Part shown: positions 1 to 52,432 of the stretch, in pieces
Numbering within the stretch: the first letter of the stretch is position 1
How the letters are laid out: each line of letters begins with the position of its first letter
Source: Escherichia coli
GTDB lineage: Bacteria > Pseudomonadota > Gammaproteobacteria > Enterobacterales > Enterobacteriaceae
NCBI RefSeq assembly: GCF_003334315.1
Contig: NZ_QOWR01000029.1
DNA: 52,432 bases
Reading direction: 5' to 3' (one strand)
The notes under the pieces: generated by a model
The model's input: only the letters and a program-made list of their open reading frames with translations
Database searches by the model: none
What the model was told of the DNA's origin: nothing
Made by a program: the position numbers and the translations under genes

Positions 1-438
1 AGGCCGCAGTCGGTAACCTCGCGCATACAGCCGGGCAGTGACGTCATCGTCTGCGCGGAAATGGACGAACAGTGGGGCTATGTCGGGGCTAAATCGCGCC
101 AGCGCTGGCTGTTTTACGCGTATGACAGTCTCCGGAAGACGGTTGTTGCGCACGTATTCGGTGAACGCACTATGGCGACGCTGGGGCGTCTTATGAGCCT
201 GCTGTCACCCTTTGACGTGGTGATATGGATGACGGATGGCTGGCCGCTGTATGAATCCCGCCTGAAGGGAAAGCTGCACGTAATCAGCAAGCGATATACG
301 CAGCGAATTGAGCGGCATAACCTGAATCTGAGGCAGCACCTGGCACGGCTGGGACGGAAGTCGCTGTCGTTCTCAAAATCGGTGGAGCTGCATGACAAAG
401 TCATCGGGCATTATCTGAACATAAAACACTATCAATAA
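1..438 (+). CDS. insB: IS1 transposase InsB reading frame, 5'-truncated by window edge
   Basis: Frame 1 is open from base 1 ([36 protein letters not shown]...IKHYQ), matching the recalled InsB C-terminal two-thirds. Stop codon at 436-438. Confidence 0.93.
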
Positions 439-453
439 GTTGGAGTCATTACC
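1..453 (+). mobile_element. IS1: IS1 insertion sequence, right-hand ~450 bp (rest cut off by window edge)
   Basis: Stretch matches my recollection of IS1. The canonical IS1 terminus GGTAATGACTCCAA appears as its reverse complement ttggagtcattacc at 440-453. The sequence then switches abruptly into ybeF coding DNA. Confidence 0.95.
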
Positions 454-1281
454 CATAAAGGGATCGTTAATGCAGCGAAAGTGCTTAATCTGACCCCCTC
501 GGCAATCAGTCAGTCTATTCAGAAACTGCGCGTTATATTCCCTGACCCATTGTTTATTCGCAAAGGCCAGGGTGTCACTCCTACCGCATTTGCGATGCAT
601 CTACATGAGTATATCAGTCAGGGCCTTGAGTCCATTCTTGGCGCGCTGGATATCGAAGGAAGCTATGATAAGCAACGAACGATAACTATTGCGACCACTC
701 CCTCGGTCGGAGCACTGGTCCTTCCTGTCATCTATCGGGCGATTAAAACTCACTATCCGCAGCTTTTACTGCGCAACCCGCCCATCAGCGACGCGGAAAA
801 CCAACTCAGTCAGTTTCAAACCGATATCATCATCGATAACATGTTTTGCACCAATCGTACGGTGCAACATCATGTTCTGTTCACCGACAATATGGTGTTA
901 ATTTGCCGCGAGGGAAATCCACTACTCTCTTTAGAAGATGACAGAGAGACTATCGACAACGCTGCGCATGTACTTCTGTTACCGGAAGAGCAAAATTTCA
1001 GCGGTCTGCGGCAGAGAGTTCAAGAAATGTTTCCGGACCGGCAAATCAATTTCACCAGCTACAACATTTTGACAATCGCTGCACTGGTTGCCAACAGTGA
1101 CATGTTAGCGATTATTCCCAGCCGTTTTTATAACCTGTTTAGCCGCTGCTGGCCGCTGGAAAAACTGCCTTTTCCGTCCTTAAATGAGGAGCAAATAGAT
1201 TTCTCTATCCACTACAACAAATTCAGCCTGCGTGATCCCATCCTGCACGGAGTAATAGATGTTATCCGTAATGCATTTTGA
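454..1281 (+). pseudogene. ybeF: LysR-family regulator YbeF, N-terminally truncated by the IS1 insertion
   Basis: The frame reads HKGIVNAAKVLNLTPSAISQSIQKLR... straight from the IS1 boundary, so it begins inside the LysR HTH. The LysR substrate-binding domain follows. About 40 N-terminal codons are missing relative to the recalled ~317-aa K-12 YbeF. Confidence 0.85.
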
Positions 1282-1489
1282 AAAAGTATTGTTACAGCCA
1301 GATCACAGCGCAGAACGATAAAATGGCACAATCCAACAACAATTTTACATTTTCGCGACCGCTTTGGCTGCTTTCAGGTCCGTTTCAATGATATACTGCC
1401 AGTCGTTAATTCAAAAATAGTTGATAATTACAACAATCTATTGAATTGAAACGCTTTCCTTCGTAATTCGCAACTGGAACACGCACGCT

Positions 1490-2455
1490 ATGAGTAAACC
1501 CATTGTGATGGAACGCGGTGTTAAATACCGCGATGCCGATAAGATGGCCCTTATCCCGGTTAAAAACGTGGCAACAGAGCGCGAAGCCCTGCTGCGCAAG
1601 CCGGAATGGATGAAAATCAAGCTTCCAGCGGACTCTACACGTATCCAGGGCATCAAAGCCGCAATGCGCAAAAATGGCCTGCATTCTGTCTGCGAGGAAG
1701 CCTCCTGCCCTAACCTGGCGGAATGCTTCAACCACGGCACAGCAACGTTTATGATCCTCGGCGCTATTTGTACCCGCCGTTGTCCGTTCTGTGATGTTGC
1801 CCACGGTCGCCCGGTAGCTCCTGATGCCAATGAACCAGTGAAACTGGCGCAGACCATTGCCGATATGGCGCTGCGTTATGTGGTTATCACCTCCGTTGAC
1901 CGTGATGACCTGCGCGATGGCGGTGCCCAGCACTTTGCGGATTGCATTACTGCCATTCGGGAAAAAAGCCCGCAAATCAAAATTGAAACTCTGGTGCCGG
2001 ATTTCCGCGGTCGTATGGATCGTGCTCTGGATATTCTGACTGCAACGCCACCAGATGTGTTCAACCATAACCTGGAAAACGTACCGCGTATTTACCGTCA
2101 GGTACGGCCTGGTGCAGATTACAACTGGTCGCTGAAGCTGCTGGAACGCTTTAAAGAAGCGCATCCGGAAATCCCGACCAAGTCTGGTCTGATGGTGGGA
2201 CTGGGTGAAACCAATGAAGAAATTATTGAGGTAATGCGCGACCTGCGCCGTCATGGTGTGACGATGTTAACGCTGGGGCAATATTTGCAGCCAAGCCGCC
2301 ATCACCTGCCGGTTCAACGTTACGTTAGCCCGGATGAGTTCGACGAAATGAAAGCCGAAGCGCTGGCGATGGGCTTTACCCATGCTGCATGCGGTCCGTT
2401 TGTCCGCTCTTCTTACCACGCCGATTTGCAGGCGAAAGGGATGGAAGTTAAGTAA
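1490..2455 (+). CDS. lipA: Lipoyl synthase (radical SAM)
   Basis: 321 aa. CTRRCPFC radical-SAM cysteine motif and N-terminal [12 protein letters not shown] cluster motif. Matches recalled E. coli LipA. Confidence 0.97.
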
Positions 2456-2485
2456 TCCTGTAATAATTACTTACATCTGTCTGAT

Positions 2486-2515
2486 AAAAAACCCGCTTTT
2501 TGAAGCGGGTTTTTT
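2486..2515. terminator. Bidirectional rho-independent terminator between convergent lipA and tatE
   Basis: aaaaaacccgc-tttttgaa-gcgggtttttt: GC stem flanked by an A-run and a T-run. Confidence 0.8.
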
Positions 2516-2555
2516 GTATCGAACAAGATATTGAGGGAGCGTCCTGCTCGCCACG

Positions 2556-2759
2556 TCACTCTTTATGAGAGAGCTTTTCAGCCTGAAGATCAACGTCTGC
2601 GCCTTTTTTCGCCGCAGCATCGTCATCATTCATCGCCTTCTTGAACCCTTTAATGGCCGCTCCAAGGTCTCCGCCCAGCGTACGTAACTTCTTAGTCCCA
2701 AACAGCAGAACGACCAGCGCCGCAACTACCAGCAGTTTGGTAATACTAATCTCACCCAT
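2556..2759 (-). CDS. tatE: Twin-arginine translocase subunit TatE (TatA paralog)
   Basis: 67 aa, [26 protein letters not shown]... N-terminal transmembrane (TM) helix plus amphipathic helix. Matches recalled TatE. Confidence 0.95.
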
Positions 2760-2887
2760 AGATACCTTCTTGACATATAACCGGCAACAGAACGCGCCTT
2801 AAAAACCAGAGAATATTAACGGTCATTCGACGCGCGCACACAATAGCAATCTGTAACAAGGTGAATCAAGCGCCGAGTAAAAAAACA

Positions 2888-3676
2888 TCATAATAATTGC
2901 GGCGGCGCAAAGCGACGGTTGTTTAAGACGGGCAGTTGCGCGCGCACCTGACGCACACGTTCGGGCGTCACTTCCGCCATAATGAGTGCAGGCATTTCTG
3001 ACGCTGCCGCAATGGTGACGCCAAAGGGATCTATAATCCGGCTTTGACCGATATTTTTGTTCCCGCACTCCCCCGCCGCCACCATATAACAGGTGGTATC
3101 CAGCGCACGAGCGGCAAGCAACGTTGACCAGTGATGCTCTTTGAGCGGCCCGCGAACCCAGGCGGCAGGAAGTACCAGGATTTCAGCTCCCTGTAATGCC
3201 TGTGCCAGCGCCAGCTCTGGAAAGCGTAAGTCATAACAGGTCATCAGACCGACCTTCATCCCTTCCACCTCCAGTAACGGAGCGATTTCATTACCAGCAT
3301 CAACACGGCGTGATTCCTGAATGGCAAATGCATCATAGAGATGCAGTTTGGCATAACGGGCGACGATGTTTCCTGCCTGAAGTGCCACCAGCATATTCCA
3401 TGCGCGCCCCGGCGTTGAAGGAACATGAATCGTCAGAATTGTCGTCATCATGTTACGTTTACTTTCTCGCCGTAAACGTCCGAGGAATTCGCCGTCCAGC
3501 AGCTGTGCTGATTTAACCGATAGATCTGCATCATGATCATCGCGCGCCAGCAATGCTTCCGGCAGGACAAACAGCGATACGTCGTTTTCCGCCGCCTGCG
3601 CCATCAACGAGGCACAAATCTCAGCGTTCTTTTCCCACACAGATGTAACAGCAAACTGTCCTGCGGCAACCAGCAT
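2888..3676 (-). CDS. ybeM: Nitrilase-superfamily (Nit1-like) C-N hydrolase, probable deaminated-glutathione amidase; apparently intact here
   Basis: Uninterrupted 262-264 codon ORF. Catalytic Glu-Lys-Cys candidates are visible ([28 protein letters not shown]). AGGAGG lies 5 nt upstream of the ATG at 3676, which I prefer over the GTG at 3682. Confidence 0.85.
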
Positions 3677-3768
3677 TGCCACCTCCTGTCAGAGTCGTAA
3701 AATTCGCCAACGACGATTATTCGGCGTTACACTTATCACTCATACAAATCAAATAGCAGGATTTTGCA

Positions 3769-4152
3769 GTGTTACAACTTCTTTTAGCAGTTTTTATTGG
3801 CGGTGGTACGGGAAGCGTGGCGAGATGGCTGTTAAGTATGCGATTTAACCCACTGCATCAGGCGATTCCGTTGGGGACGCTGACAGCAAACCTGATTGGG
3901 GCATTCATCATAGGAATAGGATTCGCATGGTTCAGCAGGATGACGAACATTGATCCAGTGTGGAAAGTATTAATCACCACCGGATTTTGTGGCGGTCTAA
4001 CAACCTTCTCAACATTTTCGGCAGAAGTGGTGTTTTTGTTACAAGAGGGCCGCTTTGGCTGGGCATTACTGAACGTTTTCGTCAACCTTCTGGGGTCTTT
4101 TGCCATGACCGCACTGGCATTCTGGCTGTTTTCGGCCTCAACCGCACACTAA
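3769..4152 (+). CDS. crcB: Fluoride ion channel CrcB/FluC
   Basis: 127 aa, 4-TM small membrane protein with GTG start. GGLTTFSTF motif. Matches recalled CrcB. Confidence 0.93.
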
Positions 4153-4157
4153 AGACC

Positions 4158-4186
4158 AAAAAAAACCCGCTGATTAAGCGGGTTTT
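4158..4186. terminator. Bidirectional rho-independent terminator between convergent crcB and cspE
   Basis: aaaaaaaacccgc-tgattaa-gcgggtttt hairpin. Confidence 0.75.
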
Positions 4187-4205
4187 GAATTCTTGCTGAC
4201 GTATC

Positions 4206-4415
4206 TTACAGAGCGATTACGTTTGCAGCAGAAGGGCCTTTGGCACCGTTAGTGATTTCGAACTCTACGCGCTGACCTTCAGCAAGAGTTTTAAAACCAT
4301 TAGTCTGGATTGCAGAGAAGTGTACGAACACGTCTTTGCTGCCGTCTTCCGGAGTAATGAAACCGAATCCTTTGGACTCATTAAACCACTTAACGTTACC
4401 TTTAATCTTAGACAT
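4206..4415 (-). CDS. cspE: Cold-shock-domain protein CspE
   Basis: 69 aa from [20 protein letters not shown] (RNP1) to VFVHF (RNP2). The ORF-track N-terminal extension to 4445 is not used. Confidence 0.96.
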
Positions 4416-4589
4416 CAAAATTACCTTTACATGAAAAATAGACACAAATGCTGTGTCGGTTACCAGTACACCAATTGTGGTACGCTTTGTCCAGTGTAAC
4501 TTTACTAAAAAGTGATAAAAGTCGCGTTATTTTTGATGTTACTTATTTTAGCTATTGATTTTAAAGAAGTTACTAAAACTTCATTTGTC

Positions 4590-5150
4590 TCAAAACTGAA
4601 AGCGCATCCAGGCAAAGTACACATTGCCATTGTTGTAGGTACCCGGAATGTAGGTCATCTGAAAAGTCACTGGGCCATAACCCACGGAGGCCAATGGCAG
4701 TAGAACCGGGAGAGGGATGTAATTCCAGTTATCGCGTGCCGTTACGCCAGCGGTGAATCCCAGACCTAAATGAAAATTTTCATCCGCCAGCGGTCGCCAG
4801 GTACTTTCCCATCCGTATCCGGCAATCGGTTCCCATTTGTTCCACGAGTCCTTAAATGCCATGGCATACAGGCCATGCCAGTTTCCTTTTTCATCCCAAC
4901 GCGACAGGCCAAAACCGCCACCCCACGGTCGCTCGTTATAGCGATCGGTTTTTTCTTTGTCGTAAGCGAAACGTGCATGCCAGGTGATGGCAGGAATATA
5001 TAAATCATAATGTTCAGGCTGTTGCCAGGTTTGTGCAATATTTTCTCTAAACGTTGTCATCCACTCATCTGCGTTAGCAAAAACTTTACCAACGCTGATT
5101 AACTGAATAAAAACAAAGGAAAAGATAGCGACATATTTACTCACGTTCAT
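4590..5150 (-). CDS. pagP: Outer-membrane lipid A palmitoyltransferase PagP
   Basis: 186 aa from [17 protein letters not shown]... signal peptide, C-terminal beta-barrel ...AWMRFQF. Matches recalled PagP. The start chosen is the internal Met of the 194-aa ORF. Confidence 0.93.
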
Positions 5151-5635
5151 TTGTGACCATAAAACATTTATCAAAAATCTACTACTAGCATAGCAAAGCT
5201 ACAATTAACATAACCTTAATAGACCCAACATAAAGAATAATCTGAATAGCTGCTCTATTTATTTCCGCTTGTTCAAGTTAAATATTTCCGCGCATCGATT
5301 AAAGATGATGCGTCGTTTTCTGCGATGGGAATAGTCAAAAAAGAAAAACCAAGTCTTTTTTGATGACAAAATGCAATCAAGGAAAAATTATTTTATTTTT
5401 TAACGAGATACAACAATCATCTTAACGAAGTATATAATATATATCGTCAACCTATGCTCATATTAGATTATTTTTTGAGCGCACAGCCGCAGCTAACACC
5501 ATTGCAATTAACAAATTTGCATCAATCCACCATCAATTTGCACACATTATTATGTGATAATTGCCAACCGCTAAATATGCGTTTTGTTATCTATGTATAA
5601 AAACAGCAACTTCAATGTCTTAATGGCAGTTTTTC

Positions 5636-5649
5636 TTGATTTTAATCAG
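5636..5649 (+). promoter_or_regulatory. Candidate FNR site (TTGAT-N4-ATCAg) of the dcuC promoter
   Basis: ttgattttaatcag matches 9/10 of the TTGAT-N4-ATCAA consensus. catatt at 5672-5677 places the site centre about 41.5 bp upstream of a predicted start near 5684. dcuC is known to be anaerobically induced via FNR. Confidence 0.5.
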
Positions 5650-5738
5650 CATTCATCGCCAATTTATTGGGCATATTTTTTCCTTAAGCTTTAGGAATTT
5701 TTTATTATTTACTTTGGGGCCTGGAGACAGGAAAAATT

Positions 5739-7124
5739 ATGCTGACATTCATTGAGCTCCTTATTGGGGTTGTGGTTATTGTGGGTGTAGCTCGCTACAT
5801 CATTAAAGGGTATTCCGCCACTGGTGTGTTATTTGTCGGTGGCCTGTTATTGCTGATTATCAGTGCCATTATGGGGCACAAAGTGTTACCGTCCAGCCAG
5901 GCTTCAACAGGCTACAGCGCCACGGATATCGTTGAATACGTTAAAATATTACTAATGAGCCGCGGCGGCGACCTCGGCATGATGATTATGATGCTGTGTG
6001 GATTTGCCGCTTACATGACCCATATCGGCGCGAATGATATGGTGGTCAAGCTGGCGTCAAAACCATTGCAGTATATTAACTCCCCTTACCTGCTGATGAT
6101 TGCCGCCTATTTTGTCGCCTGTCTGATGTCTCTGGCCGTCTCTTCCGCAACCGGTCTGGGTGTTTTGCTGATGGCAACCCTATTTCCGGTGATGGTAAAC
6201 GTTGGTATCAGTCGTGGCGCAGCTGCTGCCATTTGTGCCTCCCCGGCGGCGATTATTCTCGCACCGACTTCAGGGGATGTGGTGCTGGCGGCGCAAGCTT
6301 CCGAAATGTCGCTGATTGACTTCGCCTTCAAAACGACGCTGCCTATCTCAATTGCTGCAATTATCGGCATGGCGATCGCCCACTTCTTCTGGCAACGTTA
6401 TCTGGATAAAAAAGAGCACATCTCTCATGAAATGTTAGATGTCAGTGAAATCACCACCACTGCTCCTGCGTTTTATGCCATTTTGCCGTTCACGCCGATC
6501 ATCGGTGTACTGATTTTTGACGGTAAATGGGGTCCGCAATTACACATCATCACTATTCTGGTGATTTGTATGCTGATTGCCTCCATTCTGGAGTTCCTCC
6601 GCAGCTTTAATACCCAGAAAGTTTTCTCTGGTCTGGAAGTGGCTTATCGCGGGATGGCAGATGCGTTTGCTAACGTGGTGATGCTGCTGGTTGCCGCTGG
6701 GGTATTCGCTCAGGGGCTTAGCACCATCGGCTTTATTCAAAGTCTGATTTCTATCGCTACCTCGTTTGGTTCGGCGAGTATCATCCTGATGCTGGTATTG
6801 GTGATTCTGACAATGCTGGCGGCAGTCACGACCGGTTCAGGCAATGCACCGTTTTATGCGTTTGTTGAGATGATCCCGAAACTGGCGCACTCTTCCGGCA
6901 TTAACCCGGCGTATTTGACTATCCCGATGCTGCAGGCGTCAAACCTTGGCCGTACCCTTTCGCCCGTTTCTGGCGTAGTCGTTGCGGTTGCCGGGATGGC
7001 GAAGATCTCGCCGTTTGAAGTCGTAAAACGCACCTCGGTACCGGTGCTTGTTGGTTTGGTGATTGTTATCGTTGCTACAGAGCTGATGGTGCCAGGAACG
7101 GCAGCAGCGGTCACAGGCAAGTAA
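5739..7124 (+). CDS. dcuC: Anaerobic C4-dicarboxylate transporter DcuC
   Basis: 461 aa polytopic membrane protein. Matches recalled DcuC. Uninterrupted. Confidence 0.95.
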   Translation: MLTFIELLIGVVVIVGVARYIIKGYSATGVLFVGGLLLLIISAIMGHKVLPSSQASTGYSATDIVEYVKILLMSRGGDLGMMIMMLCGFAAYMTHIGANDMVVKLASKPLQYINSPYLLMIAAYFVACLMSLAVSSATGLGVLLMATLFPVMVNVGISRGAAAAICASPAAIILAPTSGDVVLAAQASEMSLIDFAFKTTLPISIAAIIGMAIAHFFWQRYLDKKEHISHEMLDVSEITTTAPAFYAILPFTPIIGVLIFDGKWGPQLHIITILVICMLIASILEFLRSFNTQKVFSGLEVAYRGMADAFANVVMLLVAAGVFAQGLSTIGFIQSLISIATSFGSASIILMLVLVILTMLAAVTTGSGNAPFYAFVEMIPKLAHSSGINPAYLTIPMLQASNLGRTLSPVSGVVVAVAGMAKISPFEVVKRTSVPVLVGLVIVIVATELMVPGTAAAVTGK

Positions 7125-7132
7125 ATAGTAAT

Positions 7133-7160
7133 GCCGGAGGCAAGTTTCCTCCGGCTTTAT
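7133..7160 (+). terminator. Hairpin terminator after dcuC
   Basis: gccggagg-caagttt-cctccggc followed by tttat. The T-run is weak. Confidence 0.55.
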
Positions 7161-7164
7161 CATG

Positions 7165-7845
7165 TCACCCACTGTGGTATATGCGTTGTGGTCTGCCAAC
7201 TTTGCCGTGAACAATTTCAGCAATAATCAGATGGCGGCTGGCGCAATATTCAAGATAACGCCTGGCAGTGGTGCGGCTGATGGTCAGTGCCTGCGCCACC
7301 GTTTCTGCCGTATGTTGCACACCAGGCTCTTTAAACAGTTTTCGCACCGCGTTTAGCGTCAAGGGGTCAATGCCGGTCGGTAGCTCGTCCTTAGGTTCAC
7401 CGCGAGCATAAGCATTAAACATCTCATCAATTTGCTTCTGGCTGGCGCTATCAATACTTTCCAGCATATGTTTACGCTGGCGGAAACGGGTTAGCGTTTG
7501 CCCCAGCCGTTCATAGGCAATGGGCTTAATGAGATAATCAAATACACCACAACGTACGGCTTCAGACACCGTTTCCATATCGCTGGCTGCAGTGGTAAAC
7601 ACCACGTCGCCGGGATAATGCGCCTGCACCAGTTCATGCAGTAAATTAATCCCTCTACCGTCAGGAAGATAGTTATCGAGCAAGATTAGCCCCGGCTTAA
7701 AACGCTCGATCATCATTCGGGCCTGCGCCAGATTTCCCGCCAGTAATATCTGACTGAATCCGGGAATGTGACGAATATATTCCGCATGCATCTCTGCCAG
7801 CGGCGTTTCGTCCTCAACGATCAATAGGGTTAATGGAGCTGTCAT
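7165..7845 (-). CDS. dpiA: Response regulator DpiA (CitB)
   Basis: 226 aa. Receiver domain (LLIVEDE..., LILLDNYLPDG) plus C-terminal HTH. Overlaps the dpiB 3' end by 32 nt. Confidence 0.95.
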   Translation of the reverse strand: MTAPLTLLIVEDETPLAEMHAEYIRHIPGFSQILLAGNLAQARMMIERFKPGLILLDNYLPDGRGINLLHELVQAHYPGDVVFTTAASDMETVSEAVRCGVFDYLIKPIAYERLGQTLTRFRQRKHMLESIDSASQKQIDEMFNAYARGEPKDELPTGIDPLTLNAVRKLFKEPGVQHTAETVAQALTISRTTARRYLEYCASRHLIIAEIVHGKVGRPQRIYHSG

Positions 7846-9472
7846 TAGGTTTCACTTTCGGAATATAGATTGAAAATAAGGTACCGCAGGGATCATTATC
7901 TTCGAGAGTGATAACACCACCGCAGCGCGTTACGTAGCTGGCAATCAAGTACAACCCAATGCCATGTTCACCGGGCTCGTCAGCACGCGTACTGACCCCC
8001 TGCTCAAATATTTTGTCTCGTAGAGACTCTGGAACGCCGCAGCCCTGATCGGCGACTTCAATCACCACATCATCGCCTTCATCGCTGAGGAATAATTCAA
8101 CGATCTTGTTTCCTTCATCGCTACGCAGGCTGGCTTCGAAGGCGTTATCAAGTAAATTGCCCACAATGGCTGCAAACTCGGTGCTATCCAGTCCTGGCGG
8201 CAGTTGCGAAAGCTGGCTACCGGGGACAATGATCATTTTTAGCCCCAGTTCCCGGGCGCGCTGCACTTTACCAAAAAGCAGCCCCGCCACCTGGCGATCG
8301 GCAAACGCCTCGCGCAGGCTGTCAATAAGCTGTTGCTGGGCCTGAGACTCCCCCTGCACCATCGCCAGCACGCGATCATACTCTTTCATCTGCAACAGAC
8401 CATTGAGCGTCGACATCCAATTGAGATGCTCGTGTCGCAATGTACGAAGGCTCTCAACGTATTGTTTTATTTGCGTCAGTTGCGCATTGAGGGTGGAAAT
8501 TTCGTCTTTACTACGAAAGCTGATAATGGCCCCCAGCAAATCATCACCTGAACGAATAGCTTCCCGGTTGGCAATAACGCTCAGACCGTTAAAGTTCGCC
8601 ACCACATCCTGACGTTTTTCATCAATCTGTTCGGTAAAGAAATCGGCGGGCCTGACCACTTCAACAATGGGTTTACCCAACCATTGCCGTCCGGGGGAAC
8701 TCAGCCCCAGCATCTTTCTTGCGTTACGATTGATGGCGGTAATGTAACCATGCGGATCCACCGCAATCAGCCCTTCATAAACCGAACTAAACAGCGCCTC
8801 TTGCTGACGGACCACGCGTGCGATTTGCTTTGGCTCCATGCCCATCATCTGCCGACGGATATGCGCGGCCAGGAACCACGACAGCAACATCAGAATCCCT
8901 AACAGCACGACAAACACACCTGCCATCGGTAATAAAAACTCAGCCCGCCAGCTATCGATTTTACTCACCAGGTAGCCAATCGACACCACGCCGATGACTT
9001 TTCCATCGTCATCAAAGATTGGCGTTTTGGCGCGCATCGCCATCCCCATTGACCCTTTCCCGGTAATGAAGTAGCTCTCCCCTTTCTCCAGCGCGCCCTG
9101 TTTGGTGAACTGCATAGGATAACCAATTTTCTCCGGATTAGGATGGTAAAGGCGGATCGAGTGCCGGTCCCCAATCACCACATAATCAAAATCGGTATCT
9201 CTTTGTAATTTGTTAGCGATGGTCGCCAGCCGTTTGTAGTCACGCGTTTTCACCGCAGAGATGACACTGTCATTGGAGGCAATAATTTTCGCCTGATTCA
9301 TTGCCATGTCGCGTACATGAAGCGTTAAATAGTCCTCAAAACTGGCCGTAAAATATTGCGCCAGGGCTGCAATGACAAATATTGAGAACACCAGAATCAG
9401 CAAAAAGATACGCAGCGGAAATGCCAGTCTTTGGAAAAATGCAAACTGTTTATTCTCGTTAAGCTGCAACAT
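7814..9472 (-). CDS. dpiB: Citrate-sensing histidine kinase DpiB (CitA)
   Basis: 552 aa from MLQLNENKQFAFF. Two TM segments flank a periplasmic sensor domain, followed by the H-box LRHEHLNWMSTL and an ATPase domain. The 20-codon upstream extension in the ORF track was rejected. Confidence 0.93.
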   Translation of the reverse strand: MLQLNENKQFAFFQRLAFPLRIFLLILVFSIFVIAALAQYFTASFEDYLTLHVRDMAMNQAKIIASNDSVISAVKTRDYKRLATIANKLQRDTDFDYVVIGDRHSIRLYHPNPEKIGYPMQFTKQGALEKGESYFITGKGSMGMAMRAKTPIFDDDGKVIGVVSIGYLVSKIDSWRAEFLLPMAGVFVVLLGILMLLSWFLAAHIRRQMMGMEPKQIARVVRQQEALFSSVYEGLIAVDPHGYITAINRNARKMLGLSSPGRQWLGKPIVEVVRPADFFTEQIDEKRQDVVANFNGLSVIANREAIRSGDDLLGAIISFRSKDEISTLNAQLTQIKQYVESLRTLRHEHLNWMSTLNGLLQMKEYDRVLAMVQGESQAQQQLIDSLREAFADRQVAGLLFGKVQRARELGLKMIIVPGSQLSQLPPGLDSTEFAAIVGNLLDNAFEASLRSDEGNKIVELFLSDEGDDVVIEVADQGCGVPESLRDKIFEQGVSTRADEPGEHGIGLYLIASYVTRCGGVITLEDNDPCGTLFSIYIPKVKPNDSSINPIDR

Positions 9473-9850
9473 TGTTTTCCTTGCGGGTTGTCCCGAGCCT
9501 CTTTGACGGATGTAATTAAAATGTTGAATCAAAATACATAGATATTAATTATAATCGTGGCAAATTTTATTCATTAAATCAATTAAATCACTTAAACCTG
9601 CGAGTCATTTCGTAATTACATTAATTAAAAAACTTAAAATCATTAAATAAATAAAAAACCACTAACTCTATGTGAAATAAATCAAAATTTCACGCCGAAA
9701 TACTCCTTAGGATGTATAGCGAAAGGAGAAAAAGATATACCTCGATCACCCCCTTTCTCCCAAGTGAAAATAAAAGGTTATCAGTTTGCAACATTGAACA
9801 ACATTCGTTGCAAATCGATAACAACATGCACCTTCAGGATACTATTTATT

Positions 9851-10909
9851 ATGTTCGGCAATGATATTTTCACCCGCGTAAAACGTTCAGAAAATAAAAA
9901 AATGGCGGAAATCGCCCAATTCCTGCATGAAAATGATTTGAGCGTTGACACCACAGTCGAAGTATTTATTACCGTAACCCGCGATGAAAAGCTTATCGCG
10001 TGCGGTGGAATTGCCGGAAATATTATTAAATGCGTTGCTATCAGTGAATCCGTCCGCGGTGAAGGACTGGCGCTGACATTAGCCACTGAATTGATAAACC
10101 TCGCCTATGAGCGGCACAGCACGCATCTGTTTATTTATACCAAAACCGAATACGAGGCGCTGTTCCGCCAGTGCGGTTTTTCCACGCTGACCAGCGTACC
10201 CGGCGTGATGGTGCTGATGGAAAACAGCGCCACGCGACTGAAACGCTATGCCGAATCGCTGAAAAAATTTCGTCATCCAGGGAACAAGATTAGCTGCATT
10301 GTGATGAACGCCAATCCCTTTACGAATGGTCACCGTTATCTGATTCAACAGGCTGCGGCACAGTGCGACTGGTTGCATCTGTTTTTAGTCAAAGAAGATT
10401 CTTCACGCTTCCCCTATGAAGACCGGCTGGATTTGGTGTTAAAAGGCACCGCCGATATTCCACGCCTGACTGTGCATCGTGGCTCCGAATACATCATCTC
10501 CCGCGCTACGTTCCCTTGCTACTTCATTAAAGAACAGAGCGTCATTAACCATTGTTACACCGAAATTGATCTGAAGATTTTCCGTCAGTACCTCGCTCCC
10601 GCGCTGGGTGTAACTCACCGCTTTGTCGGTACTGAACCCTTTTGTCGCGTTACCGCCCAGTACAACCAGGATATGCGCTACTGGCTGGAAACGCCGACTA
10701 TCTCCGCACCGCCCATCGAACTGGTTGAAATTGAGCGGCTGCGTTACCAGGAGATGCCGATATCCGCTTCCCGGGTACGTCAACTGCTGGCGAAAAACGA
10801 TCTCACGGCTATCGCGCCGCTGGTCCCTGCAGTCACGCTGCATTATTTGCAGAACCTGCTTGAGCACTCCCGCCAGGACGCGGCAGCTCGTCAAAAGACC
10901 CCCGCATGA
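9851..10909 (+). CDS. citC: [Citrate lyase] ligase CitC
   Basis: 352 aa from MFGNDIFTRVKR. Matches recalled CitC. The upstream 29-codon extension was rejected. Confidence 0.93.
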   Translation: MFGNDIFTRVKRSENKKMAEIAQFLHENDLSVDTTVEVFITVTRDEKLIACGGIAGNIIKCVAISESVRGEGLALTLATELINLAYERHSTHLFIYTKTEYEALFRQCGFSTLTSVPGVMVLMENSATRLKRYAESLKKFRHPGNKISCIVMNANPFTNGHRYLIQQAAAQCDWLHLFLVKEDSSRFPYEDRLDLVLKGTADIPRLTVHRGSEYIISRATFPCYFIKEQSVINHCYTEIDLKIFRQYLAPALGVTHRFVGTEPFCRVTAQYNQDMRYWLETPTISAPPIELVEIERLRYQEMPISASRVRQLLAKNDLTAIAPLVPAVTLHYLQNLLEHSRQDAAARQKTPA

Positions 10910-10923
10910 GAAACAGGTGAAAA

Positions 10924-11220
10924 ATGAAAATAAACCAGCCCGCCGTTGCAGGCACCCTTGAGTCTGGGGATGTGATGATACGCATCGCCCCACTCGATAC
11001 GCAGGATATCGACCTGCAAATCAATAGCAGCGTTGAGAAACAGTTTGGCGATGCAATTCGCACCACCATTCTGGACGTTCTCGCCCGCTACAACGTGCGC
11101 GGCGTACAGCTGAATGTCGATGACAAAGGCGCACTGGACTGCATTTTACGTGCACGACTGGAAGCCCTGCTGGCACGCGCCAGCGGTATCCCGGCTCTGC
11201 CATGGGAGGATTGCCAATGA
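10924..11220 (+). CDS. citD: Citrate lyase acyl carrier protein (gamma subunit)
   Basis: 98 aa. [10 protein letters not shown] contains the prosthetic-group serine. Confidence 0.95.
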
Positions 11221-12125
11221 TTTCCGCTTCGCTGCAACAACGTAAAACTCGCACCCGCCGCAGCATGTTGTTTGTGCCTGGTGCCAATGCCGCGATGGTC
11301 AGCAACTCCTTCATCTACCCGGCTGATGCCCTGATGTTTGACCTCGAAGACTCCGTAGCATTGCGTGAAAAAGACACCGCCCGCCGCATGGTTTACCACG
11401 CGCTGCAACATCCGCTGTATCGCGATATTGAAACCATTGTGCGTGTCAACGCGCTGGATTCCGAATGGGGTGTTAACGACCTGGAAGCCGTCGTTCGCGG
11501 TGGTGCGGACGTTGTGCGTCTGCCAAAAACCGATACCGCTCAGGATGTTCTGGATATTGAAAAAGAGATCCTGCGTATCGAAAAAGCCTGTGGTCGTGAA
11601 CCCGGCAGCACCGGCCTGCTGGCGGCGATTGAATCTCCGCTGGGGATTACCCGCGCAGTGGAAATCGCTCACGCTTCCGAGCGTTTGATCGGTATCGCCC
11701 TCGGTGCAGAAGACTATGTGCGCAACCTGCGTACAGAACGCTCCCCGGAAGGAACTGAACTGCTGTTCGCACGCTGTTCCATTTTGCAGGCCGCGCGCTC
11801 TGCGGGTATTCAGGCGTTCGATACCGTCTATTCCGACGCTAACAACGAAGCCGGATTTCTGCAAGAAGCCGCCCACATCAAACAGCTGGGCTTTGACGGC
11901 AAATCGCTGATCAACCCGCGTCAGATTGATCTGCTGCACAACCTCTACGCACCGACCCAGAAAGAAGTGGATCACGCCCGCCGCGTCGTAGAAGCCGCTG
12001 AAGCCGCCGCTCGCGAAGGCCTCGGCGTGGTTTCCCTGAACGGCAAGATGGTGGACGGTCCGGTTATCGATCGCGCCCGTCTGGTGCTCTCCCGTGCAGA
12101 ACTTTCCGGCATCCGCGAAGAATAA
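11217..12125 (+). CDS. citE: Citrate lyase beta subunit (citryl-ACP lyase)
   Basis: 302 aa from [14 protein letters not shown] overlap with the citD stop. HpcH/HpaI aldolase-like fold. Confidence 0.94.
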
Positions 12126-12135
12126 GGCAATCAAA

Positions 12136-13668
12136 ATGACGCAGAAAATTGAACAATCTCAACGACAAGAACGGGTAGCGGCCTGGAATCGTCGCGCTGA
12201 ATGCGATCTTGCCGCTTTCCAGAACTCGCCAAAGCAAACCTACCAGGCTGAAAAAGCGCGCGATCGCAAACTGTGCGCCAACCTGGAAGAAGCGATTCGT
12301 CGCTCTGGTTTACAGGACGGCATGACGGTTTCCTTCCATCACGCTTTCCGTGGCGGTGACCTGACCGTCAATATGGTGATGGACGTCATCGCGAAGATGG
12401 GCTTTAAAAACCTGACCCTGGCGTCCAGCTCCCTGAGTGATTGCCATGCGCCGCTGGTAGAACACATTCGCCAGGGCGTGGTTACCCGCATTTATACCTC
12501 CGGCCTGCGTGGTCCACTGGCGGAAGAGATCTCCCGTGGTCTGCTGGCAGAACCGGTGCAGATCCACTCTCACGGCGGTCGTGTGCATCTGGTACAGAGC
12601 GGCGAACTGAATATCGACGTGACTTTCCTCGGCGTCCCGTCCTGTGATGAATTCGGTAATGCCAACGGCTACACCGGTAAAGCCTGCTGCGGCTCCCTCG
12701 GCTATGCAATGGTTGATGCCGACAACGCAAAACAGGTCGTGATGCTTACCGAAGAACTGCTGCCTTATCCGCATAATCCGGCAAGCATTGAGCAAGATCA
12801 GGTTGATTTGATCGTCAAAGTTGACCGCGTTGGCGATGCTGCAAAAATCGGCGCTGGCGCGACCCGTATGACCACTAACCCGCGCGAACTGCTTATTGCC
12901 CGTAGCGCTGCGGATGTGATTGTCAACTCTGGCTACTTCAAAGAAGGTTTCTCCATGCAAACCGGCACCGGCGGCGCATCGCTGGCGGTAACCCGTTTCC
13001 TGGAAGACAAAATGCGTAGCCGCGATATTCGCGCCGACTTCGCCCTTGGCGGTATTACCGCGACGATGGTTGACCTGCACGAAAAAGGTCTGATCCGCAA
13101 ACTGCTGGATGTGCAGAGCTTTGACAGCCATGCTGCGCAATCGCTGGCCCGTAACCCCAATCACATCGAAATCAGCGCCAACCAGTACGCTAACTGGGGT
13201 TCGAAAGGCGCATCGGTTGATCGTCTCGACGTGGTGGTACTGAGCGCGCTGGAAATTGACACCCAGTTCAACGTTAACGTGCTGACCGGCTCTGACGGCG
13301 TACTGCGTGGTGCTTCCGGTGGTCACTGCGATACCGCAATTGCCTCTGCGCTTTCCATCATCGTCGCGCCGCTGGTACGCGGTCGTATTCCGACTCTGGT
13401 GGATAACGTGCTGACCTGCATCACCCCGGGCTCCAGTGTCGATATTCTGGTCACAGACCACGGTATCGCAGTTAACCCGGCACGTCCGGAACTGGCAGAA
13501 CGTCTGCAGGAAGCGGGCATTAAAGTGGTTTCCATTGAGTGGCTGCGCGAACGTGCGCGTCTGCTGACCGGTGAACCACAGCCGATTGAATTCACCGACC
13601 GCGTCGTTGCCGTTGTGCGTTACCGCGATGGCTCGGTGATCGATGTTGTGCATCAGGTGAAGGAATAA
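12136..13668 (+). CDS. citF: Citrate lyase alpha subunit (citrate:acetyl-ACP transferase)
   Basis: 510 aa from MTQKIEQSQRQ. Matches recalled CitF. Confidence 0.94.
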   Translation: MTQKIEQSQRQERVAAWNRRAECDLAAFQNSPKQTYQAEKARDRKLCANLEEAIRRSGLQDGMTVSFHHAFRGGDLTVNMVMDVIAKMGFKNLTLASSSLSDCHAPLVEHIRQGVVTRIYTSGLRGPLAEEISRGLLAEPVQIHSHGGRVHLVQSGELNIDVTFLGVPSCDEFGNANGYTGKACCGSLGYAMVDADNAKQVVMLTEELLPYPHNPASIEQDQVDLIVKVDRVGDAAKIGAGATRMTTNPRELLIARSAADVIVNSGYFKEGFSMQTGTGGASLAVTRFLEDKMRSRDIRADFALGGITATMVDLHEKGLIRKLLDVQSFDSHAAQSLARNPNHIEISANQYANWGSKGASVDRLDVVVLSALEIDTQFNVNVLTGSDGVLRGASGGHCDTAIASALSIIVAPLVRGRIPTLVDNVLTCITPGSSVDILVTDHGIAVNPARPELAERLQEAGIKVVSIEWLRERARLLTGEPQPIEFTDRVVAVVRYRDGSVIDVVHQVKE

Positions 13669-13671
13669 GCC

Positions 13672-15076
<1,405 letters not shown>

Positions 15077-15126
15077 TTATTTAAGCACTTGATAAATTTG
15101 GAAATATTAATTTTCGGAGAACCCGT

Positions 15127-16590
15127 ATGTCTTTAGCAAAAGATAATATATGGAAACTATTGGCCCCACTGGTGGTGATGGGTGTCATGTTTCTTATCCC
15201 TGTCCCCGACGGTATGCCGCCGCAGGCATGGCATTACTTCGCTGTGTTTGTGGCAATGATTGTCGGCATGATCCTCGAGCCAATTCCGGCAACAGCGATC
15301 AGTTTTATTGCGGTTACTATTTGCGTTATTGGCAGTAATTACCTGCTCTTTGATGCCAAAGAATTAGCTGACCCAGCGTTTAATGCGCAAAAACAGGCGC
15401 TGAAATGGGGCCTGGCTGGTTTTTCCAGCACCACGGTATGGCTGGTATTTGGCGCATTTATTTTTGCATTAGGGTATGAAGTTTCCGGGTTAGGTCGTCG
15501 CATTGCACTTTTCCTGGTGAAATTCATGGGCAAACGCACGCTGACGTTGGGTTATGCGATTGTCATTATCGACATTCTGCTGGCACCGTTTACACCTTCC
15601 AACACCGCGCGTACCGGGGGTACGGTTTTTCCGGTCATTAAAAACCTGCCGCCGTTGTTTAAATCATTCCCGAACGATCCGTCCGCGCGTCGTATTGGCG
15701 GCTATTTGATGTGGATGATGGTCATTAGTACCAGTCTGAGTTCGTCCATGTTTGTCACCGGTGCGGCACCAAACGTGCTGGGTCTGGAGTTCGTCAGCAA
15801 AATTGCCGGTATCCAGATTAGCTGGTTGCAGTGGTTCCTCTGCTTCCTGCCGGTTGGGGTTATCTTGCTTATCATTGCGCCGTGGCTTTCCTACGTGCTG
15901 TACAAACCGGAAATCACACACAGTGAAGAAGTGGCAACCTGGGCGGGTGATGAACTGAAAACCATGGGTGCGCTGACACGCAGAGAGTGGACACTGATTG
16001 GCCTTGTATTGCTCAGCTTAGGTTTGTGGGTATTTGGCAGTGAAGTCATTAATGCTACTGCGGTTGGTCTGCTGGCAGTTTCGCTAATGCTGGCCCTGCA
16101 CGTTGTGCCTTGGAAAGACATTACCCGCTATAACAGCGCATGGAACACACTGGTCAACCTGGCAACTCTGGTTGTGATGGCTAACGGCCTGACTCGTTCT
16201 GGTTTTATTGACTGGTTCGCCGGTACCATGAGTACGCACCTGGAAGGATTCTCACCAAACGCAACGGTGATTGTACTGGTTCTGGTGTTCTACTTTGCAC
16301 ACTACCTGTTTGCCAGCCTGTCTGCGCACACCGCAACCATGCTGCCGGTTATTCTGGCCGTCGGTAAAGGTATTCCGGGCGTACCAATGGAACAACTGTG
16401 TATCCTGCTGGTGCTGTCTATCGGTATCATGGGCTGTCTGACGCCGTATGCAACCGGTCCTGGGGTGATTATTTACGGCTGTGGCTATGTGAAATCAAAA
16501 GATTACTGGCGTCTTGGCGCAATCTTCGGGGTGATTTACATCTCTATGTTGCTGTTGGTTGGCTGGCCGATTCTCGCCATGTGGAACTAA
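15127..16590 (+). CDS. citT: Citrate/succinate antiporter CitT (DASS family)
   Basis: 487 aa polytopic membrane protein, 50 nt downstream of citG. Matches recalled CitT. Confidence 0.95.
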   Translation: MSLAKDNIWKLLAPLVVMGVMFLIPVPDGMPPQAWHYFAVFVAMIVGMILEPIPATAISFIAVTICVIGSNYLLFDAKELADPAFNAQKQALKWGLAGFSSTTVWLVFGAFIFALGYEVSGLGRRIALFLVKFMGKRTLTLGYAIVIIDILLAPFTPSNTARTGGTVFPVIKNLPPLFKSFPNDPSARRIGGYLMWMMVISTSLSSSMFVTGAAPNVLGLEFVSKIAGIQISWLQWFLCFLPVGVILLIIAPWLSYVLYKPEITHSEEVATWAGDELKTMGALTRREWTLIGLVLLSLGLWVFGSEVINATAVGLLAVSLMLALHVVPWKDITRYNSAWNTLVNLATLVVMANGLTRSGFIDWFAGTMSTHLEGFSPNATVIVLVLVFYFAHYLFASLSAHTATMLPVILAVGKGIPGVPMEQLCILLVLSIGIMGCLTPYATGPGVIIYGCGYVKSKDYWRLGAIFGVIYISMLLLVGWPILAMWN

Positions 16591-16621
16591 TACGTTCGCC
16601 AAACGCTGAATAAATCATCAC

Positions 16622-16655
16622 GCCCGCCAGGTAAGCCCACCTGGCGGGCTTTTTT
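16622..16655 (+). terminator. Rho-independent terminator after citT
   Basis: gcccgccaggt-aagccc-acctggcgggc followed by tttttt: an 11-bp perfect stem. Confidence 0.88.
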
Positions 16656-16703
16656 ATGATTTAATAGATAGTATTCAGTGTATGTATGAGTTCCACACCC
16701 ATT

Positions 16704-17510
16704 ATGAAAGCATTCTGGCGTAACGCCGCGTTGCTCGCGGTTTCTCTGCTTCCCTTCTCTTCTGCCAACGCCTTAGCGTTGCAGGCAAAACAGTATGGCG
16801 ATTTTGATCGCTATGTCCTGGCCCTCTCCTGGCAAACCGGATTTTGCCAGAGTCAACACGATCGAAATCGTAACGAACGAGATGAATGTCGCCTGCAAAC
16901 CGAAACGACCAACAAAGCTGATTTTCTGACCGTACATGGTCTGTGGCCAGGATTGCCTAAATCGGTTGCTGCCCGTGGTGTTGATGAACGCCGCTGGATG
17001 CGCTTCGGTTGCGCTACTCGCCCAATCCCGAATCTACCAGAAGCGCGCGCCAGCCGAATGTGTTCATCGCCGGAAACCGGATTATCACTGGAAACGGCCG
17101 CTAAACTAAGTGAAGTCATGCCAGGAGCTGGCGGACGTTCCTGCCTGGAACGCTACGAATATGCCAAACACGGTGCCTGCTTTGGTTTTGATCCGGACGC
17201 ATACTTCGGTACGATGGTACGCCTGAATCAAGAAATTAAAGAGAGCGAAGCCGGAAAATTCCTTGCGGATAATTACGGTAAAACAGTGAGCCGCCGTGAC
17301 TTTGACGCCGCCTTTGCCAAAAGCTGGGGAAAAGAGAACGTGAAAGCAGTTAAGCTAACGTGCCAGGGTAACCCTGCGTATTTGACTGAAATTCAGATCT
17401 CGATCAAAGCTGACGCCATCAACGCTCCGCTTTCTGCAAACTCATTCTTGCCACAACCTCACCCAGGTAACTGTGGCAAAACCTTTGTGATTGATAAAGC
17501 GGGTTATTAA
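16704..17510 (+). CDS. rna: Periplasmic ribonuclease I (RNase T2 family)
   Basis: 268 aa from MKAFWRNAALLAVSLLPFSSANA signal peptide. T2 motifs TVHGLWPG and EYAKHGACF. Confidence 0.95.
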   Translation: MKAFWRNAALLAVSLLPFSSANALALQAKQYGDFDRYVLALSWQTGFCQSQHDRNRNERDECRLQTETTNKADFLTVHGLWPGLPKSVAARGVDERRWMRFGCATRPIPNLPEARASRMCSSPETGLSLETAAKLSEVMPGAGGRSCLERYEYAKHGACFGFDPDAYFGTMVRLNQEIKESEAGKFLADNYGKTVSRRDFDAAFAKSWGKENVKAVKLTCQGNPAYLTEIQISIKADAINAPLSANSFLPQPHPGNCGKTFVIDKAGY

Positions 17511-17602
17511 TCATCTGATTTACAAAACACGCTAATTCGTCTTCCATAAACCAAGGCGATTAAGATTTATACATAATGCGCTGCATTGAGGAATTCCCTG
17601 AA

Positions 17603-17618
17603 TGTGACGCAAATCACT
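17603..17618 (+). promoter_or_regulatory. CRP-like site TGTGA-N6-TCACt in the rna-rnk spacer
   Basis: aaTGTGAcgcaaaTCACTtc matches 9/10 core positions. tatcat at 17641-17646 is spaced as for a class II promoter. Function untested. Confidence 0.3.
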
Positions 17619-17657
17619 TCAAAGAGTGAGCAACAGTCAGTATCATCATGTGAGTTA

Positions 17658-17691
17658 AACCCTCGCCGCCTGACGGTGAGGGTTTTCTTTT
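17658..17691 (+). terminator. Terminator-like hairpin between rna and rnk
   Basis: aaccctcgcc-gcctgac-ggtgagggtt (10 bp including one G-U pair) followed by ttcttt t. Lies 148 nt after the rna stop and 49 nt before the rnk ATG. Confidence 0.55.
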
Positions 17692-17739
17692 GGGTATGTT
17701 TATCTGCGACACTCGCAGCACCGACGACATGGAGTAAAA

Positions 17740-18150
17740 ATGTCCAGACCAACTATCATCATTAACGACCTGGATGCCGAACGCATCGATATTCTGCTGG
17801 AGCAACCCGCCTATGCTGGTTTGCCAATCGCCGACGCGTTAAACGCAGAGTTGGATCGCGCCCAAATGTGTTCGCCAGAAGAGATGCCACACGACGTGGT
17901 GACAATGAACAGCCGGGTTAAATTCCGCAATCTTAGCGATGGCGAAGTGCGTGTGCGCACGCTGGTGTATCCGGCAAAAATGACCGATAGCAATACTCAG
18001 CTTTCCGTTATGGCTCCGGTAGGTGCCGCACTGCTGGGGCTGCGCGTTGGCGATTCCATTCACTGGGAACTTCCGGGCGGCGTTGCAACCCACCTTGAAG
18101 TGCTGGAACTCGAATACCAGCCAGAAGCTGCTGGCGACTACCTGCTTTAA
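17740..18150 (+). CDS. rnk: Regulator of nucleoside diphosphate kinase (GreA/GreB C-terminal-domain-like)
   Basis: 136 aa. GGAG Shine-Dalgarno (SD) sequence 5 nt upstream. Matches recalled Rnk. Confidence 0.95.
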
Positions 18151-18183
18151 TCCCATCTGCACAAGCGATAACTCGCTTTGCCC

Positions 18184-18207
18184 AGAGGATGCACTCGCAT
18201 CCTCTTT
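18184..18207 (+). terminator. Hairpin after rnk
   Basis: agaggatgc-actc-gcatcctct followed by ttacg. The T-run is short. Confidence 0.45.
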
Positions 18208-18287
18208 ACGCAAAATCAGCAATTTTTCCTGGTTCTCACTGTTCACTTTTGCTGCAAAATTATTCCGTTTCGTTTGTGGGAATAACC

Positions 18288-18377
18288 ATGGCAGAAGCAT
18301 TTTACATCCTGATAGGATTTCTGATTATGGCGGCGATTATCGTCATGGCTGTCCTTTACCTCGAAAACCACTCCTGA
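18288..18377 (+). CDS. Candidate 29-aa single-TM small protein MAEAFYILIGFLIMAAIIVMAVLYLENHS
   Basis: ATG at 18288 lies within the longer 62-aa track ORF. There is one clean hydrophobic helix and a weak SD (ggga) 6 nt upstream. The stop lies 3 nt before the ybdR stop on the other strand. I vaguely recall a K-12 small-protein annotation here but cannot verify it. Confidence 0.4.
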   Translation: MAEAFYILIGFLIMAAIIVMAVLYLENHS

Positions 18378-18380
18378 CGA

Positions 18381-19619
18381 TCATATTGTTCCCCCCGGCA
18401 TCGCATTCACTAGACCTGAAACCGCCTTCTGCGCCGCCTCTGCGCTTTGTGCACCGGGTACCAGAATCACCTTACGGCACTCCTCTTCACGTTTTTCGAA
18501 AATCTCATATCCCCGGGCGGCCTCTTCAAACGGCATATAGTGGGTAACAATTTCTTCTGGTTTCAGTAATCCTTTCTCAATTAACGGTAATAATTCTCCC
18601 AGCCATGCGTGAACGTGGGTCTGTCCCATTTTAAACGACAACCCTTTATCAAAGGCGTCGCCAAACAGGAAACCGTGAATAAATCCAGCGTAGACGCCCG
18701 GTACGCTAACAATGCCGCCACGCCTGACCGCCGCAATACACTGACGCAACGCTTTACCGCTGCTGCCCTCCAGTTTCAGGTTAGTCAGCACCGTTTCCGT
18801 GGTGCTGCCTTTCGCTTCAAAACCGACGGCGTCTATTACTGCATCCACGCCCCGGTGACCTGCCGTTTGTTCAATAATTGACTGTGCCGGATCGCTGTCT
18901 TCATCAAAATTAATCGGGATCGCGCCGTAGCGGTCGGCGGCGAAATGCAAGCGGTAGGGATGATGATCAACAACAAAAATCTGTTCCGCACCGAGCAACC
19001 GTGCACAGGCGATTGTCAACAATCCCACAGGACCAGCACCATAGACTGCAACGCTTGAACCTTGTTGGATCTGCGCATTTTTTGCTGCCTGCCATGCCGT
19101 TGGCAGAATATCAGAAAGGAAAAGCGCTTTATCATCTGAAAGCAAAGGCGGTACTTTAAACGGCCCCACATTCCCTTTAGGGACGCGGACATATTCCGCC
19201 TGCCCACCAGGAACGCCGCCATACAGGTGACTATAACCAAACAATGCCGCGGGAGCTGGTATCTGTTTTTTATTGAGCGCAGCGCCTTTACCCGCATTGG
19301 TATTTTCGCAGGCGGCATATTGCTGTAATCGACAGAAAAAACAGTCGCCACAAGCAATGACAAACGGAATTACCACCCGGTCGCCTTTTTGCAAATTTTT
19401 TACGTCCTTTCCGGTTTCAACGACTTCCCCCATAAATTCATGACCAAAAATATCGCCATGTTTAACCTGGGGTATTTTGCCTCGATAAAGATGGAGGTCA
19501 GAGCCACAGATCGCCGTTGCCGTAATACGCAGAATAATATCATCTGCCTGTTCAATGCCCGGATCGGGAACATTTTCTACCTGAACGTGATGTGGGCCGT
19601 GATAAGTCAATGCTTTCAT
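18381..19619 (-). CDS. ybdR: Zn-dependent medium-chain alcohol dehydrogenase-like oxidoreductase
   Basis: 412 aa. GHEFMGEV zinc motif, structural Cys cluster CGDCFFC, GAGPVG Rossmann motif. Confidence 0.93.
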
Positions 19620-19839
19620 GCAACCTCCAGAGACAGTTCAAAAAAGAGTCAGTCTTTAAGGGTAGCTATCACAGCGGGAAAACGGGCGGTACCGCAGGTT
19701 TTGGGAGAATTCCTGGTGTTCAGTGAGAATATATTAATCACAGAAACCGTTCGTAAGGAAAAAGAACCAGACAAATATCAGGGATAAATATTATAATCAT
19801 GGCGAATGATTTGTTCATGATTAACAGGGAGAAAGGGTT

Positions 19840-20268
19840 ATGTATAAGACAATCATTATGCCAGTTGATGTATTTGAAATGGAATTGAGCGACAAAGCTG
19901 TTCGCCACGCTGAATTCCTCGCCCAGGATGACGGAGTTATTCATCTACTTCACGTACTACCCGGGTCAGCCAGCCTGAGCCTGCACCGTTTTGCCGCTGA
20001 TGTGCGTCGTTTTGAAGAGCATCTGCAACATGAAGCACAAGAACGTCTGCAAACGATGGTCAGCCACTTCACCATCGATCCTTCCCGCATTAAACAACAT
20101 GTCCGTTTTGGTAGCGTACGGGATGAAGTCAATGAGTTGGCAGAAGAACTGGGGGCTGATGTTGTAGTTATTGGTTCTCGCAACCCATCGATTTCGACCC
20201 ATCTGTTAGGTTCTAACGCCTCGAGCGTGATCCGCCACGCCAATCTGCCGGTGCTGGTTGTGCGTTAA
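19840..20268 (+). CDS. uspG: Universal stress protein G
   Basis: 142 aa Usp domain (VVIGSRNPS...[18 protein letters not shown]). Matches recalled UspG/YbdQ. Confidence 0.95.
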
Positions 20269-20284
20269 TTGCCAGAATAAGTAT

Positions 20285-20321
20285 CCCGCCCTGCCCGGAG
20301 CCATCCCGGCGGGGCTTTTTA
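20285..20321 (+). terminator. Probable terminator after uspG
   Basis: GC-rich imperfect hairpin cccgccctgcccggagccatcccggcgggg followed by cttttt. Confidence 0.5.
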
Positions 20322-20327
20322 ATGCCA

Positions 20328-20360
20328 TAAAAAAGCCGCCAGGTTTGACCCCGGCGGCTA
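20328..20360 (-). terminator. Rho-independent terminator after ahpF
   Basis: On the minus strand: agccgccgggg-tcaaacc-tggcggct followed by ttttt. Confidence 0.7.
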
Positions 20361-20388
20361 AGCAATTGCAGGTGAATCTTACTTCTTC

Positions 20389-21954
20389 TTATGCAGTTTT
20401 GGTGCGAATCAGGTAGTCAAAAGCACTCAGAGAGGCTTTGGCACCTTCGCCAGTGGCGATGATGATCTGCTTGTACGGAACCGTCGTACAGTCACCCGCT
20501 GCGAACACGCCTTTCACGTTGGTTTCGCATTTCGCATCAATGATAATCTCGCCCATGCGGTTACGTTCGACTGCGCCTTCGAGCCAGTTGGTGTTCGGCA
20601 GCAGACCAATCTGGACGAAAATACCGGCCAGTTCGATGTTGTGAATATCGCCGCTGACACGATCTCGATATTCCAGACCAACGACTTTGCTGCCGTCGCC
20701 TTTCACTTCCGTGGTTTGCGCATTCAGAATAATGTCGACGTTTTTCAGGCTGCGCAGTTTGTCCTGCAGAACCTGGTCGGCTTTCATTTCTGGCGCAAAT
20801 TCCAGCAGCGTTACGTGCTCAACGATACCCGCCAGGTCAATTGCCGCTTCCACGCCGGAGTTACCGCCGCCGATAACCGCTACGCGTTTACCTTTAAACA
20901 GCGGGCCGTCGCAGTGCGGGCAGTAGGTCACGCCTTTGGTGCGATACTGATCTTCGCCCGGAACGTTCATGTTGCGCCATTTTGCACCGGTCGCCACGAT
21001 AATGCTGCGTGCTTTCAGTACCGCGCCAGAAGCTGTTTCAATCTGATGCAGACCACCTTCAACTGCTGCTGGGATCAGTTTGCTGGCGCTCTGGCTGTCG
21101 ATCACATCAACGTCGTATTCATCAACGTGAACTTTCAGTGCGCCTGCCAGCTTCTGCCCTTCAGTCTTCGGTACAGAAATGTAGTTTTCGATATCAACGG
21201 TATCGAGGATCTGACCACCAAAACGTTCGCCCATCAGACCGGTACGGATGCCTTTACGTGCGGAGTAAATTGCTGCCGCTGCACCCGCCGGGCCGGAACC
21301 GACGATTAATACGTCATAAGCATCACGCTTGTTCAGCTCTTCTGCCGCACGTTTTTCCGCGCCAGTATCAATTTTGGCAACGATTTCAGTCAACGTCATG
21401 CGGCCCTGACCAAACTCTTTCCCGTTTACGAACACTGCCGGAACGCCCATCACGTTGCGATCGGTGATTTCGTTCTGGAAGGTGCCGCCGTCAATTGCAG
21501 TGTGCTTGATGCGCGGGTTCAGTACGCTCATCAGGTTCAGCGCCTGCACCACGTCCGGGCAGTTGTGGCAAGAGAGCGAGTAATAGGTTTCGAATTCAAA
21601 ATCACCGTCAATATGGCGAATCTGCTCCAGCAGAGACTGCGCTTCTTTCGACGGATGACCACCGGTCCACAGCAACGCCAGTACCAGCGAGGTGAACTCG
21701 TGGCCCAGCGGGGAGCCTGCAAAACGTGGCCCCTGGTTGGAACCTGGGTTGGTGATCAGGAAAGACGGCTTACGCACCGGCAAGCTGTTATCTTCTTTAA
21801 AGGTGACTTTGTCTGACAGTTCTGCGATTTCAGCCAACAGTTCCTTGATTTCTGCCGATTTAGCGCTGTCATCCAGCGTGGCAATTAACTCAACAGGCTT
21901 GGTCAATTTCTCAAGGTAAGCCTTGAGTTGAGTTTTCATATTTGTGTCGAGCAT
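20389..21954 (-). CDS. ahpF: Alkyl hydroperoxide reductase subunit F
   Basis: 521 aa from [13 protein letters not shown]. Redox motifs CHNCPD and CPHCDG, FAD/NAD GxGxxG motifs. The 10-codon upstream extension was rejected. Confidence 0.95.
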
Positions 21955-22034
21955 GTTTATCTCCTGGGCTTTAAACATCATCATGCAAGCGGCCTCTGCG
22001 GCTACCTGGATGCAGCTTGCATCATGGTGCGGGG

Positions 22035-22060
22035 AAGAAAATCGGGTGCCGCAGCACCCG
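22035..22060 (-). terminator. Internal hairpin with U-tract in the ahpC-ahpF spacer (possible partial terminator)
   Basis: Perfect 7-bp stem cgggtgc-nnnn-gcacccg. On the minus strand it is followed by attttctt. Confidence 0.45.
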
Positions 22061-22072
22061 AAGAATTAGGTG

Positions 22073-22198
22073 AATTTCCGAAGTATTTCGCGTCAGAGCA
22101 AGGCGGCTAGCCTGTGAATCCCCGGGAGCTTACACAAGTAAGTGACCGGGGTGAGCGGGCGACGCCAACGCCGCTATGGCGTGAAAGACGAAGGAAAT
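22073..22198. repeat. ERIC/IRU element (enterobacterial repetitive intergenic consensus), full length ~126 bp
   Basis: Core gtgaatccccgggagcttacacaagtaagtgaccggggtgagcg at 22114-22157 matches the recalled ERIC1R/ERIC2 primer regions with few mismatches. The outer arms aatttccgaag / cgaaggaaatt are inverted repeats. Confidence 0.85.
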
Positions 22199-22762
22199 TT
22201 AGATTTTACCAACCAGGTCCAGAGACGGAGCCAGAGTTGCTTCACCTTCTTTCCATTTAGCCGGGCAAACTTCACCTGGGTGAGAAGCTACGTACTGTGC
22301 TGCTTTGATTTTACGCAGCAGGTCAGACGCGTCACGGCCAATGCCTTCAGCGGTAACTTCGATTGCCTGGATGATACCCTGCGGGTCAACAACGAAGGTC
22401 GCACGGTCAGCCAGACCTTCATCTTCACGCATGTTGTCGAAGTTACGGGTCAGGGCGCCAGTCGGGTCGCCGATCATCGCATATTTGATTTTAGCGATGG
22501 TTTCAGAGCTGCTGTGCCATGCTTTGTGGGTGAAGTGAGTATCGGTAGATACTGCGTATACGTCTACGCCCAGTTTCTGCAGTTCTTCGTAGTGGTCAGC
22601 AACGTCACCCAGTTCGGTCGGGCATACGAAAGTAAAGTCAGCCGGGTAGAAGAAGAAGACGCTCCAGCGGCCTTCGGTATCTTTTTCGGTGATTTCGATG
22701 AATTCGCCGTTTTTGAATGCCTGGTTTTTAAAAGGTTTAATTTTGGTGTTAATCAAGGACAT
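22199..22762 (-). CDS. ahpC: Alkyl hydroperoxide reductase subunit C (2-Cys peroxiredoxin)
   Basis: 187 aa. Peroxidatic Cys in FTFVCPTE, resolving Cys in EVCPAKW. Strong SD ggagg. Confidence 0.97.
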
Positions 22763-22807
22763 CTATACTTCCTCCGTGTTTTCGATGAGATGTAAGGTAA
22801 CCAATTT

Positions 22808-22850
22808 TTGCCGATTCGGCTAATGCGTTTCCATTATCAAATCGATAAGT
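22808..22850 (-). promoter_or_regulatory. Probable OxyR-binding region of the ahpC promoter
   Basis: The minus strand reads cttatcgatttgataatggaaacgcattagccgaatcggcaa. This resembles the OxyR footprint I recall for ahpC (four ATyG-like elements at ~10-bp spacing). Recollection only. Confidence 0.35.
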
Positions 22851-23133
22851 TTTACCTTACAACCTTCGTAAGACAACTTTGTGAACTTTGCACCGCCAGC
22901 GGCGATAAAAAGTAAAATGGCCCCCTTTCCAGGTGACCGTGTAATCTGAACTACCCTTTGGTATCTTCAGTGCCTGCCTGCAGGCTGAGGTGTTGCCCTT
23001 ACAAATGCAACAACGACATGGATTACAACACCCTCATAAACAAAGGGCAATCACCTGATCTAAGCTCTTACCTATGACAGTGATAGGTTATGCCTTTTAC
23101 TCGACTTTTGCACTGACTGAAAAGGACAAATTA

Positions 23134-23880
23134 ATGTTAAAAAAGATACTTTTACTGGCTCTGCTTCCTGCAATCGCCTTCGCAGAGGAACTTCCTGCTC
23201 CAGTAAAAGCGATTGAAAAACAGGGCATTACAATCATCAAAACATTCGATGCCCCCGGAGGAATGAAAGGTTATCTCGGAAAGTATCAGGATATGGGCGT
23301 CACCATCTACCTGACTCCAGATGGTAAGCACGCTATCTCTGGTTACATGTACAACGAGAAAGGTGAAAACCTGAGTAACACACTTATCGAAAAAGAAATT
23401 TACGCACCAGCCGGACGCGAAATGTGGCAACGGATGGAACAATCCCACTGGCTCCTCGACGGTAAAAAAGATGCGCCGGTCATTGTCTACGTCTTCGCCG
23501 ATCCGTTCTGCCCATATTGTAAACAGTTCTGGCAGCAGGCGCGCCCGTGGGTAGATTCTGGCAAAGTGCAATTAAGAACATTGTTGGTTGGGGTTATCAA
23601 GCCAGAAAGCCCGGCGACAGCAGCGGCAATTCTTGCCTCCAAAGATCCCGCAAAAACCTGGCAACAATATGAAGCCTCTGGTGGCAAGCTTAAGCTAAAC
23701 GTGCCTGCAAACGTAAGTACAGAGCAAATGAAAGTGTTAAGTGACAATGAGAAACTGATGGACGATCTGGGGGCAAATGTCACGCCGGCTATCTATTACA
23801 TGAGTAAGGAAAATACGCTACAACAGGCCGTGGGGTTGCCCGATCAGAAAACGCTTAATATCATTATGGGGAATAAATAA
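23134..23880 (+). CDS. dsbG: Periplasmic thiol:disulfide oxidoreductase DsbG
   Basis: 248 aa from [17 protein letters not shown] signal peptide. CPYC active site. The upstream 20-codon extension was rejected. Confidence 0.94.
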
Positions 23881-24088
23881 AAGGTAATTCATGGATGGTT
23901 GAACTATATCCCTGCTTTTCAACCATCCTAAAAAAGCATGAATTGCTCGCTCTGCCCTAAGTGGCTGTGCTATTTTAGAAAAACTTAATCCTGAGTTAAG
24001 CAAAAAAACATAATCAATAAAAATATATACGCAAAAAACATTGATTAAGTGAATATATCATGGAAGAAAAATATAACCGGAGTAGTGT

Positions 24089-24991
24089 ATGGCCAATCTC
24101 TACGACTTGAAAAAGTTCGACTTAAATCTTCTTGTCATATTTGAGTGTATTTACCAGCATTTAAGCATTAGCAAAGCTGCTGAATCACTATATATCACCC
24201 CATCAGCCGTGAGCCAGTCGTTACAACGCTTACGTGCGCAATTTAATGACCCTTTATTCATTCGCTCAGGAAAAGGTATCGCGCCGACGACAACAGGGTT
24301 AAATCTGCATCACCATCTTGAGAAAAATCTCAGAGGCCTTGAACAAACAATTAATATAGTCAATAAGTCCGAACTAAAGAAAAACTTTATTATCTACGGC
24401 CCTCAGCTCATTTCTTGCTCTAATAATAGTATGCTGATCCGCTGCCTACGGCAAGATTCCTCTGTCGAGATTGAGTGCCATGATATCCTCATGTCAGCAG
24501 AGAATGCTGAAGAACTGTTGGTTCACCGCAAAGCCGATCTGGTGATCACCCAAATGCCAGTGATCAGCCGTTCCGTCATTTGCATGCCATTGCATACGAT
24601 TCGCAATACTCTAATTTGTAGTAATAGGCATCCACGAATTACTGACAATAGCACTTATGAACAAATTATGGCAGAAGAGTTCACCCAATTAATATCTAAA
24701 TCAGCAGGGGTTGATGATATTCAAATGGAAATAGACGAGAGATTTATGAATCGCAAAATCTCATTTCGTGGTTCCTCTTTGCTGACAATCATTAATAGCA
24801 TTGCAGTTACAGATTTACTGGGAATAGTCCCCTATGAACTTTATAATTCCTACCGTGACTTTCTTAATTTAAAAGAGATAAAACTAGAACATCCGTTACC
24901 TTCAATAAAGCTTTATATTTCCTATAATAAATCTTCTTTAAATAATTTGGTGTTCTCCCGATTTATTGACCGTCTAAATGAGAGTTTTTGA
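24089..24991 (+). CDS. ybdO: LysR-family transcriptional regulator YbdO
   Basis: 300 aa. N-terminal HTH (ISKAAESLYITPSAVSQSLQRLR). The gene and its flanks are visibly AT-rich. Confidence 0.92.
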   Translation: MANLYDLKKFDLNLLVIFECIYQHLSISKAAESLYITPSAVSQSLQRLRAQFNDPLFIRSGKGIAPTTTGLNLHHHLEKNLRGLEQTINIVNKSELKKNFIIYGPQLISCSNNSMLIRCLRQDSSVEIECHDILMSAENAEELLVHRKADLVITQMPVISRSVICMPLHTIRNTLICSNRHPRITDNSTYEQIMAEEFTQLISKSAGVDDIQMEIDERFMNRKISFRGSSLLTIINSIAVTDLLGIVPYELYNSYRDFLNLKEIKLEHPLPSIKLYISYNKSSLNNLVFSRFIDRLNESF

Positions 24992-25137
24992 TATATAACT
25001 ACAGACAGTTACTATAACTTTCATCTATTTATTCACAGCGCGAATGAAAAATAAAACACTCTGCTTTACAGTGTTTACTTTATAATTAACAGACTTATCT
25101 CACTGATCACCCTGTAACGTTCAGAGAGCGTCTTCAG

Positions 25138-26358
25138 ATGTCTATTTATAAAATTCCTCTTCCGCTCAATATTCTGGAAGCTGCACGAGAGCGTATTACC
25201 TGGACACTCAACACCCTACCCCGCGTTTGTGTCTCATTTTCTGGCGGCAAAGACTCTGGTTTAATGCTGCATCTGACAGCCGAACTTGCCCGACAAATGG
25301 GCAAAAAAATCTGCGTTTTGTTTATCGACTGGGAGGCGCAATTCTCTTGCACCATTAACTATGTTCAGTCCCTGCGCGAGTTGTACACCGATGTCATCGA
25401 AGAGTTTTACTGGGTTGCGCTCCCGCTTACGACGCAAAATTCCCTTTCACAATACCAACCCGAATGGCAGTGCTGGGAACCTGATGTCGAATGGGTACGT
25501 CAACCTCCCCAAGATGCGATAACCGACCCTGACTTTTTCTCCTTTTACCAGCCAGGCATGACCTTCGAACAATTTGTACGTGAGTTTGCCGAATGGTTTT
25601 CACAAAAACGTCCGGCGGCGATGATGATCGGCATCCGTGCGGATGAGTCCTACAACCGTTTTGTCGCCATCGCCAGTTTAAATAAACAACGTTTTGCCGA
25701 CGATAAACCCTGGACTACGGCCGCACCAGGCGGTCATAGCTGGTACATTTACCCCATTTACGACTGGAAAGTGGCTGATATCTGGACCTGGTATGCAAAT
25801 CATCAAAGTCTCTGCAACCCACTGTATAACCTAATGTATCAGGCAGGCGTTCCTCTGCGTCATATGCGAATTTGCGAACCTTTTGGCCCGGAGCAACGAC
25901 AAGGATTATGGCTCTATCACGTTATCGAACCGGATCGCTGGGCTGCTATGTGCGCACGAGTCAGCGGGGTAAAAAGTGGCGGCATTTACGCCGGACATGA
26001 CAATCATTTCTATGGGCATCGGAAAATCCTCAAGCCAGAACATTTAGACTGGCAAGAATATGCATTATTGCTGCTCAATAGCATGCCGGAAAAAACAGCT
26101 GAGCATTACCGCAATAAAATCGCCATTTATTTGCACTGGTATCAGAAAAAAGGCATCGAGGTTCCACAAACCCAGCAAGGGGACATTGGCGCGAAAGATA
26201 TCCCCTCCTGGCGGCGGATATGCAAAGTTTTACTCAATAACGATTACTGGTGTCGGGCATTATCATTTAGCCCCACAAAATCGAAGAACTATCAGCGTTA
26301 TAACGAACGGATAAAAGGAAAACGTCAGGAATGGGGAATACTATGCAACAACGATTAA
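25138..26358 (+). CDS. ybdN: PP-loop ATPase of the PAPS-reductase/DndC-like family, function unknown
   Basis: 406 aa. PP-loop VSFSGGKDSG near the N-terminus. Matches recalled YbdN. Confidence 0.92.
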   Translation: MSIYKIPLPLNILEAARERITWTLNTLPRVCVSFSGGKDSGLMLHLTAELARQMGKKICVLFIDWEAQFSCTINYVQSLRELYTDVIEEFYWVALPLTTQNSLSQYQPEWQCWEPDVEWVRQPPQDAITDPDFFSFYQPGMTFEQFVREFAEWFSQKRPAAMMIGIRADESYNRFVAIASLNKQRFADDKPWTTAAPGGHSWYIYPIYDWKVADIWTWYANHQSLCNPLYNLMYQAGVPLRHMRICEPFGPEQRQGLWLYHVIEPDRWAAMCARVSGVKSGGIYAGHDNHFYGHRKILKPEHLDWQEYALLLLNSMPEKTAEHYRNKIAIYLHWYQKKGIEVPQTQQGDIGAKDIPSWRRICKVLLNNDYWCRALSFSPTKSKNYQRYNERIKGKRQEWGILCNND

Positions 26359-26960
26359 CGCAGGATTTAACGCAATTTCTCGCCAGCTTGCCGGAAGATG
26401 ATCGCATCAAAGCGATTAATGAAATCCGCATGGCGATCCATCAGGTTAGCCCCTTTCGTGAAGAGCCAGTGGATTGCGTTCTGTGGGTTAAAAACAGCCA
26501 ACTTATGCCTAATGATTACAACCCAAACAACGTGGCACCACCCGAAAAAAAACTGCTGCAAAAATCCATTGAAATAGATGGTTTTACCCAACCCATTGTG
26601 GTCACACATACGGATAAAAATGCCATGGAAATCGTGGATGGTTTTCACCGCCATGAAATTGGTAAAGGCTCATCATCATTAAAATTACGCTTAAAAGGTT
26701 ATTTGCCGGTGACCTGTCTGGAAGGTACGCGTAATCAACGCATCGCCGCGACTATTCGTCATAATCGCGCTCGTGGACGCCATCAAATCACCGCCATGTC
26801 GGAAATCGTCCGTGAACTTAGCCAGTTGGGATGGGATGATAATAAAATTGGCAAAGAGCTGGGAATGGACAGCGACGAAGTGCTGCGCCTGAAGCAAATT
26901 AACGGCCTGCAAGAGTTGTTTGCCGACCGTCAATATTCCCGCGCCTGGACGGTTAAATAG
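26331..26960 (+). CDS. ybdM: ParB/sulfiredoxin-fold (ParB-like nuclease domain) protein with C-terminal HTH, function unknown
   Basis: 209 aa. IVDGFHRHE (DGxHR motif), RHNRARGRH, HTH-like DNKIGKELGMDSDEVLRLKQ. Overlaps ybdN by 28 nt. An alternative start is at 26343. Confidence 0.9.
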   Translation: MGNTMQQRLTQDLTQFLASLPEDDRIKAINEIRMAIHQVSPFREEPVDCVLWVKNSQLMPNDYNPNNVAPPEKKLLQKSIEIDGFTQPIVVTHTDKNAMEIVDGFHRHEIGKGSSSLKLRLKGYLPVTCLEGTRNQRIAATIRHNRARGRHQITAMSEIVRELSQLGWDDNKIGKELGMDSDEVLRLKQINGLQELFADRQYSRAWTVK

Positions 26961-28121
26961 CTAAAGCTGGCGCAGGCGTTCAGCTGCTGCCAGCAACGTC
27001 GATTCCTTCTTGGCAAAACAGAGACGAATCAGTTTATGTGGGAAGGGATCGGCGCAAAACACCGACAGCGGAATCGCCGCTACGCCGTGCTCCTGCGTCA
27101 GCCACTGGCAAAACTCAACATCATCCAGGGTAGATACGGCGCTGTAATCCACCAGCAAAAAGTATGTACCTTCACACGGTAAAATCTCCAGCCGGCTTTC
27201 ATTTAAAGCATTCACCAGAATATCGCGCTTCTGGCGATAAAAGTCCGGTAACGCAAGATAATGCTCAGGTTCTGCACGTAGCATATCAGCAAGCGCCAGC
27301 TGTGCCGGGGTATTCACCGAAAAGGTCAGATACTGATGTACCTTGCGAATTTCGGCGCTGATGGGCGCTGGCGCAACACAATAACCCACTTTCCAGCCGG
27401 TCATATGATAGGTCTTGCCAAATGAAGAAACCGCCACTGCCCGCTCACGCAGCTGCGGATGCGCCAGCACACTGGCATGGCCCTGTTGTGAAAAGTTGAT
27501 GTGCTCGTAGACTTCATCGCTAATGACAAAAATCTCGTGCCCGGCGATCGCCTGCCACAAAGCGGCGAAATCAGCCTGCTGCCAGACAGTTGCACTGGGA
27601 TTATGCGGAGTGTTGAGGATCACCAGTCTGGTGCGCTCGCTTAATAATGCGGCAAATTCCTGCCAGTCAACGCGAAAATGCGGTGGTTGCAGTGCCATAC
27701 GCTTCACTATTCCCCCAGAAAGCGCGATGGCGGGGGAGTAACTGTCATAGCTGGGATCAAAACAAATCACTTCATCGCCATTGCGCACCAGTGCGGTAAT
27801 CGCCGCGTATAACGCTTCCGTCGCCCCTGCCGTTACGGTGATATCGCTATCGGCATCTGGTTGATAGCCATACAAACGTTCCGTTTTCTGAGCAATCGCC
27901 TCGCGCAAGGCCTGCACGCCGGTCATGGGCGCGTATTGGTTTGCCCCCTGGGCAACGTGGTACGCCAGCCGCTCCTGTAAATAGCGCGGACCATCAAAAT
28001 CAGGAAAGCCTTGCGACAGGTTAATCGCCTGGTGTTGCTGCGCCAGCGCGCTCATCTGGGTGAAAATAGTGGTGCCAAGTTGTGGAAGTTTGCTTTGTGG
28101 AATCAGAGGGTTATTTGTCAT
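26961..28121 (-). CDS. ybdL: PLP-dependent methionine aminotransferase
   Basis: 386 aa class-I aminotransferase. PLP lysine in SSFGKTYHMTGWKVGY. Its stop abuts the ybdM stop with 0 nt spacing. Confidence 0.94.
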   Translation of the reverse strand: MTNNPLIPQSKLPQLGTTIFTQMSALAQQHQAINLSQGFPDFDGPRYLQERLAYHVAQGANQYAPMTGVQALREAIAQKTERLYGYQPDADSDITVTAGATEALYAAITALVRNGDEVICFDPSYDSYSPAIALSGGIVKRMALQPPHFRVDWQEFAALLSERTRLVILNTPHNPSATVWQQADFAALWQAIAGHEIFVISDEVYEHINFSQQGHASVLAHPQLRERAVAVSSFGKTYHMTGWKVGYCVAPAPISAEIRKVHQYLTFSVNTPAQLALADMLRAEPEHYLALPDFYRQKRDILVNALNESRLEILPCEGTYFLLVDYSAVSTLDDVEFCQWLTQEHGVAAIPLSVFCADPFPHKLIRLCFAKKESTLLAAAERLRQL

Positions 28122-28187
28122 TTTTATTGTACCTGACGAAGTTGCGTGTTGAAGGCACTATAACACGATGCTAGTATTTGGCAATCA

Positions 28188-28203
28188 AGACGTTTAGATG
28201 TCT
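28188..28203. promoter_or_regulatory. Two tandem MetJ metboxes (AGACGTTT AGATGTCT)
   Basis: Each 8-mer matches the AGACGTCT consensus at 7/8. The pair lies 3 nt upstream of a minus-strand TTGCCA-N16-TATAGT promoter for ybdL. It also lies just downstream of a plus-strand TTGAAG-N17-TAGTAT promoter for ybdH. Confidence 0.55.
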
Positions 28204-28229
28204 AAATAAAACAATAAGGACAACACAAC

Positions 28230-29318
28230 ATGCCTCACAATCCTATCCGCGTGGTCGTCGGCCCGGCTAACTACTTTTCACATCCAGGAAGTTTCAATCA
28301 CCTGCACGATTTTTTCACTGATGAACAACTTTCTCGCGCGGTGTGGATCTACGGCAAACGCGCCATTGCTGCGGCGCAAACCAAACTTCCGCCAGCGTTT
28401 GGACTTCCAGGGGCAAAGCATATTTTGTTTCGTGGTCATTGCAGCGAAAGCGATGTACAGCAACTGGCGGCTGAGTCCGGTGACGATCGCAGCGTGGTGA
28501 TTGGCGTCGGCGGCGGCGCACTGCTCGACACCGCGAAAGCCCTCGCCCGCCGTCTCGGTCTGCCATTTGTTGCCGCTCCGACGATCGCCGCCACCTGCGC
28601 AGCCTGGACACCGCTCTCCGTCTGGTATAACGATGCCGGACAGGCGCTGCATTATGAGATTTTCGACGACGCCAATTTTATGGTGCTGGTGGAACCGGAG
28701 ATTATCCTCAATGCACCGCAACAATATCTGCTGGCGGGGATCGGTGACACGCTGGCGAAATGGTATGAAGCGGTGGTGCTGGCTCCGCAACCAGAAACGT
28801 TGCCGCTAACCGTGCGGCTGGGGATCAATAATGCGCAGGCCATTCGCGACGTCTTGTTAAACAGTAGCGAACAGGCACTTGCCGATCAGCAAAATCAGCA
28901 GTTAACGCAATCATTTTGCGATGTGGTGGATGCTATTATTGCTGGTGGTGGGATGGTCGGTGGTCTGGGCGATCGTTTTACGCGTGTGGCGGCGGCTCAT
29001 GCCGTGCATAACGGTCTGACTGTCCTGCCGCAAACCGAGAAGTTTCTTCACGGCACCAAAGTCGCTTACGGAATTCTGGTGCAAAGCGCCTTGCTGGGTC
29101 AGGATGATGTGCTGGCGCAATTAACCGGGGCGTATCAGCGTTTTCATCTGCCGACTACGCTGGCGGAGCTGGAAGTGGATATCAATAATCAGGCGGAGAT
29201 CGACAAAGTGATTGCCCACACCTTGCGCCCGGTGGAGTCCATTCATTACCTGCCAGTCACGCTGACACCAGATACGTTGCGTGCAGCGTTCGAAAAAGTG
29301 GAATCGTTTAAAGCCTGA
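28230..29318 (+). CDS. ybdH: Iron-type/glycerol-dehydrogenase-like hydroxycarboxylate dehydrogenase
   Basis: 362 aa. GVGGGALLDTAK nucleotide-binding motif. Matches recalled YbdH (HcxA). Confidence 0.93.
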   Translation: MPHNPIRVVVGPANYFSHPGSFNHLHDFFTDEQLSRAVWIYGKRAIAAAQTKLPPAFGLPGAKHILFRGHCSESDVQQLAAESGDDRSVVIGVGGGALLDTAKALARRLGLPFVAAPTIAATCAAWTPLSVWYNDAGQALHYEIFDDANFMVLVEPEIILNAPQQYLLAGIGDTLAKWYEAVVLAPQPETLPLTVRLGINNAQAIRDVLLNSSEQALADQQNQQLTQSFCDVVDAIIAGGGMVGGLGDRFTRVAAAHAVHNGLTVLPQTEKFLHGTKVAYGILVQSALLGQDDVLAQLTGAYQRFHLPTTLAELEVDINNQAEIDKVIAHTLRPVESIHYLPVTLTPDTLRAAFEKVESFKA

Positions 29319-29327
29319 CGTGCAAAT

Positions 29328-29525
29328 TTAGCAGCAGCGCGCGCCGCCTTTTCCACCGTAGCGCGCGTCCTGCCGCTCACGGAAAAACTCCTCGTAGGTC
29401 ATCGGCGTTTGATCGGGATGGTTAACCCGCATATGTTCGACATAGTTGTCGTAATCAGGCATACCAATCATCAGCTTCGCCGCCTGACCTAAATATTTTC
29501 CGGCTTTTGCCAGTGAATCAAACAT
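29328..29525 (-). CDS. ybdD: Small DUF466/YbdD-YjiX family protein partnered with CstA
   Basis: 65 aa ending ...GGKGGARCC. Located downstream of cstA on the same strand. Confidence 0.9.
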
Positions 29526-29558
29526 CTTGGCCTCCGCTAACCATGTTGCTGAAAGAGT

Positions 29559-29593
29559 GCCGGATGCGGCGTGAACGCTTTATCCGGCCTACA
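29559..29593. repeat. REP (palindromic unit)
   Basis: gccggatgcggcgtgaacgctttatccggcctac is the classic E. coli REP sequence. Confidence 0.9.
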
Positions 29594-29616
29594 AATGCTA
29601 TCAACGCACTCGGTCA

Positions 29617-29656
29617 GTCCCCTCGCCCCATCGGGGAGAGGGTTAGGGTGAGGGGG
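29617..29656. repeat. GC-rich palindromic intergenic repeat (Box C-like), copy 1
   Basis: gtcccctcgccccatcggggagagggttagggtgaggggg is about 36/40 identical to the reverse complement of 37091-37130. Confidence 0.7.
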
Positions 29657-29706
29657 AACCCTCGGCACTATGCCAACATTCGCCAACATCCCCCCTCACT
29701 CTGACT

Positions 29707-31812
29707 TTAGTGCGCGCCTTTCGCCTGCGCTACGATCTCCTCAACATTTTCCGGCATCGGCTCATACGGCGTTTCTTTCGCCGTTGGCTTCGGATCTTTC
29801 AATGCCGCAAGTGCCGTCTTAATCGAGAACAGTGCCAGAACCACCACGACCACCATAAAGAAGATGGTTAACCCGGCATCCAGACGGTTATTGAACACCA
29901 GTTGCGCCAGCTGTGACTCAGTATACTGCGACGGAATATTGCCGCTGTCGATCATTGCCTGGAACTTATTAGCAATGGCCAGGAAGCCGACTTTCGCATC
30001 CGGGCTAAACGCTTTCTGCCAGCCTGCGGTCAGGGTACAAATCAGCAGCCAGGCCGTTGGTACCAGCGCCACCCAGGCGTAACGTTGACGTTTCATCTTG
30101 AACAACACCACGGCACAGAGCATCAGTGCCATCCCTGCCAGCATCTGGTTGGCAATACCAAACAGCGGCCACAGAGTGTTAATACCGCCCAGCGGATCGA
30201 CCACGCCCTGATGGAGGAAGTAGCCCCACGCCAGTACGCACAGCGCTGTTGCCAGCAGGTTAGCAGGCAGTGAATCGGTCCGCTTCAGGCCAGGAGACAC
30301 CACGCCCAGCAGATCCTGCAACATAAAGCGCGCAGCACGCGTACCCGCATCTACCGCCGTCAGAATAAACAGAGCTTCAAACAGAATGGCGAAGTGATAC
30401 CAGAACGCCACATCCATCATACCACCCAGCGCACCGTGCAGGATGTAAGCCATCCCCACCGCCAGCGTCGGCGCACCGCCCGCACGGGAAATGATCGACT
30501 GTTCACCCACTTCGCTGGCAATCTGGTTGAGCGTATCTGGTGTAATGCTAAAGCCCCAGCTACTCACCACCTGCGCGGCAGAAGCGACTACATCCGCCGT
30601 CCCTGCCGGAGCCAGTACCGCCATTGGGCTGTTCATGGCAAAATACACGCCCGGATCGATGATACAGGCAGAAACCAGCGCCATAATCGCCACGAAGGAT
30701 TCCATCAACATCCCACCGTAGCCGATAAAGCACGCCTGCCCTTCGTTCGCCAGCATCTTCGGCGTGGTGCCGGAAGAGATCAGCGCATGGAAGCCAGACA
30801 CCGCACCACAGGCGATGGTGATAAACAGGAACGGGAACAGGTTACCGGTCCATACCGGGCCAGTGCCATCGACAAATTTGGTCAGCGCAGGCATGGTCAG
30901 CGTCGGGCGCATAATCAAAATGCCTACCGCCAGACCGACGATAGTCCCGATTTTCAGGAAGGTCGAGAGATAGTCACGCGGGGCCAGCAGCAACCACACC
31001 GGCAGCACCGCCGCCACAAAACCGTAGCCCACCAGCATCCAGGTCAGCTGCACGCCGGTAAAGTCAAAGTACGGTGCCCAGGTCGGACTTTCTGCCACCC
31101 AGCCGCCAGAGATAATGGCGAAAATCAGGAACACCAGGCCAATCACTGACACTTCGCCAATGCGGCCCGGACGCAGATAGCGCAGGTAGATTCCCATAAA
31201 AATCGCCAGCGGAATGGTGAACGCAACGGTATACGTTCCCCACGGGCTATGAGTCAGGGCTTTCACCACGATCATCGCCAGTACTGCAAGGATAATGACC
31301 ATGATCATAAAGCAGGCTACCAGCGCAATCACCCCGGCAGTTGGCCCCATCTCTTCTTTGACCAGCTCACCCAGCGATCGACCGTCACGGCGCGTAGAAA
31401 CAAACAGCACCATGAAATCCTGCACCGCACCAGCGAGAACCACCCCGGCGAGCAGCCAGATCATCCCTGGCAGGTAACCCATTTGCGCCGCCAGTACCGG
31501 CCCAACCAACGGACCTGCTCCGGCAATGGCCGCAAAATGGTGACCGAACAGCACTTTCTTGTCCGTCGGCACATAGTCCAGCCCGTCGTTATGGCGCACC
31601 GCTGGCGTCATACGCGTCGGGTCAACCGCCAGCACATTTTTGGCGATATACAGCCCATAAAAACGGTAAGCGATCAGATAGATACAGACCGACGCCACCA
31701 CAATCCACAGCGCGTTGATCTGTTCCCCACGATTTAAAGCAATGTATCCCAGAGCAAATGCTCCCATTACAGAGAGCACTGTCCAGACGAGGTATTTCCC
31801 TGATTTGTTCAT
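29707..31812 (-). CDS. cstA: Carbon starvation protein A (peptide/pyruvate transporter)
   Basis: 701 aa polytopic membrane protein. Matches recalled CstA. Confidence 0.95.
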   Translation of the reverse strand: MNKSGKYLVWTVLSVMGAFALGYIALNRGEQINALWIVVASVCIYLIAYRFYGLYIAKNVLAVDPTRMTPAVRHNDGLDYVPTDKKVLFGHHFAAIAGAGPLVGPVLAAQMGYLPGMIWLLAGVVLAGAVQDFMVLFVSTRRDGRSLGELVKEEMGPTAGVIALVACFMIMVIILAVLAMIVVKALTHSPWGTYTVAFTIPLAIFMGIYLRYLRPGRIGEVSVIGLVFLIFAIISGGWVAESPTWAPYFDFTGVQLTWMLVGYGFVAAVLPVWLLLAPRDYLSTFLKIGTIVGLAVGILIMRPTLTMPALTKFVDGTGPVWTGNLFPFLFITIACGAVSGFHALISSGTTPKMLANEGQACFIGYGGMLMESFVAIMALVSACIIDPGVYFAMNSPMAVLAPAGTADVVASAAQVVSSWGFSITPDTLNQIASEVGEQSIISRAGGAPTLAVGMAYILHGALGGMMDVAFWYHFAILFEALFILTAVDAGTRAARFMLQDLLGVVSPGLKRTDSLPANLLATALCVLAWGYFLHQGVVDPLGGINTLWPLFGIANQMLAGMALMLCAVVLFKMKRQRYAWVALVPTAWLLICTLTAGWQKAFSPDAKVGFLAIANKFQAMIDSGNIPSQYTESQLAQLVFNNRLDAGLTIFFMVVVVVLALFSIKTALAALKDPKPTAKETPYEPMPENVEEIVAQAKGAH

Positions 31813-31932
31813 AGTTGTTATCCGTGTGCGTGTCCATAGAGATGTTACATTTTGTTTCTATAACATCTTTGTACGATTTAACAACACGGTAACCATGTAA
31901 ATCGGAGTTGAAACCAATATTTAACTTAACAA

Positions 31933-31948
31933 TGTTAACTCGATCACT
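31933..31948 (-). promoter_or_regulatory. Candidate CRP site upstream of cstA
   Basis: TGTtA-actcga-TCACt matches 8/10 core positions, 128 bp upstream of the cstA ATG. cstA is known to depend on cAMP-CRP. Confidence 0.3.
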
Positions 31949-31992
31949 CCGTTAACCGAGTTTTCCTGCAATCTCATTTAATTCTGTCGGGC

Positions 31993-33154
<1,162 letters not shown>

Positions 33155-33155
<1 letters not shown>

Positions 33156-34012
33156 TATTTCACCTCGCGGGAGAGTAGCTTCCACCATGCGTCGATGGTC
33201 GGGTTTTTCGCCAGCATGACAAAGTCGATATCGCCATGCACTTTGCGCCAGCGCGCCGCCAGCGCCATCATGCGCACCGAATCCAGACCGTAGTCGATCA
33301 GGTTGTCGTCATCGAACGGTTCATCGGACTCGTCCAGCAACGGCAGGATCACCTCACGCAGCGCCGCTTTGCTGGCGGGGATAGGTGCTGGCAGCAATTC
33401 TTCGGTCATCACCACCCGGCCAGAACGTCCGGCCACATATTTCAGCGACATCAAATGCTCGTCACGGCTGAAATCGGCCAGCGCATCTGCCACCATAAAC
33501 GGTTTAATATCGCGCATAAATGCGTCGGTTGCGGTGGTCATACAACCAATGTGGGCATATACCCCGGTAATAATCAGCTGGTTACGTCCACTCTCTTTGA
33601 GCATTTGCTCCAGCGGAGAACGATGAAACGCGCTGTAGCGCCACTTCACCAGCACCGTGTCGTCGGCATCTGGCGTCAGGCGATCCACCACCTTTTGCTG
33701 TTCCGGCGAACGGGTCAGGCCTGGCCCCCACATATCATTCAACAGCGCCCGATCTTCATCGCTCTGCTCTTTCGGCTGGGCGGTGTAATAAACCGGGATA
33801 TTGTGCTGTTTGCAGTAGTCGCGTAGTGCCGCAATATTCGCGATCACTTGCTCCATCATCGGGCAGTTCTCGCCCCAGAAGCTGACAAAATAGTCCTGCA
33901 TATCATGGATTAACAACGCGGCACGTTGCGGTTCAAAGGCCCAGTCGACTTTATTCTGCGGAATATCGTGAGACTTCGGCAGTGCGTAAGCCTGTAATTT
34001 TGGAATAGCCAT
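33155..34012 (-). CDS. entB: Isochorismatase / aryl carrier protein
   Basis: 285 aa. Isochorismatase domain plus C-terminal ArCP with DYGLDSVRMM serine. Confidence 0.96.
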
Positions 34013-34025
34013 CGTGTTCTCTCCT

Positions 34026-35636
34026 TCAGGCTGATGCGCGTGACGCCAGCCACTGACGTAATTGTTTTTTATCGACTTTCCCGACCGCCGTCAGCGGAAG
34101 TGAATCCACACACTCCACGCGATCCGGTAATTTAAATTCGGCAATACCCTGTTCACGCAGGAAACGACGCACCTGCACCGCGCGCAGCGGCTCTTTTACC
34201 ACCAGATAAGCACAGCTTTTTTCGCCCATCAGCTCATCTTCCATGCTCACCAGTGCGGCATAGATCACCGCCGGATGGCGCAGCAGCAGGTTTTCGATCT
34301 CTTCGGCAGCGATCTTCTCGCCGCCACGGTTGATCTGATCTTTCTCGCGCCCCTGCACGGTGATGTAACCCTCTGGATCAATAGAGATCAGATCGCCGGA
34401 ACAGTAAAAACCGTTGGCATCAAAGGCACTGGCATTGTGCTGCGGACTTTTGTAATAACCGCGGAAGGTGTACGGCCCGCGCGTCATCAGGCGTCCAACT
34501 TCCCCTTGCGGCAGTGGATTTCCTTCAGCATCAGCAACCCATACTTCATCGTCCGGACACATTGGGTAACCCTGGGTATGGATAATTTTCTCCGCGCTAT
34601 CATCAAGTCGGGTGTAGTTCACCAGCCCTTCCGCCATGCCAAACACCTGCTGCAACAGGCAGCCAATCTCAGCGGGAATACGCGCCGCAAGGGTGGCTGA
34701 AAGACGTGCGCCGCCGACCTGTAACAGTTTCAGCGAGGCAAGCTGCGCCCGGCTTTCACCTTCGGTCAGCGCCTGCAACCACAGGCTGACTGCCGGTGGC
34801 ACCAGCGCGGTGACGTTCACCTGATGTTTTTCAATCAATGGGAAGCAAAGCGTGGCGCTGGGATCGGCCGCCAGAACAACCGTTCCTCCGGCAAGAAAGA
34901 CGCCCAGCGATCCCGGCGAACTCATGGCGTAGTTATGAGCCGCCGGGATCGCGCACAGGTAGCGTGTCTGTTGTGTGAACTGACAAATCTCGACGCTACG
35001 ACGCACGCTGTAGTAGTAGTCGTTATGAGTGCGCGGGATCAGTTTCGGTGTGCCGGTGGTGCCGCCGGAAAGCTGGAAATAGGCCACTTCATCAGCAGGT
35101 GATGGCGTGGCAGTAAAATCCTCAGCCGGATGGTTAATCGCATCCTGCAAGTTATGCTCACCGCTGTCGTTGTGCAGTTGCACCACGCGAATGGAGGAAT
35201 GTTCTGTGACGAAAGTATTGAGGAAATCATCCCCGCTAAACAGCGCATGTTGGCGATCGGCAATCAGCAATGCGGGTTCAATCTGGCTGGCATAGGCGTT
35301 CAGTTCACTACGCTGATGGCTGAACAGCGCCAGCACCGGCGCAACGCCCAGTTTCAGCAGCGCGAAAAAGGTAATATACAATTCAGCGACGTTACCCAGT
35401 TGTACCAGCGCGGTTTCACCAGGTTTAATGCCCTGACGGCGTAAACTACACGCGAGGTTATCCGCCGCCTGATTCAGCTCCCGGTAACTCAACTGTCGCT
35501 CGCCGTCGATAACCGCGATGCTGTCACTCGCAGCGTGGCGAGTCAGAATGTCGGTCAGCGGCAAATCCTGCCAGTAGCCTTTTTCCCGATAGCGACGGGC
35601 AAACTCTTCCGGCCAGCGGGTGAATGGAATGCTCAT
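34026..35636 (-). CDS. entE: 2,3-dihydroxybenzoate-AMP ligase
   Basis: 536 aa adenylating enzyme. SGGTTGTPK core motif. Confidence 0.96.
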
Positions 35637-35645
35637 CCTCGCTCC

Positions 35646-36821
35646 TTAATGCAATCCAAAAACGTTCAACATGGTAGAAAGTTTGACGCCTGTTTCGCGC
35701 CACTCACCCAACGGTGACGACGCAGGCACAATCCCCGCTCCGGCAAACAGACGCACCTGATTTTCCCGCAGCTTCGCGCAGCGGATGGTCACCACCCATT
35801 CGCCGTTACCTTCGCTGTCACACCAACCCACAATGCCGCCAAACAGTTCGCGGTCGAATGGCTCCAGTTCAGCAATAACCTGGGTCGCGGCCTGATGCGG
35901 GAAACCGCTCAGCGCGGGGGTTGGATGCAGCAGACAGGCCAGAGTCAGTGCGTTTTCTTGCGAATTCGCTTTACCTTCAAAGGGAGTTGCGAGATGCCAC
36001 AGCGTCGGCGTGGTAATCAATTGTGGAGAGGAGGGAACGTGTAACTCACTACTGCGTTCGCGCAGTACCTCTTTCATCGCCTGAGTCACCAGTTCATGTT
36101 CATGGCGATCTTTTTCTGACGCCAGCAGACGATTACCCGCTTCGCGATCGAGCACTTCATCCGGCTGACGACGCGCGGAACCGGCTAACGGAATGGAGCT
36201 AAAACGCTCGCCGTCTTTACGTAGCAGCAGTTCCGGGCTGGCCCCCAGCAGGACGCCACCATCAGCCAGCGGAACATGGAAGTTGTAACTAACCGGGTTT
36301 TGCGCAATCAACCGTTCCAGCAATACGCCACTATCAATGGCGGCGTCAGTGGTGATATCAATCAACCGTGACAACACCACTTTGTCGACCTGCGGCGTGG
36401 CGGTAAGTGCGGCGGCGCGGGCAACCATCTGTTCAAACGTGGTTTGCTCCGGAATTGCCTGGCGTTCCACCACATTCAGCGACTGGCTGCGGGTGAAACG
36501 GCGTGCGGAAGCTTGTTTTTCCTGACGGGAGAACGACTGCCAGGATTCAGGAATATACAGCGACGAAGGCTGACGTGGATCGAAGGGAATCGCCCCGACC
36601 ATCACCGGATTTTTGATGCCCTGCGCTTTGGCATCGGCAAACAGCGCGGCGAGTTTTTGCTGGAAGGGACTGTCGGGCGAATCCCCGTTCACAGCCGGTT
36701 CATCGAAGCGGGCGAAACATCCTGACGTCGTAAAACTGCGGTACGGCGACATAAAGAAAAAGCGATTGGGCGCAAGTGTTGCCATGGTCTGCTGTACTTC
36801 CTCAGCCAGTGACGTATCCAT
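35646..36821 (-). CDS. entC: Isochorismate synthase
   Basis: 391 aa from [16 protein letters not shown]. Chorismate-binding family. The 4-codon extension was rejected. Confidence 0.95.
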
Positions 36822-36850
36822 ATCATCCTCCACAAAATGATAAAGGCTTT

Positions 36851-36869
36851 AATAATGATTATCATTTAT
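36851..36869. promoter_or_regulatory. Fur box of the divergent entC / fepB promoters
   Basis: aataatgattatcatttat matches about 14/19 of GATAATGATAATCATTATC. Confidence 0.8.
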
Positions 36870-37027
36870 ATTTTCGGTCGCTAACCTAAAAGCAAACGCG
36901 CACTATGTCAACTCTTGAGGTAACGCAATCTGCAACTCGGGGTTGCATCTGGTTGTGGTTACAATGAAAATGAGAAGCATTATTGATGGATTCGCATAAG
37001 CGCAATGTGATGTCCTGCGCCGTTCTG

Positions 37028-37130
37028 CCCCCTCTCCCTTCCAGGGTGAGGGCTGGGGTGAGGGTTAATGTTCGCACCAGTGCTGGCTGTTCCCCTCACC
37101 CTAACCCTCTCCCCAAAGGGGCGAGGGGAC
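37028..37130. repeat. GC-rich palindromic repeats (Box C-like, copy 2 plus a related partial copy) in the fepB leader
   Basis: tcccctcaccctaaccctctccccaaaggggcgaggggac at 37091-37130, plus ccccctctcccttccagggtgagggctggggtgaggg at 37028-37065. The arms can pair over long range. Confidence 0.7.
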
Positions 37131-37195
37131 GGATTGTGCGCTTTGTCGAATTTGTCATTACGCCCTTAACCTTATTAATAACAGGAAGCTGATTT

Positions 37196-38152
37196 GTGAG
37201 ACTCGCCCCGCTCTACCGCGACGCCCTTCTATTAACAGGACTTTTGCTTTCAGGAATAGCCGCAGTTCAGGCCGCTGACTGGCCGCGTCAGATTACTGAC
37301 AGCCGTGGCACACATACACTGGAAAGCCAGCCGCAGCGTATTGTTTCCACCAGCGTCACCCTGACCGGCTCACTGCTGGCGATTGATGCTCCGGTGATCG
37401 CCAGCGGCGCGACCACGCCGAATAACCGCGTCGCGGATGACCAGGGCTTTTTACGCCAGTGGAGCAAGGTGGCGAAAGAACGCAAACTGCAACGGCTCTA
37501 TATCGGCGAACCGAGCGCCGAAGCCGTTGCCGCGCAAATGCCGGATCTGATTTTAATTAGCGCAACCGGCGGGGATTCGGCGCTGGCACTGTATGATCAG
37601 CTTTCCACCATCGCCCCGACATTAATCATCAATTACGACGACAAAAGCTGGCAGTCGCTGTTAACGCAACTTGGCGAAATTACCGGGCATGAGAAACAAG
37701 CGGCAGAGCGGATTGCGCAGTTTGATAAGCAACTGGCGGCGGCGAAAGAGCAAATCAAATTACCGCCGCAGCCGGTCACTGCCATTGTCTATACTGCCGC
37801 TGCACACAGTGCCAATCTCTGGACGCCAGAATCAGCACAAGGGCAGATGCTGGAACAACTCGGCTTTACGCTGGCGAAGTTACCCGCAGGGTTAAATGCC
37901 AGCCAAAGTCAGGGTAAACGCCATGACATCATTCAGCTTGGTGGGGAAAATCTGGCTGCAGGGTTAAATGGCGAGTCACTATTCCTGTTCGCCGGTGATC
38001 AGAAAGATGCCGATGCTATTTATGCTAATCCGCTGCTCGCGCACCTGCCTGCAGTACAAAACAAGCAGGTTTATGCGCTGGGAACCGAGACGTTCCGTCT
38101 GGATTACTACAGCGCCATGCAAGTGCAGGATAGGCTTAAGGCGCTGTTTTAA
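37196..38152 (+). CDS. fepB: Periplasmic ferric-enterobactin binding protein
   Basis: 318 aa with GTG start. Signal peptide ...[12 protein letters not shown]. Matches recalled FepB. Confidence 0.94.
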
Positions 38153-38155
38153 GCA

Positions 38156-39406
38156 TTAACTGTCGGACGCTGTCACCTGCGGCGGCGTCTGGCGAAAATG
38201 TCGCAACTCCACCAGCACCAGCAATAACAACACGCCGATAATCAACAAACCAAAACCGCTCGCGCTTGCGGAAGCAACCGGTGTCATCATCGCGCCCAAA
38301 CCACCCAGCAGCGCCGCGCCTATGGCATCGCCCGTCACGTTCTGCGCCGTCCACAAACCGTTAATCCGCCCTAACATCGCTTCCGGGGTTTGCGTTTGCA
38401 GCATTGTGTATTGCAGCAACGAGCTGACCGCACTCAACCAGCCGAACAGCGCCAGACAAACCACGCCTAAAATCCACATCGGCATCAGGCCAAACAGACC
38501 AATGGCGAGGAACGATCCCAGCGTGGAGAGCAGCATCAATAACCCTGGTCGCGCACTATGTGCCAGCTTCCCGCTGGTTAACGCACCAATAGCCGCGCCG
38601 AGCGGGATCGCCGCGTAGAGAAAACCAATCTGTGCCGCTGACATCTGCCAGTTGTCAGCCAGCGCCGGATACAGTACCCGCACCGCGCTCGCCATCGTCA
38701 ATAAACCACCCAGCAGCGCAATCCCGCCCACCAGCGGGCTGGCAAGCAGAAAACGAAATCCTGCCAGTAATGATTTCAACGGATGCTCACGCGGCTGCGG
38801 TGGCGGTGGCAACGCCGGAAGGCTTAACAACGGTAGCAAGGTAATAAACGTGCCCGCCGCCGCCAGCCCGTAGTTCCAGGCTACGCCACCGGTCGCCAGC
38901 AATAAACCGCCAATCATGGGCGAAATCACCGACCCCAGACGCACGGTCAACATGGTGATCGCCCCGGCCTGCATTAAGTTTTCACGCCCTACCAGTGCTG
39001 GTGTCGCCGCCAATAGCGCCGTAACGCCAAGCGATGCGAAAAAACCATCCCATAAACCAAGTAAATAGATTGCCAGCAATGACGGCTCCGGCAGCAGTGC
39101 ATTAAGGCACAGTCCAATGAAGCCAATGCCACAGGTGCCGCGCGCCAGCAAAATCACTTTTTTGCGCTCATAGCGATCCGCCAGCACACCGCCGACCATC
39201 AGGCCAACAAACATCGCGCCGCCGGTCAGCGTCACCGAAAGCCCCACCTGCCAGGTGGAATGTGTCATCATCTGGATCTGCACCGGCACCGCGACGCCGA
39301 GCAAACCCAGAGACACAATTGAGATGAAACGAGCGAGGAATACTGCGCGAAACGCCGGGTGCGTTTTCAACAGGCTGAGGTTAAGCAGCCAGGATTGTTT
39401 ATTCAT
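38156..39406 (-). CDS. entS: Enterobactin exporter (MFS)
   Basis: 416 aa, 12-TM MFS. Matches recalled EntS/YbdA. Its stop lies 3 nt from the fepB stop. Confidence 0.94.
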
Positions 39407-39479
39407 TACAATGCCTTGCCATCAAATATTTTAAATACCTATTCTTAGGCTGCACATGCTAACATATCCAAATAAGATC

Positions 39480-39504
39480 GATAACGATAATTAATTTCAT
39501 TATC
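39480..39504. promoter_or_regulatory. Fur box(es) of the divergent entS / fepD promoters
   Basis: gataacgataattaatttc matches about 15/19 of the Fur consensus and is extended by attatc. Confidence 0.8.
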
Positions 39505-39516
39505 ATGGAAGTTCGT

Positions 39517-40521
39517 ATGTCTGGTTCTGTTGCCGTGACACGCGCCATTGCCGTGCCCGGATTGCTGTTATTACTGATTATCGCGACGGCATTAAGCCTG
39601 CTCATTGGGGCAAAATCACTCCCCGCTTCCGTAGTGCTGGAGGCCTTCTCCGGCACCTGCCAGAGCGCCGACTGCACCATCGTGCTCGACGCGCGGCTGC
39701 CGCGTACCCTTGCCGGTTTACTGGCAGGCGGCGCGCTTGGCCTTGCCGGGGCGTTAATGCAAACCCTCACCCGAAACCCACTTGCCGACCCCGGCTTGCT
39801 TGGCGTGAACGCCGGAGCCAGCTTTGCCATTGTGCTGGGTGCGGCGCTGTTTGGTTACTCTTCCGCGCAGGAACAACTGGCGATGGCCTTCGCCGGGGCG
39901 CTGGTGGCCTCATTGATTGTTGCCTTTACCGGCAGTCAGGGCGGCGGGCAGTTAAGTCCGGTGCGTTTAACCCTGGCGGGCGTGGCGCTGGCGGCGGTGC
40001 TGGAAGGACTGACCAGCGGCATCGCCCTGCTTAATCCTGACGTCTACGATCAGTTGCGTTTCTGGCAAGCCGGTTCGCTGGATATTCGCAATCTACATAC
40101 CTTAAAAGTGGTGCTGATCCCGGTGCTGATCGCCGGAGCAACTGCGCTATTACTGAGTCGCGCGCTGAACAGTTTGAGCCTCGGCAGCGACACCGCGACG
40201 GCGCTGGGCAGTCGCGTGGCGCGCACACAGTTGATTGGTCTGCTGGCGATTACCGTGCTTTGTGGTAGTGCGACGGCAATAGTTGGCCCGATTGCCTTTA
40301 TTGGCCTGATGATGCCGCATATGGCGCGTTGGCTGGTGGGTGCCGATCATCGCTGGTCGCTGCCCGTCACGCTACTTGCTACCCCTGCCCTGCTGCTGTT
40401 TGCCGATATCATCGGGCGGGTGATTGTGCCCGGCGAACTGCGCGTTTCTGTGGTCAGTGCGTTTATTGGTGCACCGGTGCTGATCTTCCTCGTGCGACGT
40501 AAAACGCGAGGTGGTGCATGA
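39517..40521 (+). CDS. fepD: Ferric-enterobactin ABC permease FepD
   Basis: 334 aa from MSGSVAVTRAIAV. FecCD-family permease. Confidence 0.93.
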   Translation: MSGSVAVTRAIAVPGLLLLLIIATALSLLIGAKSLPASVVLEAFSGTCQSADCTIVLDARLPRTLAGLLAGGALGLAGALMQTLTRNPLADPGLLGVNAGASFAIVLGAALFGYSSAQEQLAMAFAGALVASLIVAFTGSQGGGQLSPVRLTLAGVALAAVLEGLTSGIALLNPDVYDQLRFWQAGSLDIRNLHTLKVVLIPVLIAGATALLLSRALNSLSLGSDTATALGSRVARTQLIGLLAITVLCGSATAIVGPIAFIGLMMPHMARWLVGADHRWSLPVTLLATPALLLFADIIGRVIVPGELRVSVVSAFIGAPVLIFLVRRKTRGGA

Positions 40522-41510
40522 TTTACGTCTCTCGCCGATTACTCATCACCTGTTTGCTGCTGGTTTCCGCCTGTGTGGTTGCAGGTATCTGGGGATTACG
40601 CAGCGGTGCCGTCACGCTGGAAACCTCGCAGGTATTCGCCGCGCTGATGGGCGATGCGCCGCGCAGTATGACGATGGTGGTCACCGAATGGCGTTTACCA
40701 CGCGTGCTGATGGCGCTGTTGATTGGCGCAGCACTGGGCGTCAGTGGCGCGATTTTTCAGTCGCTGATGCGTAACCCGCTCGGCAGCCCTGACGTAATGG
40801 GCTTTAACACCGGGGCGTGGAGCGGCGTGCTGGTGGCGATGGTGCTGTTTGGTCAGGACCTGACGGCTATCGCGCTGTCAGCAATGGTGGGCGGCATTGT
40901 CACTTCGCTGCTGGTCTGGCTGCTCGCCTGGCGCAACGGCATCGACACCTTTCGGTTGATTATTATCGGTATCGGCGTTCGCGCCATGCTGGTGGCCTTT
41001 AATACCTGGCTGTTGCTGAAAGCGTCTTTAGAAACGGCGCTAACAGCAGGTTTGTGGAATGCCGGATCGCTCAACGGCCTGACGTGGGCAAAAACCTCGC
41101 CTTCCGCACCCATCATTATATTGATGCTCATTGCCGCCGCCTTACTGGTACGCCGGATGCGCTTGCTGGAAATGGGCGATGATACCGCGTGTGCGCTGGG
41201 CGTCAGCGTCGAACGTTCGCGTCTGTTAATGATGCTGGTTGCAGTGGTGCTTACCGCTGCGGCAACAGCGCTTGCCGGGCCGATTTCCTTTATTGCTTTA
41301 GTCGCACCGCACATTGCCCGACGCATTAGCGGCACCGCTCGCTGGGGGCTAACCCAGGCGGCGCTATGCGGGGCGCTGTTACTGCTGGCGGCCGATCTCT
41401 GCGCCCAACAACTGTTTATGCCGTATCAACTTCCGGTTGGCGTCGTTACCGTCAGCCTCGGCGGTATTTACCTTATCGTCTTGTTAATTCAGGAGTCTCG
41501 CAAAAAATGA
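40518..41510 (+). CDS. fepG: Ferric-enterobactin ABC permease FepG
   Basis: 330 aa FecCD-family permease. ATGA overlap with the fepD stop. Confidence 0.94.
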   Translation: MIYVSRRLLITCLLLVSACVVAGIWGLRSGAVTLETSQVFAALMGDAPRSMTMVVTEWRLPRVLMALLIGAALGVSGAIFQSLMRNPLGSPDVMGFNTGAWSGVLVAMVLFGQDLTAIALSAMVGGIVTSLLVWLLAWRNGIDTFRLIIIGIGVRAMLVAFNTWLLLKASLETALTAGLWNAGSLNGLTWAKTSPSAPIIILMLIAAALLVRRMRLLEMGDDTACALGVSVERSRLLMMLVAVVLTAAATALAGPISFIALVAPHIARRISGTARWGLTQAALCGALLLLAADLCAQQLFMPYQLPVGVVTVSLGGIYLIVLLIQESRKK

Positions 41511-42322
41511 CCGAATCAGTAGCCCGTTTGCGCGGCGAACAGTTAACCCTGGGATATGGCAAATATACCGTTGCGGAAAATCTGACTGTAGAAATACCTG
41601 ATGGTCACTTCACGGCAATTATCGGGCCAAATGGCTGCGGTAAATCCACGTTACTGCGTACCTTAAGCCGCCTGATGACGCCTGCTCATGGGCATGTCTG
41701 GCTGGATGGCGAGCACATTCAACATTACGCCAGTAAAGAGGTTGCACGCCGGATTGGTCTGTTGGCGCAAAATGCTACCACGCCGGGCGATATCACCGTG
41801 CAGGAGCTGGTGGCGCGTGGACGTTATCCGCATCAACCGCTGTTTACCCGCTGGCGCAAAGAGGATGAAGAAGCGGTAACGAAAGCAATGCAGGCCACGG
41901 GAATAACTCATCTGGCAGATCAAAGCGTGGATACCCTTTCTGGCGGACAACGCCAGCGAGCGTGGATCGCGATGGTGCTGGCCCAGGAAACGGCAATTAT
42001 GCTGCTCGACGAACCCACGACCTGGCTGGATATCAGTCATCAGATTGATTTGCTGGAGTTGTTAAGCGAACTGAACCGCGAAAAAGGCTATACCCTGGCG
42101 GCGGTGCTGCACGATCTTAATCAGGCCTGTCGTTACGCCAGCCATTTGATTGCATTGCGGGAAGGGAAAATTGTTGCTCAGGGAGCGCCGAAGGAGATTG
42201 TCACTGCTGAACTGATTGAGCGCATTTATGGTCTGCGCTGCATGATCATTGACGATCCAGTTGCCGGAACGCCGCTTGTGGTGCCGCTCGGACGAACGGC
42301 ACCTTCAACCGCAAATAGTTAA
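41507..42322 (+). CDS. fepC: Ferric-enterobactin ABC ATPase FepC
   Basis: 271 aa from MTESVARLRGEQ. Walker A GPNGCGKST, signature LSGGQRQR, Walker B LLLDEP. ATGA overlap with the fepG stop. Confidence 0.95.
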   Translation: MTESVARLRGEQLTLGYGKYTVAENLTVEIPDGHFTAIIGPNGCGKSTLLRTLSRLMTPAHGHVWLDGEHIQHYASKEVARRIGLLAQNATTPGDITVQELVARGRYPHQPLFTRWRKEDEEAVTKAMQATGITHLADQSVDTLSGGQRQRAWIAMVLAQETAIMLLDEPTTWLDISHQIDLLELLSELNREKGYTLAAVLHDLNQACRYASHLIALREGKIVAQGAPKEIVTAELIERIYGLRCMIIDDPVAGTPLVVPLGRTAPSTANS

Positions 42323-43452
42323 ACTAAGTGGTCTGCCATCATGGCATCCTGTTTTCTGGATGCCATCGCATAGCGCAACAGCACGCCACCACAAGCCACC
42401 ATCCCGCCGATCAACGCGGAAAGGATCACAATAATCGCCTTACCCGGACCGTCTTTTTTCACTGGCAATGACGGGCTTAACTGATATTTAAACGGCGTAA
42501 AATTCACATCGTTGACATGTGCTTTTGTTAATTGCTCGACAAGATACTGCCGATTACGTAATTCACCGTTCAGTTCCGCAACGTCAGTGACCGCTTTTTC
42601 TATTTCCAGTTTGCGTTCAATACCGTCTGCACCGAGAGAAATAGAAAAATCGAGGTCATCTTTAACGGCCTGACCATTACTGTAAACGGGCTTTTTAATT
42701 CCTGCCGCGTTGGCAATGTCGAGTGAATAATTGAGGCGCTGAATGTTTGCATCAAGTTGATTTTTCGTTTTAATGCGATCCTGAGCCAGTTTTTCTTTTT
42801 CAAACTGGGTTTTGATCTCCAGTTTATTACGGACGTTTTCTAGCGACTCTTTCACCACCAACGTAGAGATATAATCGATATACCCGCTCAAAACGGTCTG
42901 CGCCTCTTCACTGGTTGGCGCGGTAAAACTTAGCGTCCAGGAGGTATACAGTGACGGTTCATCTTTTTTCTTACTGGCATTGTCATCAACCGCTTTCATT
43001 TTTTCGCTCAATGCGACAATTGCGCGATGCAAATCCAGTTCGTCGATTTTCGCCTCTTTTAATTGGTCCATCACATAAGGTGATGAACGCAGGTACTCTT
43101 CCAGCAAGCTAACCGACTGAAACTTCTTGATAAACAGGTTAAATGCTTCTGTACGATCAATTTTGATATCCAGATCCAGCACACGAAGCTTAGTGAATGA
43201 TTTCTCCAACTCTTGCCACTGAACAGGTTCTGGAGGCGTGACAACCGCCGCGCTGGTCCATTTTTGCGGCAGGATGAAAGAGATCAGCAAGCCTGCGCAG
43301 GCAAACGCAAAAACGACCGCCATGACCGTTTTTTTGGCCCGCCATAAAACTGAGATTAGATTAAGTAAATCAATTTCATTATTACTGGGCGACGCCAGAG
43401 GATAATCGGGAAAATGAGCGTCACTTCCCTGTTTAATATTCAGTGATGACAT
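42319..43452 (-). CDS. fepE: Polysaccharide co-polymerase (Wzz-type O-antigen very-long chain length regulator)
   Basis: 377 aa. N- and C-terminal TM helices flank a coiled periplasmic domain. Matches recalled FepE. Its stop overlaps the fepC stop within TTAA. Confidence 0.93.
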   Translation of the reverse strand: MSSLNIKQGSDAHFPDYPLASPSNNEIDLLNLISVLWRAKKTVMAVVFAFACAGLLISFILPQKWTSAAVVTPPEPVQWQELEKSFTKLRVLDLDIKIDRTEAFNLFIKKFQSVSLLEEYLRSSPYVMDQLKEAKIDELDLHRAIVALSEKMKAVDDNASKKKDEPSLYTSWTLSFTAPTSEEAQTVLSGYIDYISTLVVKESLENVRNKLEIKTQFEKEKLAQDRIKTKNQLDANIQRLNYSLDIANAAGIKKPVYSNGQAVKDDLDFSISLGADGIERKLEIEKAVTDVAELNGELRNRQYLVEQLTKAHVNDVNFTPFKYQLSPSLPVKKDGPGKAIIVILSALIGGMVACGGVLLRYAMASRKQDAMMADHLV

Positions 43453-43611
43453 GGGGTATAACCTGAAAATGAGTCCAATAGGGGGAAATCTCCACGGCGC
43501 TCACTTTACCAGTTGGTGATAATTATCCGAAGCTGAAGTTTGTAAATTCCTTCCACTGAATGCAACATTCACTCTATTTAAGAGAAATATTCATCAAACC
43601 TATAAATCAAA

Positions 43612-43651
43612 CAAATAAAAAACCCATAATTATTTTCTGTAATTATGGGTT
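43612..43651 (-). terminator. Rho-independent terminator after entF
   Basis: On the minus strand: aacccataatta-cagaaaa-taattatgggtt followed by ttttt. Confidence 0.75.
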
Positions 43652-43667
43652 TATAAATAATATTAAT

Positions 43668-46600
43668 TTACCTGTTTAGCGTTGCGCGAATAATCGGCCC
43701 AATTTTTTCAAACGTCCCTGGAGAGATAATATCCACATGCGCACAATCCTGACGATAGATATCCAGCTCCGCTATCCACGGCGACCAGGCGCGTTCGGGA
43801 CTCATACCTTCCTGAAGTGTGCGTTCAGCAACAAACAGCGTCGCTTTACCGTCAAACGGTACGCTATGAGCAGTCGTCAGCAGGCGCACAGCATCAGCGT
43901 AGTTGCCTTCAATGGTGGTAAACAACTCCGTTGAAGTACTTCCCTGCTGTGCTGCCAGGAAGGCCTCGCGTTCGCGGTTAATCTCCGCCAGCACTTCCGG
44001 GTCCAGACCATTAGCTTCTTTTTCCTGCCAGTTTTGCGTTTCTGGCGGCCAGGTATCCAGCAAGCCAAGAAATGCCACCTGTTCGCCACGGGCACGCAGT
44101 CGCGCCGCAATACCCTGCGCCAGCGTACCGCCAAGGGAATACCCCAGCAGGTAATAAGGGCCATGCGGTTGTTGTTCAAGTAACGTTGCCAGATGCGCTT
44201 CGCAGACTTCATCCAGGTTTGCCGCCGTCTGCATGGGGCCATTGGGGCGCGGTGACTGAATGCCGATAATCGACCATTGTGGATCGAGATAACGCGAGAG
44301 CACGCTGAACTGCCAGGCAAAACCGGACGCAGGATGGAAACAAAACAGCGTCGGGCCATTACCTTCACGCAACAGCAGAATGGTTTCGAATCCCATACGC
44401 CGGGTGCTGTCTTCTTCAGCATCAATAATCGTTGCCAGTTTGGCGACAGTTGACGCGACCATCACTTGCCCCGGCGTCACCTGGCGGGCAACCTGCCGAC
44501 TTAACTGCGCTGCCAGTTTCATTGCCAGTAGCGAATGACCGCCAAGCGCGAAGAAATCAGCATCGGCATCCTGCACGTCACACCCCAGCAACGACGAGAA
44601 TGCCGCGGCGATAATCGTTTCACTGCCCGCTTTCGGCGCACGCCCTGGCGCTTGTGCCTTCAGTTCAGGCAACGGTAAGGCTTTGCGATCCAGCTTGCCG
44701 TTGGCGCTAAGTGGTAACTGTGGAAGTTGCAGCAGAACCACCGGTACCATATGTGGTGGCAATGTTTCACGAAGCTGCGCCTGCAATGCGCTGGTATCCA
44801 ACGGCAGGCCCGATTGCGACACCAGATAGCCCACCAATTGACGCGCATCACCACCGGTGGCAGCCGCCTGGTTAATCACACAGGCGTGGGTAACGGCTTG
44901 TTCGACATCCGGCAGCGCCTGCATCACGCGATCGATTTCGCCCAGTTCGATACGCTGCCCGCGAATTTTTAGCTGATCATCACTGCGCCCGAGGTACTCC
45001 ACCGCGCCGTTATCCAGCCAGCGGGCAACGTCTCCGGTACGGTACATCCGTTCACCTGGGGCAAAAGGATCGGCAATAAAGCGGCTGGCGGTCAGATCGG
45101 GGCGTCCGAGATAGCCCTGCGCCAGTTGAATGCCAGTGAGATAGAGATCACCCGCCACACCCGGCGGCACCGGATGCATCATCGCATCAAGAATACGCAG
45201 ACCCGTATTCCATACCGGATAACCAATCGGCACACTGCTGCCGCGCACCTGTGCCAGTTCCTCGCCAAAAGCCGGATACCAGCTGACATCTACCGCCGCT
45301 TCCGTCGGGCCATATAGATTATGCAACGGCGCGCCAGTTAACTGTTGCCATTCGCGGCATAAATCAGCCGGTAAGGCCTCACCACTACAGAAAACCTGTT
45401 TCAACGTCGCGCAACTCTGGCGAGCGGTTTGCGGCGTCAGCGAGGCAACAAATGCCGCCAGCATCGACGGCACAAAGTGCGTGGTCGTTACGCCATATTC
45501 GGCAAAGAATTGCTGCATAGCGAGCGGGTCGCGGTGCGCTTCCGGTTCAGCCATCACCAGTTTTGCCCCTGCGATAAACGGCCAGAAAAACTCCCACACC
45601 GAGACATCAAAACTGCACGGCGTTTTTTGGGCAACGACATCTTCGCCTGTAAGCGGATAATGATTTTGCATCCAAAGCAGGCGGTTGACGATAGCCGTCT
45701 GCCCGACCATTACCCCTTTCGGCCTGCCGGTGGAGCCAGAGGTAAAGATGATATAAGCCGTGTGATGCGGTTGTGAAAGTTGCAGCGGCGCACTGCCCTG
45801 CGGTGTAAGCGGGGCGTTATAGCAAAGGCTTGTTAAATTGGGAACATCGCTAAAGCGCGGCAGTTGATCGTCGGTGGTAATTAACAGCGACGGACGCGCA
45901 TCTTCCAGCATCATTTTCAGGCGATCGTCCGGATAGCCGGTATCCAGCGGTAGCCAGGCCGCTCCAGCTTCAACTATCGCATGGAGTGCCAGGGTCAAAA
46001 AGACCGAGCGCGGTAGTGCCACCGCCACGCTGTCCCCTGGTTTAACGCCGCGCTCACGCAGCAGATTCGCCAGCGCCACCACCTGCTCGCGCATTTCCCG
46101 ATAGCTGAACAGGTAACGCGCATCTGCCAGCGCCGGAGCATCCGGTGTTTTTGCCGCTTGTTCTGCCACCAGCGCGCTAAGCGTGGTTTCTGGAATCTCA
46201 ACCTGAGTGGCGTTGAGCTGCGCCAGCTGCGCATACTCACCTGGCAGCATAATATCGACATCGCCGCACAACAGCGCCGGATCCGCGGCGAACTGGGCAA
46301 TCAGCATTTTCAGGCGTTCAGCATGCTGGATTAACGTTGGCTCATCGTAACGCTGTTTATTGGCGAGGATCTCAATACTCAAATCACCGTGTACATCCGG
46401 GAACAGGGCCAGTTCAAGGTCATTAACCGGACCGGTTGCCAGGGTATGGGTTTGCGCCTGAACATCAGGAATATCCAGTTGGTAATCAAATACCTTGATA
46501 TTGAGTACCGGACCAAACAGCGGTTCATCACCTGCCGCTCGCCCGCTGTCACGGACAATTTGTTCGGCATCGTAACGTTGATGACGACGCATTTTTTTCA

Positions 46601-47549
46601 GTTGTGCTGCCAGTCGGGTTGCCAGTTCCGGCAGCGTTTCTTGCGCCGCAATGTGAATACCCAACGGCAAAACGTTGAGCACGGGTCCGGTAGCCGTCAG
46701 CGCCGCCGAGCCCAGTCGACGCATAAAGATAAATCCGGCGGCGTAGTCCATACGATTGCACAATCGCCCCAGCCACAAGGCTGCCAGCGCAAGGGCTAAA
46801 TCGGTACGCTGCACACCTGAAAGTTGCGTAGCCAGCTGGCGGAATTCCCCGTCGGTAAATTCCAGTTTCAGGCGCAGAATATCTGCCGAGGCGCTGCGCC
46901 CCGGTAAAGGTGCCGGAGAAAGTGACGCGGGCGGCGGCAGTTGACGACGCTGTTCTGCCCAGAATGCCGCATCACGCTGCCAGGCTTCGCTTTCGCGGTA
47001 TTGCTGGTACTCTTCCACTACATCAGCGAAAGGCGTAAATGGCGAAGCAGGCGTTGGTTCGCCACGCAGCCATGTGCAGTAAATATTGGCGATCTGGCGG
47101 GTAATGGCCGGGAAACTAAAGCCATCGACCAGCAAATGGTGATAACGCTGATACCAGTACCAGCGGTTATCCGCCACCTGTATCAGCTGATGAAAGACCA
47201 GTGGTTTACCGCTATCGACGCGCAGATCTTGTTGCAAATCCGCCTGCATTAATGCCTGCGCAGTACCGTGCGGATCAATGTTGGTTCGTAGGTCGATAAT
47301 TTCTGGCAGTTCGAACGTCAGCGCATCATCGACCCACTGCCAGACTTCGCCGTTATCTTCCGTAAAACGCATCCGCAGCGTATCTGCTTGCGCTAGTCCG
47401 GCAACCACCGCGCGGGCCAGTAATGGCGAATCAACCTCTCCGGTTAACTCAACGTAATGCGCCACGCTCCAGGCGGAGGGTAATTCTGACAGTTTTTCTG
47501 CCATCCAGATGCCGGGCTGTGCGGCGACCAAAGGTAAATGCTGGCTCAT
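43668..47549 (-). CDS. entF: Enterobactin NRPS component F (C-A-T-TE, serine activating)
   Basis: 1293 aa from MSQHLPLVAAQPGIWMAE. Motifs HHLLVDGFS (C), SGSTGRPKG (A), FFALGGHSL (T), GYSLGG (TE). ATGA overlap with the ybdZ stop. The 46-codon extension was rejected. Confidence 0.96.
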   Translation of the reverse strand: MSQHLPLVAAQPGIWMAEKLSELPSAWSVAHYVELTGEVDSPLLARAVVAGLAQADTLRMRFTEDNGEVWQWVDDALTFELPEIIDLRTNIDPHGTAQALMQADLQQDLRVDSGKPLVFHQLIQVADNRWYWYQRYHHLLVDGFSFPAITRQIANIYCTWLRGEPTPASPFTPFADVVEEYQQYRESEAWQRDAAFWAEQRRQLPPPASLSPAPLPGRSASADILRLKLEFTDGEFRQLATQLSGVQRTDLALALAALWLGRLCNRMDYAAGFIFMRRLGSAALTATGPVLNVLPLGIHIAAQETLPELATRLAAQLKKMRRHQRYDAEQIVRDSGRAAGDEPLFGPVLNIKVFDYQLDIPDVQAQTHTLATGPVNDLELALFPDVHGDLSIEILANKQRYDEPTLIQHAERLKMLIAQFAADPALLCGDVDIMLPGEYAQLAQLNATQVEIPETTLSALVAEQAAKTPDAPALADARYLFSYREMREQVVALANLLRERGVKPGDSVAVALPRSVFLTLALHAIVEAGAAWLPLDTGYPDDRLKMMLEDARPSLLITTDDQLPRFSDVPNLTSLCYNAPLTPQGSAPLQLSQPHHTAYIIFTSGSTGRPKGVMVGQTAIVNRLLWMQNHYPLTGEDVVAQKTPCSFDVSVWEFFWPFIAGAKLVMAEPEAHRDPLAMQQFFAEYGVTTTHFVPSMLAAFVASLTPQTARQSCATLKQVFCSGEALPADLCREWQQLTGAPLHNLYGPTEAAVDVSWYPAFGEELAQVRGSSVPIGYPVWNTGLRILDAMMHPVPPGVAGDLYLTGIQLAQGYLGRPDLTASRFIADPFAPGERMYRTGDVARWLDNGAVEYLGRSDDQLKIRGQRIELGEIDRVMQALPDVEQAVTHACVINQAAATGGDARQLVGYLVSQSGLPLDTSALQAQLRETLPPHMVPVVLLQLPQLPLSANGKLDRKALPLPELKAQAPGRAPKAGSETIIAAAFSSLLGCDVQDADADFFALGGHSLLAMKLAAQLSRQVARQVTPGQVMVASTVAKLATIIDAEEDSTRRMGFETILLLREGNGPTLFCFHPASGFAWQFSVLSRYLDPQWSIIGIQSPRPNGPMQTAANLDEVCEAHLATLLEQQPHGPYYLLGYSLGGTLAQGIAARLRARGEQVAFLGLLDTWPPETQNWQEKEANGLDPEVLAEINREREAFLAAQQGSTSTELFTTIEGNYADAVRLLTTAHSVPFDGKATLFVAERTLQEGMSPERAWSPWIAELDIYRQDCAHVDIISPGTFEKIGPIIRATLNR

Positions 47550-47764
47550 TGTGCCTCCTGCAACTGGGTAAAATTCGTCGGTGTCAGAGTACGCCAGTGG
47601 GCTTCCAGCCACTGCTGGCAGGACGCCTGTGACTGCGGCTGACACACAATGTCCCAGCCTGCCGGTAAGACGCATTGTTGCGGCCACAGACTGAATTGCC
47701 CCTGCGCATTGCGCAATATGTAAAACGCTCCCTGCGGATCATCGAAGGGATTACTGAATGCCAT
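47546..47764 (-). CDS. ybdZ: MbtH-like protein, EntF partner
   Basis: 72 aa from MAFSNPFDDPQGAFYILRNAQGQFSLWP, an MbtH signature. Confidence 0.94.
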   Translation of the reverse strand: MAFSNPFDDPQGAFYILRNAQGQFSLWPQQCVLPAGWDIVCQPQSQASCQQWLEAHWRTLTPTNFTQLQEAQ

Positions 47765-47766
47765 AT

Positions 47767-48969
47767 TCAACTCCTGTCATGGAAAAGTGGTTGCCAGAGG
47801 TCGATTAGCCCCTGCATCAAGCCACCGCGCCAACAAAGCGCATCATGTCCGCCGTCAACCTGACGCCAGAAAATGGATTCTTTTATGGGGTGTAATTGCG
47901 CATACAGCGCCTGATTGGCCCGCATGATCATCGGCTCGCGAATACCCGCTTCCAGCACAATGCGCAGACCTTCGGCGCTAACTTCACCAGCTTTTAGCTT
48001 TTCAAGTAACACGCCCTCTTGCTGCCCGCCCCGATGCGGCCACCAGTACGATCCTGACTGGCTTAATACACAGCCAAAGCGTTCAGGCCAGTGCAGTCCG
48101 GCATACAGCGCGGAAAGCCCACCAAAACTCTGCCCGGCAACCACGGTGCGATCGGCACGATCGCTAAAAGGGGCAATAGCTTTCACCAGGGGTAATAACT
48201 CTTGCTGTACTGCGAGCCAGAAATCCGCATTACACGGCAGTTCGTGGGCGCGGTGCGTGGTGTCGATAGCGTCGATCAACACATACACGGCGGGAGGAAG
48301 TTGCTGACGATGGGTCAGCGAAGTCAGCACTGGCCAGACGGGCATACTTTGCGCCCAAAATTCGCCATCGAGCAAAACTGCCAGCGGGCGTTCTTCTGCT
48401 GTTGCATCGCCGGTGGTAAAAATCCATACACGCCGTGACTTTTTCAACCGTTCACTTTTCCAGATAATTTCTTTGGCAGGTATTTCTGGCGCTTGCGGAC
48501 AATCCCATCCCGGTTGCAGAGGCGCTTGCGGCATTTCGAGTGCAGAAACAGCGTGCCCTCGCCCGCCTTTCCAGCTTTGTAGGTTCAGCGGATCGGCTAT
48601 CGCCTGGGGTAATAGTTTTCGCCAGCCTTCGCGCAATTCGAGGCGATCGGGGGATGGTACAGAAAAAATGTCATCGCGTTCGGTGGGAATAAAGCAGTAG
48701 CTGCCGCGCCAGTTGGCATTGAGTTGTGTCGTCCACTGCCAGACGTTAGTGCCTGCAATTCGCTGCATCGACTGGGGCTGGCTGTTCTGATGGTGATCGG
48801 TCACACCAGTGATGTAGACCCATACGCGCTTTATCGTCGAGTATTCTTCAGAACCTTGGGGATCACGCCACCAGAAAGTGACCTCAAACATTTCGTCATT
48901 CAGACGCTGCCATTCCGGGCCATGTTTCGACTGCCACCAGCTCTCACTTCCTACTTTTAACGCCGTCAC
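47767..48969 (-). CDS. fes: Ferric enterobactin esterase
   Basis: 400 aa with GTG start. GQSFGG serine-esterase motif. Matches recalled Fes. Confidence 0.93.
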   Translation of the reverse strand: MTALKVGSESWWQSKHGPEWQRLNDEMFEVTFWWRDPQGSEEYSTIKRVWVYITGVTDHHQNSQPQSMQRIAGTNVWQWTTQLNANWRGSYCFIPTERDDIFSVPSPDRLELREGWRKLLPQAIADPLNLQSWKGGRGHAVSALEMPQAPLQPGWDCPQAPEIPAKEIIWKSERLKKSRRVWIFTTGDATAEERPLAVLLDGEFWAQSMPVWPVLTSLTHRQQLPPAVYVLIDAIDTTHRAHELPCNADFWLAVQQELLPLVKAIAPFSDRADRTVVAGQSFGGLSALYAGLHWPERFGCVLSQSGSYWWPHRGGQQEGVLLEKLKAGEVSAEGLRIVLEAGIREPMIMRANQALYAQLHPIKESIFWRQVDGGHDALCWRGGLMQGLIDLWQPLFHDRS

Positions 48970-49011
48970 ACCATAACCCCATGTTTACTGTGCAATTTTT
49001 CATTGATTGCA

Positions 49012-49050
49012 GAAATATATTGATAATATTATTGATAACTATTTGCATTT
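49012..49050. promoter_or_regulatory. Fur-binding region of the divergent fes / fepA promoters
   Basis: atatattgataatattattgataactatttgc contains repeated GATAAT-like hexamers. Confidence 0.75.
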
Positions 49051-49211
49051 GCAATAGCGTAATGGCGCGCCGTGGGAAGCGCGGACATTAATTAACCAAC
49101 TGCACTGCGTGTCTTTCAGGATCAAAGGTTTTCGCGGTAGCGGGATGCGTCGTGTTGATGACGACCATGCCCGACAGTTGCAATTCGTGGCAAAAATGCA
49201 GGAATAAAACA

Positions 49212-51452
49212 ATGAACAAGAAGATTCATTCCCTGGCCTTGTTGGTCAATCTGGGGATTTATGGGGTAGCGCAGGCACAAGAGCCGACCGATACTCCTGT
49301 TTCACATGACGATACTATTGTCGTTACCGCCGCCGAGCAGAACTTACAGGCGCCTGGCGTTTCGACCATCACCGCAGATGAAATCCGCAAAAACCCGGTT
49401 GCCCGCGATGTGTCGGAGATCATCCGTACCATGCCAGGCGTTAACCTGACCGGTAACTCCACCAGTGGTCAGCGTGGGAATAACCGACAGATTGATATTC
49501 GCGGTATGGGTCCGGAAAACACGCTGATTTTGATTGACGGCAAGCCGGTAAGCAGCCGTAACTCGGTGCGTCAGGGCTGGCGTGGCGAGCGCGATACCCG
49601 TGGTGATACTTCCTGGGTGCCACCTGAAATGATTGAACGTATTGAAGTTCTGCGTGGTCCGGCAGCTGCGCGTTATGGCAACGGCGCGGCGGGCGGCGTG
49701 GTTAACATCATTACCAAAAAAGGCAGCGGCGAGTGGCACGGCTCCTGGGACGCATATTTCAATGCGCCAGAACATAAAGAGGAAGGTGCCACCAAACGCA
49801 CTAACTTTAGCCTGACCGGTCCGCTGGGCGACGAATTCAGCTTCCGTTTGTATGGCAACCTCGACAAAACCCAGGCTGACGCGTGGGATATCAACCAGGG
49901 CCATCAGTCCGCGCGTGCCGGAACGTATGCCACGACGTTACCAGCCGGGCGCGAAGGGGTAATCAACAAAGATATTAATGGCGTGGTGCGCTGGGATTTC
50001 GCGCCATTGCAATCGCTGGAACTGGAAGCAGGTTACAGCCGCCAGGGTAACCTGTATGCGGGCGACACCCAGAATACCAACTCCGATTCCTATACCCGCT
50101 CGAAATATGGCGATGAAACCAACCGTCTGTATCGCCAGAACTACGCGCTGACCTGGAACGGTGGCTGGGATAACGGCGTGACCACCAGCAACTGGGTGCA
50201 GTACGAACACACCCGTAACTCGCGTATTCCGGAAGGTCTGGCGGGCGGTACCGAAGGGAAATTTAACGAAAAAGCGACACAGGATTTCGTCGATATCGAT
50301 CTTGATGACGTGATGCTGCACAGCGAAGTTAACCTGCCGATTGATTTCCTCGTTAACCAGACGCTGACGCTGGGTACGGAGTGGAATCAGCAACGGATGA
50401 AGGACTTAAGTTCCAACACCCAGGCACTGACCGGAACGAATACCGGTGGCGCTATTGATGGCGTGAGTACCACCGACCGTAGCCCGTATTCAAAAGCAGA
50501 AATTTTCTCGCTGTTTGCCGAAAACAACATGGAGCTGACTGACAGCACCATCGTAACGCCGGGGCTGCGTTTCGATCATCACAGTATTGTCGGCAATAAC
50601 TGGAGCCCGGCGCTGAACATATCGCAAGGTTTAGGCGATGACTTCACGCTGAAAATGGGCATCGCCCGTGCTTATAAAGCGCCGAGCCTGTACCAGACTA
50701 ACCCGAACTACATTCTCTACAGTAAAGGTCAGGGTTGCTATGCCAGCGCGGGCGGCTGCTATCTGCAAGGTAACGATGACCTGAAAGCAGAAACCAGCAT
50801 CAACAAAGAGATTGGTCTGGAGTTCAAACGCGACGGGTGGCTGGCGGGCGTCACCTGGTTCCGTAACGATTATCGCAATAAGATTGAAGCGGGCTATGTG
50901 GCTGTAGGGCAAAACGCAGTCGGCACCGATCTCTATCAGTGGGATAACGTGCCGAAAGCGGTGGTTGAAGGTCTGGAAGGATCGTTAAACGTACCGGTTA
51001 GCGAAACGGTGATGTGGACCAATAACATCACTTATATGCTGAAGAGTGAAAACAAAACCACGGGCGACCGTTTGTCGATCATCCCGGAGTATACGTTGAA
51101 CTCAACGCTGAGCTGGCAGGCACGGGAAGATTTGTCGATGCAAACGACCTTCACCTGGTACGGCAAGCAGCAGCCGAAGAAGTACAACTATAAAGGTCAG
51201 CCAGCGGTTGGACCGGAAACCAAAGAAATTAGTCCTTACAGCATTGTTGGCCTGAGCGCGACCTGGGATGTGACGAAGAATGTCAGTCTGACCGGCGGCG
51301 TGGACAATCTGTTCGACAAACGTTTGTGGCGTGCGGGTAATGCCCAGACCACGGGCGATTTGGCAGGGGCCAACTATATCGCCGGTGCCGGGGCGTATAC
51401 CTATAACGAGCCGGGACGTACGTGGTATATGAGCGTAAACACCCACTTCTGA
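49212..51452 (+). CDS. fepA: TonB-dependent ferric-enterobactin outer-membrane receptor
   Basis: 746 aa from MNKKIHSLALLVNLGIYGVAQA signal peptide. TonB box DTIVVTA, C-terminal ...YMSVNTHF. The 20-codon extension was rejected. Confidence 0.96.
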   Translation: MNKKIHSLALLVNLGIYGVAQAQEPTDTPVSHDDTIVVTAAEQNLQAPGVSTITADEIRKNPVARDVSEIIRTMPGVNLTGNSTSGQRGNNRQIDIRGMGPENTLILIDGKPVSSRNSVRQGWRGERDTRGDTSWVPPEMIERIEVLRGPAAARYGNGAAGGVVNIITKKGSGEWHGSWDAYFNAPEHKEEGATKRTNFSLTGPLGDEFSFRLYGNLDKTQADAWDINQGHQSARAGTYATTLPAGREGVINKDINGVVRWDFAPLQSLELEAGYSRQGNLYAGDTQNTNSDSYTRSKYGDETNRLYRQNYALTWNGGWDNGVTTSNWVQYEHTRNSRIPEGLAGGTEGKFNEKATQDFVDIDLDDVMLHSEVNLPIDFLVNQTLTLGTEWNQQRMKDLSSNTQALTGTNTGGAIDGVSTTDRSPYSKAEIFSLFAENNMELTDSTIVTPGLRFDHHSIVGNNWSPALNISQGLGDDFTLKMGIARAYKAPSLYQTNPNYILYSKGQGCYASAGGCYLQGNDDLKAETSINKEIGLEFKRDGWLAGVTWFRNDYRNKIEAGYVAVGQNAVGTDLYQWDNVPKAVVEGLEGSLNVPVSETVMWTNNITYMLKSENKTTGDRLSIIPEYTLNSTLSWQAREDLSMQTTFTWYGKQQPKKYNYKGQPAVGPETKEISPYSIVGLSATWDVTKNVSLTGGVDNLFDKRLWRAGNAQTTGDLAGANYIAGAGAYTYNEPGRTWYMSVNTHF

Positions 51453-51490
51453 TGCTAACGTCAGATTGTTGACAAAGTGCGCGTCGTTCA

Positions 51491-51590
51491 TGCCGGATGC
51501 GGCGTGAACGCCTTATCCGGCCTACAAAAATCTTGCCAATTCAATATATTGCAGGACCATGTAGGCCTGATAAGCGTAGCGCATCAGGCA
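51491..51590. repeat. BIME: two inverted REP units
   Basis: tgccggatgcggcgtgaacgccttatccggcctac (51491-51525) and gtaggcctgataagcgtagcgcatcaggca (51561-51590). Confidence 0.88.
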
Positions 51591-51626
51591 GTTTTGCGTT
51601 TGTCATCAGTCTCGAATATGGTCGAT

Positions 51627-52247
51627 ATGAAAACTACGCATACCTCCCTCCCCTTTGCCGGACATACGCTGCATTTTGTTGAGTTCGATCCGGCGAATTT
51701 TTGTGAGCAGGATTTACTCTGGCTGCCGCACTACGCACAACTGCAACACGCTGGACGTAAACGTAAAACAGAGCATTTAGCCGGACGGATCGCTGCTGTT
51801 TATGCTTTGCGGGAATATGGCTATAAATGTGTGCCCGCAATCGGCGAGCTACGCCAACCTGTCTGGCCTGCGGAGGTATACGGCAGTATTAGCCACTGTG
51901 GGACTACGGCATTAGCCGTGGTATCTCGTCAACCGATTGGCGTTGATATCGAAGAAATTTTTTCTGTACAAACCGCAAGAGAATTGACAGACAACATTAT
52001 TACACCAGCGGAACACGAGCGACTCGCAGACTGCGGTTTAGCCTTTTCTCTGGCGCTGACACTGGCATTTTCCGCCAAAGAGAGCGCATTTAAGGCAAGT
52101 GAGATCCAAACTGATGCAGGTTTTCTGGACTATCAGATAATTAGCTGGAATAAACAGCAGGTCATCATTCATCGTGAGAATGAGATGTTTGCTGTGCACT
52201 GGCAGATAAAAGAAAAGATAGTCATAACGCTGTGCCAACACGATTAA
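51627..52247 (+). CDS. entD: Enterobactin synthase 4'-phosphopantetheinyl transferase
   Basis: 206 aa from MKTTHTSLPFAG. PPTase motifs GVDIEE and FSAKESAFK. The longer track ORF runs through the BIME and was rejected. An alternative start is at 51618. Confidence 0.92.
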   Translation: MKTTHTSLPFAGHTLHFVEFDPANFCEQDLLWLPHYAQLQHAGRKRKTEHLAGRIAAVYALREYGYKCVPAIGELRQPVWPAEVYGSISHCGTTALAVVSRQPIGVDIEEIFSVQTARELTDNIITPAEHERLADCGLAFSLALTLAFSAKESAFKASEIQTDAGFLDYQIISWNKQQVIIHRENEMFAVHWQIKEKIVITLCQHD

Positions 52248-52357
52248 TTGACAACATCTGGTACGATTCGCCCGCAGCCATCACTGACCACGGGCGAAAG
52301 TGTAAAGCAGGTGCCTTACCATCCTGACCTGACAACCGGATATGCGGGGATTACTCC

Positions 52358-52432
52358 CATAAGCGCTAACTTAAGGGTTGAACCATCTGAAGAATGCGAC
52401 GCCTCGGTGCCTCGTTAAGACGATGCCTCGCG
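52358..52432. mobile_element. IS186: IS186 terminus (first 75 bp, truncated by window edge)
   Basis: cataagcgctaacttaagggttgaaccatctgaagaatgcgacgcctcggtgcctcgttaagacgatgcctcgcg matches my recollection of the IS186 terminal inverted repeat and adjacent sequence. K-12 also carries an IS186 next to entD. Confidence 0.85.

Follow-up and report, generated by a model that had tools for sequence, protein, structure and literature searches.

The window analysed here, a stretch of 52,432 nucleotides of Escherichia coli DNA with a GC content of 51.9%, carries the genes citR (ybdO), ybdN and ybdM in the same orientation next to dsbG, and the features of this locus are listed in Table 1. When the open reading frames, their motifs and the 28 nt overlap of ybdN with ybdM were recomputed, all of them lay at the positions given in the initial annotation, and a LysR gene was indeed located immediately 5' of ybdN, as judged from the ORF positions and the HTH_1 and LysR_substrate Pfam domains of YbdO. 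The locus had also been described as an AT-rich patch, which was correct for citR and the intergenic flanks (32–38% GC) but not for ybdN and ybdM (47% GC); neither does the pair look like foreign DNA, being a core pair under purifying selection. The ybdNM locus was present in 5321 of 5426 complete E. coli genomes (98%), and comparison of the E. coli alleles gave dN/dS values of 0.038 for ybdN and 0.074 for ybdM. The low dN/dS and the presence in nearly all of these genomes speak for a functional pair, and ybdNM is a core gene pair and a repressed, well-preserved copy of the two-gene cassette described below.

Table 1. Features of the citR-ybdN-ybdM locus, with nucleotide positions in the window and residue numbers in the encoded proteins
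Feature	Position (nt)	Strand	Length or residues	Description
dsbG-citR intergenic region	23881-24088	none		AT-rich, 32.2% GC (GC count); promoter and operator region of citR
citR (ybdO)	24089-24991	+	300 aa	LysR-type repressor of ybdNM; 38.4% GC
citR-ybdN intergenic region	24992-25137	+		33.6% GC; candidate ybdN promoter and operator, inferred from sequence
ybdN	25138-26358	+	406 aa	IbrA-family PP-loop ATP pyrophosphatase; 47.5% GC
PAPS-reductase-like domain of YbdN	25225-25839	+	residues 30-234
PP-loop of YbdN	25234-25257 (SFSGGKDS)	+	residues 32-41	VSFSGGKDSG
DUF3440 C-terminal domain of YbdN			residues 237-406	helical
ybdN/ybdM overlap	26331-26358	+	28 nt	16 nt if ATG 26343 is used
ybdM	26331-26960	+	209 aa	IbrB-family ParB/Srx-fold protein; 46.5% GC
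ParB_N core of YbdM	26490-26657	+	residues 54-109
DGFHR of YbdM	26637-26651	+	residues 101-109 (IVDGFHRHE)
RHNRARG patch of YbdM			residues 143-149
HTH-like C-terminus of YbdM	26787-26900	+	residues ~153-190

The overlap of the two reading frames suggests translational coupling, and overlapping or abutting junctions were likewise found in the pairs of phage AQ113 and of loci L086 and L088. An alternative ybdM start (ATG 26343, MQQRL) is the one used by the Citrobacter orthologs, and the GGGGA that precedes it is better spaced. The region between citR and ybdN contains an imperfect inverted repeat (25043-25087, core AAACACT-N9-AGTGTTT) and a TATAAT hexamer at 25081-25086. A scan for promoters and terminators found sites no more often than in shuffled sequence, an Rfam scan of positions 23500-27500 gave no match, and a search for parS-like repeats returned three weak inverted repeats only.

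The regulator has meanwhile been characterised: YbdO matched the NCBIfam CitR equivalog NF047710 (467.5 bits, cut-off 400) and has already been published as CitR, the repressor of ybdNM (PMC9068703). In that work, ChIP-exo and RNA-seq showed a CitR peak upstream of citR-ybdNM, repression of ybdNM by CitR and regulation of citR itself by H-NS, in agreement with the normally silent state that the initial annotation had suggested. Deletion of citR raised ybdN by log2 5.5 and ybdM by log2 2.5, and also induced the cys regulon, including cysDNC, cysJI and cysAWU (PMC9068703). The flagellar and lrhA changes of the citR mutant were discarded as a clue to function, since the same changes were seen in an unrelated ybeF mutant (PMC9068703). 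In E. coli, citR is dimorphic, the second allele having 80% nucleotide identity (dS 1.85, dN/dS 0.036), and the citR-ybdN intergenic region shares just 69% identity with that of the other allele. In Citrobacter no citR lies between dsbG and ybdN, and for this reason citR looks like a later, AT-rich arrival at the locus.

The proposed membership of YbdN in the PAPS-reductase superfamily was confirmed by a match to PAPS_reduct (PF01507, 5e-15), and the C-terminal part of the protein matched DUF3440 (PF11922, 2.6e-32); over its full length, YbdN matched phrog_2302 (5e-77). An alignment of 36 YbdN family sequences showed conservation of the PP-loop and of a GIRxDESxxR motif. No invariant cysteine was found in the same alignment, C112, C246 and C372 being conserved in a closer subset of the family only. 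In a fold search with the YbdN model the best matches were FMN adenylyltransferase and the ATP sulfurylase CysD, both confined to the N-terminal PAPS-reductase core (about 172 of 406 residues), and the single full-length match was one uncharacterised viral COG3969 homolog. The nearest structural relatives were small-molecule enzymes throughout, none of them acting on a polymer, and a sequence search of the PDB returned no near solved relative for either YbdN or YbdM.

YbdM on its own scored 24.5 bits against ParB_N (PF02195), slightly below the gathering threshold of 26.3. The model was matched by 28 of 33 YbdM family members, and the family profile reached the Noc/ParB N-domains in the PDB at 1.3e-6, so that the ParB/Srx fold initially assigned to YbdM was upheld; the same profile also reached the free serine kinases SerK and SbnI. 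YbdM matched phrog_2159 (4e-69), with secondary matches to ParB-methyltransferase families (phrog_498 and PADLOC MTase_II). Residues D103, G104, H106 and R107 were invariant across the family, and the HTH-like C-terminus, which had been noted from the single protein, aligned throughout the family and was kept across phyla. Because the AF2 model of YbdM, made with 14 close orthologs, was poor (pLDDT 49.9), the fold assignment rests on the sequence profiles.

Judged from their sequences, YbdN and YbdM are a member of the IbrA/IbrB family, a relationship that the initial annotation had already drawn. Against the paralogs on an island of E. coli 536, which served as the reference, full-length identity reached 58% for YbdN (406 aa) and 54% for YbdM (212 aa); the assignments to PHROG 2302 and 2159 agree with this placement. 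Homologs of YbdN were collected by a genome scan with a 13-sequence subset of the 36-sequence alignment. Beyond the enterobacterial group of E. coli type, 61 loci (58 genomic and 3 phage) were compared, and about 45 of them had a ParB-like gene immediately 3' of the YbdN homolog, most of the unpaired ones being shadow-ORF artefacts of ORF calling. On viral contigs, a co-oriented ParB-like gene was present within ±3 genes in 77 of 78 cases, often on both sides. Phage records with the YbdN/YbdM-type cassette numbered 224, and viral contigs with it at least 404. A possible fusion of the two proteins, considered as a sign of a complex, was set aside; the lone candidate (P0362) is a 281-aa fragment that may be an artefact.

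The viral neighbours of the pair were replication and recombination genes (DnaD-like loader, exonuclease, NinG, helicase and primase), and lytic phages carry it within replication modules, while in actinophages a terminase lies directly 3' of it. Phage phiFN37 has this pair plus a separate pair of ParB-like and TGT genes. Paralogs were located on the hly island of strain 536 and on virulence plasmids next to iro. Optional partners of the cassette were an SNF2-family helicase, at position −1 or −2 in 18 loci that include phages AQ113 and PY7, a divergent GNAT and a 137-aa protein. A conflict-related or defence module, as initially suggested, was not borne out by the neighbourhoods, given that among 149 neighbours from 54 loci no nuclease, effector or defence family recurred and no defence family exceeded 4 of the 149; a DUF3800 gene and a Cas_VVA1548 nuclease-like gene were seen near the pair in Cohnella (locus L088). 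The survey of homolog neighbourhoods likewise revealed no ordinary sulfur-metabolism context, with neither a sulfur-metabolism partner nor cys genes recurring near the pair, and no donor-supplying partner (cysteine desulfurase or amidotransferase) was conserved next to it. On our reading, the IbrA/IbrB family amounts to a cassette of two genes that is self-contained, stems from phages or mobile elements and most likely acts on DNA.

We tentatively propose, at somewhat less than an even chance, that ybdNM is a DNA-directed adenylating modification module that is kept silent in E. coli; we infer DNA as the substrate, adenylation as the chemistry, a physical complex of the two proteins and the biological outcome. 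YbdM, through its ParB/Srx NTP-binding domain and HTH, would bind DNA and recruit or activate YbdN, which would spend ATP to adenylate a DNA oxygen, in a phosphate of the backbone or in a base carbonyl. Pyrophosphate would be released and the adenylated position would thereby be activated for substitution, leaving a covalent mark that may alter the reading of the DNA, for instance by protecting it from restriction or by relieving silencing. Depending on the lineage, the pair is joined elsewhere by an SNF2 translocase, a GNAT-fold protein or the 137-aa protein. The proposal is favoured by the conserved pairing with a ParB-like gene, by the overlap of the reading frames and by the low dN/dS and near-universal presence of the locus in E. 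coli. DNA is favoured as the target because of the SNF2 linkage, the replication-gene and terminase neighbours and the HTH-like C-terminus of YbdM, because ParB_N domains partner other DNA modifiers (ParB-methyltransferase, DpdB/DpdA and DndB/DndC), and because phiFN37 carries a separate ParB-like and TGT pair as well as this one. Conservation of the PP-loop and GIRxDESxxR points to adenylation, and a regulatory outcome of the mark is considered because IbrA and IbrB reportedly act jointly to activate prophage eib genes.

Several points count against a DNA mark. We know of no modification of E. coli K-12 DNA ever reported from ybdNM, the structural relatives of YbdN act on small molecules, the YbdM profile reaches SerK and SbnI, the pair conserves no donor-supplying partner and the structure model of YbdM is poor. 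In addition, the cys regulon is up in the citR deletion (PMC9068703), and the products could touch sulfur pools instead. Searches of the literature on ybdN/ybdM, IbrA/IbrB, DUF3440 and PAPS reductase together with ParB, with or without SNF2, found no biochemical activity assigned, as the initial annotation had stated for YbdN/YbdM.

A regulatory complex that carries out no chemistry on DNA, which we consider unlikely, would have YbdM as a spreading ParB-type anti-silencer or transcription factor, comparable to VirB and KorB, that relieves H-NS silencing, and YbdN as its nucleotide-dependent cofactor or loader. The reported activation of silent prophage eib genes by IbrAB fits such a complex, as do the HTH and NTP-binding-type motif of YbdM, its listing among predicted transcription factors (PMC9068703) and the presence of paralogs on acquired, typically silenced DNA such as the strain 536 hly island and the iro-linked virulence plasmids. 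However, the invariance of the catalytic PP-loop and of the substrate-binding motifs across phyla would be difficult to account for if YbdN were no more than a cofactor, the pair occurs in the replication modules of lytic phages, and the recurrence of SNF2 and GNAT partners suggests enzymology on DNA. Equally improbable is a pathway of small molecules or nucleotides, in which YbdM would be a phosphotransferase of the ParB/Srx type and YbdN would be an adenylyltransferase, the two together producing or using up an activated nucleotide-like compound. This compound could serve, for instance, as an APS/PAPS-like donor, as a signal or as a precursor for pre-replicative DNA hypermodification. The top fold matches of YbdN (FMN adenylyltransferase and CysD) and the reach of the YbdM profile to SerK and SbnI favour this pathway, together with the induction of cysDNC, cysJI and cysAWU by citR deletion (PMC9068703) and a published increase of YbdM protein along with the S-methylmethionine transporter MmuP. 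Against it, the HTH-like C-terminus of YbdM is conserved, an SNF2 helicase is linked to the pair in 18 loci, no metabolic neighbours are conserved, and the cys and flagellar changes of the citR mutant may be indirect, considering that the ybeF mutant shared the lrhA/flagellar effect (PMC9068703).

That the pair serves as a modification-type anti-phage defence, along the lines of Dnd, Ssp or BREX type 4, seems very unlikely to us; the weak similarity of YbdN to DndC and BrxP and the placement of some loci in mobile-element or defence-island-like regions, such as that of Cohnella, are offset by the lack of a recurring nuclease or effector and of any defence family above 4 of the 149 neighbours, by the abundance of the cassette in phages themselves and by the status of ybdNM as an E. 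coli core pair and not a variable island. A role in assimilatory sulfur metabolism, with YbdN as the CysH-type PAPS reductase of its RefSeq product name and of the "cysH auxiliary metabolic gene" in virome papers, appears extremely improbable. The annotation names, the PAPS-reductase fold and the handling of the DUF3440 clade as cysH in the virome literature speak for this role, but YbdN scored only 34.8 bits against the NCBIfam PAPS_reductase model TIGR02057 (cut-off 254.2), the family has no invariant cysteine and hence no counterpart of the catalytic C-terminal cysteine, an additional DUF3440 domain of 170 aa is present, and the partner is always a ParB-like gene, cys genes never being seen alongside.

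The DNA-directed adenylating module can be extended to a broader claim, possible although we regard it as doubtful, that the IbrA/IbrB family installs an undescribed covalent DNA modification via an adenylated DNA intermediate. A PP-loop enzyme devoid of Dnd-type cysteines would be guided by a ParB-like NTPase, the mark would let phages, virulence islands and plasmids escape restriction or silencing, and the K-12 copy would be complete, silent and switchable by citR deletion. The question matters since ybdN and ybdM are among the E. coli K-12 genes still without a known activity, although 98% of the complete genomes of this species carry them, and since the copies that are common in phages and also occur on an E. 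coli virulence island and on virulence-type plasmids bear the annotation PAPS reductase and are tallied among the sulfur auxiliary metabolic genes. If the pair is a DNA-directed modifier, the sulfur-metabolic interpretations are wrong, the "cysH auxiliary metabolic gene with DUF3440" that is widespread in viromes would be a DNA-modification gene, and an epigenetic or anti-restriction chemistry that is new would await discovery. With the CitR repressor published, the question can be put to a direct test in K-12.

Among known systems, DndC/DndB is similar in that its PP-loop ATP pyrophosphatase belongs to the PAPS-reductase clade and has a ParB/Srx protein of the DGxHR type as partner; in this system, to which SspD and BrxP are related, both proteins act at DNA (PMC10853773). 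Membership in the DndC/DndB-like or BrxP-like groups, as initially considered, was not supported: YbdN scored 22.2 bits against TIGR03183 (cut-off 290.4), 21.8 bits over a partial stretch against PADLOC DndC and 18.5 bits, over the PP-loop only, against PADLOC BrxP, and the PADLOC and Pfam DndB models matched neither YbdM nor the 33 family members. The DGxHR motif is the only feature common to DndB and YbdM, and YbdN has DUF3440 in place of the DndC-type conserved cysteine cluster (4Fe-4S) or sulfur-relay dyad. No DndA/IscS-type desulfurase, DndD, DndE, PglZ, BrxC or BrxL was found in the conserved neighbourhoods of the pair, which held no BREX genes. In the DpdA/DpdB system of 7-deazaguanine DNA modification, a ParB-like NTPase helps the DNA-modifying enzyme to engage DNA (PMC12839542), and ParB_N-methyltransferase fusions similarly contain a ParB-like helper of a DNA modifier, as proposed for YbdM, although here the catalytic partner is a PP-loop enzyme and not a transglycosylase or methyltransferase. 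CysH, CysD and FMN adenylyltransferase share the PAPS-reductase-like fold with YbdN, which differs from them in having no catalytic cysteine, an extra helical domain and an obligatory ParB partner. VirB and KorB, which also have the ParB fold and reside on horizontally acquired DNA, activate genes that are silenced, and regulators of this type have a GERRxRA CTP-binding motif and no enzyme partner. In the profile alignment, YbdM has DGFHRH where canonical ParB and VirB/KorB have GERRxRA, and a check for a canonical partition ParB found no ParA gene in the ybdNM locus and no GERRxRA in YbdM. The immunoglobulin-binding regulators IbrA/IbrB of E. coli ECOR-9 (COG3969/DUF3440 plus an IbrB-like ParB), for which eib activation is the one phenotype known to us, have the two-domain architecture, gene order and overlap in common with YbdNM; unlike the IbrA/IbrB-type paralogs, which sit on prophage-like islands and plasmids, YbdNM is a core chromosomal copy with a LysR repressor of its own, CitR.

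ORF calling placed citR (ybdO), ybdN and ybdM of this Escherichia coli DNA, whose 3.2-kb query was 100% identical to strain CP53, where the initial annotation had put them, and the motifs VSFSGGKDSG (YbdN) and IVDGFHRHE (YbdM) and the 28-nt overlap of the ybdN and ybdM frames were likewise as described. The start of ybdM is ambiguous, as the annotated ATG (26331) is directly abutted by AGGA, while an alternative ATG at 26343 (MQQRL), which would reduce the overlap to 16 nt, has a better-spaced GGGGA 5 nt upstream; Citrobacter YbdM orthologs (205 aa) begin at the counterpart of this second codon. The AT-richness noted earlier held for citR and its intergenic flanks and not for ybdN or ybdM. Between citR and ybdN we observed an imperfect inverted repeat (25043-25087; core AAACACT-N9-AGTGTTT) abutted by TATAAT at 25081-25086, a candidate operator and promoter upstream of ybdN; in the comparison with a divergent-class locus, the repeat was not kept in the other citR allele and the TATAAT was.

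Features of the citR-ybdN-ybdM region and of compared loci. Coordinates are those of the window unless a locus is named; identity (nucleotide) and dN/dS are for the window against the divergent class.
Feature	Coordinates	Arrangement	GC (%)	Identity (%)	dN/dS
dsbG	23074-23880	one flank of citR-ybdN-ybdM			
dsbG-citR intergenic region			32		
citR (ybdO)	24089-24991	co-oriented with ybdN, ybdM	38.4	80 (dS 1.85)	0.036
citR-ybdN intergenic region			34	69	n/a
ybdN	25138-26358	co-oriented with citR, ybdM	47.5	94	0.038
ybdM	26331-26960	co-oriented with citR, ybdN	46.5	97	0.074
ybdL	26961-28121	other flank; convergent			
dsbG, ybdL and hcxA				96	0.01-0.08
Whole window			51.9		
Small upstream partners (GNAT-fold and 137-aa)	L056 9595-9999; L031 9624-10037				

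YbdO matched the NCBIfam CitR equivalog with 467.5 bits (cut-off 400), and its earlier listing as an uncharacterised regulator is outdated, since it has been published as CitR by Rodionova et al. 2022 (PMC9068703), who found a ChIP-exo peak upstream of citR-ybdNM and noted H-NS control of citR. Deletion of citR raised ybdN by log2 5.5 and ybdM by log2 2.5, together with the cys regulon (log2 2-3) and the flagellar regulon (PMC9068703); the flagellar effect may be indirect, as a ybeF mutant shares it. The locus is thus already annotated and its regulation published, and it is not a new discovery. YbdM, termed "completely uncharacterized", was 29-fold up in cells bearing plasmid pUUH239.2 in a proteomic study (PMC8764527), and a ybdM knockout emerged from a published peptide-resistance screen. 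Our literature search found no published biochemical activity for YbdN/YbdM or IbrA/IbrB, the latter being the immunoglobulin-binding regulator pair of E. coli ECOR-9.

The three-gene locus was present in 5321 of 5426 complete E. coli genomes (at least 80% of the query covered). This frequency and the low dN/dS of both genes (see the table) speak against the foreign nature earlier ascribed to ybdNM; on these sequence grounds ybdNM is a core pair that has been maintained in a functional state, rather than foreign DNA in decay. Locus identity across complete genomes was bimodal, with 1769 of 5423 (about a third) in the 80-90% band. When the window was compared with one representative of the divergent class (L084; 4186-5234 for citR and the intergenic region), the divergence was confined mainly to citR and the intergenic region downstream of it (to 25137), the surrounding genes being 94-97% identical. 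citR in E. coli is two deep allele classes, 88% identical at the protein level. A citR ortholog occupied position -1 of the pair in Enterobacter, Klebsiella and Kluyvera loci; in Citrobacter sp. Awk 4 (L006 8901-11224, against window 23074-25138) it was absent and dsbG abuts ybdN. Given this absence in one Citrobacter genome, citR looks like a later AT-rich insertion ahead of an older ybdNM pair. Strain ET120 (L085 6190-7775) carries an ISKpn26-associated deletion from the citR 5' end to entF, with loss of ybdNM and the genes between, and in the GTDB representative ECGI0523 (L004 9084-9854) citR is split into ORFs of 67 and 166 aa, suggesting, from ORF calling alone, a disrupted repressor.

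YbdN comprises the Pfam domains PAPS_reduct and DUF3440; for the helical C-terminal DUF3440 domain, fold searches returned no solved counterpart. YbdM alone scored slightly below the ParB_N threshold, 28 of its 33 family members matched ParB_N at E ≤ 0.01, and the family profile reached Noc/ParB N-domains at 1e-6 as well as SbnI and SerK. Both proteins gave full-length PHROG matches (YbdN to phrog_2302, 5e-77; YbdM to phrog_2159, 4e-69) and were 58% and 54% identical, respectively, to the IbrA/IbrB-type pair of the hly island of E. coli 536, on which basis they are assigned by sequence to the IbrA/IbrB family. The proposed Dnd/BREX kinship did not extend beyond the fold: YbdN scored 22 bits against the DndC equivalog (cut-off 290), and 21.8 and 18.5 bits against PADLOC DndC and BrxP, while no PADLOC or Pfam DndB model matched YbdM or its 33 family members. 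Against the PAPS reductase model YbdN reached 35 bits (cut-off 254). Conserved in the YbdN alignment were G37, K38 and S40 of the PP-loop, D64-x-E66, GIRxDESxxR and many tryptophans. Since the alignment held no invariant cysteine (C112, C246 and C372 being fixed in the closer subset only), neither a thiol mechanism of the CysH type nor a DndC-type one based on Fe-S or a cysteine dyad can be a feature of the whole family. YbdM relatives showed 51% mean column identity across phyla, unusually high for mobile-element proteins, with D103, G104, H106, R107 and an RHNxARG patch invariant and a C-terminal helix-turn-helix-like GMxxDExxR segment largely so.

The YbdN family formed 1693 clusters (50% identity, E ≤ 1e-3), and a genome scan gave 80 loci in Proteobacteria, Bacteroidota, Bacillota, Verrucomicrobiota, Lentisphaeria, CPR and Streptomyces. 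We analysed the scanned loci and three phage records with our own ORF calls and iterative profile searches. Outside the E. coli-type enterobacterial group, about 45 of 61 loci had a YbdM-like gene (166-253 aa) directly downstream and on the same strand; most of the other cases were shadow-ORF artefacts. By tblastn the family occurred in 224 phage records (Flavobacterium, Mycobacterium, Streptococcus, Arthrobacter and other hosts), and at least 404 IMG/VR viral contigs carried a confirmed member; in 77 of the 78 viral contigs analysed a same-strand ParB-like gene lay within three genes, often on both sides. Paralogs are abundant in E. coli: 5421 genomes yielded 8028 places, of which 96 lie on plasmids, with up to five per genome. 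IbrA/IbrB-type pairs with IS remnants on either side adjoin hlyCABD in the 536 pathogenicity island (L095 8960-10821) and iroBCDN on the Klebsiella-type virulence plasmid of strain elppa9 (L096 7960-9821). In virome papers the DUF3440 clade has been tallied among sulfur auxiliary metabolic genes as "cysH", and prophage surveys file such genes under "host metabolism" (bioRxiv 10.1101/2021.01.05.425418; PMC11318856; PMC10434257; one notes the DUF3440 clade). Both the ParB pairing and the lack of an invariant cysteine argue that "PAPS reductase / cysH", the usual label, misnames this clade.

Accessory partners were also found. Eighteen loci have an SNF2-family helicase at -1 or -2, an arrangement that phages AQ113 and PY7 show; in one chromosomal island, inserted between housekeeping genes, the order is HTH_3, 86 aa, SNF2, IbrA, IbrB. 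A divergent GNAT-fold protein occupied -1 in 17 loci (Pfam GNAT match in 4), followed the pair in Arthrobacter phage Kovu, and has a like segment fused C-terminally to one YbdN homolog (P0298). A 137-aa protein (phrog_26647) at -1 in five loci was fused N-terminally to another (P0243). Viral-contig neighbours were replication and recombination genes (DnaD-like loader, exonuclease, NinG, helicase, primase), and in actinophages the pair immediately preceded the terminase.

The initial reading, which saw a silent and little-described PP-loop/ParB module of the IbrAB kind with a link to nucleic acids, was right in outline. Its emphasis on defence was not borne out: of the Pfam/PADLOC families in 149 neighbours (54 loci, all from beyond the E. 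coli-type enterobacterial group), none recurred in more than four, and neither a restriction-effector nor a sulfur-metabolism family was among the recurrent ones. Defence and ordinary assimilation of sulfur are both poorly supported readings. A small-molecule pathway, the second rival, draws on the closest folds of YbdN, all small-molecule enzymes that move AMP onto, or act on, phosphate or sulfate oxygen, on the SerK and SbnI matches of YbdM and on the cys induction in the citR mutant. A ParB/Srx-HTH partner that is obligatory and apparently translationally coupled, the recurrence of SNF2 and GNAT proteins beside the pair, its place in phage replication modules and the habitual assistance of DNA modifiers by ParB_N domains point to DNA as the substrate.

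We tentatively regard YbdN-YbdM as a DNA-directed modification module, the best-supported model although short of an even chance, in which YbdM would engage DNA and YbdN would adenylate a DNA oxygen, activating that position for substitution. As Sandt reportedly described in 2002, IbrA plus IbrB together turn on silent prophage eib genes; no other biological role is known to us for the family. This activation fits an epigenetic or anti-silencing outcome, and it fits the main rival, a purely regulatory ParB-type complex, equally well. Known ParB_N helpers of DNA modifiers include DpdB with DpdA (PMC12839542) and DndB with DndC (PMC10853773), and ParB-methyltransferase families among the YbdM-related matches were a further such pairing. 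Fusobacterium phage phiFN37 (L094 5001-6789, 9748-11033) carries a PAPS-reductase-like gene paired with ParB, a helicase lying two genes beyond, and, 3 kb off, a ParB-like gene adjoining a queuine tRNA-ribosyltransferase (TGT) homolog, an arrangement like that of DpdB/DpdA.
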